Made by a program: the position numbers and the translations under genes | Shown: piece after piece, positions 1 to 64,000 of the stretch | How the letters are laid out: the number at the start of each line of letters is the position of its first letter | How positions within the stretch are numbered: the stretch's first letter is position 1 | NCBI GenBank assembly: GCA_963664705.1 | Contig: OY761556.1 | Span: 2,176,001-2,240,000, forward strand | DNA length: 64,000 bases | Source of the DNA: Acidobacteriota bacterium | GTDB taxonomy: Bacteria; Acidobacteriota; UBA6911 | Reading direction: 5' to 3' | The notes under the pieces: generated by a model | The model's database searches: none | The model's input: the letters and a program-made list of their open reading frames with translations, nothing else | What the model was told of the DNA's origin: nothing

Positions 1-536
1 AGCAACCTTCAAGGTATTGGTGGCTTGTTGCGGGAGTGTTGGCAATGCAGCCATTGCTTGTTATTTCCCAGGCTACAACCCATACAAATTTCTACAGCAT
101 CTGGCTTCCGCCCGCACTATGGTTTCTTTATTGGATAGGCTCCCGGATGAAAAGTGAGCTGTGCCATAAAGCTCGGATGGGTATCTAAGATAATCATACA
201 TTGATTTCCCAATTGCCTCAGAATCACCAATTCAGAGAAAACGAACCCGACAAAGAATGGAAGTCTTGGATAATAGCTCCGGTGGACAATGCAACTAGCT
301 CAAAAGGGTTGGCGGATTTGAACAGCAAAAAATCACAGGGCGAAATGGTTCAAGTCTGCCGTTGTCAAACTGCTCGCATTTATCGTGATTGGACCGCGAC
401 TGCAATTACTGGAGAGATTGATGCAGCGCTTTGTCTACATAAATTTCGGCACGCCCCTTTGGCAAAATCTGAGGATTGCATCCTTGCAGGATCAAACAAA
501 TCGGAGAGCCGACAACGTTGATATTGGTCCTCGTTA

Positions 537-2147
537 GTGGAAAGGGCATGGGAATACCAAATGCTTGGCTCAGCACAATCAAGATACGTTGGCAGCCGTG
601 GGTTTGACAAAGCTCCATTTATCTGCTTATCGCTGGGATCAGCTTGGATTGTCTTTGGGGCAACTTTCTTTTTGATGTTCTGGCTGACCGGGCATCGTCT
701 GACTTTTACAAATATTGATGCGGGAATCTACCTGGATGCCGGCAAACGAGTAGCGGAGGGACAAGTCCCGTTTCGGGATTTCTTCTTTATTAGCGGACCG
801 GCAACGCCCTGGATTATGGGGCTTTCGATGAAGCTATTTGGAGTCAATCTGCCTGCCGCTCAGGTGATGTTGGTGTTTGATCTATCCTTGATGGCAATGC
901 TGGTTTTTTGGATGACCCGGAAAATCTGTTCTTCTATGCAAGCGGCAATCATTGCAGCATTCCTTTTTGTAGCCTTCTCCACAGCTCAGCCATCTATGCT
1001 GGTAGCAAACCATCGATGGGACAGTGCGGCGGCCGGATTGGCAGCCACAGCACTGACATGGCTCACCCGGGAAAGGTCCGGTCGTTTCACAGCAATTCTT
1101 GCCGGACTATCCTGCGCCATTGCATCGTGGGCAACACCTTCCGTTGCTTTGCTTGCGATCACACTATCGCTTTGGTTTTTGTGGGATAAGCACTTACGTA
1201 GAGTAGCTGTTTACTTCTTTTCTGGACTCTTCGCGGGGCTTCTGGCTGGTCTCCTTTTCCTTCAAAGTCAAGGAGCCCTGTTCCCAATGATCGATCATCT
1301 TTTCTGGATCGTACACAATTATGCCAAAGCCAACCGTGTAGTTTATGGTCAAGTGATTGGCGGCTATGGAGCGCTGGTCCAGGGAACCTCGGGATTGGGA
1401 CTGATTATAGTTTTTATAATTCTCTTATTTCTGTCCTTGCCTGCATGGATGCCTCCGTTAACGACTATTGGTTGGATAATCAGACTGTCCATAGTGAGGC
1501 AATTTGGAAGATGCTTTGAAGTTTTGTTTCTTCTATCTTGCGGGGCGGCACTTGTTATTGCACAAGCGCCAAAGCTGGATCTGGGACATCTGCTGTTCGC
1601 GATGCCCATTTTCTACACGCTGGCAATATCCCTGGTCACCGAATCCTTTGTTCCCAGGAAATGCAAAATGATCCTAGCCTTGATTTTTTTGGTGGCCGCA
1701 GGCGTTTCATTTCGTTTCACATTAGCAAATCGTTTGGACGAGATACCAACCCTCACGCGCGCAGGCGTTGCTTCAATGGATCCCAAGGAATCCTCATGGC
1801 TTACAGCTCTCGAGCAACATGTGAATGCGGGAGACTCCCTGTTTGTCTTTCCGTATATGCCATCTCTCTATTTTGCGCTGGATGCGCGGAACCCGACCCA
1901 ATATTGCTTCCTGCAGCCGGGCATGTCCTCAAAACTTGATGAAGCCAAGGTGCTTGTCGATTTAAGATCCACTCCCCCGCACTGGGTTATCCATATGTTG
2001 GTTGAACCAGAAGCTTATCTGCGCATCTGGCCATCAAGTGATCGTTCACGTCTGCATATGACAACAATTGAACAATTTATCAAAGCCAGCTATTCGGAGG
2101 TTACCAGGGTAGGACCGTTCAACCTTATGCATTACAGCGGGCAATAG
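537..2147 (+). CDS. GT-C fold (ArnT/PMT-like) polytopic membrane glycosyltransferase
   Basis: About 11-13 hydrophobic segments. Acidic loop after TM1 (NIDAGIYLDAGKRVAEGQVPFRDFF) followed by GP, plus a soluble C-terminal domain. Start codon uncertain. Confidence 0.7.
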   Translation: MERAWEYQMLGSAQSRYVGSRGFDKAPFICLSLGSAWIVFGATFFLMFWLTGHRLTFTNIDAGIYLDAGKRVAEGQVPFRDFFFISGPATPWIMGLSMKLFGVNLPAAQVMLVFDLSLMAMLVFWMTRKICSSMQAAIIAAFLFVAFSTAQPSMLVANHRWDSAAAGLAATALTWLTRERSGRFTAILAGLSCAIASWATPSVALLAITLSLWFLWDKHLRRVAVYFFSGLFAGLLAGLLFLQSQGALFPMIDHLFWIVHNYAKANRVVYGQVIGGYGALVQGTSGLGLIIVFIILLFLSLPAWMPPLTTIGWIIRLSIVRQFGRCFEVLFLLSCGAALVIAQAPKLDLGHLLFAMPIFYTLAISLVTESFVPRKCKMILALIFLVAAGVSFRFTLANRLDEIPTLTRAGVASMDPKESSWLTALEQHVNAGDSLFVFPYMPSLYFALDARNPTQYCFLQPGMSSKLDEAKVLVDLRSTPPHWVIHMLVEPEAYLRIWPSSDRSRLHMTTIEQFIKASYSEVTRVGPFNLMHYSGQ

Positions 2148-2277
2148 GGCAATGATCCCAAATGCTGCCCTAACGGCAACCTAATCCAAGGACAAGAAAG
2201 CATAAACTGTTCCGATCGAGAATAGATAGGAGCCTGCATCAGGGTAGGCGCATTAGGTGACGAAATTCACGCATTCA

Positions 2278-3666
2278 TTAGGTAGGATGATTTTGACCCT
2301 GCAATCTCCATAGAATGGGAAACAGTAATATTGAGGCTGCAGTGGGGATAAACATCAAATAAACCAGACCTCCTGGCACAGTCACTGCATGGGTACCCGT
2401 GGGAATATCTCCAGAGAAAACGACAACACATCTATACCAAAACATTGAACCCGGAAATAGGGCTACTCCCCAAAGGGCGTAAGAGGATAATTTGCCGGCC
2501 GAAGAGTGTTCGGTCATAAGTGCTTTCACTACCCAGCCAACAGGTATTGCGAGGAGCGCAAAGTAATGGCCCCAAGCTACAGGGCTTGCCAAAATACATG
2601 AAATAATCATCAATGAGAAGCCGGACACAGCTTCCATCCGATAGATTAGATAGAATGTTACGATTAGGCAAACAAGTGGCAGAATCAGACCGGCAGGTTC
2701 GGCAAACATCGGAATATTAATTACGGGTGGAGCAGAAACAGCATTATTAACTGTGGAGTATGTTCCCTTAAACAACTTAAGTCCTGCCGACCGCAACGAT
2801 ATGTTGAATATGCTACAGGCATAATTTTTGTCTACCGTCGGAAGGATATGAACTACGTAATTATAGACAGCCCGTACTCCCAAGATGAAACTGCATATGG
2901 AACCAGCAGAAATCAACAGCGCAACGCAACTAAGTAAAGCTTTGAACTGTTTTTTCAGTGCAAAAAAGAAAATCAATGGCCATAGCATTGGCTTCAGTAT
3001 AATTGCCAATCCGGTAAGCATGCCTGTTCGGATCTCAAGTTTTCTCGATATACAAAACCATGCTGCAGATAAAAATAGTAATTGGAGAATTACCAATTGG
3101 CCCAGCGCGATTTCCTCTCCCGACGCTCCCCAAATGAGTGCAAATGGAACAGCTGCAACGGCCACCATGCGCGGCCGATTGAATCCCAGCGTCCGGCACA
3201 CTAAATAAATCGACGACGTAACAAATAGCAATTCTAGGAAAAACCAAGCATAAGCAGCATGTCTATATGCCAAGCATGAAAGCGGAGTCAGAAACAACCC
3301 GGCTGTTGGCGGGTGTGGCGTTGGATGAATGCCACCTTGTATTTGATGCACATTTCCAATCAGCCGAACCGCCAAGTCATGAATACTCAGATATGGATCT
3401 ATGCCAACCACAATTGCCTTCCCCAAAAGCCAATCCTGTATAAAATCCTTATAAAATATGTTATCTCCCTTGAAGGAGCTTATGATGTAATCCAACTCAA
3501 TGAATGACGTTGTGGGTAGCAACACAAGCGCAAGAAACAAGGTGGTCACAGTTTTTATTTTTTCAAATATTTCCTGCATTATGTTTTTGTCCCAACGGTT
3601 CGGCATAACTATTCCTGGAGTCCAATCCCTTTCGGAGAAAAACTCGCTAATGCGATACTGACACAA
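2278..3666 (-). CDS. GT87/DUF2029-like membrane glycosyltransferase (GT-C)
   Basis: DF..DW, PTPHPP, GQ, LKP and SPVAWGHY motifs typical of GT87. Multi-TM and visibly AT-rich. True start is probably 3606 or 3579. Confidence 0.7.
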   Translation of the reverse strand: MCQYRISEFFSERDWTPGIVMPNRWDKNIMQEIFEKIKTVTTLFLALVLLPTTSFIELDYIISSFKGDNIFYKDFIQDWLLGKAIVVGIDPYLSIHDLAVRLIGNVHQIQGGIHPTPHPPTAGLFLTPLSCLAYRHAAYAWFFLELLFVTSSIYLVCRTLGFNRPRMVAVAAVPFALIWGASGEEIALGQLVILQLLFLSAAWFCISRKLEIRTGMLTGLAIILKPMLWPLIFFFALKKQFKALLSCVALLISAGSICSFILGVRAVYNYVVHILPTVDKNYACSIFNISLRSAGLKLFKGTYSTVNNAVSAPPVINIPMFAEPAGLILPLVCLIVTFYLIYRMEAVSGFSLMIISCILASPVAWGHYFALLAIPVGWVVKALMTEHSSAGKLSSYALWGVALFPGSMFWYRCVVVFSGDIPTGTHAVTVPGGLVYLMFIPTAASILLFPILWRLQGQNHPT

Positions 3667-3765
3667 ACTAGTAGAATCATCTGCCCAAATGCCGCGGAAC
3701 CCAAAGCCCCCTAATACTTAGCTATCCATTTGAGTTTATGGATGCGCAAGCGCCTATCTCAGGAT

Positions 3766-4803
3766 CTATTTCAGCTCTATGGATTGCCAGTTTTCGATTG
3801 TGCGCATTCCGCCATTCAGGTCAGGTTCAAGCACCTGAACCTGCCGTTTAGTCTCATTTGCGCCATTGGCTTGAAGGTTTTCGATAACTTTTTGCACCAA
3901 GCGGAGATTTTCATTAGCGGCAACGGGACTGCGCGTTTCTATCGTTTGAATTGTCTGCTGCCGACCATTTGTCAATGGGGTTTGAACAATCGTAAGCCGC
4001 CGGTTCAGTCTCAGTATGCCGCCATTGCCGGAAGCATAGGATTCAGATCTACGATTTATCCGTCCCGTTTCATCCTGCAATTCGAGAATTTTCAATTTCT
4101 GGGAAATCGAAACGCCATTGTTGACATCGGAACTGTATACATCCTCATCCGTTTGCGTTTCCTCTTTGTCCACGATGTTTCGGCTCACTCTTCTTTCGGC
4201 AAGATCCCACGTGCCGTTAGCACTTGGGATATAGCGGACTCGGTCAATGTCGATCGATTTTTCTCCGCTTCGCTTTTCAACCTGAGTGACTTGTTCCTTT
4301 TCCTCGAGAACACTATTGCTTCCGGACAAAGACACTGTTTTGGTTATGCGATAAATGTCAGCCCCCGTTTTTGCAATTTCCTGGGTTTCCTGGCGAATGA
4401 CACGCAGCCGCCCGTTGGCATCCGGTTGAGAAACGGTACGCACTGCCCGAACTCGGTCTCCGGGCAGCCGGTTGATCTCTTCCACCGTTGTTTCACTAAG
4501 CAATCGCGCTCCGTTTGCGGACCGGCTGAATGATTTGCGAATGATCCGCGTTGTTTGGGAGTTTACGCGGGTTTCATCTGTTTTGATTTCCACTGGCGGA
4601 CCGCTTTCGGTCTGAAGCGAAATCTGGCTGACGCGATGCGTGATATAGCTAACGCCTGCCGTCTCTCCGGTCGAAATAAGCCATTGAAACGGCTCGGCTT
4701 CCTCTGATTGTTTTTGAAAGCCGACTCCCTGGCTCGCAACAAGTAGCATTGAAAAGAAGAACAAAAGGCTATTCGTCATATGCCGGCACCTTTCATTAAG
4801 CAA
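3766..4803 (-). CDS. Secreted hypothetical protein with ~8 internal [DS]xNG repeats
   Basis: Signal-peptide-like N-terminus (MTNSLLFFFSMLLVASQG) and periodic xxNG-turn motifs. Divergent from the histidine kinase. Confidence 0.65.
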   Translation of the reverse strand: MLNERCRHMTNSLLFFFSMLLVASQGVGFQKQSEEAEPFQWLISTGETAGVSYITHRVSQISLQTESGPPVEIKTDETRVNSQTTRIIRKSFSRSANGARLLSETTVEEINRLPGDRVRAVRTVSQPDANGRLRVIRQETQEIAKTGADIYRITKTVSLSGSNSVLEEKEQVTQVEKRSGEKSIDIDRVRYIPSANGTWDLAERRVSRNIVDKEETQTDEDVYSSDVNNGVSISQKLKILELQDETGRINRRSESYASGNGGILRLNRRLTIVQTPLTNGRQQTIQTIETRSPVAANENLRLVQKVIENLQANGANETKRQVQVLEPDLNGGMRTIENWQSIELK

Positions 4804-4925
4804 TCATTGATGAATCTTAGAATCAAGATCAATGGGATGTCAATCATGGCGACGATTACTAATGAGCACCTACAAGCATCTGCGAGCGTCGGATTCGGAG
4901 CCCAAATTCAGCTTGCACACAGGTA

Positions 4926-7025
4926 GTGAACAAAATACAGTGGAATACCCGTCTTGCAAGATTAGCATTGAGGAATTGTGTGAAGGCACTCTTTAGATGG
5001 AATCGAAACTCGCGTCTCCTCCTCATCCAGGCCTACCTGATTGTCATTCTTGTTTTTACATTCCTGCTCTTTGGTTTTAGCGTTGTCTCCTTCTATCGTG
5101 AACGGGAAAAAGTAAGCAGATCCAGTTTTGAGCTCAAAGCAAAACAGGTTGTCTGGGAATTGGAAAACGAGATACACCGTCATGCCGTTGCATGCCTCAG
5201 CAATACCGAGATTCAGCAACTGAGCGAATCGCTGGATCCCAATTCACTCGATCAATTGCGTCATTTGAGGAAACATCTCCAGACTCTCGAAAAAGCGCAC
5301 CCGGTGGCTCGTAGCTTTTTTCTGTTTGATGGGAAAAGCATTGTTTTCCCTCGCCAGAAGCTACCCCCTCGCCAAGGATTGCAAATGCTTTTGGCATCGA
5401 TACCGGAAGGCTTGCGACCCCGGTTTGCCGAAATCTGGCAGGAGGCAGAGGACCAGGAACGGCTTGGTTTTGCAAAAGCAGCTTCCCGCTTTTATGAACA
5501 CGCCGAACGGATGAATGTGAATCCCAGACTGAAAGCCCTTGCGGCATTTCGACAGGGAGAAGTTTTTAGGAAGGCAAACGATTATGAGGCTGCGGCAAAG
5601 GCCTATCAGCACCTCCTGAGCCTTTACGGCGACCAGTACGATCAAACTCAGACGCCCTATATTCTCTCCCTGGCCGTCGGCAGGAATGGCGCCTCTGGTT
5701 TGGTTCCCCAGGATCGACATTATTTGGAGGGAATTTACAGGGATTTGGCCAATGGTCGCTGGGAGCTAAGTTCCAAACAGGTGGAGCATTTCCTGACACT
5801 CCTTGAACAACGCTTGGACATCCCGATCGACAAACGCCGCGACTCTGATTTTCTCGAGAATTTTCGGTTCGCAAGGATTATGGAAAATCAGCTTTCACCC
5901 TCGGAGCTGAAAAATATCTCCGATGTTACCTCCCGATTTTTCGAATACGAGCAAAAGCCCTACCAGGTATACCTGACAGCCGTAGGCGGCGGAAATAGGC
6001 GCATTGTGTCAGGATTTTCGGTGTCAATTCCCTGGGTATCCAATTCACTTTGCGACCTGTTTGGCGATACCTCGAGGGGGGGAGAGAATCATCAGACTAT
6101 TTCCATTGTGCCAAAATCGCAAGTACCGGATGCGAACGACATCTGTATTCCTTTCTCAAAGGTTCTGCCTTCCTGGAAAGTGAACCTGGCCGGAGAACTG
6201 GCTCAATTGGGTGCCAGCAACGATCTCCCATTTATTGCTATATCCACTTTCATGTTTTTTTCCATCCTGTCAGTTGGCCTCTATCTTCTTCTCCGCGTCT
6301 CATGGGATATCCGCTGGCTCCACCTGCGGTCCGATTTTGTTAGCGGCGTCTCTCATGAGTTTAAAACTCCGCTGAGCTTGATTCGTTTGTATAGCGAAAC
6401 ACTTGCGGATAGTGATCAGGATTTTACACCCGAGGAAAGACGAGGCTATATCCAGATAATCACTAGAGAAAGTGAACGCATGAGTCGCCTGATAGAAAAT
6501 GTGCTCAGCTTCTCAAGGATGGAGCAGGGAAAACATAAAACTATCTCCATGCAAACCGGAGACATCGGCGAAACAGTGCAGCAAACCGTTGATGCCTATT
6601 CGGAATATTTGAAATGGAAGGGTTTTGAACTAAGCCTGTCTATCCCCTCAAGCTTGCCGCCGGTGCGCTTTAATGGCGAACAACTGTCGCAGGTCATTTT
6701 GAATCTGCTGGAAAATGCCACAAAATATTCTGGTTCGTCGAAACTAATAGGAGTAAATGTATTTGAACGCGAAAAGGAAGTTTTAATCGAAATTCGCGAT
6801 AATGGGCTGGGCATTCCTCCGGAAGAACATGAAAAAATATTCCAGCCATTTTACCGGGCACCTCAGGGAAGTGAAAAAGGAGGCTGCGGCCTCGGCCTTT
6901 ACCTGGTGGACCAGGTAATGAAGGGGCATGACGGCAGGATTGAGCTGGAAAGTGAAGTCGGGAAAGGTAGCGCCTTTCGCCTTGTCTTCAAGATTATGGA
7001 TGCTCGTCCTTATCGAAAAAAGTAA
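4926..7025 (+). CDS. Sensor histidine kinase (2 TM, large extracytoplasmic domain, HisKA + HATPase)
   Basis: H-box SHEFKTPL, N-box NLLENATKY, G1 DNGLGI, F-box FQPFYR, G2 GCGLGL. Confidence 0.95.
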   Translation: MNKIQWNTRLARLALRNCVKALFRWNRNSRLLLIQAYLIVILVFTFLLFGFSVVSFYREREKVSRSSFELKAKQVVWELENEIHRHAVACLSNTEIQQLSESLDPNSLDQLRHLRKHLQTLEKAHPVARSFFLFDGKSIVFPRQKLPPRQGLQMLLASIPEGLRPRFAEIWQEAEDQERLGFAKAASRFYEHAERMNVNPRLKALAAFRQGEVFRKANDYEAAAKAYQHLLSLYGDQYDQTQTPYILSLAVGRNGASGLVPQDRHYLEGIYRDLANGRWELSSKQVEHFLTLLEQRLDIPIDKRRDSDFLENFRFARIMENQLSPSELKNISDVTSRFFEYEQKPYQVYLTAVGGGNRRIVSGFSVSIPWVSNSLCDLFGDTSRGGENHQTISIVPKSQVPDANDICIPFSKVLPSWKVNLAGELAQLGASNDLPFIAISTFMFFSILSVGLYLLLRVSWDIRWLHLRSDFVSGVSHEFKTPLSLIRLYSETLADSDQDFTPEERRGYIQIITRESERMSRLIENVLSFSRMEQGKHKTISMQTGDIGETVQQTVDAYSEYLKWKGFELSLSIPSSLPPVRFNGEQLSQVILNLLENATKYSGSSKLIGVNVFEREKEVLIEIRDNGLGIPPEEHEKIFQPFYRAPQGSEKGGCGLGLYLVDQVMKGHDGRIELESEVGKGSAFRLVFKIMDARPYRKK

Positions 7026-7064
7026 TCATGCTTGGGTTATTTGCACAAAAATCTGGATTTTATT

Positions 7065-7742
7065 ATGCACAAAATATTAGTGGTTGAAGATAATGCGGAT
7101 CTGGCCAATGGTCTGGAGCTTAATCTCAAGAAGGAAGGTTATCGGGTGTTCAAGGCCGGCACCGGGGAAGAGGGCCTGAAAATCGTGTTTCAGGAAAACC
7201 CCGATTTGCTGATTCTGGATGTTATGCTCCCGGGCATCAGCGGACTTGACGTGTGTCGCGAGCTGCGCGGTAAAGCGATGGGAATCCCGATCATAATGCT
7301 GACAGCCAAAGGAGATGAACTGGACCGTGTTCTCGGACTTGAACTTGGAGCCGACGATTACGTCACGAAGCCCTTTGGCTTGCGCGAACTTCTGGCGCGC
7401 GTGCGCGTGTGTCTCAGGCGTCAGCCGACAACCTCGGAAATTACGCGATATCGCTTTGGCGATGTTGAAATAGACTTTGAAAAGCACCGAACCACTGTGC
7501 AGAGCAAGCCCATAGAATTGACCCACAAAGAATACGAACTGATACGCTTCTTTGTCCGCAATCGAGATATCGTTTTGTCTCGAGATCGACTGCTGGACCA
7601 GGTTTGGGGGTATGATTCGTACCCAACGACCAGAACCGTCGACACGCATGTTTTGAAGCTGCGCAAAAAACTCGAGGAAGATCCTGCCCACCCCAAATAT
7701 ATTCTTTCGGTCTATGGTGGTGGATACAAATTTGTAGGATAG
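7065..7742 (+). CDS. OmpR/PhoB-family response regulator
   Basis: Receiver motifs VVEDN, LDVMLP, LTAK, GADDYVTKPF; winged-helix motifs RTVDTHV..LRKK and GGGYKF. Confidence 0.95.
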   Translation: MHKILVVEDNADLANGLELNLKKEGYRVFKAGTGEEGLKIVFQENPDLLILDVMLPGISGLDVCRELRGKAMGIPIIMLTAKGDELDRVLGLELGADDYVTKPFGLRELLARVRVCLRRQPTTSEITRYRFGDVEIDFEKHRTTVQSKPIELTHKEYELIRFFVRNRDIVLSRDRLLDQVWGYDSYPTTRTVDTHVLKLRKKLEEDPAHPKYILSVYGGGYKFVG

Positions 7743-7785
7743 CATCCTGCGATATCCTGACGCCCGATGGTCCGCTTGGGTCCGG

Positions 7786-9336
7786 CTAGCGGCAAGCCGG
7801 CATGCCTTCAACTCGATCCGGATAAACTCGCTCAAACAGAGCGGACACGGAATCCTCGTATCTGCATTTCCAATATTTGGATTTGTAGGCTTTGCCAACC
7901 ATCTTCATTTCTTCCGAACCGCTCTTCCCTTTTGGCAGCAAGAGGTATTTGACCTTATATTTTTCCAGCATTTCCTCCCAATGGGAATCCGACATTACCT
8001 GCAAATAAAACCGGACAATGGACTCGTCAAATAAGTGCACGCGGCCATCAAAAAAGGATCGCTGCATCGGCCAGAGTCGCCAGATCAGATAATCGCCGAA
8101 AACCTGCGAATGATACATGTTGCCCTTTAGCTGATTCCTATCCATAAAGTCCATTGCCTTCACCGGAGTCCCGGGATCCAGGAGGCCCTCGGTGTGAAGC
8201 CATGGGCATTGAATGATGAGCGCAATCAGGCTACCCAGGAGAATTATTCGGTTCAATGGCAGGCTTTCTTTTCGCACACGAATACCCGATTCCAGATTGC
8301 GTTCTTTTCGAAAAAGGCTACGCCAATCATCCGACCGCGGCAAATATTTGGCGATGAGCGGTGCCGCAATAATCAGAAACCAGGCAGCATTTCTGATCGC
8401 CATCATTCCAAAAACAGCAAAAGCGCCAAACAGGACAAATTCGGTCAGTGAGGGCCGTTTTTTCGATGTAATAAGTAAAAAGGTCAGGAGGAAAAATGGA
8501 CCGAAGAACATTACAATTCCCGTGATCTGGTTGACCACAGGAGGTTGCCATTCGGTAACAAACTGTCGAACTGAGGAACTGTTCACAACCGTCAGAACAT
8601 GCGCATAAATCTTGTACCCTTCCGGATTGACGAGCGTTCCCGCAAGACTTAAGACCAGAATAATTCCCAGAGGGCGAAGACGGCGTGGAGGCAATAGGGG
8701 CCATCCATCGTCCAGTAAGAAACGGATGGCTTCGCACCCCAGAATGATGGCGATAAGGCCAAGGCCCAAAACAAACGCACCATGGATATTGACCCAAAGC
8801 ACAAACAGGAATGGCAAATACCAAATTCGACTTTGCTTTCCATCGGCACAGTAGGAAGAAACCATCCAATAGCAAAAGGCGAATAGCAAATAAGAAAAGA
8901 CCTGTGGGCGTATGGAACCCGGTATGCAAAAGGCAACCAGCGTCACGGGAAACACCGCGGCCACCAGACGATCAGATGATTTTCGACAAAGCCAATAAAT
9001 CGGGATAAGAACGCAGGCCATGATGATTCCATTGGCGAATAGCGCCAGGGGTGGCCCTCCGCATTTATATATTCCATACATGATGATCTCGGCCAACCAG
9101 TTCTGAAGGACATACAGCTTTCCTATCGCGGTAAAAGAGAAATCATCGATCCTTGGAATGGCCGATTTTTGAACAATGAGCTGCCCCATTTTCAAATGCC
9201 ACCAGAAATCTAAAAGAGGCAGGCGATCAACAAAGCTGCGATAAATAATGGTAAAAAAGGGGAGACCCATCCAGAGTTGATTCAGGCTTGGGGCAAAGGT
9301 ATTTTTTTTCAATTTGCCACTACCTTCCTTGAGCAA
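7786..9336 (-). CDS. Polytopic membrane protein, putative GT-C glycosyltransferase (DxWWHL type)
   Basis: LDFWWHLKMG, RPQ, LWVNIHG, NPEG, EWQP and FFDGR motifs; many TMs. Divergent from the first flp gene. Confidence 0.6.
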   Translation of the reverse strand: MLKEGSGKLKKNTFAPSLNQLWMGLPFFTIIYRSFVDRLPLLDFWWHLKMGQLIVQKSAIPRIDDFSFTAIGKLYVLQNWLAEIIMYGIYKCGGPPLALFANGIIMACVLIPIYWLCRKSSDRLVAAVFPVTLVAFCIPGSIRPQVFSYLLFAFCYWMVSSYCADGKQSRIWYLPFLFVLWVNIHGAFVLGLGLIAIILGCEAIRFLLDDGWPLLPPRRLRPLGIILVLSLAGTLVNPEGYKIYAHVLTVVNSSSVRQFVTEWQPPVVNQITGIVMFFGPFFLLTFLLITSKKRPSLTEFVLFGAFAVFGMMAIRNAAWFLIIAAPLIAKYLPRSDDWRSLFRKERNLESGIRVRKESLPLNRIILLGSLIALIIQCPWLHTEGLLDPGTPVKAMDFMDRNQLKGNMYHSQVFGDYLIWRLWPMQRSFFDGRVHLFDESIVRFYLQVMSDSHWEEMLEKYKVKYLLLPKGKSGSEEMKMVGKAYKSKYWKCRYEDSVSALFERVYPDRVEGMPACR

Positions 9337-9386
9337 AAGAGATTTCCTAATCTACCTTGGATTTTGCCGCATTTCAATTGAGCTGG

Positions 9387-9459
9387 TTTTTACATTTATT
9401 GACCGATTAGTGACAATGTTGATTTTTATATGTTAATCTATTAGAATGAATTAACATAT
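9387..9459. promoter_or_regulatory. Putative regulatory sites upstream of flp1
   Basis: TTTTTACATTTA-N12-TGACA at 9387-9415 recurs upstream of flp2. Inverted repeat ATATGTTAAT/ATTAACATAT at 9428-9437/9450-9459. Confidence 0.5.
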
Positions 9460-9517
9460 TAATACAAAGCTCTTTCCTCTCACCTCGTGTCACTTCTGGC
9501 TACCCAAGGAGGGCGAA

Positions 9518-9712
9518 ATGCTAGCGATCTGGTCACTATGGAATAAAATAAAAACAAATCTGTCTAAAGAAGAAGGCCAAACAGCCGTGGAATATACACT
9601 GTTGCTTGCCCTTGTGGCGTTGGCGATCATACTGGCCAATCCATCCCTTCGCAGCAGCGTCAGCACTATCTTCAGCAAAGTAAGTTCTGGATTAAGCAGC
9701 GCAGCAGAGTAA
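9518..9712 (+). CDS. flp: Flp family type IVc pilin (copy 1)
   Basis: EEG|QTAVEY prepilin cleavage and Flp motif followed by a hydrophobic helix; AGGAGG RBS. Confidence 0.92.
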   Translation: MLAIWSLWNKIKTNLSKEEGQTAVEYTLLLALVALAIILANPSLRSSVSTIFSKVSSGLSSAAE

Positions 9713-10008
9713 TAAAGTCGGCGTTGATGGTCTCCCTTTAGGCTAGGGTTCGGGGCGACATCCGGCAATAGATCATTGCATTTTCCTTTCGTCAGCATGG
9801 CTTGGCACCCGCCGCTTTTCCGCAGACAAAAGGGGAGACCTCAACCGCGATTGTTACAATCCTATCAGGTCTGCTGTTTCGAGGTATTGCACCAAGCAGG
9901 CCGCTTTCCAGCATTGGGTATCTTGGAGATTCGCTACACCCTAAAAGGCAGAGACTTGACCATACACAGCCAGGCTGCTTGATAGTTTTTTAGAATTAGA
10001 AACAAGCC

Positions 10009-10037
10009 TTTTTACATTTAATAACATTATTTTGACA
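10009..10037. promoter_or_regulatory. Second copy of the flp upstream motif
   Basis: TTTTTACATTTA-N12-TGACA, same spacing as at 9387-9415. Confidence 0.5.
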
Positions 10038-10147
10038 TTTCACTGAAGTTCTTTGCCGATAATAGCTACGGGACACTTGAATGCTTCGCCCCCCTTAAGT
10101 GTCAGAACTGTGTAGTTTGTTGGATCCAACGTAAAAAGGAGAAAAAA

Positions 10148-10342
10148 ATGTTAGCACTTTGGTCCTTGTGGAACAAAATCAAGACAAACATCAGTAAAGA
10201 AGAAGGCCAGACGGCTGTAGAATACACCTTATTACTGGCCTTGGTGGCGCTGGCGATTATTTTGGCTAACCCATCCCTTCGCAGCAGCGTTAGCGTGATA
10301 TTCAGTAAGGTCAGTTCAGGATTGAGCAGCGCGTCAGCCTAA
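10148..10342 (+). CDS. flp: Flp family type IVc pilin (copy 2)
   Basis: 59/64 aa identical to copy 1; EEG|QTAVEY; AGGAG RBS. Confidence 0.92.
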   Translation: MLALWSLWNKIKTNISKEEGQTAVEYTLLLALVALAIILANPSLRSSVSVIFSKVSSGLSSASA

Positions 10343-10343
10343 G

Positions 10344-10447
10344 GCGTGACAGGAAATCCAACAAGCTGCTTGAGTTTTCTACCCTGGAGCAATTAGAAAT
10401 TGCTCCAGGGTAAGAATTCCTGATTGCCTTGTTGAAACTTGTCATGC
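10344..10447 (+). other. Long stem-loop 3' of flp2
   Basis: Perfect 15-bp stem at 10380-10394/10398-10412, extended by CAACAAG/CTTGTTG and GCGTGACAGG/CTTGTCATGC pairing. Confidence 0.7.
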
Positions 10448-10578
10448 AATGCGGTAGATAAAGATCTTCGATCCCTAAGGGGTGGGCTAATCCCAAGAAT
10501 GCCACGTTCCTAGTTTCTCAACCGTGCGGGAGAGGGAGGGATCATTTTTTCCAAAATATATCCCTCGGGAGTGCCGAC

Positions 10579-11562
10579 ATGAATAGAAGTAGAATGCTGA
10601 TGCTTGCAGTTGTCGCTCTCATACTCAGTGTAGGCATTTGGTATCTAGCCTATGGCCTCCTTAAGGCAAGGCTCAAGCCGGCTGAGGTCACTGTTAAACT
10701 TGTAGCTGCATCCAAGAAGCTGGAACTGGGCGCCAAGCTGACAAAAGATGATGTTCACCTGGTAGATTGGCCCAAGTCGACACCCGTTGAAGGAAGTTTC
10801 AGCGATCCGGCAAAGGTCATTGATCGTGCGCTCATGGGAGCGGTACAGGTTAATGAGCCAATACTGGAATCCAAACTTGCTCCCAAGGAAGCGGGGGCCG
10901 GGTTGACGGCGGTTATCCCGCCGGGAATGCGCGCTCTCTCCATCCAAGTCAATAGCGTCATCGGTGTCGCCGGTTTTGTCATGCCAGGGTCCAGGGTCGA
11001 TTTGATTTTGATTGGGGAACCTCCGAGCGAAGTAAAGGGAGCGAGAGAAAAGGAGGTTGCATCCAAGATAATTCTGGAGAACCTGGAGGTTCTGGCTGCC
11101 GGCCAGAACGTGCAAAGGGACGTTGAGGGAAAGCCCCAAACCGTCCAGGATGTGACGCTTCTGCTCACGCCGGAACAGGCGCAAAAGGTTGCTTTAGCCA
11201 CACAGGATGGCCGCATCCAGCTTGCTCTGCGCAACCCTATGGATAAGGATGCCGCCGAACCGCCCCTGATCATCAAGTCCGCTCTCTATACAGGACCAAC
11301 GATGGACGTGCCGGGATCCCCCCAAAAAAAGATTGTCCCGACAGAACAGCCGGTCGTTGCCAAAAAAAAGGCGACAGTTGCTCATAAAACTGTTGCAGCT
11401 TTGAAGAAAACTCCACCCGCAGCGGCGCCCATTATTCAAATGCCGCCGGGAGCCCGTATTATATCCGTTGAGATAATACAGGGATCGAAGCGTTCGACGC
11501 AGAATTTCGAGGAAAAAGAATCTGAAGAAAAACGCACACCTGATCCAACCGAACACAACTGA
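10579..11562 (+). CDS. cpaB: Flp pilus assembly protein CpaB/RcpC
   Basis: N-terminal TM, SAF domain, IPPGMRALSI..GVAGFVMPGSRVD, VTLLLTPEQA and LALRNP motifs. Confidence 0.93.
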   Translation: MNRSRMLMLAVVALILSVGIWYLAYGLLKARLKPAEVTVKLVAASKKLELGAKLTKDDVHLVDWPKSTPVEGSFSDPAKVIDRALMGAVQVNEPILESKLAPKEAGAGLTAVIPPGMRALSIQVNSVIGVAGFVMPGSRVDLILIGEPPSEVKGAREKEVASKIILENLEVLAAGQNVQRDVEGKPQTVQDVTLLLTPEQAQKVALATQDGRIQLALRNPMDKDAAEPPLIIKSALYTGPTMDVPGSPQKKIVPTEQPVVAKKKATVAHKTVAALKKTPPAAAPIIQMPPGARIISVEIIQGSKRSTQNFEEKESEEKRTPDPTEHN

Positions 11563-11580
11563 TAAACGGGACAGGACACC

Positions 11581-13002
11581 ATGATGAAGAACAGACTCAT
11601 GTCGATCTCAAAGCTGTTGATACTATGGTTAGGGGTTGGTTGTTTCGGCGCCCTGGCGGCTGCGGCCGCGCCATTTCAGAACCAATATCCTCAAGTGAAT
11701 GTTCCCTCACCGGGAACGCCGGAAACCCTGCGTGTTTTAGAAGGGAAGTCGATGGTTCTGAACACCGGAGCCCCGGTAAAGAGAGTCTCGGTTACCAATG
11801 ATCTGATTGTCACCGCCATGACGGTCACACCGAATCAGGTATTGATCCACGGCCTAAAGCCCGGCACCGTAAGCCTGATATTGTGGGATGAGCAGGAAAA
11901 TGTCAGAGCCTTTGATTTGCAGGTTCAGGCAATTCCCGTAAACGTTGACCCTTTGCGAAATACCCTGGGGCGAATGCTTCCGGGTCAGAAGATTACTGTG
12001 AGCCTGTCGGGCTCGTCGGTGATTCTCACGGGTACAGTGGAATCTGCGGCGCTTTCTGACCAGGCGACGGCACTGTCAAAGACCTTCTCCCCGAACGTTG
12101 TGAACCTTCTCTCCATTCCCACGCCTCCGCAAAATCAGGTTGTCATGTTGGAGGTGAAATTTGCCGAAGTACAGCGAAATGCAGCCAAGCAATTGGGCTT
12201 AAACATTGTGAGCACTGGAGCCTTAAACACGCCGGGAACCATTTCGACGCAACAATTTTCGCCCCCCTCGGCCAGCCAGCTTAACTCGGCTATCGGAGCG
12301 CCGGTTTCGGGATTTTCATCCCAATTTACTCTGAGTGATCTGCTCAATATCTTTGTCTTCCGCCCCGACCTGAATTTGGGCCTGATGATCAAGTCGCTGC
12401 AGCAACGCAATCTTCTGGAGACACTGGCGGAACCAAACCTTTTGGCTATGGCGGGCAAGGAAGCCTCTTTTCTGGCTGGGGGCGAATTTCCGGTCCCCAT
12501 AATCCAGGGAGCCACGGGGACCCCTACCGTCAGCGTTCAATTTAAAGAGTTTGGAGTTCGACTCAAGTTCGTGGCAAACCCAAACCTGGACGGTACAATC
12601 AGCCTGCACGTTGCCCCTGAGGTTAGCGCACTCGACTTTACCAATGCAGTGACACTCACCGGCTTTTTGATTCCCGCGCTTACAACGCGTCGGGCGGAGA
12701 CGGATGTGCTGCTGAAGGACGGACAGACATTTGCAATCGCGGGGCTGATGGATAACCGCGTACAGAAGATTGACAATAAAATTCCTTGGCTTGGTGATGT
12801 TCCCATATTGGGAAATCTCTTTAGAAGCACAAATTTCAGCAAGGCAAAGACGGAGTTACTGGTAATGGTGACTCCTCGAATTGTCAAGCCATTGGATCCG
12901 GGGCAGGCTCTCCCGATGCCGGTCTTCCCTGTTCCTTTCCTTGACGAACAAAAAAACACCCCCCCAAACAGGGATTCGGCTCTTCCCCGCTCGCCGGGGT
13001 AG
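11581..13002 (+). CDS. cpaC: Tad secretin CpaC/RcpA
   Basis: Signal peptide, pilus-formation N domain, LAEPNL..GKEASFLAGGEFP and KIPWLGDVPILGNLF..ELLVMVTP secretin motifs. Confidence 0.95.
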   Translation: MMKNRLMSISKLLILWLGVGCFGALAAAAAPFQNQYPQVNVPSPGTPETLRVLEGKSMVLNTGAPVKRVSVTNDLIVTAMTVTPNQVLIHGLKPGTVSLILWDEQENVRAFDLQVQAIPVNVDPLRNTLGRMLPGQKITVSLSGSSVILTGTVESAALSDQATALSKTFSPNVVNLLSIPTPPQNQVVMLEVKFAEVQRNAAKQLGLNIVSTGALNTPGTISTQQFSPPSASQLNSAIGAPVSGFSSQFTLSDLLNIFVFRPDLNLGLMIKSLQQRNLLETLAEPNLLAMAGKEASFLAGGEFPVPIIQGATGTPTVSVQFKEFGVRLKFVANPNLDGTISLHVAPEVSALDFTNAVTLTGFLIPALTTRRAETDVLLKDGQTFAIAGLMDNRVQKIDNKIPWLGDVPILGNLFRSTNFSKAKTELLVMVTPRIVKPLDPGQALPMPVFPVPFLDEQKNTPPNRDSALPRSPG

Positions 13003-13315
13003 GAAGTTGTGCGATGCATAAATATGTGCCTTTCGGCAGACTATGCAGCGTAGGTAGAAGCTGGTTGAACCTGACCTTCTACGTTTCCCCAACAGACGAA
13101 TCGGTTAACAAAGAACACTACCCATTTGCCGGGCGATATTTTATGATGGCAACACGGTTGACAGCCGTATTCCCCGGGCATCCGAAAGACACCTGTAAAG
13201 CGGAAATTTCCTCAAAGAAGGAGCTATGCAGATGTCTTGGTTTTGGTAACATAAGCCTGGGATCTATCCGATACAGCTAGAGAATGGCCGAAGATTCAAC
13301 CGAAAGGAAGTACCG

Positions 13316-14494
13316 ATGACAACGCAGAAGCTAACTGTTGGAATCCTAGCCACTTTGCCGGAGATTCGCGACTCGCTTATTGGCCACATGGAATCAACAC
13401 AGCTCGGTGTTCTCAAAGTCGCGGTAGACGAGTATTGCAGCATCGAGGATGACTATTCGACTCAGCGTTTTATCGAGGCCAAGCCGGATGTCATTTTGGT
13501 GGACATGCAGGATCCCAGGGCTGCCATCAAGGCTCTTTTCACGCTGCATTCCGTATTGCCGGAAAGCTGGCTCTATGCGTGCGGAGCTCTGAACGACCCT
13601 CAGCTTATCATTGAAACCATGCAGGCCGGAGCCCGGGAGTTCCTCCCCAAGCCGGTATCCGCGCGCAGCATTTCAATGGCGTTCAGCCGCTTTATTGATG
13701 AACGCGACCGCACCCGTGCGACCACTAAATCCCGCGGGAAAATATATACCATCACGTCCGCGAAGGGAGGAGCGGGAGCCACCTCGGTAGCCGTCAATCT
13801 TGCGATGACTCTCGCCGGATCCAAGGATCAAAAAGTAGCGATTCTCGACTTCAATAGCCCGGTAGGAGATGCGGCATCCTACCTCAACCTTAAGCCGCAG
13901 TTTTCTCTTACGGATGCCGTTGCATCCGCGGCGCGCCTTGACTCGATTCTGTTGGATACATTCATGACAAAGGAAGGAAATGTATCCCTTCTGCCCGGTC
14001 CCAAGCAATTCAAGGGAAATTCCCTTCCGCCGTCATCTATCGCAAAACTGCTTCGAATTGTAGCGGGAACATACGGGCACACCTTCATTGACATGCCGTC
14101 CTCACTCGACCAGGAGCTCATTCAGGTGACCGCGGATGTCAGCGAGGCGGTATTGGTTGTGATGACTCCGGAATTGCCCGCCATATGGAGAACGCATCGC
14201 CTCATTACGCTCCTTTCCGGCCTGGGCTGTGCGGATCGAATCAAGTTGATCTTAAACCGTGACAACAGCCGGGATGAGATCACCGATAAGGAAATTTCGC
14301 GTGCGCTTCATCACCCTGTGTATTTTCGGCTTCCTAACAATTACGCCTCCGCAATTCAGGCAGTCAATCAGGGTAAGCCTATTGTGGAAGTTAACCACTC
14401 CAATTTGGGATCCAGCTATCGGCAACTGACACAGGAATTGACCGGTGTGGCGACACAAAAGCCGCGGCGCGGCTTTGCCAGGCTTTTTCTCTGA
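13316..14494 (+). CDS. cpaE: CpaE/TadZ (receiver-like domain + MinD-like ATPase)
   Basis: AGAREFLPKP receiver-like segment; deviant Walker A KGGAGAT; C-terminal amphipathic RRGFARLFL. Confidence 0.9.
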   Translation: MTTQKLTVGILATLPEIRDSLIGHMESTQLGVLKVAVDEYCSIEDDYSTQRFIEAKPDVILVDMQDPRAAIKALFTLHSVLPESWLYACGALNDPQLIIETMQAGAREFLPKPVSARSISMAFSRFIDERDRTRATTKSRGKIYTITSAKGGAGATSVAVNLAMTLAGSKDQKVAILDFNSPVGDAASYLNLKPQFSLTDAVASAARLDSILLDTFMTKEGNVSLLPGPKQFKGNSLPPSSIAKLLRIVAGTYGHTFIDMPSSLDQELIQVTADVSEAVLVVMTPELPAIWRTHRLITLLSGLGCADRIKLILNRDNSRDEITDKEISRALHHPVYFRLPNNYASAIQAVNQGKPIVEVNHSNLGSSYRQLTQELTGVATQKPRRGFARLFL

Positions 14495-14505
14495 GGTGAT
14501 TTAAG

Positions 14506-15792
14506 ATGATTGACCAGGGGTATCTCGATCTCAAGGAAACACTCCACTCAAAGGTAATCAACGAAATTGATCTGGAAAGCCTGAATCGATTGCAGGAGGA
14601 TACTGCGCGCGAACAGTTGCGACGTGTAACGCTGGACCTCTTGCAGCGCGAGAAAACTCCTTTGACGATGACCGAGCGGGAAAAACTGGTCACCGAAATT
14701 CTTGACGAAGTTTTTGGGCTTGGGCCGCTGCAACCGCTTCTTGCCGACCCAACGCTGTCCGACATTCTTGTCAACGGCGCTCACGAAGTCTACGTAGAAC
14801 GCCGCGGGAAGCTTGAACGGGCGAGCATTCATTTCAATGACGATGACCATCTCATGCGTATTATCGACCGCATTGTCTCACGAGTGGGAAGACGAGTGGA
14901 CGAATCTTCGCCGATGGTCGATGCGCGCTTGCGTGATGGTTCCCGTGTCAATGTAATCATCCCTCCGCTTGCCCTCGACGGCCCCGTTCTGTCCATCCGC
15001 CGATTTGGTACAGATCCGTTAACAGCCATGGATATCATGGAAAACGGGACCCTGACCATGGAAATGCTGGATCTCATGAAGGCGTGCGTTCAGGGAAAGC
15101 TGAATCTACTGATCTCCGGCGGCACCGGCGCGGGCAAAACGACTCTGCTCAACGTGCTTTCCAGCTACATTCCTGAGGACGAGCGCATCATTACGATAGA
15201 AGATGCAGCTGAGCTTCAGCTAAAACAGGAACATGTGGTAAGACTGGAAACGCGCCCACCCAACATCGAGGGCAAGGGAGCGGTCCGACAGAGACAATTG
15301 GTCATTAATGCGCTGCGCATGAGACCCGATCGCATTGTCGTCGGCGAAGTTCGCGGTGAAGAGGCGGTCGACATGCTGCAGGCTATGAACACGGGCCATG
15401 AAGGTTCGCTGACCACCGTTCACGCCAATACGCCGCGCGATGCCTTGAGCAGAATAGAAACCATGGTCTCGATGGCAAACCTGAATTTGCCGGAAAAGGC
15501 CGCGCGACAGCAAATTGCATCGGCAATGAATCTCGTTGTGCAGATCTCGCGCCTGCCTGACGGCACGCGGAAGATTATCAGCATCGCGGAAATCACCGGG
15601 ATGGAGGGACCGATCATTACCATGCAGGAATTGTTTGTGTACGAACGTCAAGGCTTCGACGAAAATGGCAAGGTTCGCGGCAGATTCAAGCCCACCGGCA
15701 TACGGCCCAAATTTGCCGAAAAGTTGTTTGCTGCCGGCATCCGGCTTCCAATGGAAATGTTTGCGGCAGAATCGATGGTTCGAGTACGATAG
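14506..15792 (+). CDS. cpaF: Tad assembly ATPase CpaF/TadA
   Basis: [31 protein letters not shown] and MNTGHEGS motifs. Confidence 0.97.
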
Positions 15793-15812
15793 CAGCAATT
15801 TAAGGGGTTTTT

Positions 15813-16787
15813 ATGAACCTTGTAATTGTCTCGGCTTTGATTTTTATTGTTACGCTGGCTCTGGTGCTGAGCGGAATCTATTTTCTTTTTGAGGCTCCCG
15901 CTGAAAAGAGAAGATTGCGCCGCCGCATGGAATTGGTAAGAGACGATATCGAAGGCGCGGATTTTGAGGGAGAGGGCGGCCTGCTGCGGACTGATGTCCT
16001 CAGCGGAATTCCTGCCGTTCACCGGGTCCTGATGAAGATCCCGGGCATCAGAAAGCTCCAGTTGTTTATCCAGCAATCCGCCGTAGCCGTAACGGCAGGA
16101 ATGCTGCTGACAATTTCGCTATTATCCGGATGGGTAGCATTTCTCCTATCTCTACTCTTCAATTTCCCATGGCTTCTGGCTCTGATGCTTGGATTGCTGG
16201 CTCTTTCGATTCCGTTCCTTCTCGTGGCAGTCAAACGGCAGAGGCGATTCCTGCGCTTTGAAGAGCAATTTCCCGATGCAATCGACCTGCTGGCGCGAGC
16301 TGTTCGAGCGGGTCACGCATTCACCACCGGGCTCGACCTCATAGCAAAAGAAATGCCCTCCCCGCTTTCCGAGGAATTTCAGAGGACCTATGAGGAGCAA
16401 AACCTGGGGCTTCCCCTCCGGGATGCTTTTGAAAACCTCACACGACGGATGCCCCTGACCGACGTACGAATCTTTGTCACTGCGCTGGTTATCCAAAAGG
16501 AATCGGGGGGAAACCTGGCTGAAATCCTGGACAACCTGGCTTCGGTTATACGGGAACGATTCAAACTATTTCGTCAGGTTCGGGTGCACACAGCCCAGGG
16601 ACGCGCCTCTCTGTATGTACTTACGGCAATTGGTCCCGCAATGTGTTTTCTGCTTTATATCGTCAACCGTGAGTACATTACGGTCCTGTTTACCGATCCG
16701 CTTGGAATCAAGTTTCTGGTAACGGCTATTCTGCTTCAGGTAGTCGGATATTTTGTGATCCGGAAAATTACTCAGCCGAAATTTTAG
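15813..16787 (+). CDS. tadB: TadB (T2SSF family)
   Basis: FEEQFPDAIDLLARAVRAGH and GGNLAEIL motifs; follows cpaF. Confidence 0.92.
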   Translation: MNLVIVSALIFIVTLALVLSGIYFLFEAPAEKRRLRRRMELVRDDIEGADFEGEGGLLRTDVLSGIPAVHRVLMKIPGIRKLQLFIQQSAVAVTAGMLLTISLLSGWVAFLLSLLFNFPWLLALMLGLLALSIPFLLVAVKRQRRFLRFEEQFPDAIDLLARAVRAGHAFTTGLDLIAKEMPSPLSEEFQRTYEEQNLGLPLRDAFENLTRRMPLTDVRIFVTALVIQKESGGNLAEILDNLASVIRERFKLFRQVRVHTAQGRASLYVLTAIGPAMCFLLYIVNREYITVLFTDPLGIKFLVTAILLQVVGYFVIRKITQPKF

Positions 16788-16798
16788 GGGCTTGCACA

Positions 16799-17713
16799 AT
16801 GTATTTGACATGGATAATCGCTATCGCCGGAGCTCTGGTTTTCCTGGCCCTTTATCTCGCGGGCTACGCCTTATTTATGGCCCGGCCGAATATCGAGGAT
16901 CGGCTGAAGGGAAGCAGTCTTGCGAAACAGCGGCGGTTCGACTGGCTCAAGTTCATGCGGCGCTCGGAAAAAGTCCTGCGGCCTCTTGGAGAAATGATTC
17001 CGCGTTCCCCCGAAGAGATGTCCAGGCAAGAGCGGAAACTCACACAGGCAGGGATTCGAAGAAGAGATGCCCCCCTGCTGCTCTATGGAGTCAAGCTGAC
17101 CCTGATCGTACTGATGTTTATAGTATTTGCATCCATTGGCCCTGTGCGCTCCAACATTTTACTCCTGATTGTATTGCCCATATTTATCGGAGCGCTGATT
17201 CCCGATATGGTTGTGTCGCGCCTTGTTCAAGGTAGAAAAGAGAGTCTTCGTAGGGCGCTCCCGGATGCTCTGGATCTTGCCGTAGTATGCGTGGAAGCCG
17301 GACTCGGTTTAGATCAATCCATGGTGCGGATTGGACAGGAGCTTCGGACCGTATACCCTTCTCTGAGCGACGAATTGAACCTCTATAGTCTGGAGGTGAA
17401 CGCCGGCAAGAAACGCAGTGATGCCCTTCGCAACCTGGGCCAGCGCACCGACGTAGACGACTTCAAGTCTTTTGCAGCCGTGCTTATTCAGACCGATCGC
17501 TTTGGCACCAGCATCGCCCAGGCACTGAGAGTTTTCGCCGATACGATGCGCACCAAGCGAAGACAGCGGGCTGAAGAGCATGCGGCAAAAATGAGTGTGA
17601 AACTGATTCCGCCGCTGGTGTTATTCATCTTCCCTGCCATTTTTGTTGTTATGCTTGGTCCGGCCGTAATAGCAATAATCCGTGATCTTTTACCCTGGAT
17701 TTCGCAGCAATAA
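16799..17713 (+). CDS. tadC: TadC (T2SSF family)
   Basis: LPDALDLAVVCVEAGLGLD, RFGTSIAQALR and AEEHAAKMSVKL motifs. Confidence 0.92.
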   Translation: MYLTWIIAIAGALVFLALYLAGYALFMARPNIEDRLKGSSLAKQRRFDWLKFMRRSEKVLRPLGEMIPRSPEEMSRQERKLTQAGIRRRDAPLLLYGVKLTLIVLMFIVFASIGPVRSNILLLIVLPIFIGALIPDMVVSRLVQGRKESLRRALPDALDLAVVCVEAGLGLDQSMVRIGQELRTVYPSLSDELNLYSLEVNAGKKRSDALRNLGQRTDVDDFKSFAAVLIQTDRFGTSIAQALRVFADTMRTKRRQRAEEHAAKMSVKLIPPLVLFIFPAIFVVMLGPAVIAIIRDLLPWISQQ

Positions 17714-17730
17714 CCTTAGGAGCCTTATCT

Positions 17731-17823
17731 ATGGACACAATTCAGATTATCGCAGCCGTTCTTTTTGTGATCATTCTCATTACGCTCATTTTTAGAATCC
17801 GATCCAGAAAAAGTAAGTCCTAG
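17731..17823 (+). CDS. 30-aa single-pass membrane peptide MDTIQIIAAVLFVIILITLIFRIRSRKSKS (below the ORF-track cutoff)
   Basis: AGGAG RBS upstream. Fills the tadC-DUF192 gap almost exactly. One TM helix plus a basic tail. Confidence 0.7.
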   Translation: MDTIQIIAAVLFVIILITLIFRIRSRKSKS

Positions 17824-17833
17824 GGAAACTTGT

Positions 17834-18223
17834 GTGCCGGCAAGGTACCTGGCGATAAATAAAACTCAATGCGTTTGTCTTGCTTCAGAGGTGGAAGTGG
17901 CAGAATCCATCTTCCAACGCATGAAGGGACTAATCGGTCGTACAGCAGGGCAATTTCCAGCGGGATCCGGCTTGTGGATTTTGCCCTGCAACGGGATTCA
18001 TACGGTAGCAATGAAGTTTCCGATTGACGCGGCTTACCTGGATTCACAAGGCCGCGTTGTGAGGCTTTGCAGGAATCTATCGCCCTATCGTATCGCCGCG
18101 ATTTCCTTCCGGACACGGAGCGTGCTGGAGCTTCCGGCCGGGACGCTGGATGAGAGCAATACGAAGATCGGCGATTCCATTGAGTTTCAACCTGTCGCCA
18201 AACCACAGGAGCCCCCAAAATGA
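17834..18223 (+). CDS. DUF192 family protein
   Basis: VAESIFQRMKGL, IHT..MKFPID and VLELPAG motifs. Confidence 0.85.
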   Translation: MPARYLAINKTQCVCLASEVEVAESIFQRMKGLIGRTAGQFPAGSGLWILPCNGIHTVAMKFPIDAAYLDSQGRVVRLCRNLSPYRIAAISFRTRSVLELPAGTLDESNTKIGDSIEFQPVAKPQEPPK

Positions 18224-18492
18224 ATCCTATCGATATAATCCTGTCGGTACTGGTGGCGGTGGTTTGCGGAACACTTGGAGAACTGACCTACTCTCGCGCA
18301 GGTTGGATTATAAATGTCAGTATTGCTTTTCTGGGAGCACTTGCGGGAATGGCGGTCGCTCGGTCATTCAACGCTCCAACCATCTACAATATAACTGCGC
18401 AAGGGTCGGAATTCCCGATCATCTATTCACTTATCGGATCCGTACTTTTCGTGGCCGCCATAGGCTTTTTTATAAGGCCACGCCCCTCATAA
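18220..18492 (+). CDS. GlsB/YeaQ/YmgE (transglycosylase-associated) small membrane protein
   Basis: Three hydrophobic segments with G..GA..G and IIYSLIGSVLFV patterns; ATGA overlap with DUF192. Confidence 0.75.
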   Translation: MNPIDIILSVLVAVVCGTLGELTYSRAGWIINVSIAFLGALAGMAVARSFNAPTIYNITAQGSEFPIIYSLIGSVLFVAAIGFFIRPRPS

Positions 18493-18540
18493 CCAATAAT
18501 CCGGTGCAAACATTCCTTCGCCATCCATGGGAGCAAAAAA

Positions 18541-19818
18541 GTGGGAACACCAGGTGGAGAAATCAGGCAGTTATTCAGCGATGAAACCTTTTCACCAACA
18601 ATGCCGGAGCTCCTCGAAGACACAGGACTCGATTTCGGTTTTCTTGCCGATCTCACGCTGAAGATTATCTCCTCGGACGCAAACTGCACATCCGAAAGAG
18701 TTTCCGAAAAGATCAAGCTCCCCATGGGAATCACGGAGAGGTTGACGCATCACCTTTATAAGGAAAAATACATCGAGATTCGAGAACGGTCGGGAATGCA
18801 GTCGCAACGGTATTCCATATTGGACCGTGGCTGGGAGCGAGCACAGCGCCTGGTCACGGTTAACGGATATGTCGGCCCGGCTCCGGTAAATCTCGCGGAC
18901 TATTCGGCGGCAGTCCGGTGGATGGATAAACGCACCCGAACGCATCCCTCCGCCGTGATGCAAGCCTATTCGGATCTGGTTTTATCGGATCGTGAACTGG
19001 AAACGCTCGGGCTCATTGTGGACTCCCGACGAAGCTTGTTTCTAACGGGACCGCCGGGCAGCGGCAAAACAACTGCGGCAAAAGCCCTCCATGCGGCATT
19101 GCAGGGAGAAATCTGGATTCCCTATGCGCTGGAGGTTGACGGACACATCATACGTGTTTTCGATTTGCACCTGCATCGCCCTGTCGAGCAGCCAGGCGGC
19201 CGTTACGATAAACGCTGGGTAAAGGTGCGCCGTCCACTGGTCATTGTCGGGGGAGAATTGACCCTGGAATCCATGGACCTCATCTACGCGGGCAACCTGA
19301 ATTTCTATGAAGCTCCCTTTCAGGTAAAGGCAAACGGTGGAGTCTTGATTATTGATGATTTCGGCCGACAACGTATGGAACCCCACGACCTCTTGAATCG
19401 ATGGATTATCCCGCTTGAAAACCACGTGGATTATCTGACGCTTCATACCGGCAAGAAGATAGAAGTCCCCTTCGAACAACTATTGGTATTTGCCACCAAT
19501 TTGAATACTAAAGACCTTGTGGACGAGGCTTTCCTGAGGAGGATGGGCTACCGACTCGCATTCACAACTCCCTCGGCGAACACCTACTCGCTTATACTGA
19601 AAAAATACCTGGCTTCGCAGCAGCTCGAATACAAACCGGAAATTTTATCCTTCCTGCTGAATCGCTATGAAGGGGAGAAGCGGGAAATGAAGTCTTGTGA
19701 GCCCAGAGACCTGACCGAGCGATGCCTGGACATCTGCAAATACGAAAATCTACCCAGGGAAATCACGATTGATATTATGGAACGTGCCTGGTGCAATTAT
19801 TTTGGCATTGCTACTTAA
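18541..19818 (+). CDS. AAA+ ATPase with N-terminal helix-turn-helix-like region (Tad-locus associated)
   Basis: Walker A GPPGSGKT, Walker B LIIDDFGR, FATN and DEAFLRR arginine-finger region. Confidence 0.85.
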   Translation: MGTPGGEIRQLFSDETFSPTMPELLEDTGLDFGFLADLTLKIISSDANCTSERVSEKIKLPMGITERLTHHLYKEKYIEIRERSGMQSQRYSILDRGWERAQRLVTVNGYVGPAPVNLADYSAAVRWMDKRTRTHPSAVMQAYSDLVLSDRELETLGLIVDSRRSLFLTGPPGSGKTTAAKALHAALQGEIWIPYALEVDGHIIRVFDLHLHRPVEQPGGRYDKRWVKVRRPLVIVGGELTLESMDLIYAGNLNFYEAPFQVKANGGVLIIDDFGRQRMEPHDLLNRWIIPLENHVDYLTLHTGKKIEVPFEQLLVFATNLNTKDLVDEAFLRRMGYRLAFTTPSANTYSLILKKYLASQQLEYKPEILSFLLNRYEGEKREMKSCEPRDLTERCLDICKYENLPREITIDIMERAWCNYFGIAT

Positions 19819-19886
19819 TAACAAGTGAGTAGCTGAGAAAGATCCTGCCCAGTTATTTCGCCCTCTCAGCTAAAAGATTGCAATCT

Positions 19887-21167
19887 CTATTTTACAAGGA
19901 CTGGAATCTTAGCCAGGATTCCGTAATTTTGGCCGCCCGAAACGCCTGTCGGTTCATGGACAGAACAGGATGGAAGGAAATAGATGGTCCTGGTTTCGTA
20001 CGTGGCGGCATTGCCATCAACGGTTTGCAGATTAAAAAAGCTGACAAAGCTGCTCCAATTCTGGACACGAGTGTTACCGGCGGTAGGATACCAAGTCCCT
20101 TTTGCTGTTGGTCCCATCGACACCGGAGGAAAATCCTCTTTTTCAAGCTCCTTTTCTGTGTTGGATGCCTTGTCCGATATCCATAATATATCGAGATTCA
20201 CAGCTCCCAACACAGTCGCACAATTACCAGGATTGTTTCCCGGACAATCAATTACAGGTAGCGTCATATTCCAAGGCGTCGTTCTCGTACTAGGACCGAA
20301 GCAAGTTCTAAGCGCATCATGCAGATTAGATATTTCTCCTCCCGTGGCACCGATACCCATTCCAAAAATTATTGGCTGAGGATTGCCGGTTGAACAGATT
20401 AATGGGTTCACTGAGGGCGGGTTGGCTTGTTCGCAGGGATCCTGGGTAAAATTGGACCAAGCCGATGTATTGTGGGTGGCGGCATTACCACCACTGTTAG
20501 ACATTCGGCCAACGTTGCATGTGTAATTTCCAGATAAATCCATTATGGACTGCTTGCAGATAGCGATTGGCTGATCAACTTCCTGTGGGTTTATCTTCCC
20601 GGCAAATCCCAGATAAGCTACCGATTCCGCAGTCACGCTAAAACCCGCAAATCCAAGCACCTTGGCAAAAAAGGACTTGGCCTGAGTGCTATCCCTCCGC
20701 GTTTTAACCCTGACTGCGTTGATAAAATTTGGGTCACTATCCAACACCGAATTTGCGGTATTCCATAGGCTTGGTGGTGTTAGCGAAGCATTTGGAGTGA
20801 ACGTCTTAGTTGAGAAACTCCAATGTCCTCTTTGAACATCACCCGAATTTGAGAGCGGTGAATTCACTTCGACCATTACGCGATCGCTATTATTGGTGGT
20901 AGCAGCATCAAAGGCAAATTGATTGGCGTTTATGTTTACTGTAGAGCCAGGCGTAACTCCGCTGCCCATGCAATCGTAGAGACATCTAGCGCCTGCGAGA
21001 GCACCCGCATCCGAAGCATTGTGAAGCTCATTTCTCACGACATACAGGTGCGCAATGTCCACCGCCATAGCGGTAACCGCAACGAAACCAAAAATAAGCA
21101 ACGCTATTATCACAAGCGTCACTCCATGTTCCTTCAAAAGGATGCGCCTTGCCTCCAGGGATTTCAT
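19887..21167 (-). CDS. tadG: TadG-like pilus tip/adhesin protein
   Basis: EHG|VTLVII hydrophobic helix, AVDIAHLY..RNELHNASDAGALAGA Tad motif, Cys-rich C-terminal domain. Confidence 0.8.
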   Translation of the reverse strand: MKSLEARRILLKEHGVTLVIIALLIFGFVAVTAMAVDIAHLYVVRNELHNASDAGALAGARCLYDCMGSGVTPGSTVNINANQFAFDAATTNNSDRVMVEVNSPLSNSGDVQRGHWSFSTKTFTPNASLTPPSLWNTANSVLDSDPNFINAVRVKTRRDSTQAKSFFAKVLGFAGFSVTAESVAYLGFAGKINPQEVDQPIAICKQSIMDLSGNYTCNVGRMSNSGGNAATHNTSAWSNFTQDPCEQANPPSVNPLICSTGNPQPIIFGMGIGATGGEISNLHDALRTCFGPSTRTTPWNMTLPVIDCPGNNPGNCATVLGAVNLDILWISDKASNTEKELEKEDFPPVSMGPTAKGTWYPTAGNTRVQNWSSFVSFFNLQTVDGNAATYETRTIYFLPSCSVHEPTGVSGGQNYGILAKIPVLVK

Positions 21168-21635
21168 TTATTCCAGCCTCATGGTTGTTTTTGCGCCAAT
21201 AGTTATGGTATCGGTCCACCCCACAAATCTTCCAAAGGCAAGGTATCGGTATACATAGCTAACCTTTACCTCCACTGTTCCACCAGTGGCATTGTATTCA
21301 GGATGGGCGGGATCGCCGGGGCTCCCTCCAGTCCTGGTTGCCGTAGTAGTAACCGTAGCTGCACCACCAAAGCTAACCAGCTTTGACTGCAGATACTTGG
21401 TCACCGCCAGAGATGCTGCGGTTTGCATATCGGCTGCAGACCAATAGCTACCCGAGATGTTGGTGGAATAGGTCATTCCGGCTCTGGCACCTTCGCGGCT
21501 GGCATTGGTAACCATTGCTTGATCATAAAAGAGAATCCCAAAATCAAGAAGACCAAGCAAGAGGACACACAAAAATGGCAGCACTAACGCCAATTCGATG
21601 GCAGCCTGTCCCCTGTTTCCACCATTTCGTTTCAT
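21168..21635 (-). CDS. tadE: TadE-like minor pilin
   Basis: RG|QAAIELALVLP..LLDFG..NASREGAR. Confidence 0.88.
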   Translation of the reverse strand: MKRNGGNRGQAAIELALVLPFLCVLLLGLLDFGILFYDQAMVTNASREGARAGMTYSTNISGSYWSAADMQTAASLAVTKYLQSKLVSFGGAATVTTTATRTGGSPGDPAHPEYNATGGTVEVKVSYVYRYLAFGRFVGWTDTITIGAKTTMRLE

Positions 21636-21668
21636 CGCTCTTTATCCGTAGCCAAATCAAACAAAAGG

Positions 21669-22151
21669 CTATTCCATTCTCATGATTGTTTTTGTTGATA
21701 GAGGTACTGCACCACCACTAATCGCCGTGAAAGCCGGCAAAACAAGAAATCTGTAACTGAAGCTTACTTGAACCCTAACTTTTGCATTGTCATTATGTTG
21801 CGATGGCGGCGAGGTTACCCACGTAGTACCTCCATCCGTAGACCATGTTGTAACTACATCTGTGGCTGCATTGAAGTGAGTCCCAAATGTTATAAGCCGG
21901 TTTTGGAGATAGCTGTTCACCGCTGATCGCACTTCCGCTGCTGTTAATGCAGCATACCCAAATGTCGCCGAGTCAGCTCTGAAAACCGCACCCGCTCGAG
22001 CTCCCTCCCTGCTTGCTCTCGTAATCATGCTTTTGTCATACATGATGAAGCTGAATTCGATAATTCCAAAGATTAGTACAAGAAGTATTATTGCGGTCAA
22101 TGCAAACTCAACCAACGTTTGACCGCGCTCTGAACTTGTCACCTTAAACAT
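21669..22151 (-). CDS. tadE: TadE-like minor pilin
   Basis: RG|QTLVEFAL..IIEFS..ASREGAR. Confidence 0.88.
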   Translation of the reverse strand: MFKVTSSERGQTLVEFALTAIILLVLIFGIIEFSFIMYDKSMITRASREGARAGAVFRADSATFGYAALTAAEVRSAVNSYLQNRLITFGTHFNAATDVVTTWSTDGGTTWVTSPPSQHNDNAKVRVQVSFSYRFLVLPAFTAISGGAVPLSTKTIMRME

Positions 22152-22332
22152 TTGCGCTGCTCTCTCGTGAGGATCGGAGACTCAATTCAAACGATGCCCT
22201 TGGGATGAGATCCTCACAAGACCATCGTTGCTTTCCGGAAGAATACTCATTCTATATTATATATCGGTCTTAACTCCCATTTGAATTAAATTCAGTAGGA
22301 AATGATCAATTCCTTACGAAATGGTTACCTAT

Positions 22333-23314
22333 TCAAAAATAAAAGCAAATCTCCGGGACGATGCCCGTAGGGGTATATAAACAGCGTCCAAATTTCCTCT
22401 GGTAATCATTCCGCAATAGATTAACTCGGGCTTGAATGACCGCAGGATCATCGGATAAATGATATGAGGAAATCGCCATTCGCGGTCGATGTTTTCTAAT
22501 TGTCTCGATAGCGCCTGTTAACGCTTCCCGTTCAGACCCCTCGATGTCCATTTTGATAAAATCTATTCTTTTGAGCCCTAACTCGCGCACCATCTTGTCA
22601 ATTGTGGTTAGTGGCAGCTTGTTGGTTCGAGAACTGGATCGGTCCATGACGAAGCTGTCGGCCGAATTATTATTGGGATCAATACTCATATCGAGAGTAT
22701 CCTCTTTGCTCCAAATACCCTTTGGGTAAATTATTACCTTACCCTTGTCAATTTCCTTGGCCAAATTTCTACTTAAACACTCAAGGAGCGGTTGGCATTG
22801 GTTCTACCGCAATAACAATGGATGCGCCAAGATCTAAAGCGTGTCGGGTAAAAACGCCAATATTTGCCCCCCCATCAATGACAACATCCCCTGTCCTGAT
22901 CTTGGCAAGGGGATGGTCGTAAATTCCAAATTCCTGTTCTGCGAGCATGTGAGCAACATCTGCAAGGTTATCTCCCCGAATAGTCCATAGCTGTGAGCCA
23001 TTAATATTTAGCAAATCAATGTCAAAAACTGAGTCTGAAGTTACTTGAACGATGGCTTTCTGCAGAAATTTGGTCCGGTCTAGCAAAGGCTGATAATTTC
23101 GAAGACTGAAAACACTTTCTGCGGACGAGCAATAGTTGTGCTGCCCGCTAAAGCGCATCTGCGCCATCCTTATGCACCCCCAGATTTCAAACCTAAGAAA
23201 GAACATGGCGATGCAAAAAGCGATGGTCACTAGCAAGCCAGGCTTTACGCGTATCGTTCTCCAGCAGAATCTACAGTGCATGATACCCTCCCTTCGCAGG
23301 CTGTTTGTTATCAA
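22333..23314 (-). pseudogene. FkbM-family methyltransferase split by a +1 frameshift
   Basis: 5' part has IDGGANIG..IAVEP; 3' part has IDFIKMDIEGSE. Removing one C at ~22785-22786 joins them as EPMPTALECLSRNLAKEIDK. Confidence 0.8.
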
Positions 23315-23711
23315 ACACCGCTCACTCCACTAGTCTTTTCCATATCATTCGGAAACAAATTCAGATCCTGGACAGAGTTGCTAAGCCGGTCCCTCAGCCT
23401 CCACGCCGATATCCACTCTACCAGGCGCTATCGATTCCATGGACATCAAATAGAAAAATGGAAAACCTGCCAAATTGAGGATATGAATACCTGTCTCTCT
23501 ATGCGATAGATATTCTAAAACTATTACGCTCAACCCAGATCGAAAAACTCTGCAGGTTTGGATTTAGCAAGCGCGCGAAGTCCGGATCTCTCGCGGCACA
23601 GAAATCATGCTCGAAATCACAGTAGAACTGAAACATGTTCCCGAGATCTTCCGCGCCCGGAAAGCCCAGCCCACGATAAACAAATTATAGTTACTCCGTC
23701 CAGTGGCCCTG

Positions 23712-24173
23712 CTAGCGCAAGCCGGCCTTGTAGCGAGCGCGTGGTTCATGAATTCCAGAACTCTTACGAACCCAGTTTTGGACTGTCAACCCGGGTACCC
23801 GGTCAAACTCCTTTTCGTTGTTTGTCACGAGCGGGACGCCAAGTGCAACCGCATGAGAGGCAATCCACAAATCGCTATTCCCGATGATTCGCCCTTCCTT
23901 CTCCAAAGCCGTACGAATCCTGCCATAGCAATCGCCCACATCCGCGCCAATGTCCACCACCGGGATCAGTTCCGTCAACTCGTGCAGTACCCTTTCCGCA
24001 TCAGCCCTGCTTCGACTCTTGCAGGCCCCGTGGCTCAGTTCCCCATAGGTAATCACGGATATCGCAACATCTCCCGGCTGCAATCTTTTGAATCGAGCCA
24101 GCACCTCCGCAGGACGCGCCTTCGCAATGTAGATGCAGATATTCGTGTCCAGCAGATAACGCAATGGCATCAA
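23712..24173 (-). CDS. vapC: VapC PIN-domain toxin
   Basis: YLLDTNICIY, ITYGEL, IGNSDLWIASHA and LVTNNEKEFDRV motifs. Confidence 0.93.
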   Translation of the reverse strand: MMPLRYLLDTNICIYIAKARPAEVLARFKRLQPGDVAISVITYGELSHGACKSRSRADAERVLHELTELIPVVDIGADVGDCYGRIRTALEKEGRIIGNSDLWIASHAVALGVPLVTNNEKEFDRVPGLTVQNWVRKSSGIHEPRARYKAGLR

Positions 24174-24406
24174 AAATCCTCCCGATCCTGAGGCCGTTCA
24201 TCCTCCCGCCCCTCCTGCAGGAAATCGGCCGGCAGTGACGTCAATAATGCAAATGCCCTCGCCAGGTTGCACGATTTTTTTCTCAATACAACTTCATCCC
24301 CACGCCGGAAAATTTCAATCTCATCCGAATCAAACTGAAATTCCTTTGGGAGTCGGACCGCCTGGGAGTTGCCGCTCTTGAATACTTTTGTTGTCCGCAT
24401 AGACAT
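24170..24406 (-). CDS. vapB: VapB antitoxin (AbrB/MazE fold)
   Basis: TKVFKSGNSQAVRLPKEF. AGGAGGT RBS supports a start at 24406. Overlaps vapC. Confidence 0.92.
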   Translation of the reverse strand: MSMRTTKVFKSGNSQAVRLPKEFQFDSDEIEIFRRGDEVVLRKKSCNLARAFALLTSLPADFLQEGREDERPQDREDF

Positions 24407-24407
24407 A

Positions 24408-24429
24408 GTATATACCTCCTGTATATACA
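24408..24429. promoter_or_regulatory. vapBC operator (two GTATATAC palindromes)
   Basis: GTATATAC at 24408-24415 and TGTATATACA at 24420-24429 flank the RBS. Confidence 0.7.
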
Positions 24430-24575
24430 CCGGAAGGAAATTGGCGGCGAAAGGCACGCTGGTACCGCAAGCCACACAAACGGCGCAAAACCGATTTTTT
24501 TGAAATTTGGGCGAATCTGCGGCGTATTTACGATAGAATTTTTGTGTAAATTCAACCCCAAGCGAGAGCAGAAAT

Positions 24576-25040
24576 ATGAAAGAAATCATTCGCTTTAAAC
24601 TGAACGGCAAATCGACGACTCTGGATGTCGAAGGCGATCGAACACTTCTCTGGGTGCTGCGCACCGATCTCGGATTGACCGGGACCAAATACGGCTGCGG
24701 GAAAGCCATCTGCGGCGCATGCACCGTCGTCATCAACAAAAATGCCGTACGATCCTGCCAGATACCCATTCGAGACGTTCAAGGCAAGGAAGTCATTACC
24801 ATCGAAGGCCTGGCCACCGGAGAGAAGCTCCACCCGCTGCAGGCCGCCTTTGTCGAACATGGCGCCGTTCAGTGCGGATTCTGCACTCCCGGCATGATCA
24901 TGAACGCCTATGCAATGCTTTTGAAGAATCCAAAGCTCACGCGCAAGCAGATCATCGAGGGCATGGATGACAACCTCTGCCGATGCAGCGGACACAAGCG
25001 CATTGTCGAAGCCATTGAAAGCGTTGCGACCAGGAAATAA
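24576..25040 (+). CDS. (2Fe-2S) small subunit of xanthine-oxidase family enzyme (IorA/CoxS-like)
   Basis: GTKYGCGKAICGACT, QCGFCTPG and NLCRC motifs. Confidence 0.93.
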   Translation: MKEIIRFKLNGKSTTLDVEGDRTLLWVLRTDLGLTGTKYGCGKAICGACTVVINKNAVRSCQIPIRDVQGKEVITIEGLATGEKLHPLQAAFVEHGAVQCGFCTPGMIMNAYAMLLKNPKLTRKQIIEGMDDNLCRCSGHKRIVEAIESVATRK

Positions 25041-25051
25041 GGGGCAAAATC

Positions 25052-27214
25052 ATGAAGAATGAAATTTCGAGAACTTCTGTAAAATCCGGGGCTGGATTCG
25101 ATCGCCGCAATTTTATGAAATTGCTGGGAGGCGGCATCGTCGTCCTTTTTGCCGTTGATTCGCCTGCCCACGCGGCACAACAAGGCCCCCCTGGAGGATT
25201 CGGCGGATTTGGCGGACCTCCGGGAGGCGCTTCAGACCTCAATGCCTATCTGAAAATCGGAGAAGACGGCGCCATCACCGTTTTCAGCGGCAAAATTGAA
25301 CAGGGACAGGGAAACACTACCGCGCTGGCTCAGATGGCAGCCGAAGAGCTGGGCGCTTCCCTCGATTCCATCCACATGATCATGGGCGATACCGATCTCT
25401 GCCCGTGGGACATGGGCACCTTCGGATCCATGTCGATCCGTATATACGGTGCCGCGCTGCGCTCCGCCGCGGCCGAGGCCCGGGGAATCCTGCTCGAAAT
25501 GGCCTCCGAGCAGCTTAAAGTTCCCAAAGATCAGCTGAAAATTGAAAATGGAGTCATCTATGCCGGCTCCGACCGCAAAACGCAGGTGACTTTTGCGCAG
25601 CTCGCCAAAGGGCAGAAACTCGTCCGGAAGCTGGAGAAAAAACCGGAGCCAAAGCCCGTATCCCAGTTCACCGTCATCGGCAAATCCCCCGTGCGCGTGG
25701 ACGGCAAAGACAAAGTGACCGGCAAGGCCCAGTTCACCGGCGATCTCCGTTTTGAAGGGCTTCTCTACGCCAGGCTGCTGCGGCCACCCGCTCACGGCGC
25801 CAAAATTAAAAACGTGGACGTTTCCGCTGCCCAGAAATTCGCCGGAGTTACCATCGTCAATCAGGACGGCCTCGTCGCAGTGCTGCACCCCGATCCGGAA
25901 TACGCGGAAAAAGCGCTCGCCGCCATCAAGGCCGATTACGACTTGCCCGCTGCCGCATTTGACGATCAGACCGTCTTCGACTATATCCTGAAGAACGCGC
26001 CCAAGCCCCAGCCGCGCGAACGCAAGGGAGATCTGGCTGCCGGCGAAAAAGCATCGGCCACCATTTTCGAAGAAAAATACCTCAACGGCTATGGAGCCCA
26101 TGGCTCTATTGAAACCCATACCGCAGTCGCAAAAATGGATGGCGACAAAATGACCGTGTGGATCTCCACGCAAACGCCGTTCATGAATCAGAGCGAAATC
26201 GCCCGCGCCGTCGGCCTCAATTCCAAAAACGTTCGAATCATCACCCCTTATGTCGGCGGCGGATTCGGCGGCAAAAGCGCTATCCCACAGGCCGTGGAAG
26301 CGGCGCGCCTCGCCAAGATTACCGGCAAGCCCGTGCAGGTCGCTTTCTCGCGCACCGAGGAATTTTTCTATGACTCGTTCCGGCCTGCCGCCATCGTGAA
26401 AATCAAGTCGGGAGTCGACGCCGCCGGCAAAATCTGCTTGTGGGACTACCATGTGTATTATGCCGGCGACCGGGCCTCCGAACAGTACTATGACGTTCCG
26501 AACAGCCATATCACCACCTACGGAAGCTGGATGGGCATGGGACCGAGCGTCCACCCCTTCAATACCGGCGCATGGCGCGCTCCCGGTGCGAATATCAATG
26601 TCTTCGCACGGGAATCCCACCTCGATATCATGGCGGCAAAGCTCAAAGTGGACCCGCTTGAATTCCGCATGAAAAATACCTCGGAACCGCGCGTGCGCCG
26701 CGTGCTCGAGGAAGCCGCCAAACGCTTCGGCTACAAGCCGGCCGTCGGCCCCAGCGGCCGCGGAATCGGAATCGCCTGCGGCTTCGACGCGGAAACCTAT
26801 GTCGCCCAAATTGCCGAGGTCAAACTGGACAAGGCCAACAATGTAACGGTCAAACGCATCATCTGCGCCCAGGACATGGGTGTTGCCATCAACCCGTTCG
26901 GGGCCACCATGCAGATGGAAGGATGCATCATGATGGGGCTCGGCTATAGCCTGATGGAAGACCTGCGGTTCAAGGGCGGCCAGATTCTGACGCAGAATTT
27001 TGATGACTACGCGATGCCCCACTTTTCCCATTTGCCGGACATCGATGCGTTCCTCGTCAAAAACGACGAACTGCCGGCAAAGGGCGGCGGAGAACCGGCC
27101 ATCGTTCCGGTCGGCGCCGCCATCGCCAACGCCATCTTTGATGCCGTCGGAGCCCGGGTTTTCCAAATGCCTTTTACACCGGAGAGAATTACACAGGCAC
27201 TGAAAAAAGCCTAA
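25052..27214 (+). CDS. Molybdopterin-binding large subunit (IorB/aldehyde oxidoreductase-like) with Tat signal
   Basis: DRRNFMK twin-arginine motif, EQGQG, GGGFGGK, WRAPG and GGGEPA motifs. Confidence 0.9.
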   Translation: MKNEISRTSVKSGAGFDRRNFMKLLGGGIVVLFAVDSPAHAAQQGPPGGFGGFGGPPGGASDLNAYLKIGEDGAITVFSGKIEQGQGNTTALAQMAAEELGASLDSIHMIMGDTDLCPWDMGTFGSMSIRIYGAALRSAAAEARGILLEMASEQLKVPKDQLKIENGVIYAGSDRKTQVTFAQLAKGQKLVRKLEKKPEPKPVSQFTVIGKSPVRVDGKDKVTGKAQFTGDLRFEGLLYARLLRPPAHGAKIKNVDVSAAQKFAGVTIVNQDGLVAVLHPDPEYAEKALAAIKADYDLPAAAFDDQTVFDYILKNAPKPQPRERKGDLAAGEKASATIFEEKYLNGYGAHGSIETHTAVAKMDGDKMTVWISTQTPFMNQSEIARAVGLNSKNVRIITPYVGGGFGGKSAIPQAVEAARLAKITGKPVQVAFSRTEEFFYDSFRPAAIVKIKSGVDAAGKICLWDYHVYYAGDRASEQYYDVPNSHITTYGSWMGMGPSVHPFNTGAWRAPGANINVFARESHLDIMAAKLKVDPLEFRMKNTSEPRVRRVLEEAAKRFGYKPAVGPSGRGIGIACGFDAETYVAQIAEVKLDKANNVTVKRIICAQDMGVAINPFGATMQMEGCIMMGLGYSLMEDLRFKGGQILTQNFDDYAMPHFSHLPDIDAFLVKNDELPAKGGGEPAIVPVGAAIANAIFDAVGARVFQMPFTPERITQALKKA

Positions 27215-27217
27215 TCG

Positions 27218-27255
27218 GGAAAGCACTGGGAGCGCCGGAACTCCCAGTGCTTTCC
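27218..27255 (+). terminator. Strong hairpin after the IorB-like gene
   Basis: Perfect 15-bp stem GGAAAGCACTGGGAG/CTCCCAGTGCTTTCC; weak U-tract. Confidence 0.6.
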
Positions 27256-27278
27256 ATGGTACAAATCGGAATCAAACC

Positions 27279-27848
27279 ATGACTCTATCGCGAAATGAAG
27301 CCTGGCAACACTTCAGTGACTGGACCAAAACGGAATCGCTTCGAAAACATGCGCGTGCAGTTGAAATCGTGATGGGACAGGCCGCCTTCAAATATGGAAA
27401 CGGAGCGGCCGATGAAGAACAGTGGCGCGTCGCCGGCCTGCTGCACGATGCCGATTACGAACAGTGGCCGGAAGACCACCCGAACCGCATCGTGGCCTGG
27501 CTTCGAGAGCGTGGCGAAAACGATCTCGCCCACGCCATCTCCGCTCACTACACCCGATGGAATGTCCCCTATGAAAGCGCCCTGGACAAAGCGCTGCTCG
27601 CCTGCGACGAATTGACCGGATTCGTCATCGCCGCCTGCCTGATACGACCGGAGGGAATCACGACTCTCACCGCGCAAAGCATAAAGAAGAAACTGAAGGA
27701 TAAGGCATTTGCCGCAAAGGTTGACCGGCAGGAAATTGCTGCGGGGGCGGAATTACTGGGTGTGGATCTGCTGGAACATATTCAATTTGTCATCGATGCG
27801 CTCAAGCCCCACGCGGAAGAACTGGGCGTACTGGGAACATCGAGATAG
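27279..27848 (+). CDS. HD-domain phosphohydrolase family protein
   Basis: SLRKH, GLLHDADYE, AISAH, ACDELTG and KKKLKDKAFA motifs. Confidence 0.85.
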   Translation: MTLSRNEAWQHFSDWTKTESLRKHARAVEIVMGQAAFKYGNGAADEEQWRVAGLLHDADYEQWPEDHPNRIVAWLRERGENDLAHAISAHYTRWNVPYESALDKALLACDELTGFVIAACLIRPEGITTLTAQSIKKKLKDKAFAAKVDRQEIAAGAELLGVDLLEHIQFVIDALKPHAEELGVLGTSR

Positions 27849-27859
27849 CATCCTCTGGT

Positions 27860-27924
27860 TTCGTATAAATTCGTGGAATTCGTGGCAACAAGGAAGCTGG
27901 AGATCGGCCACGAATTTACACGAA
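27860..27924. repeat. Inverted CCACGAATTTACACGAA-type repeat between convergent genes
   Basis: 27860-27876 pairs with 27908-27924 (one mismatch). A related copy lies at 41042-41058. Confidence 0.6.
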
Positions 27925-27930
27925 TACCTT

Positions 27931-28770
27931 TTATCGGCTAATCGTAAGCGCCATCCACTCCTCACGATCTTTGCGCGCGATAATCTTCAGTCCGGCGCCG
28001 GCAAGAGCTTCGGCGATCTCGTCGTAATCCGCGGGCTGCAAACCGGACAGGCACGCCGTGCCGCCGGCCTTTATCAGCCGCGGGAGATAGGGACAAAAAG
28101 ACGGCATCGTCCGGATATCCAGATTCGCAACCACAATATCGAATCCTTCCAGCTCAATATCTTCAAAGGAGGCTACGCGCAACTGCAGCTCGTCTCCAAA
28201 CCCATTTGAGCTGCAATACTCCCGCGCACATTCCACTGCCACCGGATCGTTATCCACCGCCAGCGCAAATACCGCCCCCAGGCGGATCGACGCCATCGCG
28301 AGAATACCCGTCCCCGTCCCTACATCCAGGACCCGCTCGCCTCCCGCCACGTGATGCTCCAGCCATTCCACCACCAGCTGTGTCGTCGCGTGATACCCGG
28401 TACCAAAGGCTCTCTTGGGATCAATGACAATTTCAATGCCGCTAAACGATGGGTCGGGGTCATGCCAGCTCTGCCGTATCCGGAAACGCTCCCCTAATCG
28501 AATCGGCTGCAGCGATTCCGCCCATTTCGCATTCCAATCCTGGTCTGGAACGGAGTTGACGGCCACATCCTCTGCGCCAATCGGAGCTTCGAGCAACTCC
28601 AGCGCTTTCATCAAATCCGCCAGGGCCGCCGGATTCCAACGATCCTCCGGCCAGAAAAGATGAATACGGCCATTGGCTTCCCAGGCTCCCAGCGATTCCC
28701 CGCCCTCCAGCAGGCCAAGCAGTTCGCCGGAATCCACTTCCGCCGGAATGTCGACTTCAATGTAATTCAT
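27931..28770 (-). CDS. prmA: Ribosomal protein L11 methyltransferase
   Basis: DQDWNAKW, IDPKRAFGTGYHATT, VLDVGTGTGILA, DNDPVA and VVANL motifs. Confidence 0.9.
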   Translation of the reverse strand: MNYIEVDIPAEVDSGELLGLLEGGESLGAWEANGRIHLFWPEDRWNPAALADLMKALELLEAPIGAEDVAVNSVPDQDWNAKWAESLQPIRLGERFRIRQSWHDPDPSFSGIEIVIDPKRAFGTGYHATTQLVVEWLEHHVAGGERVLDVGTGTGILAMASIRLGAVFALAVDNDPVAVECAREYCSSNGFGDELQLRVASFEDIELEGFDIVVANLDIRTMPSFCPYLPRLIKAGGTACLSGLQPADYDEIAEALAGAGLKIIARKDREEWMALTISR

Positions 28771-28840
28771 AGGAGGTGGAGTGTACCACAAGCAAAGGCT
28801 TCAAGGAGACGGCAGGATCAGAGCATGCAGAAAAAAATTT

Positions 28841-29025
28841 GTCGCTGCGCCCCGGTTTCCTTCAGCCGAATGTGCCGGAAGTTGCTGCCAAATGACGAGG
28901 TCTGTCCGTCATGCCAATCGTTATATTTAAGATCGATTGGCTCCGACAACCAGGCACGACGAATAAAACAACAAACCCATTCGCCGCTCGAGATCGGTCT
29001 TTCTGGATCCGTGGATCGCAGCGAC
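28841..29025 (-). ncRNA. Candidate ~185-nt structured non-coding RNA of unknown class
   Basis: Its 5' and 3' ends pair (GUCGCUGCG/CGCAGCGAC, extended). Several internal hairpins, with G-U pairs favouring the minus strand. A U-tract follows. A sigma70 promoter places the start at the first stem base. Confidence 0.65.
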
Positions 29026-29032
29026 TGATACT

Positions 29033-29061
29033 ATTGTGGCAAATGCCGTCCCAACCGTCAA
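29033..29061 (-). promoter_or_regulatory. sigma70-type promoter for the candidate ncRNA
   Basis: TTGACG (29061-29056), N17, CACAAT (29038-29033); AT-rich UP-like tract upstream. Confidence 0.65.
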
Positions 29062-29175
29062 GGGCTTTATGAAATATACTTTCATTATTATACATAATAA
29101 CAGCGCTTCTCTTATCAGCCTTACTGGTTCATTGAAAAACTCCAATTTTTCCGGAACTTGTGTCACAATCAGAAC

Positions 29176-29631
29176 ATGCCGTACTGGTTTGATGGCAATA
29201 ACCTGATCGGACAATCGGTTGCAGCCGCAAAAGCCGATTCGCAGGCACGGCGCGCTTTTCTTTCAACTCTTCACTCCTACCAGCGATCCGGCGGCGGCAA
29301 GTTTCTCGTGTACTTTGACGGTGATGATTCCGACCGATCCGCTTCCCCTCCTGGAATCTCGGTTCGCTACAGCGCCCCTGTTTCCACGGACGAAGCCATT
29401 CTCAAGCGTCTGCGCGAAATCGCCAGCCCCGCGGAAGTCATTGTGGTCACCAATGACTGGGACCTGAAGTCCCGCTGCCGCAGCCAGGGAGCCGCGGTTT
29501 TGACCTGGTCGGAATTTACAAACAAAATGAAAGCCAGATGCATTCGGAGCAGCCGTACCAGCCAACCGGAGCGCATAGATGTCGACGAGTGGATGCATTA
29601 TTTTGGGTTGGATGAACCCTCAGGGAAATAG
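29176..29631 (+). CDS. NYN/YacP-like PIN-fold ribonuclease
   Basis: WFDGNNLIG, VYFDG, STDEAI and IVVTNDWDL acidic NYN motifs. Confidence 0.8.
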   Translation: MPYWFDGNNLIGQSVAAAKADSQARRAFLSTLHSYQRSGGGKFLVYFDGDDSDRSASPPGISVRYSAPVSTDEAILKRLREIASPAEVIVVTNDWDLKSRCRSQGAAVLTWSEFTNKMKARCIRSSRTSQPERIDVDEWMHYFGLDEPSGK

Positions 29632-29664
29632 TACATCCATTTCCCTCATTCCGGAGATTCTCCT

Positions 29665-30909
29665 ATGAAATCGAAGAAGCCAACGTACTTTGTCCGTCCG
29701 CGCACGGCCGTACTCACCCGGGGCTTCGATCCGCGTCTTTCCGTCGGATCGGCACGGCCGGCCGTATTTCGATCCTCCACCTACGTCTTTTCTTCGCCGG
29801 AATCCGCCGAGCGCTCCTTCAATATCGCTCTCGGCAAAGCCCAAGTCGAACCGGGAGAAAGCACCGACCTGATCTACGCCAGGCTGTCGCACCCCAATGC
29901 CGAAATCCTCGAAGACCAGGTGGTCCCCCTGGAACCCGGGGCCAAGGCTGCAGCCGTCTTCAATTCCGGAATGGCGGCCATTTCGACTTTGTTTTTTACG
30001 CTTTGCCCGGCCGGAACAAATTTTATTTATACGATGCCACTTTATGGTGGAACCTATCATCTTATACATCAGTTACTGCAGCCCCTGGGCGTTCATGGAA
30101 TCCCGGTCATCGCGGGAGATACGGAAGGGATGAAACGCGCGATCCGGTCCACGCCCAATCTGCGAATGGTCCTCATCGAAACGCCCGCCAACCCGGTCCT
30201 TACCATGACCGATATTGCGGCTGCATCCTCGGCGGCTAAACAGAATCCGGACGCGCCGTTCGTGGTCGTCGACAATACCTTCATTGGCCCCGCTTTTCAG
30301 CATCCGCTGACCCACGGGGCAGACCTGGTGGTGTATTCGGCCACCAAGTATCTTTCCGGATTCAGTGACATGCTGGGAGGCATTGTGCTGGCCAGGGATG
30401 GAGACCTGATTGAGCACCTGCACGGCATGCGGGCGATCCTGGGGAATATCCTGCAGCCGGATGAGTGCTGGATGCTCGACGGGCGTCTCCCGACCGTTTC
30501 GCTGCGCATGAATCGACAGAGCAAGAATGCCCAGCGCATTGCCGAGACGCTTGCGGAGCATAAGAAGATCGAGCGGGTTCATTACCCCACCCTATTTGAA
30601 GATCCGGAGCAGATACGGATCCGGGATGCGCAATGCGAGTTTCCGGGCGCGATCTTTTCCATCGAGTTGAAGGGGGGCAAACCGGCGGCATTTGATTTTC
30701 TGAGGAATCTGCAGATTGCCAGGAACGCCGTGAGCCTGGGCGGCGTGGAATCGCTCGTTTGCCATCCCGCCACCACAACCCATTCCGAAATGAGCGAGGA
30801 GGATAAAAAGCAGTTTGGGATCGACGATTCCCTGGTTCGAATCTCAGTCGGGATTGAGGACTGGCGCGACCTGCTGCACGATCTTCAACAGGCATTGGAT
30901 TCGATTTGA
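29665..30909 (+). CDS. Cys/Met-metabolism PLP enzyme (cystathionine gamma-synthase/lyase or methionine gamma-lyase family)
   Basis: YARLSHPN, SGMAAI, LYGGT, ETPANP, VDNTF, YSATKYLSG (PLP lysine), AVSLGGVESL and RISVGIE motifs. Confidence 0.9.
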   Translation: MKSKKPTYFVRPRTAVLTRGFDPRLSVGSARPAVFRSSTYVFSSPESAERSFNIALGKAQVEPGESTDLIYARLSHPNAEILEDQVVPLEPGAKAAAVFNSGMAAISTLFFTLCPAGTNFIYTMPLYGGTYHLIHQLLQPLGVHGIPVIAGDTEGMKRAIRSTPNLRMVLIETPANPVLTMTDIAAASSAAKQNPDAPFVVVDNTFIGPAFQHPLTHGADLVVYSATKYLSGFSDMLGGIVLARDGDLIEHLHGMRAILGNILQPDECWMLDGRLPTVSLRMNRQSKNAQRIAETLAEHKKIERVHYPTLFEDPEQIRIRDAQCEFPGAIFSIELKGGKPAAFDFLRNLQIARNAVSLGGVESLVCHPATTTHSEMSEEDKKQFGIDDSLVRISVGIEDWRDLLHDLQQALDSI

Positions 30910-30963
30910 ACGTTGGACGTTGGACGTTTGGACGTTGGACGTTGAACGTTGGACGTTTGGACG
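30907..30963. repeat. Tandem heptamer repeat (TGGACGT) x8
   Basis: Eight 7-8 nt units of TG[G/A]ACGT(T). Confidence 0.85.
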
Positions 30964-30995
30964 GACAGGCAACAATTTCTCGAGCCCGGGAGATA

Positions 30996-32810
30996 ATGAA
31001 AAACATCGTCAATGACTTCAATATCGGGGTCGCTACCGTAAACGGCTCCGGGAGCCAGTCGGCCAACAGTGTCCTGATGCGAGCCATTTTCCGGATGGGC
31101 ATTCCGGTCAGCGGCAAAAATCTCTTCCCTTCCAACATCGCGGGCCTGCCGACCTGGTTTACCATTCGCATCAGTGAAAAAGGCTATTTCGCGCGAAAAG
31201 CTGAAACCGACATCATGGTGGCGCTGAATCCGCAGACAGCCAGGGAAGATGCCCAATCCGTTCTGCCGGGAGGAGTCCTCCTGGCAGATGACACGCTGGG
31301 GCTGGCGGAATTCCGCAGCGATATTCAAATCTACGAGGTTCCGCTGCTGAAGCTTGCGGCACAGGTTACGGAAGACGCACGCCTTCGACAAATGCTTGCA
31401 AACATGGTCTACGTCGGCGTGTTGGCGCATCTTCTGGTGCTGGATATGGGCGAGGTAGACCTTGCCATTCAAAAGCAGTTCAGGGGGAAGCCCACCGCGA
31501 TACAGCTCAGCATGAGCGCTGTGCATGCCGGATTCCAATACGCAACCGAACGCCTCGTAAAATCCGATCCGTTCCTTCTGATGAGAAGCGATAAAACGCA
31601 AGGCAGGATCCTCATCGACGGGAACGGCGCCGCGGCCCTCGGCGCCGTGTTTGGAGGCTGCACGGTCGTTACCTGGTATCCAATCACACCCTCGACATCG
31701 CTGGTTGAAGAACTGACCGGATACATGCGGAAGTACCGAATCGATCCCAAAACCGGGAAAGCCACTTTCGCCATTGTTCAGACCGAGGATGAACTGGCGG
31801 CCATCGGCATGGTGATAGGAGCCGGCTGGGCCGGAGCCCGCGCGATGACCTCAACGTCGGGGCCGGGGCTATCGCTGATGGCTGAGTTTACCGGCTTCGC
31901 CTATTACGCCGAGGTCCCCGCGGTCATCTGGGATATTCAGCGCATCGGTCCTTCCACGGGGCTTCCCACGCGCACAAGCCAGGGAGACCTCCTGTCGGCT
32001 TATCTCCTGAGCCACGGCGACACGAAACACCTGATGCTTCTTCCCGCGACCGTGGAGGAATGTTTTATCTTTGCACAGCTTGCATTCAATCTTGCGGAAC
32101 GATTTCAGACGCCGGTCTTCTGCCTGAGCGATCTGGATCTTGGGATGAACCACTGGATCGCGGACGAATTCCAATATCCCGACGACATTCCCATTGATCG
32201 GGGTAAGGTCCTCTCGGAAGAGGATCTCCGGCAGATGGGCGGATTCTCCCGCTACCGCGATGTGGATGGAGACGGGATTCCTTTTCGTACGCTTCCGGGC
32301 AACAATCATCCGGGCGCCGCCTATTTTACCCGTGGAAGCGGACACGATATCGAAGCGGAATACACCGAACGCCCGGAAAGATATTCCGCGATCGTGGACC
32401 GCATCGCACGCAAAATTCACGCGGCGGTAACTTCCCTCCCGCAGCCCGTTGTCTCGGGCTGCGTTGCTCCGGTCGGGATCATTGCCTATGGGAGCACGCA
32501 TCACGCCATCGCCGAATGCCGTGATCAATTGCGCGAAGAGCATGGAATACCGACAGATTATCTGCGCATTCGCTCGCTGCCTCCCGCGGAAGCGGTCCGG
32601 GAGTTTATTGACCGGCACGAGCGCATCTACCTCGTGGAACAGAATCGGGATGGGCAGATGCGGTCCATCCTCGCCATGGAGTTTCCAGGCTCCATGGGCA
32701 AGCTTCAATCCGTCCTGCATTATGACGGGATCCCGATCGACGCGCGATTTATAACAAATGCCATTCTTGAATATGAAAAAAATGGAACCGGTGATGGAAA
32801 AAGCGAGTAA
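30996..32810 (+). CDS. korA: 2-oxoacid:ferredoxin oxidoreductase alpha subunit (gamma-alpha fusion)
   Basis: NGSGSQS, WYPITPS, EDELAA, TSTSGPG and QRIGPSTGLPTRT motifs. ATG at 30996 follows the repeat. Confidence 0.92.
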   Translation: MKNIVNDFNIGVATVNGSGSQSANSVLMRAIFRMGIPVSGKNLFPSNIAGLPTWFTIRISEKGYFARKAETDIMVALNPQTAREDAQSVLPGGVLLADDTLGLAEFRSDIQIYEVPLLKLAAQVTEDARLRQMLANMVYVGVLAHLLVLDMGEVDLAIQKQFRGKPTAIQLSMSAVHAGFQYATERLVKSDPFLLMRSDKTQGRILIDGNGAAALGAVFGGCTVVTWYPITPSTSLVEELTGYMRKYRIDPKTGKATFAIVQTEDELAAIGMVIGAGWAGARAMTSTSGPGLSLMAEFTGFAYYAEVPAVIWDIQRIGPSTGLPTRTSQGDLLSAYLLSHGDTKHLMLLPATVEECFIFAQLAFNLAERFQTPVFCLSDLDLGMNHWIADEFQYPDDIPIDRGKVLSEEDLRQMGGFSRYRDVDGDGIPFRTLPGNNHPGAAYFTRGSGHDIEAEYTERPERYSAIVDRIARKIHAAVTSLPQPVVSGCVAPVGIIAYGSTHHAIAECRDQLREEHGIPTDYLRIRSLPPAEAVREFIDRHERIYLVEQNRDGQMRSILAMEFPGSMGKLQSVLHYDGIPIDARFITNAILEYEKNGTGDGKSE

Positions 32811-33840
32811 CCGATCGAAAGTGCGCGGGCCGAATCACATCGGACTGACGATGCAGGACTATGCCGGCAGGGCTTCCACGCTGTGCGCCGGCTGCGGGCA
32901 CGATGCCATCACCAGCCAGATCATCCGGGCCTTCTTTGAGTATGGAATCGATCCGCGTCGCGTCATCAAGCTATCCGGAATAGGCTGTTCGTCAAAAACA
33001 CCCGCCTATTTCTTAAGCCGCGCCTTCGGACTCAATGCCGTGCATGGACGGATGCCCTCGATCGGAACCGGCGCCATTCTCGCCAACCGGAATATGATCG
33101 CCATTGGCGTGAGCGGCGATGGCGATACGGCCTCGATTGGAATCGGGCAATTCATGCACATGCTGCGCAGAAATGTCCCCATGATTTACATCATGGAAAA
33201 CAACGGAGTGTACGGGTTGACGAAGGGGCAATTCTCCGCAACGGCGGAAGAGGGATCCGCGCTGCGCACCGGCGTGTCCAACGAACTGCCGCCCATCGAT
33301 TGCTGCGTGCTCGCCATGGAGCTCGGATGCGGCTATGTGGCGCGGTCTTTTGCCGGCGATCCCAGGCAGCTGCTGGCGCTTTTGAAGGGAGCCATCGGTC
33401 ACAAGGGAACCGCCTTCATTGATGTTCTATCCCCATGCGTTACCTTCAACAATCACGAGGGATCCACGAAGAGCTATAAACGGCTCAAGGATTCGGAAGA
33501 GCTGCTTCACGAAATTGGCTTCATTCCCTTCTTCGAGCCGATCTCGGTGGAATACCCGGCCGGTGAAGGAAAAATCGTGCGGCTCCATGACGGATCTCAT
33601 CTGACGCTCAGCAAATTGGAGAAGGAATACGAGCCGACGGATAAGGCGCAGGCATTGAACCGTATTCATGAGGCCAACAGCAAAGGAGAAGTCCTGACCG
33701 GGCTTTTCTATATCAATACGGACAAGCCTGATTTCACGGATCTGCTGGAAATGCACGATGAGCCGCTGGCAACCCTGCCGCCAGAACTTATTCGTCCCTC
33801 GCGCGAATCCCTGGCAGAAATCATGAATGATCTAAAATAG
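32794..33840 (+). CDS. korB: 2-oxoacid:ferredoxin oxidoreductase beta subunit
   Basis: LCAGCGH, SGIGCSS, HGR, GDGD TPP motif, NNGVYGLTKGQ and SPCVTFN. Confidence 0.93.
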   Translation: MEKASNRSKVRGPNHIGLTMQDYAGRASTLCAGCGHDAITSQIIRAFFEYGIDPRRVIKLSGIGCSSKTPAYFLSRAFGLNAVHGRMPSIGTGAILANRNMIAIGVSGDGDTASIGIGQFMHMLRRNVPMIYIMENNGVYGLTKGQFSATAEEGSALRTGVSNELPPIDCCVLAMELGCGYVARSFAGDPRQLLALLKGAIGHKGTAFIDVLSPCVTFNNHEGSTKSYKRLKDSEELLHEIGFIPFFEPISVEYPAGEGKIVRLHDGSHLTLSKLEKEYEPTDKAQALNRIHEANSKGEVLTGLFYINTDKPDFTDLLEMHDEPLATLPPELIRPSRESLAEIMNDLK

Positions 33841-33864
33841 GGAGTCTTTTGAAATATTCGCAAT

Positions 33865-33899
33865 TTGCCCCCGGCCCGTTCTGAGCGGGCCGGGGGCAA
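33865..33899 (+). terminator. GC-rich hairpin after korB
   Basis: 14-bp stem TTGCCCCCGGCCCG/CGGGCCGGGGGCAA. Confidence 0.6.
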
Positions 33900-33988
33900 T
33901 GGGATCGTCACTACCTAATGTAGCATTGGCCGGGACGCCTAACGCCACCTATTATTTGCCTGAGAAAGCCGGAAGCGCGATGCATCTC

Positions 33989-34231
33989 CGCCCCAGCGGG
34001 GCGGTCAGAACGTAGCCGGGGGTGAAGCGAAGCGAACCCCCGGATAGCATGAAATTTAAAGGAGCCCCGGAGGGGGCGAAAGATATTTTCGTTCCTCTAC
34101 ATAACCTAAAGCTGAACATTGGAGCGGGGCTCACTGTTTCTGCCGCCCTTTCAGGGCTCTTTCTCGCGCTTATCTCCACCGGGGGTTCGCTGCGCTTCAC
34201 CCCCGGCTACGCTCTTTCGGCCCTCCGGGCC
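33989..34231. repeat. REP doublet (REPIN-like) palindromic element
   Basis: 33-bp arms at 34011-34043 and 34179-34211 are inverted with one mismatch. Each arm is itself a hairpin and is flanked by short GC hairpins. Confidence 0.8.
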
Positions 34232-34253
34232 CTGGACTTTGGACAAAAACAAA

Positions 34254-35633
34254 TCATGTTTTAGCGAAAATGGTTAGATTTTGGGCCATTTTCGCATAAA
34301 TGGGCTCCTTGACAGACGTTTCAATGATTTCTGTGCGTAGCAAGGTCAGTAAATCGAGCAAAGAAACGCGTGAACTGTTCGATCGCCATTTCGGAAGAGG
34401 GATGCGACAAAAATCGCGACCGGGCCCGAAACAATGCAACCCTGCCAGCAAAAGCATGGAATACGAAGCTACTGTCAAGGCCGGCTGTTTCGATACGGAC
34501 GACATCGACCAGACCTGAGCCTGTCCGACGCTAAGCACAGTTTTTTCGTCTCTATGATTGACTTCGATTTGCCAACGATCAAAGTAGCTTTGGATCAAGT
34601 CTCGGACGGGGCTGTAGGTGTCGGTCGACAGCAAATAACCTGGCTGACGAAAATTTCGGGAGGCATTGGGCGAGAGCTTATATGGTATGGGTGCAATAAC
34701 AATTAATCGCAATTGCCGAGTGCCTGCCCCACGTCGCCAAAGAACGGCTTCCACTATCTTGTAACGAATACGGCGTCTTCTTTGGCCCATCCAGATTTTG
34801 CACCATTTAAAAACAGCGCGCTGGGAATCGAGGACATCCTTAGGAGAGAAGATGTCGATACTATATCGCCGGCCACTGCCCTCGGGTGCAGGGAAACACA
34901 GGCGGGCGTCCTTCCGACATCGTGTCAGCAACTCTGTCCGGTCGAGAGGGTTTTTATAAAAACAGCGGTTACAGAAGCTCGCATCTGCGACGATTCGCAA
35001 TGTGCGATTTGTTGCCTTCATCTTGTCTAACTGGTTCCGGTAGTTTTGAATCCATTCCAACGATTGTGTGGAAAGATTATTAGCATTTTTCAATCGCCTG
35101 TATTCTTCTCGCTGCTGGTCACTGGCACGGATCCCGGGTTTCTTTACGACGGGTACGTGTCTAAAGGCCACTGGATAACCCCGCGCAGAGAATTCACCCT
35201 CGCAATGGTGCGGAAACAGCAAGGATCCTTGCAGAAACCGAAGCCCCCAAATCATGTTTACTTGAAACGGAGGCGACAAAGGATCTCTTTGCCAGCTGGC
35301 CCCTGGGATTTTTTTTCCGCTCTTTACTATCCGAGTGTCATCTACTGCTAGAACCACAGGCTTGTTCGGATATCGATTCAGATATTCTTCAGAGATCCTG
35401 TCAAACAATGCCTGCTCGTCCCAATGACTACGCGAGTAAAACTTGTAATCTGCGCTCCAGTCTTCCTGATTCCGCCCTTGCACACAGATCATCTGCGAGA
35501 TCGTCCTTCGACCCAAGGCCGAAGGCCACGTCAAAGCGTGGTCAATTCCTCGCTTCAGTGTCCGTGCTTGCTTAAAAACATCCTTCCAACTCTGCTCCAA
35601 CAAGGAACGGTAGAAGGGCAGCAGCATGATCAC
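34254..35633 (-). CDS. DDE transposase
   Basis: LAVDDT, IVADASF and YFDRWQIEVNHRDEK (YREK-like) motifs. Confidence 0.9.
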   Translation of the reverse strand: MIMLLPFYRSLLEQSWKDVFKQARTLKRGIDHALTWPSALGRRTISQMICVQGRNQEDWSADYKFYSRSHWDEQALFDRISEEYLNRYPNKPVVLAVDDTRIVKSGKKIPGASWQRDPLSPPFQVNMIWGLRFLQGSLLFPHHCEGEFSARGYPVAFRHVPVVKKPGIRASDQQREEYRRLKNANNLSTQSLEWIQNYRNQLDKMKATNRTLRIVADASFCNRCFYKNPLDRTELLTRCRKDARLCFPAPEGSGRRYSIDIFSPKDVLDSQRAVFKWCKIWMGQRRRRIRYKIVEAVLWRRGAGTRQLRLIVIAPIPYKLSPNASRNFRQPGYLLSTDTYSPVRDLIQSYFDRWQIEVNHRDEKTVLSVGQAQVWSMSSVSKQPALTVASYSMLLLAGLHCFGPGRDFCRIPLPKWRSNSSRVSLLDLLTLLRTEIIETSVKEPIYAKMAQNLTIFAKT

Positions 35634-35983
35634 TCTCCTTGCTTCAGAGCAAAGACGTTCTTGTCCGTTCGCAGAAAGCGATCGTGGCGACGTACCTTTT
35701 TCACTAAGGATGAGACCACGGACTCTCTATCCAGTTGTTTACCAAAGACCTTCTCAATACGTTCCAGGATTTCCGTAATATGTAGCGGCTTGCCTGCCCG
35801 TTGAAGTATGTCGTATACCATATCGATCTGTGACATACTCCCTGCCGTACGCTGCTCTTTCACGGAATCGGGATTCTTTAACTTTCGAATTGCACGTAGC
35901 TGGGCATCGAGTGCCACCTCGAAGGCATTAAGCACAGCGAGTTGGATCGGATCTTGTAGTTCTAGCGGATCTAGTTTCTTCAT
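35630..35983 (-). CDS. IS-borne HARE-HTH-like winged-helix protein
   Basis: DMVYDILQRAGKPLHITEILERI..F.RTDKNVFAL pattern; GGAGG RBS; stop codon overlaps the transposase start. Confidence 0.75.
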   Translation of the reverse strand: MKKLDPLELQDPIQLAVLNAFEVALDAQLRAIRKLKNPDSVKEQRTAGSMSQIDMVYDILQRAGKPLHITEILERIEKVFGKQLDRESVVSSLVKKVRRHDRFLRTDKNVFALKQGE

Positions 35984-36161
35984 GGCATTAACCTCCGTTG
36001 CAGAGATAATGCCACAACTGCGTATGTATGTATAGCAAATAACAACTTAACATACGCAAATGTCCAAAGTCCAGGGCCCTCCGGGCCTGTTGCTTCACTC
36101 GCGTCGCAGGGCTTAGAGCAAATAATAGGCAGCATTAGCCGGGACGCCGGCGCTACCAGTA

Positions 36162-36668
36162 TCAACTGCTGCGGTAATTGCCGAATTTCAGATCCACGCC
36201 GAAATCCTGCTCTTTGATCTTGTGCATCACAATCTGCAGGTCATCGCGGGATGGAGATGAAAGACGCACCTGTTCGCCCTGAATCTCTGACTGAACTTTC
36301 TTCATCTTAAGTTCTTTAACGAACTTTACGATGGCGCGGGCCGTCTCAATCGGAATTCCCTGCTGCAGATCGATCTCCTGGACAACGGTGCCGCCAGCCG
36401 CCGTCTGCACTTTTCCCATCTTCATGTTTCTGAGCGGGACCTGCCGCCTTACCATTTTTTCCTGCGCGACATCCCACACCGCCCGCAGCTTAAATTCATC
36501 GGGCGCGCGCAGCACGAGCTTGTTTTCCCCTCGCTGGAAATCGATATTGACGTTGAGACCCTTGAAATCGTAGCGCTGGCGAATCTCCTTCATCGCCTGG
36601 TTGACGGCGTTGTCGACTTCCTGCAAATCACACCCGGTTGTTATATCGAAAGACTGGGTCGCAGCCAT
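36162..36668 (-). CDS. yajQ: YajQ family nucleotide (c-di-GMP)-binding protein
   Basis: SFDI, QEVDNAVNQ, RYDFKG, QGI, IQGEQVR, RDDLQ and FGNYR motifs. Confidence 0.93.
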   Translation of the reverse strand: MAATQSFDITTGCDLQEVDNAVNQAMKEIRQRYDFKGLNVNIDFQRGENKLVLRAPDEFKLRAVWDVAQEKMVRRQVPLRNMKMGKVQTAAGGTVVQEIDLQQGIPIETARAIVKFVKELKMKKVQSEIQGEQVRLSSPSRDDLQIVMHKIKEQDFGVDLKFGNYRSS

Positions 36669-36693
36669 GAATTATTCTCCTTATGGAATGCTC

Positions 36694-39435
36694 CTAGCGG
36701 GATGGGGCGCCCGGCTTCTTATTCAGTTGATCCAGAACGCTTCCCAACCGCTTGATTTCCTCGCCATATTTCGCCCAGTCTCCCTGCCTCTGCGCCTGAA
36801 TTGCGCGATCATAGGCCTCCCGGGCCTCCCGGAGCAGTGTCCCATTTCCGCCCGGAACCACGGCTTCCGTCTGGGCCGGGGCGGAGGCAGCGGACGCGGC
36901 AGTTCCGCTGCCGGCTGACTCTTCGGGCACAACGCTGTTGAAAATTTTGCCTATGGCAGCTTCGAGCGTCTCTTCCATCGCTATTTTGTTTTCGTAAGCA
37001 ACCACCACACGCTTCAGTTCAGGAATCTTTCCGCTCTCCGAACGAAGATACAGCGGCCGCACATAGAGCAGTCCCTCTTCAATGGGGATAACCAGCAACT
37101 GTCCCTGTATGACCTGGGAACCGCGCTGATCCCAAAGCGAAATCTGCCGCGAGATTTCGGCATCCTGATTGATGCGGGCGACAATCTGCCGCGGCCCGTA
37201 CACAAGCTTCTGTTTCGGGAAAGTGTAGACGAGCAGCTTCCCATAGTTATCGCCATCGCTCCGGGCAACCATCCAGGCAGACAGGTTGTCTTTTCTATCC
37301 GGAGTGAATGGAAGCATGAGGATGAATTCCTCCTGCTTTTCCTGCGGCAGCCGCATGATGGTGTAATACGGGGCCATGGAATTTTCGCCGCCGCCGCCCG
37401 AGATCACGGGAATCTGCCATTTATCTTCTTTGTTATAGAAGATCTGCGGACTGGTCATGTGATAGGTCGCATAGACATAGGTCTGGACTCCGAAAATATC
37501 CTCGGGATAGCGCAGATGACGTTTCAGGTCCGGGGACATTTGCGAGAGCGGCCGGAAGATGCCAGGAAAGATCTTCTGATAAACCTGGATCATCGGATCT
37601 TTTGGATCCGCGATATACATATCCACGCTTCCATTATAGGCATCCATGACTATCTTGACTGAATTCCGAATGTAATTGCCGATTCCGCGGGTTTCGGTGG
37701 AATACGGGTAGCGGTCCGATACGGTGTATCCGTCCTGGATCCAGAACAGCTTGCCCTCCGATACAACGATATAGGGATCGTGATCAAGAACGAGGAACGG
37801 AGCGATCCGGCTGATGCGCGTTTTGACATCGCGGTGATACAGGAATCGGCTCTCGGTGCTGACCAGCGGAGAAAGGACGATATTGGCATCCCTGAAATAA
37901 AGTGCGAACAGGAGCTTGCGCATGAATGAACCGACCGGCACGCCCCCCGTCCCCTGGTAGTTGGTGTATACGTTGGCTTCGCCGGATGGATAATCGAACT
38001 CCTTCTGACCCGATTTGACGATGGCATACCCTCGCGTAAGCTCACCAAAATAAATCTCGGGGCGATCCGTCTTGAATATGGGCGACGAGGAAACCGGCGG
38101 GATATTCTGCACCAGCAATTCCGGCAGGCCTTCGGATGTCATTCGGTTGACCGGCCCGAGCGCAACACCGTATCCGTGCGTATAGCTCAACCGCTCATTG
38201 ATCCAGTTGCGCTCCGGCAGGCTGCCGGAATTCAGCTCGCGCGCGGAAATCATGAATTGCTGCAATTCGTTGTTCAGCAGATAACGATCGTTGTCGACGG
38301 CAATGAAGTCATAGTAAGTGCGGATTTCCTGAATCTGCTTAAGGGCATCGAGAAGCGGTTCGTGATCCCATAGCCGGATGCTGTGAATTGTGGCGATGTT
38401 GTTCTGGATATCCTGCGGGGTGAGATCCTTATCCCCCGATAAATTTCGTTCCTCAACCTGGGAGATGCCATAGGCCTGCAGGCTGAAATCGATATTATGC
38501 TGAATCTGCGGAGCCTCTTTCCCGAGTTCATTGGGAGACACGATAAACTTCTGGATCAATGCCGGATAAAAATTCCCAGCAAACATCACTACCAGGTACA
38601 GGGCAATAGCCAGGATTCCCGGCCGATTCCCGGAGGCAAAGGCATTGGCGATCCACAGCACCGCACCAACGACCGCCGTTCCGGCCAGCAGTGAAAGCAT
38701 GGGCAGCCGCGCATGCAGGTCGGCGTAATTGGCTCCGGTGAACACGCCATGATCCCCGAACAGGATTTCATAGCGATCCAGGTAAGCACTGACAGCCAGC
38801 AACAGGAAAACAAGAGCGGCGAGGACCGAAATATGAACGCCGGTCCGGTTGCCTCGCATGGCATCGCGCATCTTCCGCCAGGACAGCGTGCCCTTAAAAT
38901 AATAAAGAACCACCACACCGATCAGGGCCACAAAGGCCAGGAGCAAGCCCATCCGGACGAGGTCATCAAAGAAAGGCAGCGAAAAGAAATAAAAGGACAC
39001 ATCCTTGGAAAACACAGGATCCGTGGTCCCGAAAGGAACACGATTCATCCACCGCCAGACCGATTCCCAATTGCCGGCCCCCGCCGTGGCAATCAGCAAC
39101 CCTACACCGGCCGCTACCAGCCCGGCGATACGCTGCACGGTATTCGAGGCGACCGTATAAGCCGTGATCTGGCCGGTCGGGGTCGGGATCCCGATCTGTA
39201 TCAATCCCGGTCCTTTGTTTGCATACAGAAAATTGATGTACAGGAACAGGAAACTAACCAGGAGCAGCCCGGAAGCCAGCATGCTCTTGGCATACAGAGA
39301 CGTCGTGAAAACGGCCGCCTTGCCCAATTCGGCGAACCACAAAAAGTCGAAGTACATCTCCAACGCAAAAGACAAGCCGCCAAACAGCACAAAGAGGGCC
39401 AAGATGATGATCATCAGAGTGATTCTTTTGCGCAT
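36694..39435 (-). CDS. UPF0182 family membrane protein
   Basis: FLWF..LG, DPVFSKDVSFYFFSLP, IRLWD, YTHGYG, NYIRNSVK and RYPEDIF motifs. Confidence 0.92.
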   Translation of the reverse strand: MRKRITLMIIILALFVLFGGLSFALEMYFDFLWFAELGKAAVFTTSLYAKSMLASGLLLVSFLFLYINFLYANKGPGLIQIGIPTPTGQITAYTVASNTVQRIAGLVAAGVGLLIATAGAGNWESVWRWMNRVPFGTTDPVFSKDVSFYFFSLPFFDDLVRMGLLLAFVALIGVVVLYYFKGTLSWRKMRDAMRGNRTGVHISVLAALVFLLLAVSAYLDRYEILFGDHGVFTGANYADLHARLPMLSLLAGTAVVGAVLWIANAFASGNRPGILAIALYLVVMFAGNFYPALIQKFIVSPNELGKEAPQIQHNIDFSLQAYGISQVEERNLSGDKDLTPQDIQNNIATIHSIRLWDHEPLLDALKQIQEIRTYYDFIAVDNDRYLLNNELQQFMISARELNSGSLPERNWINERLSYTHGYGVALGPVNRMTSEGLPELLVQNIPPVSSSPIFKTDRPEIYFGELTRGYAIVKSGQKEFDYPSGEANVYTNYQGTGGVPVGSFMRKLLFALYFRDANIVLSPLVSTESRFLYHRDVKTRISRIAPFLVLDHDPYIVVSEGKLFWIQDGYTVSDRYPYSTETRGIGNYIRNSVKIVMDAYNGSVDMYIADPKDPMIQVYQKIFPGIFRPLSQMSPDLKRHLRYPEDIFGVQTYVYATYHMTSPQIFYNKEDKWQIPVISGGGGENSMAPYYTIMRLPQEKQEEFILMLPFTPDRKDNLSAWMVARSDGDNYGKLLVYTFPKQKLVYGPRQIVARINQDAEISRQISLWDQRGSQVIQGQLLVIPIEEGLLYVRPLYLRSESGKIPELKRVVVAYENKIAMEETLEAAIGKIFNSVVPEESAGSGTAASAASAPAQTEAVVPGGNGTLLREAREAYDRAIQAQRQGDWAKYGEEIKRLGSVLDQLNKKPGAPSR

Positions 39436-39560
39436 GATGCTCCTGTTTGCATAAGCACGGTTAAAATATCGTACACTCACAATTGCCGGATGGGATCATA
39501 CATCAGGTTGTAGGCACATTGGCAACTGGATCATGAATTTGGATCGAGAATCGAAGGCCC

Positions 39561-40178
39561 TTGATTTTGAGGATCAGGCTAAGTATGGTTCAATCTTGTT
39601 TTCAGGATTGTATTCTTCGCAGTAATCTACCGAAAGGACACGCCCCGGTGACAGGCAGCCAACCTGATATTCGCAAGAGGACAGCCAAGCCCACTGCCTC
39701 CAGCAAGATCGTCAAGAAAGTATGGATCAAGGCTTCGAAAGAAGTCGTTTATAGCGCTCTGATAGAGCCGAAAGAGCTCGTCCAGTGGTTTTGCGATCGA
39801 GCTTCCTTGAATCCGTGCGAGGGGGGCGAATTCGTGGCGTCCTGGCGTGGACAAAAGACCGGCCAGAAGGGACGCGCCATCATTAAACAGCTGATCCCTG
39901 GATCAGCGCTCGACCTGCTTTGGACAGACGATGGAAGCGGAGTTCAGGAAAAGGGAGCCAGCCACACTCTGTCCTACGAGATCCAGTCCAAGGCGGAAAT
40001 GACCGTGCTGATCATGACGGACAAGGATGATTCCATCTCCGACGAGGAAACCGTGGAGTTTCTCGACAAGGGTTGGAATTCCGTGCTTCTGGACCTGAAG
40101 GATTACTGCGAACGCAAGGAGCGCACGCTGAAGCTGAAAAACCACCCCGGCTCACAGAGTGAGATCGACTCGGAATGA
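39561..40178 (+). CDS. SRPBCC/AHSA1-like domain protein
   Basis: IKASKEVVYSAL..LVQWF..GG and GWNSVL..LK motifs. Start uncertain. Confidence 0.75.
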   Translation: MILRIRLSMVQSCFQDCILRSNLPKGHAPVTGSQPDIRKRTAKPTASSKIVKKVWIKASKEVVYSALIEPKELVQWFCDRASLNPCEGGEFVASWRGQKTGQKGRAIIKQLIPGSALDLLWTDDGSGVQEKGASHTLSYEIQSKAEMTVLIMTDKDDSISDEETVEFLDKGWNSVLLDLKDYCERKERTLKLKNHPGSQSEIDSE

Positions 40179-40179
40179 C

Positions 40180-40995
40180 ATGGCCAAGGCTCTATCTGTC
40201 CTGCTGCTGTTCCTTTTCCTGAAGCCGCTGCCGGCGGCGGATCTGAAAAGCGCCGCCATTCAGGAATGGAACCGCTATCTGCAATGGGCCAACACAAAAG
40301 TTCAGAAGGAAGAATCTGATCCTGCCCTATTCCTGATACAGAATGCCCTGCCGCCTTCTGAACGGGCGGAGGTCCGGCGCCAGATCGAATCCGGCGGCAT
40401 CTATATCGCCCGAAGAACCGGAGTAATTCCCAAGGGGGGTCATTTCGATGTCCCGGATTCGGAAATCCACCACTGGTGGGGAACGATTCTCCTCAGGAAT
40501 ATAAAGCTGACGCAGTTGCTGGAATTCCTGCAGGATTATGATCACCATGCGGGCAAATTTTCTGAAGTGGAAAAATCACGCCTGATTTCCACAAATGGAA
40601 ACAATTACCGGGTGTATTTTCGCTTTCGACGATCCAAGTCCTTTGTAACCGTTGTCTACAACACAGAGCAGGATTGCGTATACGAAAACCGCGGCGAAGG
40701 GCGAGTTATCAGCAATAGTGTTGCCACAAGAATTGCGGAAGTGGAAAATCCCGGGACTCCATCCGAAAGGGAAAAGCCCATCGGACGCGATAGCGGATAC
40801 CTCTGGCGGCTTGTGAGCTGGTGGAGATATGAACAGCGTGGCAGCGACGTGGTCGTCGAACTGGAATCGGCGAGCCTGAGCAGGGATATCCCGCTCGTGG
40901 TCAATTTTATCCCCGGCCTCAGCCATTACATCCGATCAACGCCCAGGGAATCGCTCGAATCTGTTCTGGCCAGTGTTCGACAGTATGCGAAGTGA
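40180..40995 (+). CDS. Secreted hypothetical protein (possibly START-like fold)
   Basis: Signal peptide; IHHWWG, QDYD, GYLWRLVSWWRY and ESASLSRDIP segments. Confidence 0.65.
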   Translation: MAKALSVLLLFLFLKPLPAADLKSAAIQEWNRYLQWANTKVQKEESDPALFLIQNALPPSERAEVRRQIESGGIYIARRTGVIPKGGHFDVPDSEIHHWWGTILLRNIKLTQLLEFLQDYDHHAGKFSEVEKSRLISTNGNNYRVYFRFRRSKSFVTVVYNTEQDCVYENRGEGRVISNSVATRIAEVENPGTPSEREKPIGRDSGYLWRLVSWWRYEQRGSDVVVELESASLSRDIPLVVNFIPGLSHYIRSTPRESLESVLASVRQYAK

Positions 40996-41147
40996 CGTTG
41001 CCAGGGCTCGGACCGTCGGACGTAGTGCTTCCACAAAAAGCGCCACGAATTTCACGAACGGGTTTGTTATCGCCCCGCTGCGACCGCCGGTGTCTCGCCG
41101 GCAAGAACGCGGCTACTTCCATGGCACGGATGACGCTCCAGTAGAAT

Positions 41148-41837
41148 CTATTTTGTCCTGGTCGGACTGATTCGCGTCAATTCATCCAGGAATATCTTTG
41201 CATCCTTTGGAACCGAATCGGATTGGTACATCAGAAGATTCCGCGGCTCAACCGGTTTCCCATAGAGTGTCTCATTCGACGATTTATCCGGACGAATGGT
41301 TCCACCCTTGATCACCAGGCCGCCAAACAGGCCGCGCGAACGCGCATAGGCAAGAATTTTCGCGGACATCCACGCGTCGGTTTCTGCCGCGGCCGTCCTG
41401 CCCACCGGGCCGGCTGCCACGGAAGCGTCTCCCCCTAATGTGAATTTGCTATCGAGCAGGCTTTCGAGTCCCGAGAGATTCATAATCACAAGAACCAGGT
41501 CGACGGACTGCGCACCAATCTGCAATCCGAAGCTTCCGCCTTCCAGCCGGAACATGGACGGAGCGCTCCAGGGTCCATCTCCACGGTTGGTTCGGCAGGA
41601 CATCAGCCCGCGGCCATAATTCGCGCCGAAAATAAACCCTCCCTTTTTCATGCCGGGGATCACGGCAACGCACACGCTCTTGTTGAGCAGATCGGTGGGA
41701 ATACCACTGTCCGGAGCATCGTGGATTTCGCGCAGTACAATCGCTCCGCGCACCACGCGGTCATTTACGGGGTTTCCGGCAACCACGAGAGAAGGAATCA
41801 ACAGTCCGAATGCAACCAGAAACAGTAGTTTCTTCAC
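41148..41837 (-). CDS. Ysc84/SYLF lipid-binding domain protein
   Basis: KGGFIFGANYGRG, WSAP, GGSFGLQIG, AAGPVGR and YARSRGLFGG motifs. Confidence 0.9.
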   Translation of the reverse strand: MKKLLFLVAFGLLIPSLVVAGNPVNDRVVRGAIVLREIHDAPDSGIPTDLLNKSVCVAVIPGMKKGGFIFGANYGRGLMSCRTNRGDGPWSAPSMFRLEGGSFGLQIGAQSVDLVLVIMNLSGLESLLDSKFTLGGDASVAAGPVGRTAAAETDAWMSAKILAYARSRGLFGGLVIKGGTIRPDKSSNETLYGKPVEPRNLLMYQSDSVPKDAKIFLDELTRISPTRTK

Positions 41838-41966
41838 GGCGCCTCCTGAACGCATCACAAAAGTGAATAAAACAATAGGGTACCACACGAGGATTGCACA
41901 TCAACCCGGAAGACACGAAGGCTCAAAGCACATCTTTGAGCCCGGATCGGTTGAGAACAGATTCAA

Positions 41967-42995
41967 TTAGGCCGGGGCCTGGCAGGGTTTCTTGGCCTTG
42001 GATTTGAAGGAGAAGAACTCGGAAACGTTTTCGCGCAACAGCTGCGGGAATGGCTTGTCCAGATAAGAACGTATCGAGACATAGCATTGGTCGCAAGTGT
42101 TGTTCTGCGTGAATTCCCGGACCATGCGATCCTGTTCATGCAATCCATAGCGCTTGAATTGCATGGAGCAGGGCTGCAAGGCGCCGTCGCTGGTAACGAC
42201 GAGCCAGCGCAACCCGGCTTTGCACGAAGGGGCTCCGCCCTTGCGGAAATATTCCTGCGTGGAATCCAGTGTCGTTTCGTTATTTGTGATCCAATGGGAC
42301 TCGTTCATGCGCGCCTTCAACTGTCTGAGACCGTGATCGAGTGCGCGCTGCTGTTCTTCCGTTGTGATGAAATAATCCCTGCAACCCGTACGGCGGGGAG
42401 AATAGGCGCTGAAATTGATGTTGACGCCCCATTCCTTGGCCTTATCCGCGCAGCCATTGATTTCATTTACATTCCAGGCTGTAATGCAGTTGTTCATGAC
42501 GATGTCGTCATAGCCCAGCGCCGAGACCTGGGGAACCACCTCGCTCAAATGTTTGTACAGACCGGGAAGTCCGCGGAAGTCATCATGGCGCTCATCCGGA
42601 AAATCGAGACTTACGCAGAATTCATCGATACCGGCTTCCCTCAGTTCAAGATAGAGATCCTTGGTCATATGCGACCAGTTCGATACCAGGATTGTATAGG
42701 GAGTTCCCGACTGCCACTTGATATTGCGAACGACCTCGGTCAGATCTTCACGCATCAACGGCTCGCCTCCGGAGACCTGGACAACGCAGGGACGCAACAC
42801 TTCCATGTATTTCCGGTATTCCGCAGGCTTCAGATCCTTGGACATATCCCTGGGTCCGCCGTGATCACAGTGCTTGCAATAAGCGGTACAGGAGTCCGTA
42901 ACCTCAAAAGAGACAACAATGGGCCGCTGCGCCAGCCAATTTAAAGATCCTTGAGCAATGATCCGTAATGACTCTCCCAACGGCACTCGACGCAT
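41967..42995 (-). CDS. Radical SAM protein with C-terminal SPASM/twitch-like cysteines
   Basis: CTAYCKHC, SGGEPL, HDDFRG and CKAG..PC..CDQC motifs. Confidence 0.88.
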   Translation of the reverse strand: MRRVPLGESLRIIAQGSLNWLAQRPIVVSFEVTDSCTAYCKHCDHGGPRDMSKDLKPAEYRKYMEVLRPCVVQVSGGEPLMREDLTEVVRNIKWQSGTPYTILVSNWSHMTKDLYLELREAGIDEFCVSLDFPDERHDDFRGLPGLYKHLSEVVPQVSALGYDDIVMNNCITAWNVNEINGCADKAKEWGVNINFSAYSPRRTGCRDYFITTEEQQRALDHGLRQLKARMNESHWITNNETTLDSTQEYFRKGGAPSCKAGLRWLVVTSDGALQPCSMQFKRYGLHEQDRMVREFTQNNTCDQCYVSIRSYLDKPFPQLLRENVSEFFSFKSKAKKPCQAPA

Positions 42996-43239
42996 GCACT
43001 CTCTCCTTTTGGTTTTAATAGACAGAGGATCGTAACAGATCCTCACGCAGGAATGCAAGCTTGTATGACAATCGTCGCTCAGAATTCAGGAGTCAGAAAT
43101 CAGAATCAAAATATCCCTTGTTCTTGATGCCAGAGATTTTGTTCGAGGATCCTGACTGACCGAAGTGATTTTGTTGCCATTCTCCCTCCTGACTCCGGAC
43201 GCGGCAATTGGTAGAGTTACAGATGAGAGGAGTGTGACG

Positions 43240-43710
43240 ATGGACGCAAAAGCTGAAGCTGAACAGAAAAAAGCAGAAGAACCCAAGAAGTTTTCCATAT
43301 CGCTCGAATCTATTCAGGACTACGAATTCCGCGTGAAGTTTGATCCAACCCAGATCCCGGACATTGTCATCGATGAGCCCATACCGCTGGGACACGACAA
43401 AGGCCCGGACCCGGCTCGTCTTCTCGCATCGGCCGTCGGCGGGTGTCTGAGCGCCAGCCTGCTGTTTTGCGCACGAAAACTGCGCCTGGATGTGCGGGGG
43501 GTGCATACGGACGTTACGGTAACCCATACACGCAACGAGAAGGGACGGTTGCGTATCGGCAAAATCGATGTGGAGATCGATCCGACCATCGGGGAGCCGG
43601 ACGAAGGGAAACTGCAGAGATGTCTCGATCTGTATGAAGATTTCTGCGTGGTAACGCAGAGCGTTCGCAAAGGACTGGATGTTTCCGTGAACGTAAAAAA
43701 GAACTCCTGA
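43240..43710 (+). CDS. OsmC-like protein
   Basis: DEP..LG..GPDP..LL..A.GGCL and FCVVTQSVRKG motifs. Confidence 0.85.
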   Translation: MDAKAEAEQKKAEEPKKFSISLESIQDYEFRVKFDPTQIPDIVIDEPIPLGHDKGPDPARLLASAVGGCLSASLLFCARKLRLDVRGVHTDVTVTHTRNEKGRLRIGKIDVEIDPTIGEPDEGKLQRCLDLYEDFCVVTQSVRKGLDVSVNVKKNS

Positions 43711-43735
43711 CTCCGGTCACTTCTGACAACTTACT

Positions 43736-44536
43736 ATGCTGATCATCTTCATCATCGGGATTCTGGTTGGAGCGTTCGGCGCATTGCTGGGAATCGGTGG
43801 CGGAGTGTTGCTGATACCCCTGCTGACCGGACTTTTGGGCGTTCCGATCAAGACTGCCATCGGAACGAGCATCCTCTGCGTTATCGCCACCTCCTGTGCG
43901 GCGGGGGCTGTCTACGTCGGACGCGGGCTTACCCATAACAAGCTGGCGATGGTGCTGGAGATGGCGACGACAGCGGGGGCGCTGACCGGCGGCATAACCG
44001 CCATTGTGATCAGCCCTCACCTGCTCTCCCTGATTTTTGGCCTTATCCTGCTGTATGTGGCCTACAGTATGCAAAAGCTTCCGCGGGAGGATCAGGATGT
44101 TTCGCCGACGGGTCTGCTGGACACAAGTTATGTGGATCCACGCACAGGCAACATGGTCAGCTATGGCGTTCGCAATCTTCCGGCCGGCATGGGCTCCAGT
44201 TTCCTGGCCGGAAACGTCTCGGGACTTTTGGGAATCGGCGGGGGGATCATCAAAGTTCCCATTATGAGCCTGGTGATGGGAGTGCCGCTGCGTGCTTCTA
44301 TTGCGACCAGCAACTTCATGATAGGGATCACGGCGGCGACAAGCGCGATCATCTACTATTCCCGAAGCCTTATCGATCCAACGATTGCCATCCCCACAGC
44401 CCTTGGCGTTCTTGCGGGAGCTCAGATAGGAACGCGCCTGGGGGCGCGGCTGCGAAGCCAGAAGCTCAAACTGGTATTTCAGTTGCTCCTGCTCCTATTC
44501 GCGGTCCAGATGGTTTACCAGGCAATGAGAGGCTGA
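43736..44536 (+). CDS. TauE/SafE sulfite exporter family permease
   Basis: Duplicated GLLGIGGG motif; AIGTS/IATS. Confidence 0.9.
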   Translation: MLIIFIIGILVGAFGALLGIGGGVLLIPLLTGLLGVPIKTAIGTSILCVIATSCAAGAVYVGRGLTHNKLAMVLEMATTAGALTGGITAIVISPHLLSLIFGLILLYVAYSMQKLPREDQDVSPTGLLDTSYVDPRTGNMVSYGVRNLPAGMGSSFLAGNVSGLLGIGGGIIKVPIMSLVMGVPLRASIATSNFMIGITAATSAIIYYSRSLIDPTIAIPTALGVLAGAQIGTRLGARLRSQKLKLVFQLLLLLFAVQMVYQAMRG

Positions 44537-44537
44537 C

Positions 44538-44999
44538 ATGCGGAAGGGCAAAGGTTTGTCGGTTCCAGTGGCGCGGGAGAACGGGAATCCCGACCAATCG
44601 GTGGATGTTGCCGAGCCAATCGGCATATTAGAAATTGCAATCGATTCTGAAGAAGAGGCCAACGCACGGCGGGAACTCAATGATGTCGTCCACAAAATGC
44701 TGCTTCTCGGGCTGATCCTCAGCACCGCAATTCTCTTCGCAGGCCTGGCATTGAGCGGGATTAAGCATCAGCCTATTCCATCCCATGTGTCCGATTTTAG
44801 CGCGCTCTATCAAGGATTGAAGACGTTATCTCCTCCAAGCGTCCTGAGCCTGGGGATCCTGTTGTTGATTGCTACGCCCGTGCTGCGCGTCTTCGGGTCG
44901 CTCGTGGAGTTTGTTTTGAAAAGAGACTGGCATTTTGCTTTGATCACCGCAGTAGTTCTGGGCATTCTGGGCATCAGCCTTTTCTATGGGCAAGGTTAG
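44538..44999 (+). CDS. DUF1634 family membrane protein
   Basis: LGILLLIATPVLRV..F...RD motif; typical partner of TauE-family genes. Confidence 0.8.
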   Translation: MRKGKGLSVPVARENGNPDQSVDVAEPIGILEIAIDSEEEANARRELNDVVHKMLLLGLILSTAILFAGLALSGIKHQPIPSHVSDFSALYQGLKTLSPPSVLSLGILLLIATPVLRVFGSLVEFVLKRDWHFALITAVVLGILGISLFYGQG

Positions 45000-45062
45000 A
45001 CATCCCCCGCATTTGCCCGCGATCATCCCCCCAAGGCTTTGTTTTACTCCGGGGAGGAAACC

Positions 45063-46121
45063 GTGGAGAATCAGAAAAACGACCGGCGTGAGCTGGAAAT
45101 CTTTTACGAAATCACGCGGGACATTAATGACGGTTTGAGCCAGCAAGCCGTCCTCGATTCCATGCTGGGTCGCATTGTGGTGGACCTGGGATACAAAGCA
45201 GCCACCCTGCGCCTGCTGGATGAGGAAAGGCGGACGCTCAGGCTGAAAGCGTTTTATGGATTAAGCACGATATATTTATCCAAGGGGGATGTGGATCTCG
45301 ACAAAAGCGGCATCGATCGGGCTGTTCTGGCCGGCCGCATCACCGCCATACGGGATGTCAAAACCGAGAGCGGATTCCAGTATTGCAAGGCAGCAGAGGG
45401 AGAAGGACTGACCAGCATGCTTGCCGTGCCTTTGGTTCTTCATGGAAGTGCCATCGGAGTGCTGCACGTTTACACGAAGGAAGCGCACGATTTCGGCGAG
45501 GACGAGCAGGCATTCCTTTCCGGCATCGCCACGCTCGGCGCGCAGGCCATCCGTCGCACTCATTGCTTTGAAGCCTTTCACCGCATTGCGCACCAGGTGA
45601 ATTCAAGCCTGGAAGTGATGCAGGTATTGAGAACGCTGCTGCTGGAATCGGTGAAGGAACTGAATGTGCGCGCCGGCTCGATTCGATTGCTCGGGCCGCG
45701 GAAGAGGATTCTGCATCTCGCCGCTTCCTATGGACTCAGCGAAGAGTATCTGAAAAAAGGCGAAATTGAACTGGCCCAGAGCCCGGTGGATCGGAAGGTG
45801 GTCGAGGAAGCGCGTCCCGTTGCTATTTCGGATATCGGCAGCGAAATCGGGTTCCAATATGTTCGCGAGGCGGAACGGGAGGGCATTCGTTCCGTCCTGG
45901 TGATTCCACTGCTGCGACAGGACAAAGCCATCGGCATCATGCGCCTGTATTCGGGACAGGTGCGTCGCTTTGCTCCCGAGGAGATCAGCCTGGCTGATGC
46001 AGTCGCGGATCTCGGAGCCGTAGCCATCGACAACGCGCGCTTGCACGAAATGCTTAAAGACAGGCTGGAAGCGCTGAAAGAGGACTCAGACGGCTGGTAT
46101 CGGTTCCTGTCGATGGGGTGA
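45063..46121 (+). CDS. Tandem GAF-domain protein without an output domain
   Basis: Two homologous halves (YGLS..YL.KG, S.L..PL, IG.L..Y); GGAGGA RBS before GTG. Confidence 0.85.
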   Translation: MENQKNDRRELEIFYEITRDINDGLSQQAVLDSMLGRIVVDLGYKAATLRLLDEERRTLRLKAFYGLSTIYLSKGDVDLDKSGIDRAVLAGRITAIRDVKTESGFQYCKAAEGEGLTSMLAVPLVLHGSAIGVLHVYTKEAHDFGEDEQAFLSGIATLGAQAIRRTHCFEAFHRIAHQVNSSLEVMQVLRTLLLESVKELNVRAGSIRLLGPRKRILHLAASYGLSEEYLKKGEIELAQSPVDRKVVEEARPVAISDIGSEIGFQYVREAEREGIRSVLVIPLLRQDKAIGIMRLYSGQVRRFAPEEISLADAVADLGAVAIDNARLHEMLKDRLEALKEDSDGWYRFLSMG

Positions 46122-46315
46122 GGGTGGATTCGCGGAGAACGCCACCGTCCCGCCTAATGCCATTTACCTTTTTTCGAGGGGGGGGCTTTCGCCCCTTCAG
46201 CAGCCCGCCCACCGGTGGTGTTCCAAACATCAAGGGAACTCGATTTATTTTTTGCTTTTTCTCTGTTTAGTTAAATACTTGGAACAAATATAGTTATGAT
46301 TCCCGATTTGCATCG

Positions 46316-46403
46316 AGCGCCTTAGGAGGGCTCTTTTGATCCCCGAACCTAACCCCGGGCTCGCAAGCTCGCCCGGGGCTACTATCTATCGCGCCTCCGG
46401 CGC
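46316..46403. repeat. Single REP-like three-hairpin unit
   Basis: GAGCGCC..GGGCTC, CCCCGGGC..GCCCGGGGCTAC and GCGCCTCCGGCGC, the same layout as 34144-34231. Confidence 0.65.
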
Positions 46404-46502
46404 TGGATCTTTGTTCCATCAGAGTGTCTCGCCGACAAGGAGCGTGGCCGCTTGCATGGCGCTGATGCCGCCGGGACGACGCCGGTCCCGGCGGAACCCC
46501 AA

Positions 46503-47273
46503 TCATTTCCCCCGGTTCAATTCATAGATGATCTTCAAGCCCTGAAGCGTCAGCCACGGCTCGATGATATCGATGCTTGCGGTTTCCTTGGCAATGAATT
46601 CCACAAATGAGCCGGTGCCGATGGTTTTCATATCCGGTCCGAGTTCGGCGCGAAATCGCGCAACCATTCCATCCACAAGCCCGACATACCCGTAAAGCAA
46701 TCCCGACTGCAGCGAATGTACGGTATTCCGCCCGATTGCGGAGGGCGGCCGGGTAATCTCGACGCGTGGAAGTTTGGCGGCGCGCCGGAAGAGGGCATCG
46801 GACGAGATACCGATGCCCGGGGCGATGGCTCCGCCCAGGTATTCTCCGCTCGCGGATATTGCATCAAAAATGGTTGCGGTGCCGAAATCCACGATGCAGG
46901 CAGGTCCGCTGTGGATGCGTCGCACGGCCGCGGCATTGACCACACGGTCCGCACCCACCTGCTTCGGATCCTCATACCGCAGCGGGATCCCCGTTTTGGT
47001 TCCGGCATCCACCACGAGCGGAGCGGTATTCAGGTAGTCGCGGCATGCGCGTTCGAAGGTTCCGGTCAGTGGCGGCACGACCGAGGCGATGGCGATTTCG
47101 TTAATTTCATTGGAACCGACCCCGACGCTCTCCAGCAGTTGCACCAGGAAAATCCCATATTCATCGGCGGTGCGTTCATTGTCAGAGGCAAGGCGCCATC
47201 GCGGACCAAGCTTCTCGGATTTGTACAGACCGATGGTAATGCTTGTGTTCCCAATATCCACTACCAGCAGCAT
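46503..47273 (-). CDS. coaX: Type III pantothenate kinase
   Basis: DIGNT, SVVP, GADR, VDFGTAT and GGAIAPG motifs. Confidence 0.95.
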   Translation of the reverse strand: MLLVVDIGNTSITIGLYKSEKLGPRWRLASDNERTADEYGIFLVQLLESVGVGSNEINEIAIASVVPPLTGTFERACRDYLNTAPLVVDAGTKTGIPLRYEDPKQVGADRVVNAAAVRRIHSGPACIVDFGTATIFDAISASGEYLGGAIAPGIGISSDALFRRAAKLPRVEITRPPSAIGRNTVHSLQSGLLYGYVGLVDGMVARFRAELGPDMKTIGTGSFVEFIAKETASIDIIEPWLTLQGLKIIYELNRGK

Positions 47274-47307
47274 AGTCCCTCCGCTTTTCGTTTTGTGCCC
47301 TGATTTC

Positions 47308-48138
47308 CTAGAGCAGAAAATTATCGATCAGGCGTGCTTTGCCGATCCGGACTGCCAGAGACAGCAATACGTGATGATCGATCTTCTGAAGTTCGCAAAG
47401 AGTCTCGGGATCGGCGGCGGAGACATACTGTTCGGAAGCCAGAGGTTCCGATTGCACCACCGATCGCATGCGGTGACGCAGCGTTTCCGCGTCGCGTTCC
47501 CCTTTATCGTATTGTTCCCTGGCCGCGCTCAACGCTCGATAAAGCACGGTTGCCGCGGCTCGTTCCGCGGGATTCAGGTAAGCATTCCGACTGCTCAAGG
47601 CCAGGCCGTCGGGTTCGCGCACCGTGGGGCACACGACCAGTTCAACCGGAAAATCCAGGTCCCTTGCCATGCGCCTGAGCACCGCGACCTGCTGTGCATC
47701 TTTTTGTCCAAAGTAGGCTCTATCGGGTTGGAAACAGTTGAACAGTTTGGCAACGACAGTAGCGACTCCGCGAAAATGCCCGGGCCTGGAGTTCCCCTCC
47801 AGCGGCAACTCCAATTCCTCAACCCGAATCCAGGTCTGAAAACGGGGCGGATACACGCACTCTGCGGCCGGAGTCCACACAATATCCACGCCGAGGCTCT
47901 CCAGCAGGTCGAGATCCTGCTGCAGAGTACGCGGATAGTTCTTTAAATCCTCCCCGGGACTGAACTGGGTTGGATTGACGAAAATGCTGGCTCCCACATG
48001 AGCACAATCCTGCCGTGCCGCCGTTACAAGCGACGCGTGCCCCGGATGCAATGCGCCCATGGTAGGGACCAGCCCGAAGGTACCCTGCATCGACGCGCGG
48101 GCCTTTCTCAGCTCCGCAAGGCTTTCGATTACCTGCAT
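47308..48138 (-). CDS. panC: Pantoate--beta-alanine ligase
   Basis: VPTMGALHPGH, SIFVNPTQF, RPGHFRGV, FGQKDAQQ, DGLALSSRN and RLIDN motifs. Confidence 0.96.
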   Translation of the reverse strand: MQVIESLAELRKARASMQGTFGLVPTMGALHPGHASLVTAARQDCAHVGASIFVNPTQFSPGEDLKNYPRTLQQDLDLLESLGVDIVWTPAAECVYPPRFQTWIRVEELELPLEGNSRPGHFRGVATVVAKLFNCFQPDRAYFGQKDAQQVAVLRRMARDLDFPVELVVCPTVREPDGLALSSRNAYLNPAERAAATVLYRALSAAREQYDKGERDAETLRHRMRSVVQSEPLASEQYVSAADPETLCELQKIDHHVLLSLAVRIGKARLIDNFLL

Positions 48139-49031
48139 TGTTTTTGATTGCTCCTGTTGAAATGAACCGCAGCCTGAACCATCTGCCACAGGGTGTCGTT
48201 AACCGGCGTGGGAATACCCATACGCCGTCCCTCCGTCACGATAGCGCCGTTGATGGCATCGCATTCTGTCTGAGCACCGCGCAGTATATCCTGAAGCATG
48301 GAGGAGTGGTTGGCAGCCGTCTTTTCGGCAACTTCACTGACACGGACCGCCGCGTCCGCAAACGGCAACCGGATATTTTTTGCTTCGGCCACAGCGGCGC
48401 ATTCGGTTGCGGCGCGGATCATCAGGCCTCGAGCGCCCGGGTGTGTGAGCAATTCGCCATTGGGAACCCGCAGCAGCGCCGTGAGGGCGTTGATGCCGCA
48501 ACTGATGGTCATCTTGCCCCAGAGAAGGCTGTCGGCCTCGCCGGAACTGCTTGCATGGCATTCCAGTCCGGCGGTTTGAAACAACCGAATCACCCACTCG
48601 GGGGCAACCATGTGGGTAGGCCCTGAACCACCTGCTTTGACATGTCCCGGCCCCAGGAGTGTTGCTCCTTCTGCCGTCGATCCGGGAAATGCCCGGGGCC
48701 CCAGCAATTCGATGTTTCCAAGTCCGTTTTGAAGGGAGATCGCAATGCCTTCGGGAGCCAGGTATTGGGAAAGGACGGAGGCAATCTGTTCCGTTTGGTA
48801 CGACTTGACGAGGATGATTGCCAAATCCACGGGAGCCAGCGCAGCGCCCAGCAGGTCAGCATGGACGCGGGCATTGTATGATTCCCGCCCGTTCTCATAA
48901 AGAATGCCTCGGGCCTGGATGGCTTGCACCGCCTCGCTCCAGGTGCCCAGCATCGTTATTTCCGAAACGCGGGACAGGCGTGCCGCGAAATGGCAGGCCA
49001 TGGCGCCGGTACCGAAGAGAACGACTCGCAT
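48129..49031 (-). CDS. panE: 2-dehydropantoate 2-reductase
   Basis: GTGAMA, VKSYQ, LQNGLG, WGK..INALTA and SSMLQD..TE.DAING motifs. Confidence 0.92.
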   Translation of the reverse strand: MRVVLFGTGAMACHFAARLSRVSEITMLGTWSEAVQAIQARGILYENGRESYNARVHADLLGAALAPVDLAIILVKSYQTEQIASVLSQYLAPEGIAISLQNGLGNIELLGPRAFPGSTAEGATLLGPGHVKAGGSGPTHMVAPEWVIRLFQTAGLECHASSSGEADSLLWGKMTISCGINALTALLRVPNGELLTHPGARGLMIRAATECAAVAEAKNIRLPFADAAVRVSEVAEKTAANHSSMLQDILRGAQTECDAINGAIVTEGRRMGIPTPVNDTLWQMVQAAVHFNRSNQKQCR

Positions 49032-49052
49032 CCGTCTTCTCCGTACGATGGT

Positions 49053-49967
49053 TTAGTGGTAGCGAACCTTGTCGTCAGACTCGATTTCCGGCTCCAGGAA
49101 ACTGATTTCCCGGATGAGATCTCGCAGCGCCTGAGGATCCATGGAATTACCGTGTTCGGCCGCGGGGAAGCGTCCTTCCTTCACATCCTCGATATATTCG
49201 TGGAAGGCTTGTTCCATGGCCGAAAAGAGGTCGGCATATTTTTTGACGAAGCTGGGCGTAAACCGGTCGAAGAGGCCTAACAGGTCGTGGGTTACCAGGA
49301 TCTGTCCGTCGCAGGCGCTCCCCGCTCCGATCCCGATCACTGGGATCGACAGGCGTTGGGAGATCAATTGTGCAACCTCAACGGGCACGGCTTCGATCAC
49401 CACGGAATAACAGCCCACATCTTCGAGGATCAGTGCGTCCTCGATCAGCGTTTTGGCGGCTTCGGTGGATTTTGCCTGGACTTTCCAACCGCCCAGCTGG
49501 TGAACGCTTTGAGGCGTCAGACCAAGATGCCCCATTACGGGGATACCCGCCGCGACAATGGATCGAATCGCACGCGCCCTTTCACGTCCGCCCTCAAGCT
49601 TAACGGCGTCGACGCCCCCCTTTTGCATAAGGCTGCCGGCGTTTCGCAGCGCGTCGGCGGAGGACACCTGGTAGGACATGAACGGCAGATCTGCGACGAG
49701 ATGAGCACGGGACACGCCACGCCTCACAGCCCGGCTGTGGTGAATCATGTCCTGCATCGTAACGGGAAGCGTGTTCTCGTATCCCAGCACAACCATTCCG
49801 AGCGAATCGCCCACGAGAATGCCGTCGATCCCCGAACGATCCAGAGCAACGGCGGTCGGGTAGTCGTAGGCAGTCAGAAAGGTAATCGGCTCGCCGTGCG
49901 CTTTTTTGGATAGAAGCGTTTGGATTGTAACTTTGCCCCTGGACGGGGTCGAAGGTATGGTGGACAT
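49053..49967 (-). CDS. panB: 3-methyl-2-oxobutanoate hydroxymethyltransferase
   Basis: [34 protein letters not shown] and IGIGAG..DGQILV motifs. Confidence 0.97.
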
Positions 49968-50202
49968 CGGCTATCTTCTCCAGTTTTCGAGTAAGATGCC
50001 TGTTCCGGTCATCTGGCATAAAACAGGCAGCACCGTCTCGGTCGCAAAGGATCCAAGCGGCGGTATTATTCTAAGCAACTGCTTTCGATTTGAAAAGAGC
50101 CATTTGCCCATCGGGCTGGACGGACGATGCCGGATGCCCGCTTCCCGCGCGAACCCGAGTCAATGTATGCTATTGTATCTGCTTGATAATGGAGAGGTAG
50201 AC

Positions 50203-51225
50203 ATGAAGGCACTGATCAAGAAAGAGGCGAAACCGGGGTTGTGGCTCGAAGATGTCCCAGAACCGAAAATTGGGATCAATGACGTATTAATCAAAGTGGA
50301 TCGTACCGGGATCTGCGGCACGGATCTCCATGTTTATGAGTGGGATGCCTGGGCGCGTCAGACTATACCGGTCCCGCTCGTTGTCGGACATGAGTTTGTC
50401 GGAGAAGTGATAGAAGTCGGCTCCAATGTCGCCGATTTCCACCCGGGGAATATCGTCAGCGCCGAAGGACACGTCGTCTGCGGCCGCTGCCGCAACTGCC
50501 TTGCCGGCCGCCGCCACCTTTGTAAAGATACGCAGGGGATCGGCGTCAATCGTCCCGGCGCCTTTGCCGAATACATTTCAGTCCCCATGACCAACGTCTG
50601 GCACCATAAGGAAGACATCGACCGCGACGTGGCCTCCATTTTTGATCCCTTCGGTAATGCCGTCCACACTGCCCTGTCGTTTGACGTGCTGGGCGAGGAT
50701 GTCCTGATCACCGGCGCGGGCCCTATCGGGATCATGGCGGCGGCCGCAGTAAAACATGCCGGAGCACGATTTGTCGTGATCACCGACATGAATGAATATC
50801 GGCTCGAGTTGGCCCGGAAAATGGGCGTGACTCTTGCCCATAATGTAAAAAATGGCACTCTGCGCGATGTCCAGAACCAGTTGGGAATGAAAGAAGGCTT
50901 CGACGTCGGTCTGGAAATGTCGGGTAATCCCGTAGCCTTCCGCGAAATGATCGACAATATGTGTCACGGCGGCAAGATCGCCATGCTGGGGATTCCGTCA
51001 CAGCCGATCAACATCGACTGGAACAAGGTGATTTTTAACATGCTCACGATCAAGGGGATCTACGGTCGCGAAATGTATGAAACCTGGTACCAGATGACCG
51101 TCATGCTGGAAAGCGGACTGGATATCAAACCTGTCATTACACACCGGTTCCACTATACGGAATTTCAAAAGGGCTTTGAGGTGATGCAGACGGGACAGTC
51201 CGGCAAAGTGGTTCTGAAATGGTGA
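50203..51225 (+). CDS. tdh: L-threonine 3-dehydrogenase
   Basis: [36 protein letters not shown] and [13 protein letters not shown] motifs; GGAGAGG RBS. Confidence 0.95.
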
Positions 51226-51293
51226 GTCAGGTAGTGGGTAGTGGGCAGTAGGCAGTGTGTAGCGCAACTGCCCACTACCTACTGCCCACTGAC
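51226..51293. repeat. Inverted heptamer-repeat hairpin (GTAGTGG/GCAGTAG units), probable terminator
   Basis: Tandem 7-mers followed by their reverse complements and an A-run. Confidence 0.7.
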
Positions 51294-51326
51294 ATAAAAA
51301 AATATTCAGTATCTTCTCGCAATACA

Positions 51327-51355
51327 TTGACAATAAGCCCTTATGTTGTTAGCTT
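51327..51355 (+). promoter_or_regulatory. sigma70 promoter of tRNA-Asn
   Basis: TTGACA-N17-TAGCTT. Confidence 0.7.
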
Positions 51356-51374
51356 ATTGCTCACACCATTTTGC

Positions 51375-51449
<75 letters not shown>

Positions 51450-51591
51450 TAAATCCAATATTCACAATCCTTTCATTCTTTGCGTTTGTGGCGCATTTCA
51501 ATTGCGTACCTGGAACTTTTTCGCGCGTCCGTTTGAATTGGGCCAGGAACCCAGGATTTCAGGTAAGCCAGCGTTGAAGGACCGGCAGATA

Positions 51592-53100
51592 ATGGCAGCT
51601 TCATCTCCTAAAATGGCGCATGCATCCCATACCGTCCGTCTGGAACGGTTGTTCCTGGTGCTCCTGATAGCCTCCGCTTTTCTGTTTCGCTTCTGGGGGT
51701 TGTCCAGGATGCATTTCTGGGACGAAAACGTATACCTGCTCAACGCCGAATACATTTACTCTGGCCATGCGGGCTACACGGAGATCGACAGCCGGCCGCC
51801 GCTGCTCTCTATCCTCTTCGCCCTCGCGTTTAACATCTGGCACAGCGATTATGCGGCGGCCCTGGTAACGGCTTTGCTAAACGCGCTCGGCCCGGCATTC
51901 CTTTACCTTGCCGGCCGGAGGATTTTTGGCAGGGCGGCAGCAGCCATCGCCGCGCTTCTATTGGCATTCGGACCGTTTTTCACAGGGATCTATCAGGGAC
52001 AATCGGGAGATCTTTTTACGAACGGCAACGGTCACAGCATTATGACCGATGGCCCGGCTCTCACGCTCATTATCCTCTCCCTGCTGCTTCTGATCCGGGC
52101 TCTTGAAAAACAGACGATTCTGCGTTTTGCCTGTGCCGGATTCAGCTTGGCCCTGCCCATTCTCATGCGCTTCGGATCACTGTCGAGCATGGCCATGCTC
52201 TCGCTTATGCTCCTCGCCGCGAATCGGCGGCTGCGGGCTATCCTGTCCGGTGCCGCAGGTTTCGTGCTGGGTATGGGACCCTACCTTGTCTGGTCCCGCG
52301 TTTACTACGGCGGCTTTTTTGAAACGCTCCGGCTGGGCTGGGTAAATCTCGAAGGACCCGCCGAACCATTCTTCTATTATGCAAAGAATGCTCCTGTGGT
52401 TTTTTCCTGGCTTGCTATCGTGGGGCTGTGTCTCTTTTTGTTGCGTGAGGCATACGGCTTTTGGGTTGGTAAAAAGGAATTGGGAGCAGAACCATCGTCG
52501 GTTTTTGAGCAGGATCAGCGTCGATGGAAGAGATTTCTGCTGCTATGGACTTTGGGCGTCTTTATCTTTTTCAGCAGTATCAGTCACAAAGAGGCCCGGT
52601 ACGAGATTCCACTGGCAGCGCCGTTGCTTCTTCTCGCCGGCTGCGGCCTGGCTTCCCTTGTCGAGTTTAAGAAAAATGGCTGGCGGATTGCGGGTGGCCT
52701 TATTCTTTTCGCGGCACTGGGCGCCAATTCCTGGCCAATATATCATCGGTTTGATACCGGCTTCTTTGACCATTCCATATCGCAGGAAATGGTTGTGTCG
52801 GACTATCTCAAGCAAAACTTCCCCGCATCCACCATCCTCTATACCAACGTAAACTATCCGGATTTCGCCTATTATACGAATATGAAGGTGCTTGCGCTGC
52901 CGGAGACAGGAGAAGCGCTCTACGAAAGAATTTCGAAGCTTCCATCGGATGGTATCCTGATCGCGTACAAGATAGACGACAGCGGCAACGATGCCGAGGT
53001 TGAGCCGCAGATTTCGTACCTGGATGCGAACCGGCACTTCACGCGCATCCGTGAATTCCCTACTCTGATCCTCTATCAATATCGTGCATGGACTGAATAA
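51592..53100 (+). CDS. ArnT/GT39-like membrane glycosyltransferase
   Basis: FWDENVY, RPPL, MTD.P and HKEARY motifs; ~12 TMs. Confidence 0.8.
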   Translation: MAASSPKMAHASHTVRLERLFLVLLIASAFLFRFWGLSRMHFWDENVYLLNAEYIYSGHAGYTEIDSRPPLLSILFALAFNIWHSDYAAALVTALLNALGPAFLYLAGRRIFGRAAAAIAALLLAFGPFFTGIYQGQSGDLFTNGNGHSIMTDGPALTLIILSLLLLIRALEKQTILRFACAGFSLALPILMRFGSLSSMAMLSLMLLAANRRLRAILSGAAGFVLGMGPYLVWSRVYYGGFFETLRLGWVNLEGPAEPFFYYAKNAPVVFSWLAIVGLCLFLLREAYGFWVGKKELGAEPSSVFEQDQRRWKRFLLLWTLGVFIFFSSISHKEARYEIPLAAPLLLLAGCGLASLVEFKKNGWRIAGGLILFAALGANSWPIYHRFDTGFFDHSISQEMVVSDYLKQNFPASTILYTNVNYPDFAYYTNMKVLALPETGEALYERISKLPSDGILIAYKIDDSGNDAEVEPQISYLDANRHFTRIREFPTLILYQYRAWTE

Positions 53101-53157
53101 TTCGACAAGCTTGTCGTCACCGGGAGCGTTCCCTGCAAAACTCTGCCCGTTGAAGCT

Positions 53158-55005
53158 TTAGCGAAGGCTGGTGCCGGAAGCCGACGCCCCTGCTATCAGC
53201 AGGATCTGACGGGGCTCCTTGAATCCGCTGATCGTTTTAACAGTAGAAAGCGTTGCTCCATCCAATAGATAGACATTATCGGCATCAAAGTTGACGGCAT
53301 ACCTGTTATCCGGCGTATACAGACAATGTGCCAGCCATTTCTGATCCAGCAGCTTCTCATTGGTGGCCAGATCCACCACTTCCATGCGGTACGATGCTTT
53401 GCTTGTGAAACCTATGTGGGAGCCGACGACATACAGAACCGGCTTCTGACCTGAAGCGGTTGGAGGCATGAATCCATAGTGGGAATTGAATGGAAGCCTG
53501 ATGGAAGCAATTTTTTTATAGCTCTTGAGATCGACGACAAACACGCGCGCCAGCATCATCATATAGACGTACTGATCGGAGCGATCCACGATAGAGGTCG
53601 CGTATTGGATCGTCGGTCCCTGCGGCACAAAGGCCGGAGCAATCGGGACGCCCGCAATGGCGGATCCGGCGCCGGCAATGCCACCGGTAACCATGGCAAC
53701 CGCCATGATGCTTCCGAAGGCTCGCAAACCGGAAATAATGTCGATCATGCCCTTCACTTTGAAATTTTCGAGATCGAGCACCGAGGACTCATCATCATTT
53801 GCGTATCCGAGAGCCGCGGTGCTTTCCTTTGAATCCATGGCCAGGGTGGAGGGCGGGCGGTCCTTGCTGCCATTTTCCCAAAAGCCTCTCGTCCGGTGCG
53901 GCGTTGGTATGCTGCCCACCAGTTTCAGCGTGTCCAGATCAATGGCCTGCACGGAGTCATAGCACACGAGATATAACCGATGGGTTTTCGGCGCCAGATT
54001 GGCCTGCATGATGATGTCGGGAATCTCAATCTCCGCTTTCAGTTCCTTCTTCGCAAAAGCAAACAGCGTGGACTTCCCTGTTTTCCCAATACGCGAAATC
54101 AAGGTTAAACCCGTGGCCGGATCCGTCAGCGCATCGACAAGGGAAAACCCGCCATCAATGCTCTGCACCAGTCCGCGCTGGGCGGCAGAAACTATGTGCA
54201 GATGCGCCTGCCCGGGCTCCTTGATTTTGTTGCCATCGTCCGCCAGAACAAAAACATGATCGCCATCGACAGAAGCCGCCAATTCCCGAGGAATGCCGGG
54301 CAGAGAAAGCTCCTTGGAGTCCGCAAGATTGGCGAGATTGAACAGGAGCAGATTGTGACCGGCGCTGGTCTTTTTGTCCTGCGTTCTCTTCCCGTAAAGA
54401 ACTGCCGCCCGATCGGAAGATACTCGGAGAATGGGATCCACTTCTCCCGGCTTGCACGGCAATGTCTGACGGCCGGAAATTGCTCCTTTGGCAATGTCTA
54501 TCTGCACTATTTCCGGATTTTTATCCTTCACGCCCCAGGCCAGCAAAGTTATAAAACGGCCGGAACTGTCCCACATGGCATTGATTTCTGCCTGCGGCCA
54601 TAGAAGAAAAGGATGGGCGACCGCATTCCAGCCGATATCGTCCAGCCGGGCGATCCGTTTCATATCCCGAGTATCCAAAATACTCAGAGAGTTGGGCTTT
54701 CCAAACCTGATGATGGGCAGCCCCTTTTGCCTTCGCTCCGCAAGCCGCTCTTTGTCGTCATACTCAAAAACCAGAAGCCTGGAACCATCGGGGCTCAGAG
54801 CCATCAGGGTTGGCGTTTTTTCCAAAACAACAGTTTCCGAAATCGTCCCCCCGGGAAGCGCTATCGATTCCACGCTCTTCTTTTCCGCATCCAAAACATA
54901 TGCTCGGAACTCTTCAGGATTTCCCAATAAAAACTGCGCATTCATGGGCAGAACGAGCGCAAGGACAATTACCGCACATAGTATTTGCCTGGTTCTGACG
55001 GACAT
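53158..55005 (-). CDS. Secreted YncE/YVTN-like beta-propeller protein
   Basis: Signal peptide; repeated blade-like motifs (P..MALSPDGSRLLV, PRELAASVDGDHVFV, VQAIDLDTLKLVGSI, YTPDNRY). Confidence 0.65.
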   Translation of the reverse strand: MSVRTRQILCAVIVLALVLPMNAQFLLGNPEEFRAYVLDAEKKSVESIALPGGTISETVVLEKTPTLMALSPDGSRLLVFEYDDKERLAERRQKGLPIIRFGKPNSLSILDTRDMKRIARLDDIGWNAVAHPFLLWPQAEINAMWDSSGRFITLLAWGVKDKNPEIVQIDIAKGAISGRQTLPCKPGEVDPILRVSSDRAAVLYGKRTQDKKTSAGHNLLLFNLANLADSKELSLPGIPRELAASVDGDHVFVLADDGNKIKEPGQAHLHIVSAAQRGLVQSIDGGFSLVDALTDPATGLTLISRIGKTGKSTLFAFAKKELKAEIEIPDIIMQANLAPKTHRLYLVCYDSVQAIDLDTLKLVGSIPTPHRTRGFWENGSKDRPPSTLAMDSKESTAALGYANDDESSVLDLENFKVKGMIDIISGLRAFGSIMAVAMVTGGIAGAGSAIAGVPIAPAFVPQGPTIQYATSIVDRSDQYVYMMMLARVFVVDLKSYKKIASIRLPFNSHYGFMPPTASGQKPVLYVVGSHIGFTSKASYRMEVVDLATNEKLLDQKWLAHCLYTPDNRYAVNFDADNVYLLDGATLSTVKTISGFKEPRQILLIAGASASGTSLR

Positions 55006-55296
55006 AAGGAGGACGCTCCTTTCGCGTGCTGAATCCTGCAACAAAACACATGGGGCTTGGTTGAATGGCACAATTACCCCGGCCATGGACCGAACCGCCG
55101 GAGATGGAAAGGAAGCGCATCCCCGTAGAGATAGGAGATTGCATTCAGGCTTGGCTTCCGATTGAAGATCTGATTGTAAAGCGAAATACGCCCTATATAA
55201 AACAGGAATCTAATATTCTACCCATAGCTCACTTTGAATGCTTACCGATTGATTGTAGGGGATAATCTTGATTTGCCAGCCCGGCCTCCCCAATAG

Positions 55297-55344
55297 TGTA
55301 AACAAATGCGACATCCAGTACACCAGTTGTCGGATAGTTTTACA
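55297..55344. promoter_or_regulatory. Two TGT-N11-ACA enhancer boxes (PEP-CTERM box type)
   Basis: TGTAAACAAATGCGACA at 55297-55313 and TGTCGGATAGTTTTACA at 55328-55344. Confidence 0.7.
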
Positions 55345-55443
55345 AATATTCCTGTTCCCATGCCAGGAATTGGACAATATCATTAAGATGCAAACTACTT
55401 ATTTTCAATATTTTATCAAATATATGCAATGCCTGATAGCGTG

Positions 55444-55458
55444 TGGCACATATATTGC
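55444..55458 (+). promoter_or_regulatory. sigma54 promoter
   Basis: TGGCAC-ATATA-TTGC, a consensus -24/-12 site. Confidence 0.85.
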
Positions 55459-55529
55459 GTTTAAGAGAAGAAAGTTATTTTTACCTTTGGTTTTTTGGTT
55501 GAGAGCTTTGCTTTTCGGGAGGAGGAGAA

Positions 55530-56264
55530 ATGAAGAGATTCTTTATGTTGATGGTATTGGCTATCTTAACCGTCACAGCGGCGCAGGCAGCCACGATTTA
55601 TTTTGGAGAGGACTTGAATAACAGCAATAGCGTGCCGCTAGCGTCTTACCCAAACGCTTCCGCAGCTTCTGCCAGCTTCTTATCAAATCTGGTAGGCACT
55701 GGGACGGAGACTTTTGAGGGCATATCGGGATCCGCGCCGGTTACGCTTACATTTCCAGGAGCAGGCACTGCAACATTGAGCGGATCCGGGTCAATAGTGA
55801 GTGTAACACCCGGCTCCACCAATGGATTTGGGCGTTATGCGATTTCCGGTTCCAAATATTGGGAAGTTGAAGTCAATAGCTCAACTACGCCTGCATTTAC
55901 TATTAGTTTTTCAGATCCTGTTGCCGCTTTCGGGTTTTTTGGTGTTGATATTGGTGACTTTGGCGGCCAAATCGGTTTAACCTTTGCCAACGGCACAACA
56001 CAAACCTACCTCGTTAACAATACCGTAGGCTCAGGCGGCAGCATTGATGGCTCAGTTCTTTTTTGGGGCATTATCGATACGCAAAATCCTTTCACCAGCG
56101 TATCCTTTACTGACACCAACATCAGCGATGTTTTCGCATTTGACAATATGACAATCGGTTCTGTAGAACAGGTCAATCCCACTGTCCCAGAACCAACATC
56201 GATACTTCTCCTCACCACCGGTATTATGGGAATCGGCCTGGCCGCATGGCGCAGAAAGAAATAG
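55530..56264 (+). CDS. PEP-CTERM surface protein 1
   Basis: Signal peptide (AQA|A), Ser/Thr/Gly-rich body, VPEPTS + TM + WRRKK. Confidence 0.93.
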   Translation: MKRFFMLMVLAILTVTAAQAATIYFGEDLNNSNSVPLASYPNASAASASFLSNLVGTGTETFEGISGSAPVTLTFPGAGTATLSGSGSIVSVTPGSTNGFGRYAISGSKYWEVEVNSSTTPAFTISFSDPVAAFGFFGVDIGDFGGQIGLTFANGTTQTYLVNNTVGSGGSIDGSVLFWGIIDTQNPFTSVSFTDTNISDVFAFDNMTIGSVEQVNPTVPEPTSILLLTTGIMGIGLAAWRRKK

Positions 56265-56299
56265 GACGCCATCTCCAATAGGATTCTTCAGTGATTTAA

Positions 56300-56332
56300 A
56301 AAGGCCGCTCATCGCAGCGGCCTTTGTTTTTT
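56300..56332 (+). terminator. Intrinsic terminator
   Basis: AAAGGCCGCT/AGCGGCCTTT stem followed by a T-run. Confidence 0.85.
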
Positions 56333-56402
56333 GGATTTACCTTTTCGCCGCACCTCCTGCCTGATTTCCCTGCGTTGTTTTCATAACCAATGCCGGCACT
56401 TG

Positions 56403-56510
56403 CCTCAAGGAATACTGGCTGTGGCAGTCGGAGGGAAAGCGCAAACCACCTGGTTCGCAACCGATTTAGACTCGGCCGCTGCGTTCTCATTGATAGCTGG
56501 AGAATAGCAG
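56403..56510 (+). pseudogene. Relic 3' end of a second copy of the selenoprotein gene
   Basis: Aligns by eye to 59955-60062 (PQGILAVAVGGKAQTTWFATD vs PQGIQVVVVGGKTQSTWFATD) with small indels. Confidence 0.85.
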
Positions 56511-56940
56511 CAAAGCGTCTTGTGCTAGTTGTATGTTGAGGCCCACGGGAGCTTCGCTGTCTCTCCGATGCTTCTATTGCGAAGCCCTTCGAAGTGCGGG
56601 GCATCAAGCCGCCGCGCTCCACCGCTCCCATCGGGCGTGCCCAATGCGCACTTCCCAAAAACCCCGGCACTGTCCCCGAGCCCACTTCCCTCCTCCTTCC
56701 CGGAACAGGGACACTTGGGATAGGTCTGGCGTCATGGAGAAAGAGAAGCTAATTCCTTTCTTCCTAAAATCAATAAATGAAATGGGCTGCTCTCATAAAA
56801 GTGGCCTTTTTTAAGTTTTAACCTAGTCTGGCCTTGCCCCAATATAGCTCCCAAGGCATTCTCACCAGCCATTTTTATATATCTTATTGATTTTATTACA
56901 CATGACTCAATCTGATCACCGAATACCCGCCAAAATGTGG

Positions 56941-57055
56941 TGTCGGGATAGCTTACAATTATTCGTGAAGCGAATGAACAATGGAACTATCTTATTTTCT
57001 TTAGTTTATATAGATCGAATTCAGGGCAGGCCATCAGGTGTTGGTTTCTTTTACA
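56941..57055. promoter_or_regulatory. Two TGT-N11-ACA enhancer boxes
   Basis: TGTCGGGATAGCTTACA at 56941-56957 and TGTTGGTTTCTTTTACA at 57039-57055. Confidence 0.6.
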
Positions 57056-57238
57056 ACCGACAACTTTAGTAGTATGCTTGTAAGATACTGATAAATAATA
57101 TTTTATTCTGATTTTCCCAAAGATTTCCCTCTATCAAATCTACCATCCCCCGTCGCCGGTCAAATCAACAACAGTATGTACTTTATTTACAATATATTAC
57201 CTCGCATTGCCTCAAGTTAGATTCAAACAAAAGCTATT

Positions 57239-57253
57239 TGGCATGCAAGTTGC
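57239..57253 (+). promoter_or_regulatory. sigma54 promoter
   Basis: TGGCAT-GCAAG-TTGC. Confidence 0.82.
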
Positions 57254-57354
57254 ATTTATCAGGTTGAATCTCGCAATAATGAAATTCGGAATTTATTGCG
57301 CAAATTGTGTCAAACCAGCAAAGAATCTTGGCTGGAAGAGGGGGGAATAAAGCG

Positions 57355-58125
57355 ATGACAAAATTGGCCATAGCGTTATCAGTGGTAGTGCTTTTAACAA
57401 CAGCGGCAATTGCGGCACCAATTCCAGCTGGCTATACCTGCACCGGAAACTGCGGCACAATGGGAGCAAGCGGCGTTGTAACGCTCTCTCCCTACGGCAG
57501 CGCTGCTTACATGTATATTTCCACCGAAAGCGGCTTGGGTGGAGTAGGGGGAACCCCTACCGGCGGAGTGGTCGGAACCAATGGTACGCTGCTCGTGTCG
57601 CCTGTTTTCTCAGCCAATGTCGATGACATATTGGCCTTCTACTTTAATTACGTAACCAGCGATGGCAGTGGGTATCCCGATTTCGCATGGGCAGCCGTGG
57701 CGGATCCATCGCTGACAAGTGTAACCTATCTGGTCACAGCTAAAACGCTCCCTTCCGGAAGCATTATTCCCGGTCAGGGAATGCCAGCCATTGATGCAAC
57801 TCTTACGCCTCCCTCAGTTCCAATCATTGGTGGAGGGCCATTATGGAATGCTCTTGGTGGTTCCTCGGGCTCATGCTGGGCGGCTGGTTGTGGCTATACC
57901 GGCTGGGTTTTGTCCGAATACAAAATTCCTACGGCGGGCGACTATGTTCTCGCATTCGGCGTTATGAACGCCAACGATTTAGCCTATCAATCCGGTCTTG
58001 CAATTGATGGCGCCACCATCGCCGGCAAGCCCATCGAAGGCACAGTTCCAGAACCGACATCGCTGCTTCTTCTCGGCACCGGCCTGAGCGCAATCGGCCT
58101 GGCCGCATGGCGCAGAAAGAAATAA
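57355..58125 (+). CDS. PEP-CTERM surface protein 2
   Basis: Signal peptide (AIA|A), Gly/Thr-rich body with two Cys pairs, VPEPTS + TM + WRRKK. Confidence 0.93.
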   Translation: MTKLAIALSVVVLLTTAAIAAPIPAGYTCTGNCGTMGASGVVTLSPYGSAAYMYISTESGLGGVGGTPTGGVVGTNGTLLVSPVFSANVDDILAFYFNYVTSDGSGYPDFAWAAVADPSLTSVTYLVTAKTLPSGSIIPGQGMPAIDATLTPPSVPIIGGGPLWNALGGSSGSCWAAGCGYTGWVLSEYKIPTAGDYVLAFGVMNANDLAYQSGLAIDGATIAGKPIEGTVPEPTSLLLLGTGLSAIGLAAWRRKK

Positions 58126-58160
58126 GGCACCATCTCCAATAGGATTCTTCGCTGATTTTC

Positions 58161-58194
58161 AAAGGCCGCTCATCGCAGCGGCCTTTGTTTTTTT
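58161..58194 (+). terminator. Intrinsic terminator (duplicate of 56300-56332)
   Basis: Identical stem-loop and T-run. Confidence 0.85.
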
Positions 58195-58310
58195 GACATA
58201 CTTTTTCGCCGCACCTCTTGCCTGGCTTCCCTGCATCATTTTCATAACCAATGCCGAAAGCTCTTTGATCCGGCTCCGCCAAAAGCTAAGATCGCCGTTG
58301 GAGGACGGTT

Positions 58311-60059
58311 ATGAAACGAAACGGTGCGCTCATTGCTGCCATTCTCTCGATCACAGTCCTATCGATTGCGGTCCCCAGCCCCTCGCAACAAAGCCCAAAT
58401 ACCTTGATTACAGTCCTGAACCCGGCCGTGGCCAACCGACTCGCCGAAAGGCTTCCCCTGGCCCCGCGCCTGGGCACGCTGCAAAACAAAACCATCTATA
58501 TGGTCGATATCAACTGGGGAGGCCCCGAAGCCGCCCTGAGCATCTTTGAAGAAATGCAGGGATGGTTCGCCAGGAACATGCCCACGGTGAAGACGGTTAT
58601 CCGAATGAAACGGGGCGGATATGAAACCGACGATCCGGCCTTATGGAAGGAAATCAAGGAGAATGGAGGAAGCGCGGTCATTCTCGGCGTTTCCGGCTGA
58701 GATGGTTGTACGTCGGCCTTGAGTCGACATGCCCGAACCCTCGAACAGCAATTCAGGATCCCAACGGTCGGCATCGCGGGAAACAATATTGTCGGCTATG
58801 CCACCGGCTATGATTTTCTATATTCCAACGGATGCCCCATCCGCTACATCGCCCTCCCCTTCCCGGTCGCCGGCCAGCCCAAATCCGTGCACAGGCAATA
58901 TGTCGAAGGCAAGGATCTCGTTTCCGGCAAGCAGACCATGCAAGCGGTCGTGGATGCTTTAACTCTTCCGTTAACGGACAATGAAAAAATCAAAGGCATC
59001 CCGCCCGAAGCCAAGGCCGAGCCGAGATTCCTCCGCCCCGATACAGAGGAAAAACTCCAGCGCCTTTTCAAAGACCAGGGCTGGACAGACTACTATCCTG
59101 TTACCCTTCCCACCGAAAAAAGAGTCGCGCAAATGCTCCGGGCCAGCAGTCATAAGCCCGACGAAGTCGTGAAGGTGGTCACCTGGCCCGGCGGCGCCAG
59201 GCCGTTGACCGTCGAAAAGGCCGCGATCTGCGCCGTTATGGCCGGAGCCAGGCCGGAATATTTCCCAGTGATCCTGGCGCTTGCAACCACCGTGCCCTTT
59301 GGCAATTCCACTACGTCAATGGCAAACATGATTGTGGTTAATGGGCCCATCCGCAATAAAATCGGCATGAATTCCGGCGGCCATGCATTGGGACCCTACA
59401 ACGAAGCCAACTCCATCATCGGGCGCAGTCTTACTTTGATGTCCAAAACCGCCGGCGGCCTTCGCAACCGCATCACCACCTGGAGCTCACTGGGAAATAA
59501 TCTCCAATACAACAATCTCTGCTTTGCCGAAAACGAAGAGGAGCTCCCGGCCGGATGGGACCCTCTTCATGTGGGCATGGGATTCCGCCCGGAAGAGAGC
59601 GTGGTTACGGTGGGAGTCGGCTGGAGCTCCATATCGAGCGTGGGATCGGTTCAGCATCTATATCCCCCGCAAATGCTGATCCGGGATTATATGAAATCCC
59701 TTTCAGCCCAAGGCTCCTCGGCTACGATCCTCATGGATCCTACAGTCGCGGCGCTTCTCAAGAATGCTCACGGATTTCAATCCAAGCAAAGTTTATCTCA
59801 ATGGCTGTCCCAGAATGTGGAGAAGACTGCGGAATCATACTGGGGGAATGCGGTAGTCGCCAGCGTCAGCGCTTCCCTGGCCATGCAGGGCCTGGAACCC
59901 TATGCAACGTGGAAGAACCTTCCTGCGGCGGCGCTGATCAAGCCCTTTAACCAGCCGCAAGGAATACAGGTTGTGGTAGTCGGTGGGAAAACGCAAAGCA
60001 CCTGGTTCGCAACCGATTTCAGGCTCGGCCGCGGCGTTCTCGTCGATAGCTGGAGATAG
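58311..60059 (+). CDS. Exported UGSC-family-like selenoprotein (582 aa, Sec130, U-D-G-C)
   Basis: ORFs 58311-58700 and 58719-60059 are in one frame, separated only by TGA 58698-58700. Read-through gives ILGVSG-U-DGCTS (UxxC). A hairpin follows at 58708-58732. Confidence 0.8.
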
Positions 60060-60148
60060 CAGGCCTTGTGCATCGCAGCCTCGGGGACTAGCTTTGCCTT
60101 CCAATCATCGGCCACTTTTGTCCCCGAAGCTATTCATTGGCAAAGCCT

Positions 60149-60460
60149 CTATTTGGATACCTTGATTGTGGCTTCCTTGGGAAGCGCCAATCCCGATGCA
60201 ACCTCAATGGCTTTGATGATCCCTACCGGGACGGGACAAGCGGCATGAAAACAGTGCTTTTGACCCATCTGGAGCGTCTGCGGAATTGCACGCTTGCAGG
60301 AGATCTCCTGGTAGGGATTCACCTCGGCAAGTTCTTTGGCCAAATTTTGAATAGCCTGGCAATCGCTTGTAATGCTCAGTTTACACACCTTCCCTTCCAT
60401 TGTCGCTTCGACTGTTGCGGTGTGCCCACAAATTCCCGCACTGATTTCCGTCTTGGCCAT
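60149..60460 (-). CDS. Small Cys-containing protein (DUF6951-like)
   Basis: AGICG, ITSDC and HAACPVPVGIIKAIEVA.GLALP motifs. Confidence 0.7.
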   Translation of the reverse strand: MAKTEISAGICGHTATVEATMEGKVCKLSITSDCQAIQNLAKELAEVNPYQEISCKRAIPQTLQMGQKHCFHAACPVPVGIIKAIEVASGLALPKEATIKVSK

Positions 60461-60683
60461 GCCTTTCCCTCCATACACGCAAGCGTCTTTGTTACCCCTG
60501 TAATAGTCTGTTTTCATTATACAGGCATTTCCCTCGCCCGGAGCTTTTATCTTGCACGGAAAGGAATGCCGGCGCTTCCAGCAGATCCTCAATCAAACAA
60601 ATTTCTTTTCCGGTAGGCGATTTCCCGCCATTTGCGTTCTTGGTTAATGGAGCACTCATGCAACGCAGAGAAGGGAGATCCCG

Positions 60684-61115
60684 GTGTCTGATGCACTGAT
60701 AACGTCCACATTGCAGGCCCAAACAATCAGGCAGACCTTCAGCAACGTAATAGCGGGCCGCCGAAAACAGCTCACTCTTGATGGCATCGATGCGCTTCCA
60801 CAACTTCCCGGGTTCCGCATCCGTTCCCATGATCCCTACGGCCCCCTGCCCGAAATTCAAATCAGGGACACGGGAGATCGGGAGCCTATTTTGAATGCGG
60901 TCAAACAGGAGGCGGCGCGGCTGTGTGCCATTGTATGGATTCGAGATGATATCGCGACCCTTTTCCCGGGATGCCGATTTCTCCTGCCCACCAAAACAGA
61001 TGAAGGCCCCCTTGTAGGAATGAGATTTGCAGGAATCACCGTTCTGGCAGAGCATAAAAATTGCTGGGAGGCGTATCACAAACTGCTCGACGCCGCAGTG
61101 GATAGGATTTTGTGA
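60684..61115 (+). CDS. Hypothetical protein
   Basis: GGGAG RBS with GTG start; protein-like composition. Confidence 0.55.
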   Translation: MSDALITSTLQAQTIRQTFSNVIAGRRKQLTLDGIDALPQLPGFRIRSHDPYGPLPEIQIRDTGDREPILNAVKQEAARLCAIVWIRDDIATLFPGCRFLLPTKTDEGPLVGMRFAGITVLAEHKNCWEAYHKLLDAAVDRIL

Positions 61116-61233
61116 CCCTCCGAATTGAACTGCGAATTTCAAACCCACGTGTGTCAAAAATGTAAATCGCAGGCGGCGTGCTTGGACTATACTAGAAGCG
61201 TGTCCGAGGATTAGGACACGTTCCCGGACCGCT

Positions 61234-62511
61234 ATGCGACAATCAGATAATGGTGATCCATCCAGGCGAAGGGCTATCCTCCGGATCTCGATTACGGACA
61301 TGATTGGCCTGCGCGTCCGCACAAAAGACGCCGGCAAAACCCCGCCGGAGTTCCTCTATCAATCACTGCCTGAACGCGGAATGTCCCTGCTGGCATCCAT
61401 TCCATTGGGAACCGCCACCATTTCCATTCCGCAGCAGCATGGCTGCTACCCGATCTCCAGATCCCTGCCTGCACCCGGAAATGGGCTAGTCATTACCTAT
61501 GCCCGCCGGGAAAATGGACGATATGAAGCTGCCGCGGTTCTGCACGGCACGGAATCCTATGCTATCGATGAATTCCACTCCAAAGCCTGCCGTTGGGTGG
61601 AAGAGCATGCCGGCAACCTTCAAACACTTCCCGGCCGCTTCGTCTATTGCTCGCCCTCGATTGAGGAATGGGGAGTCATCCTGCGGGACGGCGGATTCGC
61701 CGTCTATGACCCTTCGTTTATGCGATTCGACCTCACTGCGGAGATAATTCAAGGGCGATGCATGCCTGGCGCCAGCGGCGTAATCATGCGATTGCCGGCA
61801 TGCCCGGAAACTCTCTCGGGCACAGGGGACTCTCTGCCCGCTTTTACACCGGTCGAACTCACCATGGATCCTCAGCCGGATCCTGCCGGGGCATGGATGA
61901 GCTTTGCTGAATGCCAGCGATTGAGGGCGCTCCAGTCCCGTCCTCCGGAGAAAATAATCCGCCCGCTGAAGGAATGGATCCAGACGCTCACCAATGAAGC
62001 CGGCTTAAAGAGCTGGACTTTTTGCAAAGGCATGTTCTTCGGAGATCACGCGGAGTGGTGGGGCGAAGGAAATCGGCGACGCACCATGCATGAGGGCATT
62101 GATTTTACGCAGGGGCAACTGCAGGACGGCTCCCGGCGAAGTATCCCGGAAGGAACACCGGTCCGGTCCATTGCTCCCGGAGAGCTTATTACAGTTCTCG
62201 ATGACTTCCTGAACAAGACGCTGGTCGTGCGGCATCCGGATATCCGCGACGAAGCCGACAACGTTTTGCACACACTTCTCAGCCATATCCAACCGGTGGA
62301 GACGTTGGCTCCGGGACCGGTTGCCCGGGGACAGCTGCTTGGACATGTCCTGAGGTCAAAAAACGTTGGAGCCCCTCCGCACCTTCATCTGTCAGGCGCA
62401 TGGATTCCGGAGTCCATTTCAGCAAACAGCATCACGATGGACATGATCAACGCGGCATTCATGCCCATCGTGCTGATCAACTTCAACTGCCTTCTGGATG
62501 CAGGGAAATAG
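61234..62511 (+). CDS. Protein with a C-terminal M23-peptidase-like domain
   Basis: HEGIDF, GTPVRSIAPG and PHLHLS motifs (HxxxD/HxH). Start probably ~61381. Confidence 0.65.
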   Translation: MRQSDNGDPSRRRAILRISITDMIGLRVRTKDAGKTPPEFLYQSLPERGMSLLASIPLGTATISIPQQHGCYPISRSLPAPGNGLVITYARRENGRYEAAAVLHGTESYAIDEFHSKACRWVEEHAGNLQTLPGRFVYCSPSIEEWGVILRDGGFAVYDPSFMRFDLTAEIIQGRCMPGASGVIMRLPACPETLSGTGDSLPAFTPVELTMDPQPDPAGAWMSFAECQRLRALQSRPPEKIIRPLKEWIQTLTNEAGLKSWTFCKGMFFGDHAEWWGEGNRRRTMHEGIDFTQGQLQDGSRRSIPEGTPVRSIAPGELITVLDDFLNKTLVVRHPDIRDEADNVLHTLLSHIQPVETLAPGPVARGQLLGHVLRSKNVGAPPHLHLSGAWIPESISANSITMDMINAAFMPIVLINFNCLLDAGK

Positions 62512-62589
62512 CAGGCACCGTTTGAAGCCTTCCAGGGATTCGCGTTTTGAAATCGGCCACGATTCCCGGGATTTCGAAGGAGAGACACG

Positions 62590-62979
62590 ATGCAATCCTT
62601 GTCCATACGAACTCAGAAGCATACGCAGTTTCTCGATATTACGAGCCAGGTTCAGGCTGCCGTCGCAGGCAGCGGGATGAAGGACGGAGTCATCACGGTC
62701 TTTATCCCTCACACGACGGCTGGAATTACCATCAATGAAAATGCCGATCCGGATGTCGTTTCCGATATGGCGGAAGCACTGGGAAACGCCATCCCCTGGG
62801 AGGCCGGATACCGGCATTCCGAGGGCAATTCCGCGGCGCATGTCAAAGCAAGCCTCATGGGATCCTCGGTTCAGGTTATCGTCGAAGCCGGCATTTTACG
62901 ACTTGGGACCTGGCAGGCTATCTATTTTTGTGAATTTGACGGACCGAGATTGCGCAATGTCTGGGTTCAGGGTGGATAA
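62590..62979 (+). CDS. yjbQ: YjbQ/UPF0047 family protein
   Basis: PHTTAGITINENADPDV, HSEGNSAAHVK and LGTWQAIYFCEFDGPR motifs. Confidence 0.93.
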   Translation: MQSLSIRTQKHTQFLDITSQVQAAVAGSGMKDGVITVFIPHTTAGITINENADPDVVSDMAEALGNAIPWEAGYRHSEGNSAAHVKASLMGSSVQVIVEAGILRLGTWQAIYFCEFDGPRLRNVWVQGG

Positions 62980-63078
62980 TATCGATCAATGTATTGCGGA
63001 TTACGCGCCGACGTTGATACGATAGGCTGCAATAATATAACTCGCACTCAATGATGTTTTACCAGGAGGTTATGACAC

Positions 63079-64000
63079 ATGGCCGGGATTTTTGGCTCTG
63101 TTTCCAAAAAAGGAAGCTGTACGCAGGCGCTTTATTATGGGATCGATTACCACTGCCACCTCGGAACGGATTACGCAGGCATGGCGGTGTTTGGAGATAA
63201 AGGGATCGAGCGAAAGATCCATGACATTCGCGGGGAAAATTTCAGACCCAAGTTCCAGCAGGATTATGCGCGGATGAGCGGCAAGTACGGCATCGGCGTG
63301 ATCGGCTACGACATTCAACCCGTCGTGTTTTCATCGCGCCATGGCCTGTTCTCCATTGTGATGAACGGCAATATTGCGAATCTGTCGGAAATAGTCACCA
63401 CGCTGCAGAACCAAGGCTCCAACTTTGCGGAAGTCCAGCCCGATTCCAGCATCAGCCCGGCAGAGGTCGTGGCTGAATTGATCAGCAAAGCCGAGAACCT
63501 GGAGGCCGGCATTCAATCCGTCTTCAGCCATATCCGCGGGTCGGCATCCATACTGGTCCTGACCAAAGACGGCATCTATGCCGCACGCGATCTCTACGGT
63601 CATTCAGCTCTGGTGATAGGAGAAAGCGAAGAGGGCTTTGCGGTGACCACGGAAACGACCGCCTTCCCCAACCTTGGGTTTGCCCCGATTGCCGAGCTTC
63701 TGCCCGGAGAAATCGTAAAGATCAATGAGCAGGGGATCGAGAAAAGGCACGAAGGAGATCGCGAAAAAGCGAGAACATGCGCCTTCCTCTGGGTGTACAC
63801 CAGTTTCCCCGCAACATCTATCGAGGGCATCAACGTGGAAGGAGCCCGCTACCGGAGCGGCTCGCTTCTGGCCAGGCGCGATAAGGCTGCCGGATTTACG
63901 GCCGATATTGTCGCCGGAGTTCCGGACAGCGGAGTCGGGCACGCGATAGGATATGCCAACGAGTCGGGAATCCCTTATGCCAGGCCAATCGTCAAATACA
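63079..64000 (+). CDS. purF: Amidophosphoribosyltransferase-like protein (runs off the window end)
   Basis: Not in the ORF track. Reads MAGIFGSVS..YHCHLGT..NGNIAN..ARDLYG..CAFLWVY..VAGVPDSG.GHAIGYA; AGGAGG RBS. Confidence 0.85.
   Translation, partial: MAGIFGSVSKKGSCTQALYYGIDYHCHLGTDYAGMAVFGDKGIERKIHDIRGENFRPKFQQDYARMSGKYGIGVIGYDIQPVVFSSRHGLFSIVMNGNIANLSEIVTTLQNQGSNFAEVQPDSSISPAEVVAELISKAENLEAGIQSVFSHIRGSASILVLTKDGIYAARDLYGHSALVIGESEEGFAVTTETTAFPNLGFAPIAELLPGEIVKINEQGIEKRHEGDREKARTCAFLWVYTSFPATSIEGINVEGARYRSGSLLARRDKAAGFTADIVAGVPDSGVGHAIGYANESGIPYARPIVKY

Follow-up and report, generated by a model that had tools for sequence, protein, structure and literature searches.

We describe a family of compact non-coding RNAs (ncRNAs) from Acidobacteriota, each encoded by a free-standing gene with its own sigma70-type promoter. 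It was recognized in a window of 64,000 nt (by which we mean the whole stretch of DNA that was analysed). We are highly confident that this is a real structured RNA gene: its fold is conserved, its promoter and U-tract lie at fixed positions, it is independent of its neighbours, and its copies occur with two types of promoter. The preliminary description, which proposed an undescribed structured ncRNA with a promoter of its own, is supported by homologues, by compensatory changes, by the conservation of the promoter and the U-tract, and by the lack of any Rfam match. As to function, we see roughly an even chance that the RNA is trans-acting and exerts its effect through a protein that it binds, either as a decoy or as a scaffold, and not through control of the adjacent genes.

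The RNA gene of the window and its fold

The window copy (Table 1) scores 103.7 bits with covariance model R3 and 70.4 bits with model R2, which was built without it. It lies 60 nt upstream of a prmA-like gene on the same strand and divergently to a YacP/Rae1-like NYN gene. The names originally given to these genes are correct according to their domain matches (PF06325 and PF05991), and the prmA-like gene scores slightly under the NCBIfam PrmA cut-offs. The TTGACG-17-CACAAT promoter with a TG extension is present as had been read (29061-29033), and the DNA upstream of its -35 element is A/T-rich; a promoter scan taken by itself is near chance in the window (2 found versus 1.0 expected). The extended -10 shape in front of the NYN gene, fitting a leaderless start, recurs in 14 of 30 NYN loci. 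The RNA gene is single-copy in the genome of the window (G000), and contigs from a second study are identical to the window sequence and supply no extra variants. Elsewhere, the window contains a tRNA-Asn gene at 51375-51446 (+), two ORFs at 23712-24173 and 24170-24769 (-) that may form a VapBC-type toxin-antitoxin pair, and an ORF at 34254-35633 (-) that may encode a DDE transposase. ARAGORN reports three tRNA-SeC and three tRNA-Cys genes in G000, some of which may be false.

Table 1. The RNA gene, its structural elements and its neighbours (positions in the window)
Feature	Position	Strand	Remarks
Structured ncRNA gene, short subtype	28831..29026	-	185-nt folded body 29025-28841 plus U-tract; predicted +1 at 29026
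Sigma70-type promoter of the RNA	29033..29061	-	-35 TTGACG 29061-29056, TG extension, -10 CACAAT 29038-29033
Closing stem P1	29025-29017 with 28849-28841	-	GUCGCUGCG/CGCAGCGAC; helix 96% paired in 67 long-type homologues
P1b	29015-29009 with 28855-28850	-	continues closing stem P1
P2/P3 irregular stem	29007-28994 with 28870-28858	-	99% paired in long type
P4 hairpin	28954..28989	-	G-U rich, near-invariant core; in centroid fold
P5	28948-28942 with 28880-28873	-	closes junction holding P6, P7 and strand GGCAGCAAC
Hairpin P6	28941-28913	-	inside P5-closed junction
Hairpin P7	28912-28892	-	inside P5-closed junction
Conserved strand GGCAGCAAC	28889-28881	-	inside P5-closed junction
U-tract 3' of closing stem	28831..28840	-	predicted intrinsic terminator
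prmA-like L11 methyltransferase gene	27931..28770	-	downstream neighbour; PF06325 E 8e-54
Predicted extended -10 of prmA, TGnTACACT	28788-28780	-	predicted from sequence, close to start codon
YacP/Rae1-like NYN gene	29176..29631	+	divergent neighbour; PF05991 E 3.6e-14
Extended -10 of NYN, TGnCACAAT	29161-29169	+	6 nt before ATG; predicted leaderless

The 200 nt below the promoter fold with -74.9 kcal/mol (z -4.55), and none of 200 shuffled sequences is equally stable. The terminal stem GUCGCUGCG/CGCAGCGAC with its inner 3-bp steps, the U-tract that follows it (28840-28831) and the hairpins GCCAAUCG/CGAUUGGC, AUGACG/CGUCAU and GGCGAAUG/UAUUCGUC are all present as first proposed. Two other proposals had to be abandoned. 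The GUGCC/GGCAC helix occurs in the minimum free energy structure, but neither in the centroid nor in the family structure, where its bases belong to P4 and P5; and the pairing of CGAAUG with CAUUCG, from which two conformers had been postulated, has a base-pair probability of about 1e-5, with no populated alternative fold.

Compared with the long type of the family (see below), the window copy has a more divergent P2/P3 stem and has lost P8 (with its GGCAR loop) and P9 (with its GAAA loop), and its junction is three-way rather than five-way. The pairing of P4 is kept through changes (C-G of the family to U-A, and G-U to A-U). According to an automatic alignment, 49 of 71 consensus pairs are formed in the window copy, which occupies a long branch of the RNA tree; this weak pairing and long branch indicate that it may be under relaxed selection. 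It is best read as a shortened, inverted resident copy without P8 and P9.

Distribution and conserved structure of the family

Collecting homologues from prmA-NYN intergenic regions, as initially suggested, proved productive: when the 500 nt preceding NYN were examined at 30 loci, five of these (the window's included) contained the RNA, and this starting set has grown to 87 homologues. A BLAST-type DNA search with the window stretch over 60 relatives gave no homologue; a first model was built from the five NYN-locus copies, and later homologues were found with covariance models. The RNA is present in 19 of 51 genomes of the family, representing 8 of 11 genera, with one to three copies each, and a model built from all homologues recovers the same 19 genomes. 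It was found in none of 73 genomes from other families of the class. In a sample of 150 other genomes of the phylum, the matches were limited to one genome of the same family and a hairpin in G163; as 14 candidates were scored per genome, distant members could be missed in this sample. Model matches in G163 and G023 were rejected as plain hairpins or palindromes. A pattern scan of a species-level genome collection returned 35 matches, 29 of them scored by the model and all 29 labelled as Acidobacteriota or Terriglobia MAGs; the remaining six have no model match, read as coding DNA and were dismissed as chance. Among the metagenome matches listed (80 loci), 75 were scored by the model, while two pattern matches in viral contigs were not, and plasmid and phage records contained no match to the RNA. 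After removal of six short rows from the 136 matched, merging of identical ones to 91 and omission of four truncated ones, 87 distinct full-length homologues were retained, the metagenomic part of which comes from among the matches listed. All occurrences in the searches made belong to a single uncultured family of Acidobacteriota, to which the RNA appears to be confined. It was not found in 27 of the 30 genomes of the window copy's own genus, and is therefore dispensable there.

Family members are 185-240 nt in length, about 233 nt in the long type, whose structure was derived from a sequence-only alignment of 67 non-redundant members, after exclusion of short types and of near-identical rows. 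The irregular closing stem (P1-P3) leads to a five-way junction with linkers of 4-5 nt, joined by P4, P5 (which branches to P6 and P7), P8 and P9; the short subtype, to which the window copy belongs, has no P8 and P9. The 81 pairs of this structure are formed in 94.3% of 5418 cells (67 sequences), as opposed to 29-50% in slid-control structures. Two-sided changes were observed at 44 of the 81 pairs versus 25.9 in shuffled alignments, and none of 500 shuffles was as high; in a tree-aware test that we devised to approximate R-scape, E<0.05 is reached by 15 of the 81 proposed pairs. The structure also accounts for 19 of the top 30 covarying column pairs, and the best pair outside it extends P3. 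Most significantly covarying pairs are located in P5, P6 and P7, whereas the invariant core P2-P4 exhibits little covariation because it hardly varies. In all-against-all covariation tests the signal is weak: a single pair reaches E<0.05 with one null model and none with another.

The sense strand folds better in all 25 homologues tested (mean z -7.6). The reading frame is not kept, lengths being distributed 33/19/15 by remainder modulo 3. Invariant positions make up 58 of 162 paired columns and 17 of 73 unpaired columns, and no conserved unpaired run exceeds 4 nt. The loop of P8 is GGCAA/G in 64 of 67 members and that of P9 is GAAA in 60 of 67, while the 7-nt loop of P7 matches the T-loop pattern. 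Seven members, which are kin, have no GGCA loop; in five of these the C of the AGC strand, conserved in other members, is changed or lost, and this joint change hints at a possible tertiary contact between the strand and the loop. A natural variant at L052:1501-1718 (G009) lacks the P7 hairpin and has a lengthened P8. The predicted transcription signals occupy fixed positions: the -35 hexamer is found 35-37 nt before the first RNA base in 86 of 87 homologues, a -10 element with A2 and T6 in 86 of 87 (with the TG extension in 38), and a U-tract (at least six U in 8 nt) after the closing stem in 86 of 87.

Resident and relocated copies

Twenty-six copies adjoin prmA and/or NYN, 20 of them opposite to the orientation in the window and six (the window copy included) pointing into prmA. 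At 61 of 87 loci neither gene is present in the flank available, some flanks being short. Several genera share the synteny of the RNA with prmA/NYN; in most genus-mates of the window's genome the prmA-NYN gap is short and contains no RNA. NYN itself is present in 42 of 51 family genomes. The occurrence of both orientations at prmA/NYN, together with the 61 loci that have neither gene, argues that the RNA does not serve as a leader of prmA and has no fixed partnership with NYN. A tRNA gene with a GUC anticodon (Asp) is located 0.5-1.5 kb upstream of the resident copies in L038, L040, L044, L047, L051 and L036, beyond prmA where prmA is present.

Fifty copies, none of them beside prmA or NYN, possess a TGTGGA-type box near -66 and are found in 28 contexts with unrelated neighbours. 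A perfect DnaA-consensus box occurs in 43 of 87 homologues versus 1.2 after shuffling, and the same box word clusters round the dnaA region of G000 (its genes read by eye from translations), at the GC-skew minimum. The alternative reading of the -66 element as an NrdR box was rejected, as the left half of the NrdR palindrome is missing. Farther upstream, at -133 to -148, GTTTCC-N6-GGAAAC is present in all 49 box-type copies whose flank reaches far enough, and in 1 of 36 others; in five genomes the strict palindrome was found at three sites, all of them in front of copies of the RNA. Both the palindrome and the DnaA-type box are missing from the window copy. For several genomes only relocated-type copies were found, and the box label needs at least four changes on the RNA tree. 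IHF-like sites upstream are not above shuffled expectation (13 versus 10.1 and 9 versus 6.1).

Within a genome, copies share 91-96% identity over a unit that begins at about -135/-145 and extends slightly beyond the U-tract; their flanks are unrelated. The box-type copies, unlike the window copy, resemble a MITE or a non-autonomous IS in being a sharp-edged unit at many unrelated sites. In L188 (G067), two box-type copies (1703-2029 and 6571-6897) lie 4.9 kb apart and are 91% alike, and both break off at one and the same base immediately past the loop of P8. A permease gene follows the first of them on the same strand and may use it as a captured promoter. Whole-cassette direct repeats are found in L189 (1906-2205 and 4679-4978, G072) and in L119/L177, flanking cargo genes that differ between related lineages. 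A perfect GTTTCC-N6-GGAAAC also lies at G000:C1:4209104 (L191:1606), just upstream of a gene (G000:C1:4209132) for an ArsR/SmtB-family protein, which may be a candidate regulator acting on the palindrome, or else a coincidence. DnaA-type boxes are also seen at G000:C1:2964470-2964520 (L190), upstream of a pyrimidine-nucleoside phosphorylase gene.

Relationship to known RNAs and possible function

The RNA is not in Rfam 15, and in its way of working it resembles the orphan structured ncRNAs, but it is a member of none of the families tested. The Rfam covariance models, a check called for at the outset, gave no match to the window copy at the gathering score; at E<=10 nothing meaningful was found in the region (the best overlap is a 33-nt match with E 5.6), and at E<=0.5 the RNA gave no match at 20 relatives' loci either. 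The family profile matches none of the genome's own 6S RNA, SRP RNA, RNase P RNA and tmRNA, the last three of which were each located elsewhere in G000, in agreement with the initial reading that their signatures are lacking. Ro60/TROVE (PF05731), the partner expected of a bacterial Y RNA, was not found in G000. A hammerhead core was rejected by inspection against the consensus. The raiA motif RNA and OLE are free-standing and highly structured, with promoters of their own and conserved loops of tertiary type; they and similar orphan ncRNAs are not known to have a biochemical role. Our family resembles them only in how it appears to work: it has no Rfam match to them, is restricted to one host family in our searches and is present in one to three copies with two promoter types. 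An earlier paper lists Acido-1 and Acido-Lenti-1 as candidate ncRNAs of Acidobacteria with an unknown role (Weinberg 2010, PMC2864571). Both are other families, and neither matches our RNA; an Acido-Lenti-1 RNA (44.4 bits) lies separately at 46353-46404 (+) of the window. We found no publication describing the RNA or the palindrome, and the supplements of motif surveys (e.g. PMC8632094, PMC6429828) could hold motifs missing from Rfam.

A cis-acting attenuator or leader of prmA, suggested by the same-strand position 60 nt upstream in the window, is extremely unlikely: this orientation occurs in 6 of 87 homologues (6 of the 26 linked ones), 50 copies lie elsewhere without either gene, no fixed position upstream of a related gene set was found, no alternative fold is populated, and prmA has a predicted extended -10 of its own. 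A role as dedicated partner of the NYN RNase, or as its antitoxin in the manner of type III systems, would agree with the 15 of 87 loci where RNA and terminator precede NYN on the same strand; yet the arrangement is inverted (head-to-head) in 6 of 87, the window included, the RNA contains no repeats, 25 of the 32 family genomes that lack the RNA possess NYN (a simple tally), and NYN has a promoter shape of its own in 14 of 30 loci; we find this partnership, too, very unlikely. The frequent relocation would suit a selfish element equally well. The RNA could belong to a mobile cassette that stretches from the palindrome, as its left end, to the U-tract (about 385 bp). Such a cassette would be non-autonomous, relying for its movement on an enzyme whose gene lies elsewhere, and the copy near prmA would be a domesticated one. 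The near-identity of same-genome copies across the unit amid unrelated flanks, the 50 copies in 28 contexts, the direct repeats on both sides of unrelated genes (L188 and L189), and the restriction of the strict palindrome to RNA copies in five genomes all point this way. On the other hand, neither target-site duplications nor terminal inverted repeats exceed the control (4.9 versus 4.75 and 5.3 versus 5.0), the 59 flanking ORFs include no transposase or reverse transcriptase and a single integrase, there are at most three copies per genome, plasmids and phages give no match, synteny with prmA/NYN extends across several genera and no variable guide segment was seen; all told, we rate a mobile cassette as unlikely.

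Other alternatives concern the mode of action. The preliminary description had considered a divergent 6S RNA, and our family shares with 6S (RF00013) its size, closing stem, U-tract and stand-alone gene. Nonetheless, the genome has a separate 6S RNA at G000:C1:1247726-1247909 (79.4 bits), which our profile does not match, and RF00013 finds nothing else in G000 at E<=10, which speaks against homology. A second polymerase-binding RNA that works like 6S or Ms1 without being homologous would have precedent, as multiple 6S-type RNAs in one genome are known, but the five-way junction with short linkers differs from a rod with a large central bubble, and we consider this function improbable. The multi-junction fold, the invariant G-U pairs and the loop motifs typical of tertiary packing would also suit a ribozyme or ligand-binding RNA acting alone; against it, neither the window copy nor the 20 loci of relatives match an Rfam ribozyme or riboswitch, there is no consistent downstream gene to control, and P7, or P8 and P9, can be lost, which leaves it distinctly improbable. 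Finally, the RNA could be a CsrA/RsmA sponge of the CsrB/RsmZ kind. GacA-driven Rsm RNAs have an 18-bp palindromic upstream site, and paralogous RNA genes with a dedicated palindromic site, as in CsrB/RsmY/RsmZ and Qrr, are a feature of our multi-copy family as well; moreover, CsrA was tallied in 16 of 19 RNA-bearing genomes versus 17 of 32 others. In contrast to those systems, our RNAs have neither an array of GGA loops (8.2 GGA per RNA versus 6.5 shuffled, only 1.2 of them unpaired) nor a long conserved single-stranded seed, and G071 (100% complete, with two RNA copies) has no CsrA match; a sponge appears highly doubtful. The other two RNA-bearing genomes in which CsrA was not found are G035 and G069.

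The reading we prefer is that of a trans-acting ncRNA that binds a protein. Invariance mainly in helices, together with the shortness of the conserved unpaired runs (4 nt or less), suggests recognition of shape, most likely by a protein, and argues against antisense action; action in trans is suggested by both orientations at prmA/NYN, by the 50 copies in 28 contexts, by the one to three copies per genome and by the genomes with relocated copies only. Transcription would start at the RNA's own sigma70 promoter and end at the closing stem and U-tract, the transcript would be packed through the T-loop-like P7 loop, the P8 GGCAR loop and the P9 GAAA loop, and a protein would recognize the invariant G-U-rich P4 and the P2/P3 helices. 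The two promoter types belong to resident copies beside prmA/NYN and to relocated paralogues with the palindrome and the DnaA-type box; at the latter the dose of RNA may be set by DnaA and a dedicated dimeric regulator, so that the paralogues would either add a regulated dose to the resident copy or replace it.

Only a few complex bacterial ncRNA families of at least 200 nt are known, and to our knowledge these have proved to be ribozymes, the cores of RNPs or global regulators. All named hosts of the present family are uncultured Acidobacteriota MAGs, and genetics is therefore out of reach at present; the 87 sequences, the deletion variants (without P7, or without P8 and P9) and the two promoter types provide sufficient material for cryo-EM, for probing and for pull-downs with transcripts made in vitro, and the palindrome before the RNA copies can serve as DNA bait for its regulator. 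It is tempting to go further and to regard the family as a new class of tertiary-folded RNAs of 230 nt. Their paralogues would move around as 385-bp cassettes that encode no protein and consist of the palindrome, DnaA box, promoter, RNA and terminator, and the dose of RNA would be tied to DnaA and to the state of replication. Such an RNA would be a cell-cycle riboregulator that relocates, or would help to move its own gene; we hold this prospect to be rather unlikely.

Follow-up and report, generated by a model that had tools for sequence, protein, structure and literature searches.

DDE transposases normally leave a target duplication of fixed length, and in the IS4 family this duplication is approximately 7-13 bp and fixed per subgroup. 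IS701 elements encode a transposase only, while in IS1 and IS3 the small upstream proteins InsA and OrfA are DNA-binding regulators that are coupled to the transposase and control it. Certain IS1182-family members are said, in the reviews of Siguier, to duplicate the whole structure. As defined in the passages of De Palmenaer (2008, PMC2266710) drawn on here, IS701 elements make a 4-bp duplication, lack the YREK motif (usually there is no Tyr) and are 1,400-1,550 bp long. IS1630 of Mycoplasma fermentans, an element of IS30 type, duplicates a whole palindrome of 19-26 bp, as related in citing passages of PMC2853133 and PMC3317919. For IS1272/TnSha1 of the IS1182 family, excerpts of Furi et al. 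(2016, PMC4923244) and Wan et al. (2017, PMC5678879) describe sequence-independent hairpin targeting, and pathway b in Fig. 13 of the latter depicts duplication of a whole stem-loop. REP elements are also targeted: according to sections of Tobes and Pareja (2006, PMC1525189), all copies of ISRm22 (IS4 family), ISPpu9/10 and ISPa11 lie in REPs in a fixed register.

The element considered here lies within a 64,000-nucleotide stretch of an Acidobacteriota genome (the window), where it occupies 1,843 bp (34232-36074) with a GC content of 48.8% compared to 53.2% for the genome. The features of the locus are collected in Table 1. We hold, with a probability of about 70%, that it represents a two-gene insertion sequence of a sister group to IS701 which targets the feet of hairpins and duplicates the hairpin, its transposase likely reading the shape of the target and its winged-helix protein likely acting as an autorepressor.

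Table 1. Features of the element and of its target region, in positions of the window.
Feature	Position	Strand	Description
Inverted GTAG-type REP doublet	33990-34231		between convergent genes; 5-bp mini-hairpin at both outer ends
Target-site duplication, copy 1	34219-34231		GGCCCTCCGGGCC, complete REP terminal hairpin GGCCC-TCC-GGGCC
Terminal inverted repeat, transposase-distal	34232-34245		14 bp, CTGGACTTTGGACA
DDE transposase ORF	34254-35633	-	459 aa
Winged-helix (HTH) gene ORF	35630-35983	-	117 aa
Putative promoter	36006-36034	-	TATACA, 17 nt, CATTAT preceded by TG; homologs have TTGACA there
Putative operator	36019-36058		arms 36050-36058 and 36019-36027 on both sides of the -35 region; GTnn-GT ... 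nnAC-nnAC-nnAC
Terminal inverted repeat, promoter end	36061-36074		14 bp, perfect reverse complement of CTGGACTTTGGACA
Target-site duplication, copy 2	36075-36087		GGCCCTCCGGGCC again

The original prediction of perfect 14-bp terminal inverted repeats (TIRs), a 13-bp palindromic duplication formed by a REP hairpin, and a 117-aa winged-helix gene coupled to a DDE transposase is confirmed in each part, with the two ORFs overlapping at GTGA on the minus strand. An alternative transposase start, the ATG at 35627, lies 2 nt past the HTH stop and would give 457 aa, the most frequent transposase length in the closest homologs. Four copies of the element are present in the single-contig genome (C1:220263, 2210232, 2523294 and 6055923); the three outside the window differ from one another by 0-1 nt, the window copy is 99.7-99.9% identical to them by BLAST, and the proteins of all four are identical, a pattern that suggests recent movement. 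The 13-bp duplication is found in 4/4 copies in identical register, covering a REP terminal hairpin with a 5-bp stem and 3-nt loop, and in paralogous REPs that are empty the 13-mer occurs a single time. One of the four targets has another sequence, GCGCCTTCGGCGC, and its shape is still 5+3+5; one of the four copies is reversed relative to its target. All four insertion sites are outside ORFs of at least 140 aa. The element had been thought to insert into the REP hairpin, and the REP hairpin is indeed the target, but it is at the hairpin's foot that the element lies, and the hairpin is duplicated whole.

As the base outside the TIR varies across family targets, with the C...G pair that would extend it found at just 13 of 43 distinct targets, this reading of 14-bp TIRs and a 13-bp duplication was chosen over the alternative parse offered earlier, of 15-bp TIRs with an 11-bp duplication. 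TIRs of at least 16 bp were rejected on the third copy. A second two-gene element in the same genome (C1:6.82 Mb) was considered as a relative and discarded, its proteins being different and giving no tblastn match. No new target sites of the element were seen in the four sequencing runs examined, and a skip joint in these runs may derive from the empty paralogous REPs.

The target hairpin ends a REP doublet that is neighboured by convergent genes for an oxoacid oxidoreductase beta subunit and a DUF520 protein; its arms of 45 nt are 89% complementary and fold strongly (z = -9.3). The GTAG-tagged repeats of this genome, the doublet of the window included, give 53 pattern matches and lie on both sides of the one match to a Y1 transposase (Y1_Tnp, RAYT-like). 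Di Nocera (2013, PMC3733652), in the passages used here, characterizes GTAG-type REPs as GTAG-tagged palindromes that are multi-copy, form doublets and flank a Y1 transposase gene, and the repeats fit this description. The genome supplies 4,858 triloop hairpins with a perfect stem of 5 bp, and perfect hairpins with a stem of at least 8 bp number 146; despite this, 4/4 copies sit in a REP hairpin, and shape alone does not account for site choice in this genome. Among all-GC hairpins of the C-GNA-G form, 77/148 are REP-linked. A 5-bp stem is short for cruciform extrusion, and extrusion at this place may be helped by the long REP doublet nearby, by a host factor or by the stability of a GC-rich mini-hairpin. 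GNA triloops make up 40/79 target triloops across the family, against approximately 17-21% genome-wide here and 9/25 in the flanks of the same loci (Fisher p = 0.25), and any preference for them probably reflects the make-up of REPs.

Targets were compared across the family in two sets of 80 loci, the best of 239 from genomes and the best of at least 592 from metagenomes; these span Acidobacteriota, Thermodesulfobacteriota, Verrucomicrobiota, Gemmatimonadota and others, many being copies in the same genomes. The conserved TIR has the consensus CTG[GC]A[GC]TTT(GG/CT)ACA. With a minimum duplication of 12 bp, 47 sites were obtained, namely 43 loci and the four copies described above, and their duplications of 13-32 bp comprise 45 distinct sequences without a common sequence. 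The expectation that homologous elements would have palindromic or REP targets is borne out, since the centre of the duplication falls exactly on the hairpin loop at 42/47 sites and within half a base at three more; the remaining two are off-centre and have imperfect stems. Duplications end no more than 1 nt from the foot of the stem at 39/47 sites for the 5' end and at 38/47 for the other, and their length follows that of the hairpin (rho 0.72 over the 47 sites). The same element may leave duplications of different lengths, 19 and 30 bp in one case and 20 and 27 bp in another. A duplication of variable length that is apparently set by the hairpin is the main point that the original prediction did not contain. 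By eye, the targets of the family mostly resemble REPs or terminators.

In a wider comparison, a perfect stem of at least 6 bp starts no more than 2 nt from 216/254 distinct element ends, compared to 39/4,403 distant flank windows and 31/5,080 shuffled sequences; 38/254 ends have no 6-bp stem. A matching duplication (at most one mismatch) is present at 30/41 large-contig loci, a class assigned from record names, at 7/21 other MAG loci and at 6/54 metagenome loci. The loci without one mostly carry a non-identical hairpin on each side, and eight have inverted flanks; as a hypothesis, the missing duplications are attributed to collapsed assembly and rearrangement. The many non-matching or inverted flanks, together with targets that are frequently repeated sequences, would also be expected if the long duplications were secondary, that is, short duplications at REP arrays made to appear longer by repeat recombination or by assembly. 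This is highly improbable given the full duplications, each with its own sequence, at the 30 large-contig loci and in all four copies on a single contig, and the one copy at empty paralogous sites.

It may also be proposed that the target is not a free cruciform but a hairpin in transient single-stranded DNA, or a REP that a host factor or the RAYT binds or keeps open, so that context would choose the sites and the transposase would just be tolerant of a long stagger. Consistent with this are the location of 4/4 copies in 5-bp REP hairpins beside a long, strongly folding doublet, the RAYT-like gene with these repeats on either side, and the resemblance by eye of most family targets to REPs or terminators. 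The stagger, however, is symmetric and loop-centred on both strands (42/47), which fits a target with both strands folded, and the targets cover several phyla and 45 sequences, with both orientations used in this genome (1/4 reversed). On balance we regard this explanation as improbable.

The transposase matches Pfam DDE_5, and its best NCBIfam match is NF049999 (transpos_IS701_3; E 3e-36). In 24 aligned relatives the catalytic residues D98, D217 (23/24) and E357 are conserved, and the full YREK motif (Y350, R353, E357, K364) is invariant (24/24). The predicted model (pLDDT 84) matches the Tn5 transposase structure 4dm0 with E 2.9e-9 and a TM score of 0.49. Of 8,000 candidates scored, at least 5,235 are homologs with an E value of 1e-20 or lower, and no relative above 26% identity was found in the PLSDB plasmids. 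A DDE transposase with a full YREK motif and a Tn5-like fold is a feature of the IS4 family, but IS4 profiles give 15-31 bits against cut-offs of 152-250, and the duplication is variable at 13-32 bp. No IS30 or IS1182 transposase family is among the Pfam and NCBIfam matches at E up to 0.1.

The original prediction had set the group apart from canonical IS701, and its long duplications, its two genes and its scores with NF049999 agree: this transposase scores 125 and four clade members 128-146, below the cut-off of 170, compared to 309-366 for three single-gene relatives, which pass. The score with NF033540 is 48 against a cut-off of 150. In a quick IQ-TREE analysis with SH-aLRT support only, of 21 chosen clade rows and 15 others, the clade is split from the single-gene IS701_3 relatives with an SH-aLRT of 100. 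On these sequence comparisons the group is a sister clade of IS701 and not a member of it. What is shared with IS701 is approximately 25% identity, the sister position in the tree and homologous ends (CTCGA[CG]TTT in IS701_3 and CTGGA[CG]TTT in the clade). The comparison with the IS701 end consensus given in the passages of PMC2266710, ---YACT-Y--YR, is mixed, with agreement at 4/7 specified positions. The clade differs in that it has hairpin duplications of 13-32 bp where IS701 and the single-gene relatives have 4-5 bp, and it has a full YREK motif, a second gene, an extra basic loop and a length of 1.8-2.4 kb.

The single-gene IS701_3 relatives have homologous TIRs and leave duplications of 5 bp at sites without a hairpin (L161, L164 and L174); in L162 the duplication matches at 4/5 positions, and in L163 the ends were not found. 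A basic, aromatic insertion at approximately residues 315-331 of the transposase, immediately preceding the final strand of the catalytic core, is present in 30/30 clade rows compared to 0/6 rows of these outgroup relatives, five of the clade rows being without a recognisable TIR. The model is of low confidence in the loop (below 50 at residues 323-328). The clade-specific loop is a candidate for the part of the protein that reads the junction.

The 117-aa protein is modeled as an N-terminal helix (residues 10-36), a flexible linker and a winged helix-turn-helix (52-113). The HARE-HTH label applied to it earlier is borderline: the model has a winged helix and 2/5 homologs tested pass the HARE-HTH profile (PF05066), but this protein scores 23.1 against a gathering cut-off of 25.9. 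It has a weak NCBIfam match to RNA polymerase delta, and the best Foldseek matches of the model are a staphylococcal RNAP chain (E 3e-3) and the DNA-binding domain of Rok (E 8.5e-3), with no match at or below E 0.001. The stop and start codons of the HTH and transposase genes overlap in 104/144 homologs, and the junction is within -4 to +2 nt in 133/144; 142/146 HTH-type elements, mostly stop/start coupled, have no A-run. Eighteen longer proteins appeared to be HTH-transposase fusions; the ten inspected resemble read-throughs or frameshift errors, and they were left out.

The inverted repeat reported earlier in the promoter end is confirmed (Table 1), and it corresponds to a motif of the HTH family leaders in which GTnn-GT, an AT-rich spacer and nnAC repeats overlap a TTGAC box. 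The motif is found in 71/105 distinct HTH leaders (85 when relaxed), compared to 0/15 leaders of other types and 10/5,300 shuffles. The putative promoter has 8/12 consensus positions, under the scanner threshold, and the promoter scan returned no minus-strand site in the element leader. The arms of the operator covary (23/2 vs 1/22), which mostly tracks two clades. Two of the alternative partner genes described below have leader motifs of their own: a palindrome TTTCA...TGAAA lies over the start codon in 6/6 DUF6788 leaders vs 0/114 others, 5/6 of these elements having a similar site ahead of the transposase, and a CTAG palindrome is found in 5/6 AbrB leaders vs 1/114 others. All of these patterns were drawn up after sequence inspection. 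Where HTH genes stand before foreign transposases, the right arm is beside TTGAC in 5/5 (by eye) and both arms are present in 3/5. The motif overlaps the promoter and is tied to the HTH gene rather than to the transposase, as would be expected of an autoregulatory operator. Autoregulation through this repeat, one of two roles originally suggested for the protein, fits because the motif is conserved and accompanies the HTH gene, and autorepression, as opposed to targeting, is the likely role of the winged-helix protein.

The gene upstream of the transposase may be exchanged. Of 160 loci, 146 have the HTH there, 6 have DUF6788, 6 have a gene resembling DruA (DUF4338) and 2 have none, the last two looking truncated; six further loci, from searches of 251 and 301 whole genomes, have an AbrB/MazE-like partner, with weak Pfam matches in the two tested (E 0.001-0.005). 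A constant pairing of HTH and transposase, a test of the original prediction, is therefore dominant (146/160), but three other types of gene can stand in for the HTH. On the transposase tree, a quick IQ-TREE analysis with SH-aLRT only and with L013 and exact duplicates left out, the DUF6788 label requires four changes. Element ends abut a hairpin in 200/231 cases with HTH, 9/9 with DUF6788 and 4/7 with AbrB-like partners, and with DruA-like partners in 6/12 (9/12 when stems of 5 bp are counted). Full duplications are seen in DruA-type elements; among DUF6788 and AbrB elements no locus has matching flanks, only adjacent hairpins. HTH profile searches recovered the same HTH before IS4-like (L208, L209, L211), IS1634 (L182) and other IS701-like (L212) transposases, and at a few loci without any transposase. 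The IS4-like hosts have a stem of at least 6 bp at 0/5 flanked ends, and the IS701-like host L212 has a 4-bp duplication (by eye).

The second role originally suggested for the HTH, that of directing insertion to REP hairpins, is unsupported because targeting remains with three other partner genes, and the ends examined of IS4-like and other IS701-like elements carrying the HTH do not abut hairpins. On these few controls hairpin targeting neither requires the HTH nor follows from its presence. Among the loci compared, the TIR-bearing clade yielded no intact single-gene member, so the accessory protein may be needed for more than repression. It could be an obligate partner in targeting or assembly, with the winged helix binding the hairpin or the transposase and uniting the two, and other partners substituting for it, as might be argued from the partner gene in every intact TIR-bearing member beside the 5-bp duplications of the single-gene relatives, from the tight stop/start coupling, from the A-runs in which the AbrB-like genes end and which may allow a frameshift into the transposase, and from winged helices that bind unusual DNA (the model has weak matches to Z-alpha, E ~0.1). 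We consider this unlikely, as four unrelated partner families go with one target rule, the HTH is found on IS4-like and other IS701-like transposases that lack hairpin targets, and a distinct leader motif covers the promoter or start codon for each of HTH, DUF6788 and AbrB.

Under the preferred reading, in which the transposase reads shape and the HTH represses, the element would be excised by a Tn5-like cut-and-paste reaction, as the fold and YREK motif suggest. The element ends would then be joined to an extruded palindrome, each at the 5' foot of a different arm. These feet would be near each other across the junction at any arm length, so that an active-site spacing which is fixed would produce a stagger equal to the hairpin. 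Gap filling or repair would copy the hairpin, as in pathway b of Fig. 13 in Wan et al. (2017). The basic loop may aid in reading the junction, and the HTH would bind the arms around the -35 box, limiting the expression of both itself and the coupled transposase. As the favoured hairpin in this genome is the terminal one of a REP, insertions would stay intergenic and the target would be regenerated on both sides.

Compared to the systems described at the outset, duplication of a whole palindrome is already precedented by IS1630, which also shows variable length, the likeness being drawn from the title of the IS1630 report and a second-hand figure. IS1630, however, is a single mycoplasma element with an IS30-type transposase, and the citing text used here mentions no regulator cassette. 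IS1272 deletes the hairpin, leaves no duplication and belongs to a different transposase family. ISRm22, ISPpu9/10 and ISPa11 break the REP, with repeats of 0, 2 or 6 bp (ISRm22 at the palindrome axis) and a sequence consensus, whereas the clade copies the hairpin intact and has no consensus across the family. Unlike InsA of IS1 and OrfA of IS3, the partner is exchangeable and common to IS4-like, IS1634 and IS701-like transposases; the AbrB-like variants share the slippery A-runs of those systems, but the HTH type is mostly without one. The passages of PMC10853773 consulted term DUF4338 a GNAT domain and draw no link to the control of insertion sequences. No account of the clade or of its regulator cassettes was found in the literature covered, most subscription journals and supplements being outside that coverage. 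What is new here is the division of labour between transposase and HTH, the matched operators and the candidate loop.

With a sister clade of fixed 5-bp footprint as a control, and one candidate loop as the difference, the origin of long variable duplications can be tested directly. An integrase that reads shape would act as a reporter of cruciform or hairpin extrusion in vivo, and could serve for insertion without disruption. Landing between genes and having its target rebuilt on both sides, the element is well served by this strategy. A broader proposal, to which we give somewhat less than an even chance, is that this is a large uncatalogued family in which the transposase alone reads four-way junctions through the basic loop, and in which plug-in cassettes of regulator plus operator (winged helix, DUF6788, AbrB and perhaps DruA-like) are exchanged among unrelated families of insertion sequences. 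If true, it would give a function to DUF6788 and to the winged-helix family, and would explain many transposase-linked DruA calls. The cassettes point to a likely role in transposon autorepression, with a predicted operator, for protein families that are uncharacterised, and matches to DruA (DUF4338) beside transposases are not necessarily Druantia defence systems.

The gene preceding the transposase in relatives of the studied element is mostly a winged-helix HTH gene, and other partners are found in its place. AbrB/MazE-like partner genes at six loci (L166, L169, L170, L172, L244 and L246) close with A7-A10 runs lying across the transposase frame; such runs are likely to mediate a -1 frameshift fusion of the two products, as happens in IS1 and IS3. 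At L066 and L069 the partner genes pass the Pfam DruA model at 114-124 bits, their N-terminal part is winged-helix in look when judged by eye, and their setting is inside an IS rather than a Druantia operon.

The HTH of the studied element is also seen on a distinct two-gene IS (L208, L209 and L211, in genomes G517, G458 and G484), the transposase of which is IS4-like but scores under the cut-off (120 vs 152); its ends are of the TTGCCC type, and short related elements are also present. More distant standalone genes with a helix plus winged-helix were observed at L184, L185 and L214, loci where no transposase was seen; long ORFs lie beside two of these genes and by eye resemble DNA-damage-inducible proteins.

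The transposases of L167, L168, L171, L176 and L178 (genomes G232, G115 and G103) form a sub-clade with SH-aLRT support of 100 and retain the clade-specific basic loop, and a search of these loci with the family TIR pattern returned no TIR. Most of them have two neighbours, one gene encoding an XRE-like HTH protein and one encoding a longer winged-helix protein; the sub-clade is possibly domesticated, or possibly part of larger elements.

Stretches of about 370-580 bp without genes, with TIRs facing inward at both edges, were observed at L230-L237, together with stacked element ends separated by a single hairpin each. Hairpins adjoin all of these stretches and ends, which represent either MITE-like derivatives or scars of rearrangement; exact matches to the TIR number 58 in one genome. 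Elsewhere, the left and right flanks of L006, L007, L022 and L042 (also L070, L083, L118 and L135) are reverse complements over 20-42 nt rather than direct repeats, appearing as if the interior of an inverted REP doublet had been replaced by the element or two copies had recombined.

Coordinates of partner genes, gene-less stretches and source-genome (G000) features
Feature	Location
DruA-like partner gene	L066:584-1477
DruA-like partner gene	L069:587-1477
Gene-less stretches (L230-L237)	G557:C2:162560-163080; C17:230490-231000; C24:486600-487330; C14; C15
490-aa ORF	G000:C1:6057921 onward
Unrelated two-gene element	G000:C1:6821035-6822792
Y1 transposase gene	G000:C1:1439725-1440420

In the source genome, the 490-aa ORF lies 156 nt from the fourth copy of the studied element, and its start presumably resembles an IS1634-type transposase. 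The unrelated two-gene element has a leader that includes the 11-bp core of the REP mini-hairpin targeted by the studied element. The single Y1 transposase (RAYT-like) gene is flanked by the same targeted REP family and is likely the source of these repeats.

Follow-up and report, generated by a model that had tools for sequence, protein, structure and literature searches.

Does the in-frame UGA that divides two neighbouring open reading frames of this acidobacterial contig end one gene, or is it read as selenocysteine (Sec) within a single longer gene, and what might the product of such a gene do? In the window (the whole 64,000-nt stretch of DNA that was analysed), the upstream frame occupies 58311-58700 (+), starts with an ATG preceded by an RBS-like GGAGGA (58300-58305, +) and would encode 129 amino acids; the downstream frame, at 58719-60059, lies in the same frame, would encode 446 amino acids and has a TTG start. 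As the original prediction had it, the two are joined across the UGA (GTT TCC GGC TGA GAT GGT TGT ACG TCG GCC TTG, 58689-58721), and read-through yields a single gene of 582 codons with one in-frame UGA (58311-60059, +), whose product has its sole U at residue 130 (AVILGVSG-U-DGC) and a Cys at residue 133. The TTG, which lacks an evident RBS as predicted, falls inside the loop of a hairpin (GTCGGC-CTTGA-GTCGAC, 58712-58728, +) that starts 11 nt past the UGA. The region 58164-60600 is identical in contigs from two runs of one sample, an agreement that is not independent because this sample may be the source of the window.

Comparison across homologues strongly supports Sec insertion at this codon. 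The genome that contains the window (G000; a single contig of 6.89 Mb, 98% complete, with a 6% contamination flag) has 35 places that match the UGSC family model PF24696, 31 of them with one in-frame TGA. The TGA column is identical in the aligned paralogues, and a Cys follows at +3 in all 31 of the TGA-containing copies. Across 80 GTDB loci the family profile matched 119 rows, 83 of which cover the site; 76 of these carry TGA, 2 carry TGC (one Methanobacterium, one Pseudonocardia) and 5 carry something else, so that the suggested check for Cys or Sec at residue 130 came out in favour of read-through. A full-length homologue with 61% identity (P0031) is likewise listed with Cys at the Sec position, and the best match in each of 29 other genomes of the genus carries one TGA. 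Relative to an 82% orthologue (L043), which served as the reference for the pN/pS comparison, purifying selection acts on the gene both before and after the UGA (pN 0.07-0.09 and pS 0.73-0.82, with silent sites saturated), and amino-acid identity is 84-87% on either side. The 6 codons between the UGA and the TTG specify the same amino acids in L043, and over codons 131-141 amino-acid identity is 100% and pS falls to 0.24.

The genome also encodes the machinery for which the original prediction proposed a search, with two copies each of selA, selB, selD and tRNA-Sec, all above cut-off. The two Sec-insertion sets are divergent (SelA 41%, SelB 37% and SelD 49% identical); one is a compact selB-selA-selD-selC cluster with a Cys-form selD and the other is scattered and has a Sec-form selD (C1:3072623-3078305; also 3461774, 3657373, 2046792 and 6559014). 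Among the 29 other genomes of the genus, 27 have selA. Two selA genes are present in 5 of the 28 genus genomes with selA, including one (G002) whose orthologue of the gene also has a CUUGA hairpin loop. A further 72-nt tRNA-like sequence (G000:C1:1625651-1625722, -) was called SeC (tca) by ARAGORN and was not matched by RF01852, and is doubtful.

By itself the hairpin is unremarkable (z of -1.2 against shuffles and -0.7 against synonymous recoding). Its 6 bp stem, 5 nt loop, 17 nt UGA-to-loop distance and -14.2 kcal/mol for 50 nt nevertheless all fall within the bacterial SECIS consensus as given in the available text of PMC13188914 (stem 4-16 bp, loop 3-9 nt, UGA-to-loop 16-37 nt, at most -7.5 kcal/mol). 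The same text asks for a G at loop position one or two and allows exceptions; the loop here, CUUGA, departs from this, and is common to 6 of 103 distinct sequences, most close relatives having CGUGA. Across homologues, however, the hairpin is strongly conserved. In 36 distinct clade sequences, chosen via the amino-acid pattern of the gene's clade, pairing is 94%, compared to 48% (maximum 57%) in 500 synonymous recodings. In an alignment of 32 sequences, which as relatives are not independent, 96% of positions pair, two-sided changes occur in 4 of 6 pairs, and the covariation is reached by none of 500 shuffles. A fixed-register count over all 103 sequences gives only 59% pairing because the stem is displaced by 1-4 nt between subfamilies, and a best-stem count finds at least 6 bp in 64 of the 103 versus 14 expected. 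Five paralogues of the UGSC-K type have stems of only 2-4 bp at this position, and an Rfam scan of window positions 55000-61000 returned two chance-level rows and no SECIS model.

These observations have to be weighed against the simpler reading, in which the UGA is a true stop or a nonsense mutation and the frames are two separate genes. Public gene calls do split the gene (among 120 homologues listed, 119 are 360-448 aa long, which matches the part after the UGA, and span 62-77% of the query), UGSC and the C-domain are each also encoded by stand-alone genes elsewhere (15 N-only rows), and the hairpin loop is without the consensus G. However, a stop here would truncate PF24696 mid-motif, TGA or Cys is retained at the site across phyla, the spacer codons are conserved with silent sites frozen across the hairpin, and the only start of the supposed second gene is a TTG buried in that hairpin. 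We therefore regard two genes as very improbable. With TGA/Cys conservation, Sec machinery and a covarying hairpin all pointing the same way, the UGA at 58698-58700 (+) is very likely read as Sec, as originally proposed.

Membership in the UGSC family is borne out by a PF24696 score of 37.2 bits (gathering cut-off 25), whereas the NF041046 equivalog model scores 22.1 bits, far below its cut-off of 125. The UGSC domain (residues ~58-225; 58482-58985, +) is followed in one frame by an Unknown_1 domain (58986-60056, +) recognizable by the motifs WTD..P..PT, AVMAG, VNGP, GR and AENE, which were matched by eye to the text of Figure S1A in PMC2398784. In that publication Zhang and Gladyshev described the UGSC/Unknown_1 fusion in 2008, with its function given as unknown in the text available, so that the family and its fusion are already known. 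The product shares with the published fusion an N-terminal U-x-x-C domain and the C-domain stretch AVNAVMAG..PEY.P....NG, and differs from it in its signal peptide, its U-D-G-C spelling and an Ala in place of the marked Unknown_1 Cys (AMAGC); this residue is Ala313 here and Ala in 31 of the 35 paralogues, and Cys in 3. The genomes also differ in copy number, with dozens of copies per genome here versus one in the Olavius symbiont of PMC2398784, going by the part of that paper available. Both the UDGC variant and the fusion had been singled out as unusual. Neither is: UDGC is one of 16 spellings at the Sec site among 76 rows, where the motif varies freely, all 35 paralogues are fused, and such an arrangement is ordinary because the fusion has been in print since 2008. 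The gene taken alone is an ordinary family member.

The C-terminal half matched no Pfam or NCBIfam family. It divides into a conserved part (residues 245-435) and a variable part (436-582), with mean identities among paralogues of 47% and 26%, respectively. D260, M310 and R372 occur in 35 of 35 paralogues and S333, N367 and E407 in 34 of 35, and the paralogue alignment contains no invariant Cys or His in this domain. The variability of the distal half fits what would be expected of a substrate-binding part.

A predicted Sec-pathway signal peptide occupies residues ~1-25 (58311-58385, +). The N-terminus, called a signal peptide in the original prediction, shows n-, h- and c-regions when scored with a hydrophobicity heuristic (MKR, a 12-residue hydrophobicity of 2.8 and a small-residue c-region), the structural model places a low-confidence helix at residues 5-17, and the segment is only 27% identical to L043 versus 84-87% elsewhere. 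The product is thus quite likely exported via the Sec pathway. Similar signals recur in the family, with 27 of the 31 Sec paralogues having a signal-like hydrophobic segment, 1 a twin-arginine motif, 1 a borderline segment and 2 none. The sole twin-arginine-like paralogue (G000:C1:4058392; L027) sits on a long branch and adjoins a Mo hydroxylase gene. There is precedent for Sec proteins bearing signal peptides, in so far as the available texts describe them, in MccSep, a periplasmic polysulfide reductase once annotated as two genes (bioRxiv 10.1101/2025.11.18.688581), and in the exported Sec lipoproteins SaoC/SaoX (bioRxiv 10.1101/2022.07.06.499078); the UGSC product differs from these in having no haem motifs, and no sequence relation to them was shown. 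The open literature that we surveyed contains no report of UGSC signal peptides or of an expansion of the kind described below, though selenoproteome-survey tables outside that survey could list multi-copy UGSC. The fused exported form is almost invisible in protein databases because gene callers split these genes.

The U-x-x-C motif had been described as thioredoxin-like, and a Trx-like fold was also proposed for UGSC in the available text of PMC2398784; the model obtained here is instead flavodoxin-like. An AlphaFold2 prediction from an 88-row alignment (pLDDT 92) shows, over residues 61-182, five strands in strict alternation with helices; U130 closes strand 3, and C133 falls in the opening turn of the helix that follows. 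In a thioredoxin fold a beta-hairpin follows the connecting helix, and the predicted model, which is not a solved structure, does not have this order of elements. Residues 58-225 match receiver, sugar-binding and flavodoxin-type domains with Z of 9-11, rmsd of 2.5-3.8 and 113-135 aligned residues among the best 50 matches listed, and neither thioredoxin nor GrdB/PrdB entries are among these 50, which speaks against neither of the two. A match of the flavodoxin/receiver type reflects a common arrangement and shows no function. PDB sequence searches returned nothing with the protein and, with the profile, a best E of 0.1 to an Asp/Glu racemase; Foldseek with the whole model gave a single row (E 7e-4, TM 0.19), and an ESM Atlas search with the Cys homologue P0031 gave one unnamed cluster at 0.78. 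The C-domain is modelled confidently (pLDDT 93) and alone had no Foldseek match at E of 0.001 or less, its best VIA match reaching Z 5.7, which does not by itself show a new or different fold.

The top structural match, chain 8s7v_H (Z 11.0, rmsd 3.8, 135 aligned), belongs to the activation complex of methyl-coenzyme M reductase, subunits of which bind Fe-S clusters via Cys and His (PMC12176620, as far as its available text goes). This raises the possibility that the protein binds or detoxifies metals, metalloids or Fe-S clusters, with U130 and C133 acting as ligands and not as a redox pair. That match, however, lies within 1 Z of sugar-binding, B12-binding and receiver domains, no further Cys or His is conserved, and four paralogues are without U, so we consider this role improbable. 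The four U-less paralogues (G000:C1:2729670, 2730440, 5838050 and 445600) include three without the second Cys, and 1 of the 4 has a signal-like segment.

A further relationship emerged from sequence profiles of the Sec subdomain. In a search of 21,724 sequences the N-domain profile ranks a true GrdB (579 bits on PF07355) with an E of 9e-6, and a profile-profile comparison with five PF07355 members gives 91.7% over 72 columns with U aligned on U. On the other hand, the other four PF07355 members reach only E 0.03-0.9 against the N-domain profile, the full-length profile gives only 60% against a single GrdB, and none of the 88 members has a PF07355 row at E up to 1. The Sec subdomain is thus probably a distant relative of GrdB/PrdB that lies outside PF07355, the likeness being short and motif-driven. 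What aligns, U on U, is a strand-U-x-x-C-helix-'E..GIP.V' subdomain; the differences are that only ~70 residues are alike, that the UGSC product is predicted to be exported, that it has another partner domain, and that it has no grd/prd neighbours. Predicted strand-helix alternation, flavodoxin/receiver-type matches and this probable GrdB/PrdB kinship together lead us to drop the thioredoxin-like assignment.

The main oddity of the gene is a genus-wide expansion that was beyond the view of a note made from the window alone. All 18 genomes drawn from the same genus have PF24696 matches, 9-45 in each, compared to 1 match in 2 of 12 genomes from other families of the class; among 200 other genomes of the phylum, in which up to 16 candidates were scored per genome, 17 have 1-2 matches and the remainder none. 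The closest named relatives are mostly Acidobacteriota. An unrooted FastTree phylogeny of 131 rows spreads the 35 paralogues over many deep clades, together with a few recent duplicates, and the deep clades are shared with Chloroflexota, Desulfobacterota-type and other genomes, indicating that the expansion mixes old lineages and new copies. A range of 9-45 copies per genome stands out against the largest bacterial selenoproteomes reported in the literature available, which comprise 57 and 63 genes for all families together.

If the gene encodes an exported selenoprotein, its neighbours may hold clues to its function. The original prediction placed it beside sigma54-controlled PEP-CTERM genes and suggested action on Cys-containing surface proteins. 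Sigma-54-like sites do precede both neighbours, one at 57239-57253 ahead of an NF038132-family gene (57355-58125, +) and one at 55444-55458 ahead of a second PEP-CTERM gene (55530-56264, +), but an intrinsic-terminator-like hairpin (58160-58197, +) separates the selenoprotein gene from them, and no sigma-54-like site was matched between them and the selenoprotein gene; both are probably not partners. A relic at 56180-56509 (+) has two duplicated parts: 216 nt that repeat the PEP-CTERM end with its terminator and spacer (86%) and, joined to these, a second version of the final ~105 nt of the selenoprotein gene (87-89%). It shows that the PEP-CTERM end, the terminator and the selenoprotein gene were once tandem-duplicated together, after which the first copy of the latter lost all but its last ~105 nt.

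That history, two adjoining PEP-CTERM genes, an exosortase in the genome, and the U-x-x-C motif combined with export would all suit a periplasmic thiol-disulfide oxidoreductase of exported proteins, such as Cys-bearing PEP-CTERM surface proteins. In addition, 3 of the 11 PEP-CTERM genes of the genome have a paralogue no more than 5 kb away (p 0.048), and DsbA-like genes are found near another clade in 8 Desulfobacterota-type loci. Two of those three genes are, however, this tandem pair, and a single immediate adjacency is what chance could give with 35 paralogues (p 0.18). The PEP-CTERM motif is found in 0 of 109 foreign loci (29 with 1.5-kb flanks only, and one spurious regex match set aside), the neighbours of orthologue L043 are genes for an amidohydrolase and for a secreted protein without assignment, no Cys is present in the first PEP-CTERM protein, and the predicted secondary structure is not thioredoxin-like. 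Together with the terminator and the confinement of sigma-54-like sites to the PEP-CTERM genes, this makes such a role improbable, and the proposed action on PEP-CTERM proteins is not supported. Desulfobacterota-type genomes (L077-L085, L090) have their copies of the USTC clade within a conserved gene block that also contains DsbA-like, transporter, TonB and C-D-R-x-C genes.

The reading that we favour, if only somewhat, is an exported or periplasmic Sec reductase of small molecules; the broader proposals of Sec read-through, predicted export and a redox role are supported. In other genomes the most suggestive neighbour is a rhodanese-like gene with Y-C-x-C or Y-C-x-U. It follows downstream at a distance of 12-107 bp, with unchanged strand, in 12 of the 80 loci; these 12 span four phyla, with representatives among Chloroflexota, Gammaproteobacteria, Acidobacteriota and Desulfobacterota-type genomes. 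Of the 12 partner genes, 4 have C-x-U, and 8 had themselves gone into the profile with which the set was found. All 10 rhodanese-linked rows in the tree fall within the 65-row clade of the gene, the tree's RHO label L087_2162 marking the wrong paralogue of its locus. The best family for this partner is NF041203 (rhodanese-related (seleno)protein), for which the partners reach 57-61 of 115 bits. No such gene lies beside the gene studied here or in the 1.5-kb flanks of 29 genus homologues. Seven rhodanese-like genes occur in the genome, 4 of them no farther than 10 kb from one paralogue or another (p 0.004) and none near this one. The partner seen in other genomes suggests that the substrate carries sulfur, as a persulfide, polysulfide or thiosulfate-type compound would, and such a substrate is our tentative first choice for this clade.

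Following this proposal, SelB would read the hairpin to insert Sec, the signal peptide would direct the protein out via the Sec pathway, and the U130 selenolate would attack a small molecule held by the C-terminal domain, as the selenolate of glycine and proline reductase B subunits attacks its substrate. By analogy with the distant GrdB/PrdB relatives, C133 would resolve the adduct to a selenenylsulfide, and a fragment or electrons could then be exchanged with the rhodanese-like C-x-C/U partner, a step suggested by gene order in other phyla. A dithiol fed by DsbD, of which the genome has one copy, would re-reduce the enzyme, and the 35 paralogues with their variable distal C-domains may represent versions for different substrates.

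The same chemistry could act on organic substrates, with GrdB/PrdB-like cleavage of C-N or C-O/C-S bonds in amino-acid, sugar or aromatic derivatives, and would then feed the many aldehyde oxidoreductases of the genome. This branch of the small-molecule explanation, our second choice, is in keeping with the GrdB/PrdB likeness, with 35 paralogues that average 26% identity in the distal C-domain, and with what surrounds the other paralogues. The neighbours of the 34 other copies are heterogeneous (105 of 122 flanking ORFs were scanned, 17 being over the size limit), with aldehyde:ferredoxin oxidoreductases, xanthine-dehydrogenase-type Mo enzymes, esterases and outer-membrane barrels recurring; 6, 5, 4 and 8 of the 22, 21, 16 and 35 genes of these families, respectively, lie within 5 kb of a paralogue. 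An unnamed secreted family with an N-terminal C-D-R-x-C (L132:7512-8498 and 28 places in G000), which has no Pfam or NCBIfam match, also clusters near paralogues: 16 of its 29 copies are within 15 kb of a UGSC paralogue versus 3.9 expected, and it also occurs in 17 foreign loci. Against this, the p values for neighbour families are inflated because the families were chosen after sighting and 3-5 seeds of each were counted, none of these families lies beside the gene studied here, and PF07355 has no match in the genome (the control was silent). Organic substrates thus appear rather unlikely for this protein. The family's chemistry could be put to a concrete bench test with the help of the naturally occurring Cys homologue, the rhodanese-like partner and the likeness to GrdB.

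At the level of the genus, one may speculate that the paralogues form a library of periplasmic selenium enzymes, in which a GrdB-related Sec module fused to a substrate-binding domain occurs in dozens of versions per genome, accompanied by secreted partners that expanded along with it and by a second Sec-insertion system. Were this to hold, the library would represent an undescribed class of enzymes that cleave bonds reductively outside the cytoplasm, with an undescribed C-domain fold, and a single family would account for most of one of the largest bacterial selenoproteomes. A genome-wide selenoprotein count by coding score gave 502 candidates and was rejected as too noisy, its motif-filtered output providing leads only.

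Several further features of the window and its genome deserve mention. A DUF6951 gene is convergent with the selenoprotein gene (60149-60502, -) and encodes C-P-V-P and further Cys/His residues. The largest cluster obtained in the neighbour analysis consisted of antisense shadows and was discarded. The genome has 34 frames with three or more CxxCH motifs, in addition to its ~22 aldehyde:ferredoxin oxidoreductase-like genes, ~21 xanthine-dehydrogenase-type genes and 35 large outer-membrane barrels. A second unnamed secreted family of ~200 aa (L145:6661-7272 and paralogues) has 9 copies, 8 of which either overlap a UGSC paralogue or are at most 23 bp away from one; the paralogues concerned belong mostly to the USSC/USTC clades. 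Finally, motif searches point to further likely Sec sites near G000:C1 3151564, 4261972, 45074, 4666877, 4399622, 3616594 and 5881613 (all -), which we take to belong to a thioredoxin-like protein (WUPQC), an AhpF-N-like protein (TUPYC), an MvhD-like protein (CCEFU), two rhodaneses (YCTU), a UGC protein and a GTUGRC protein.
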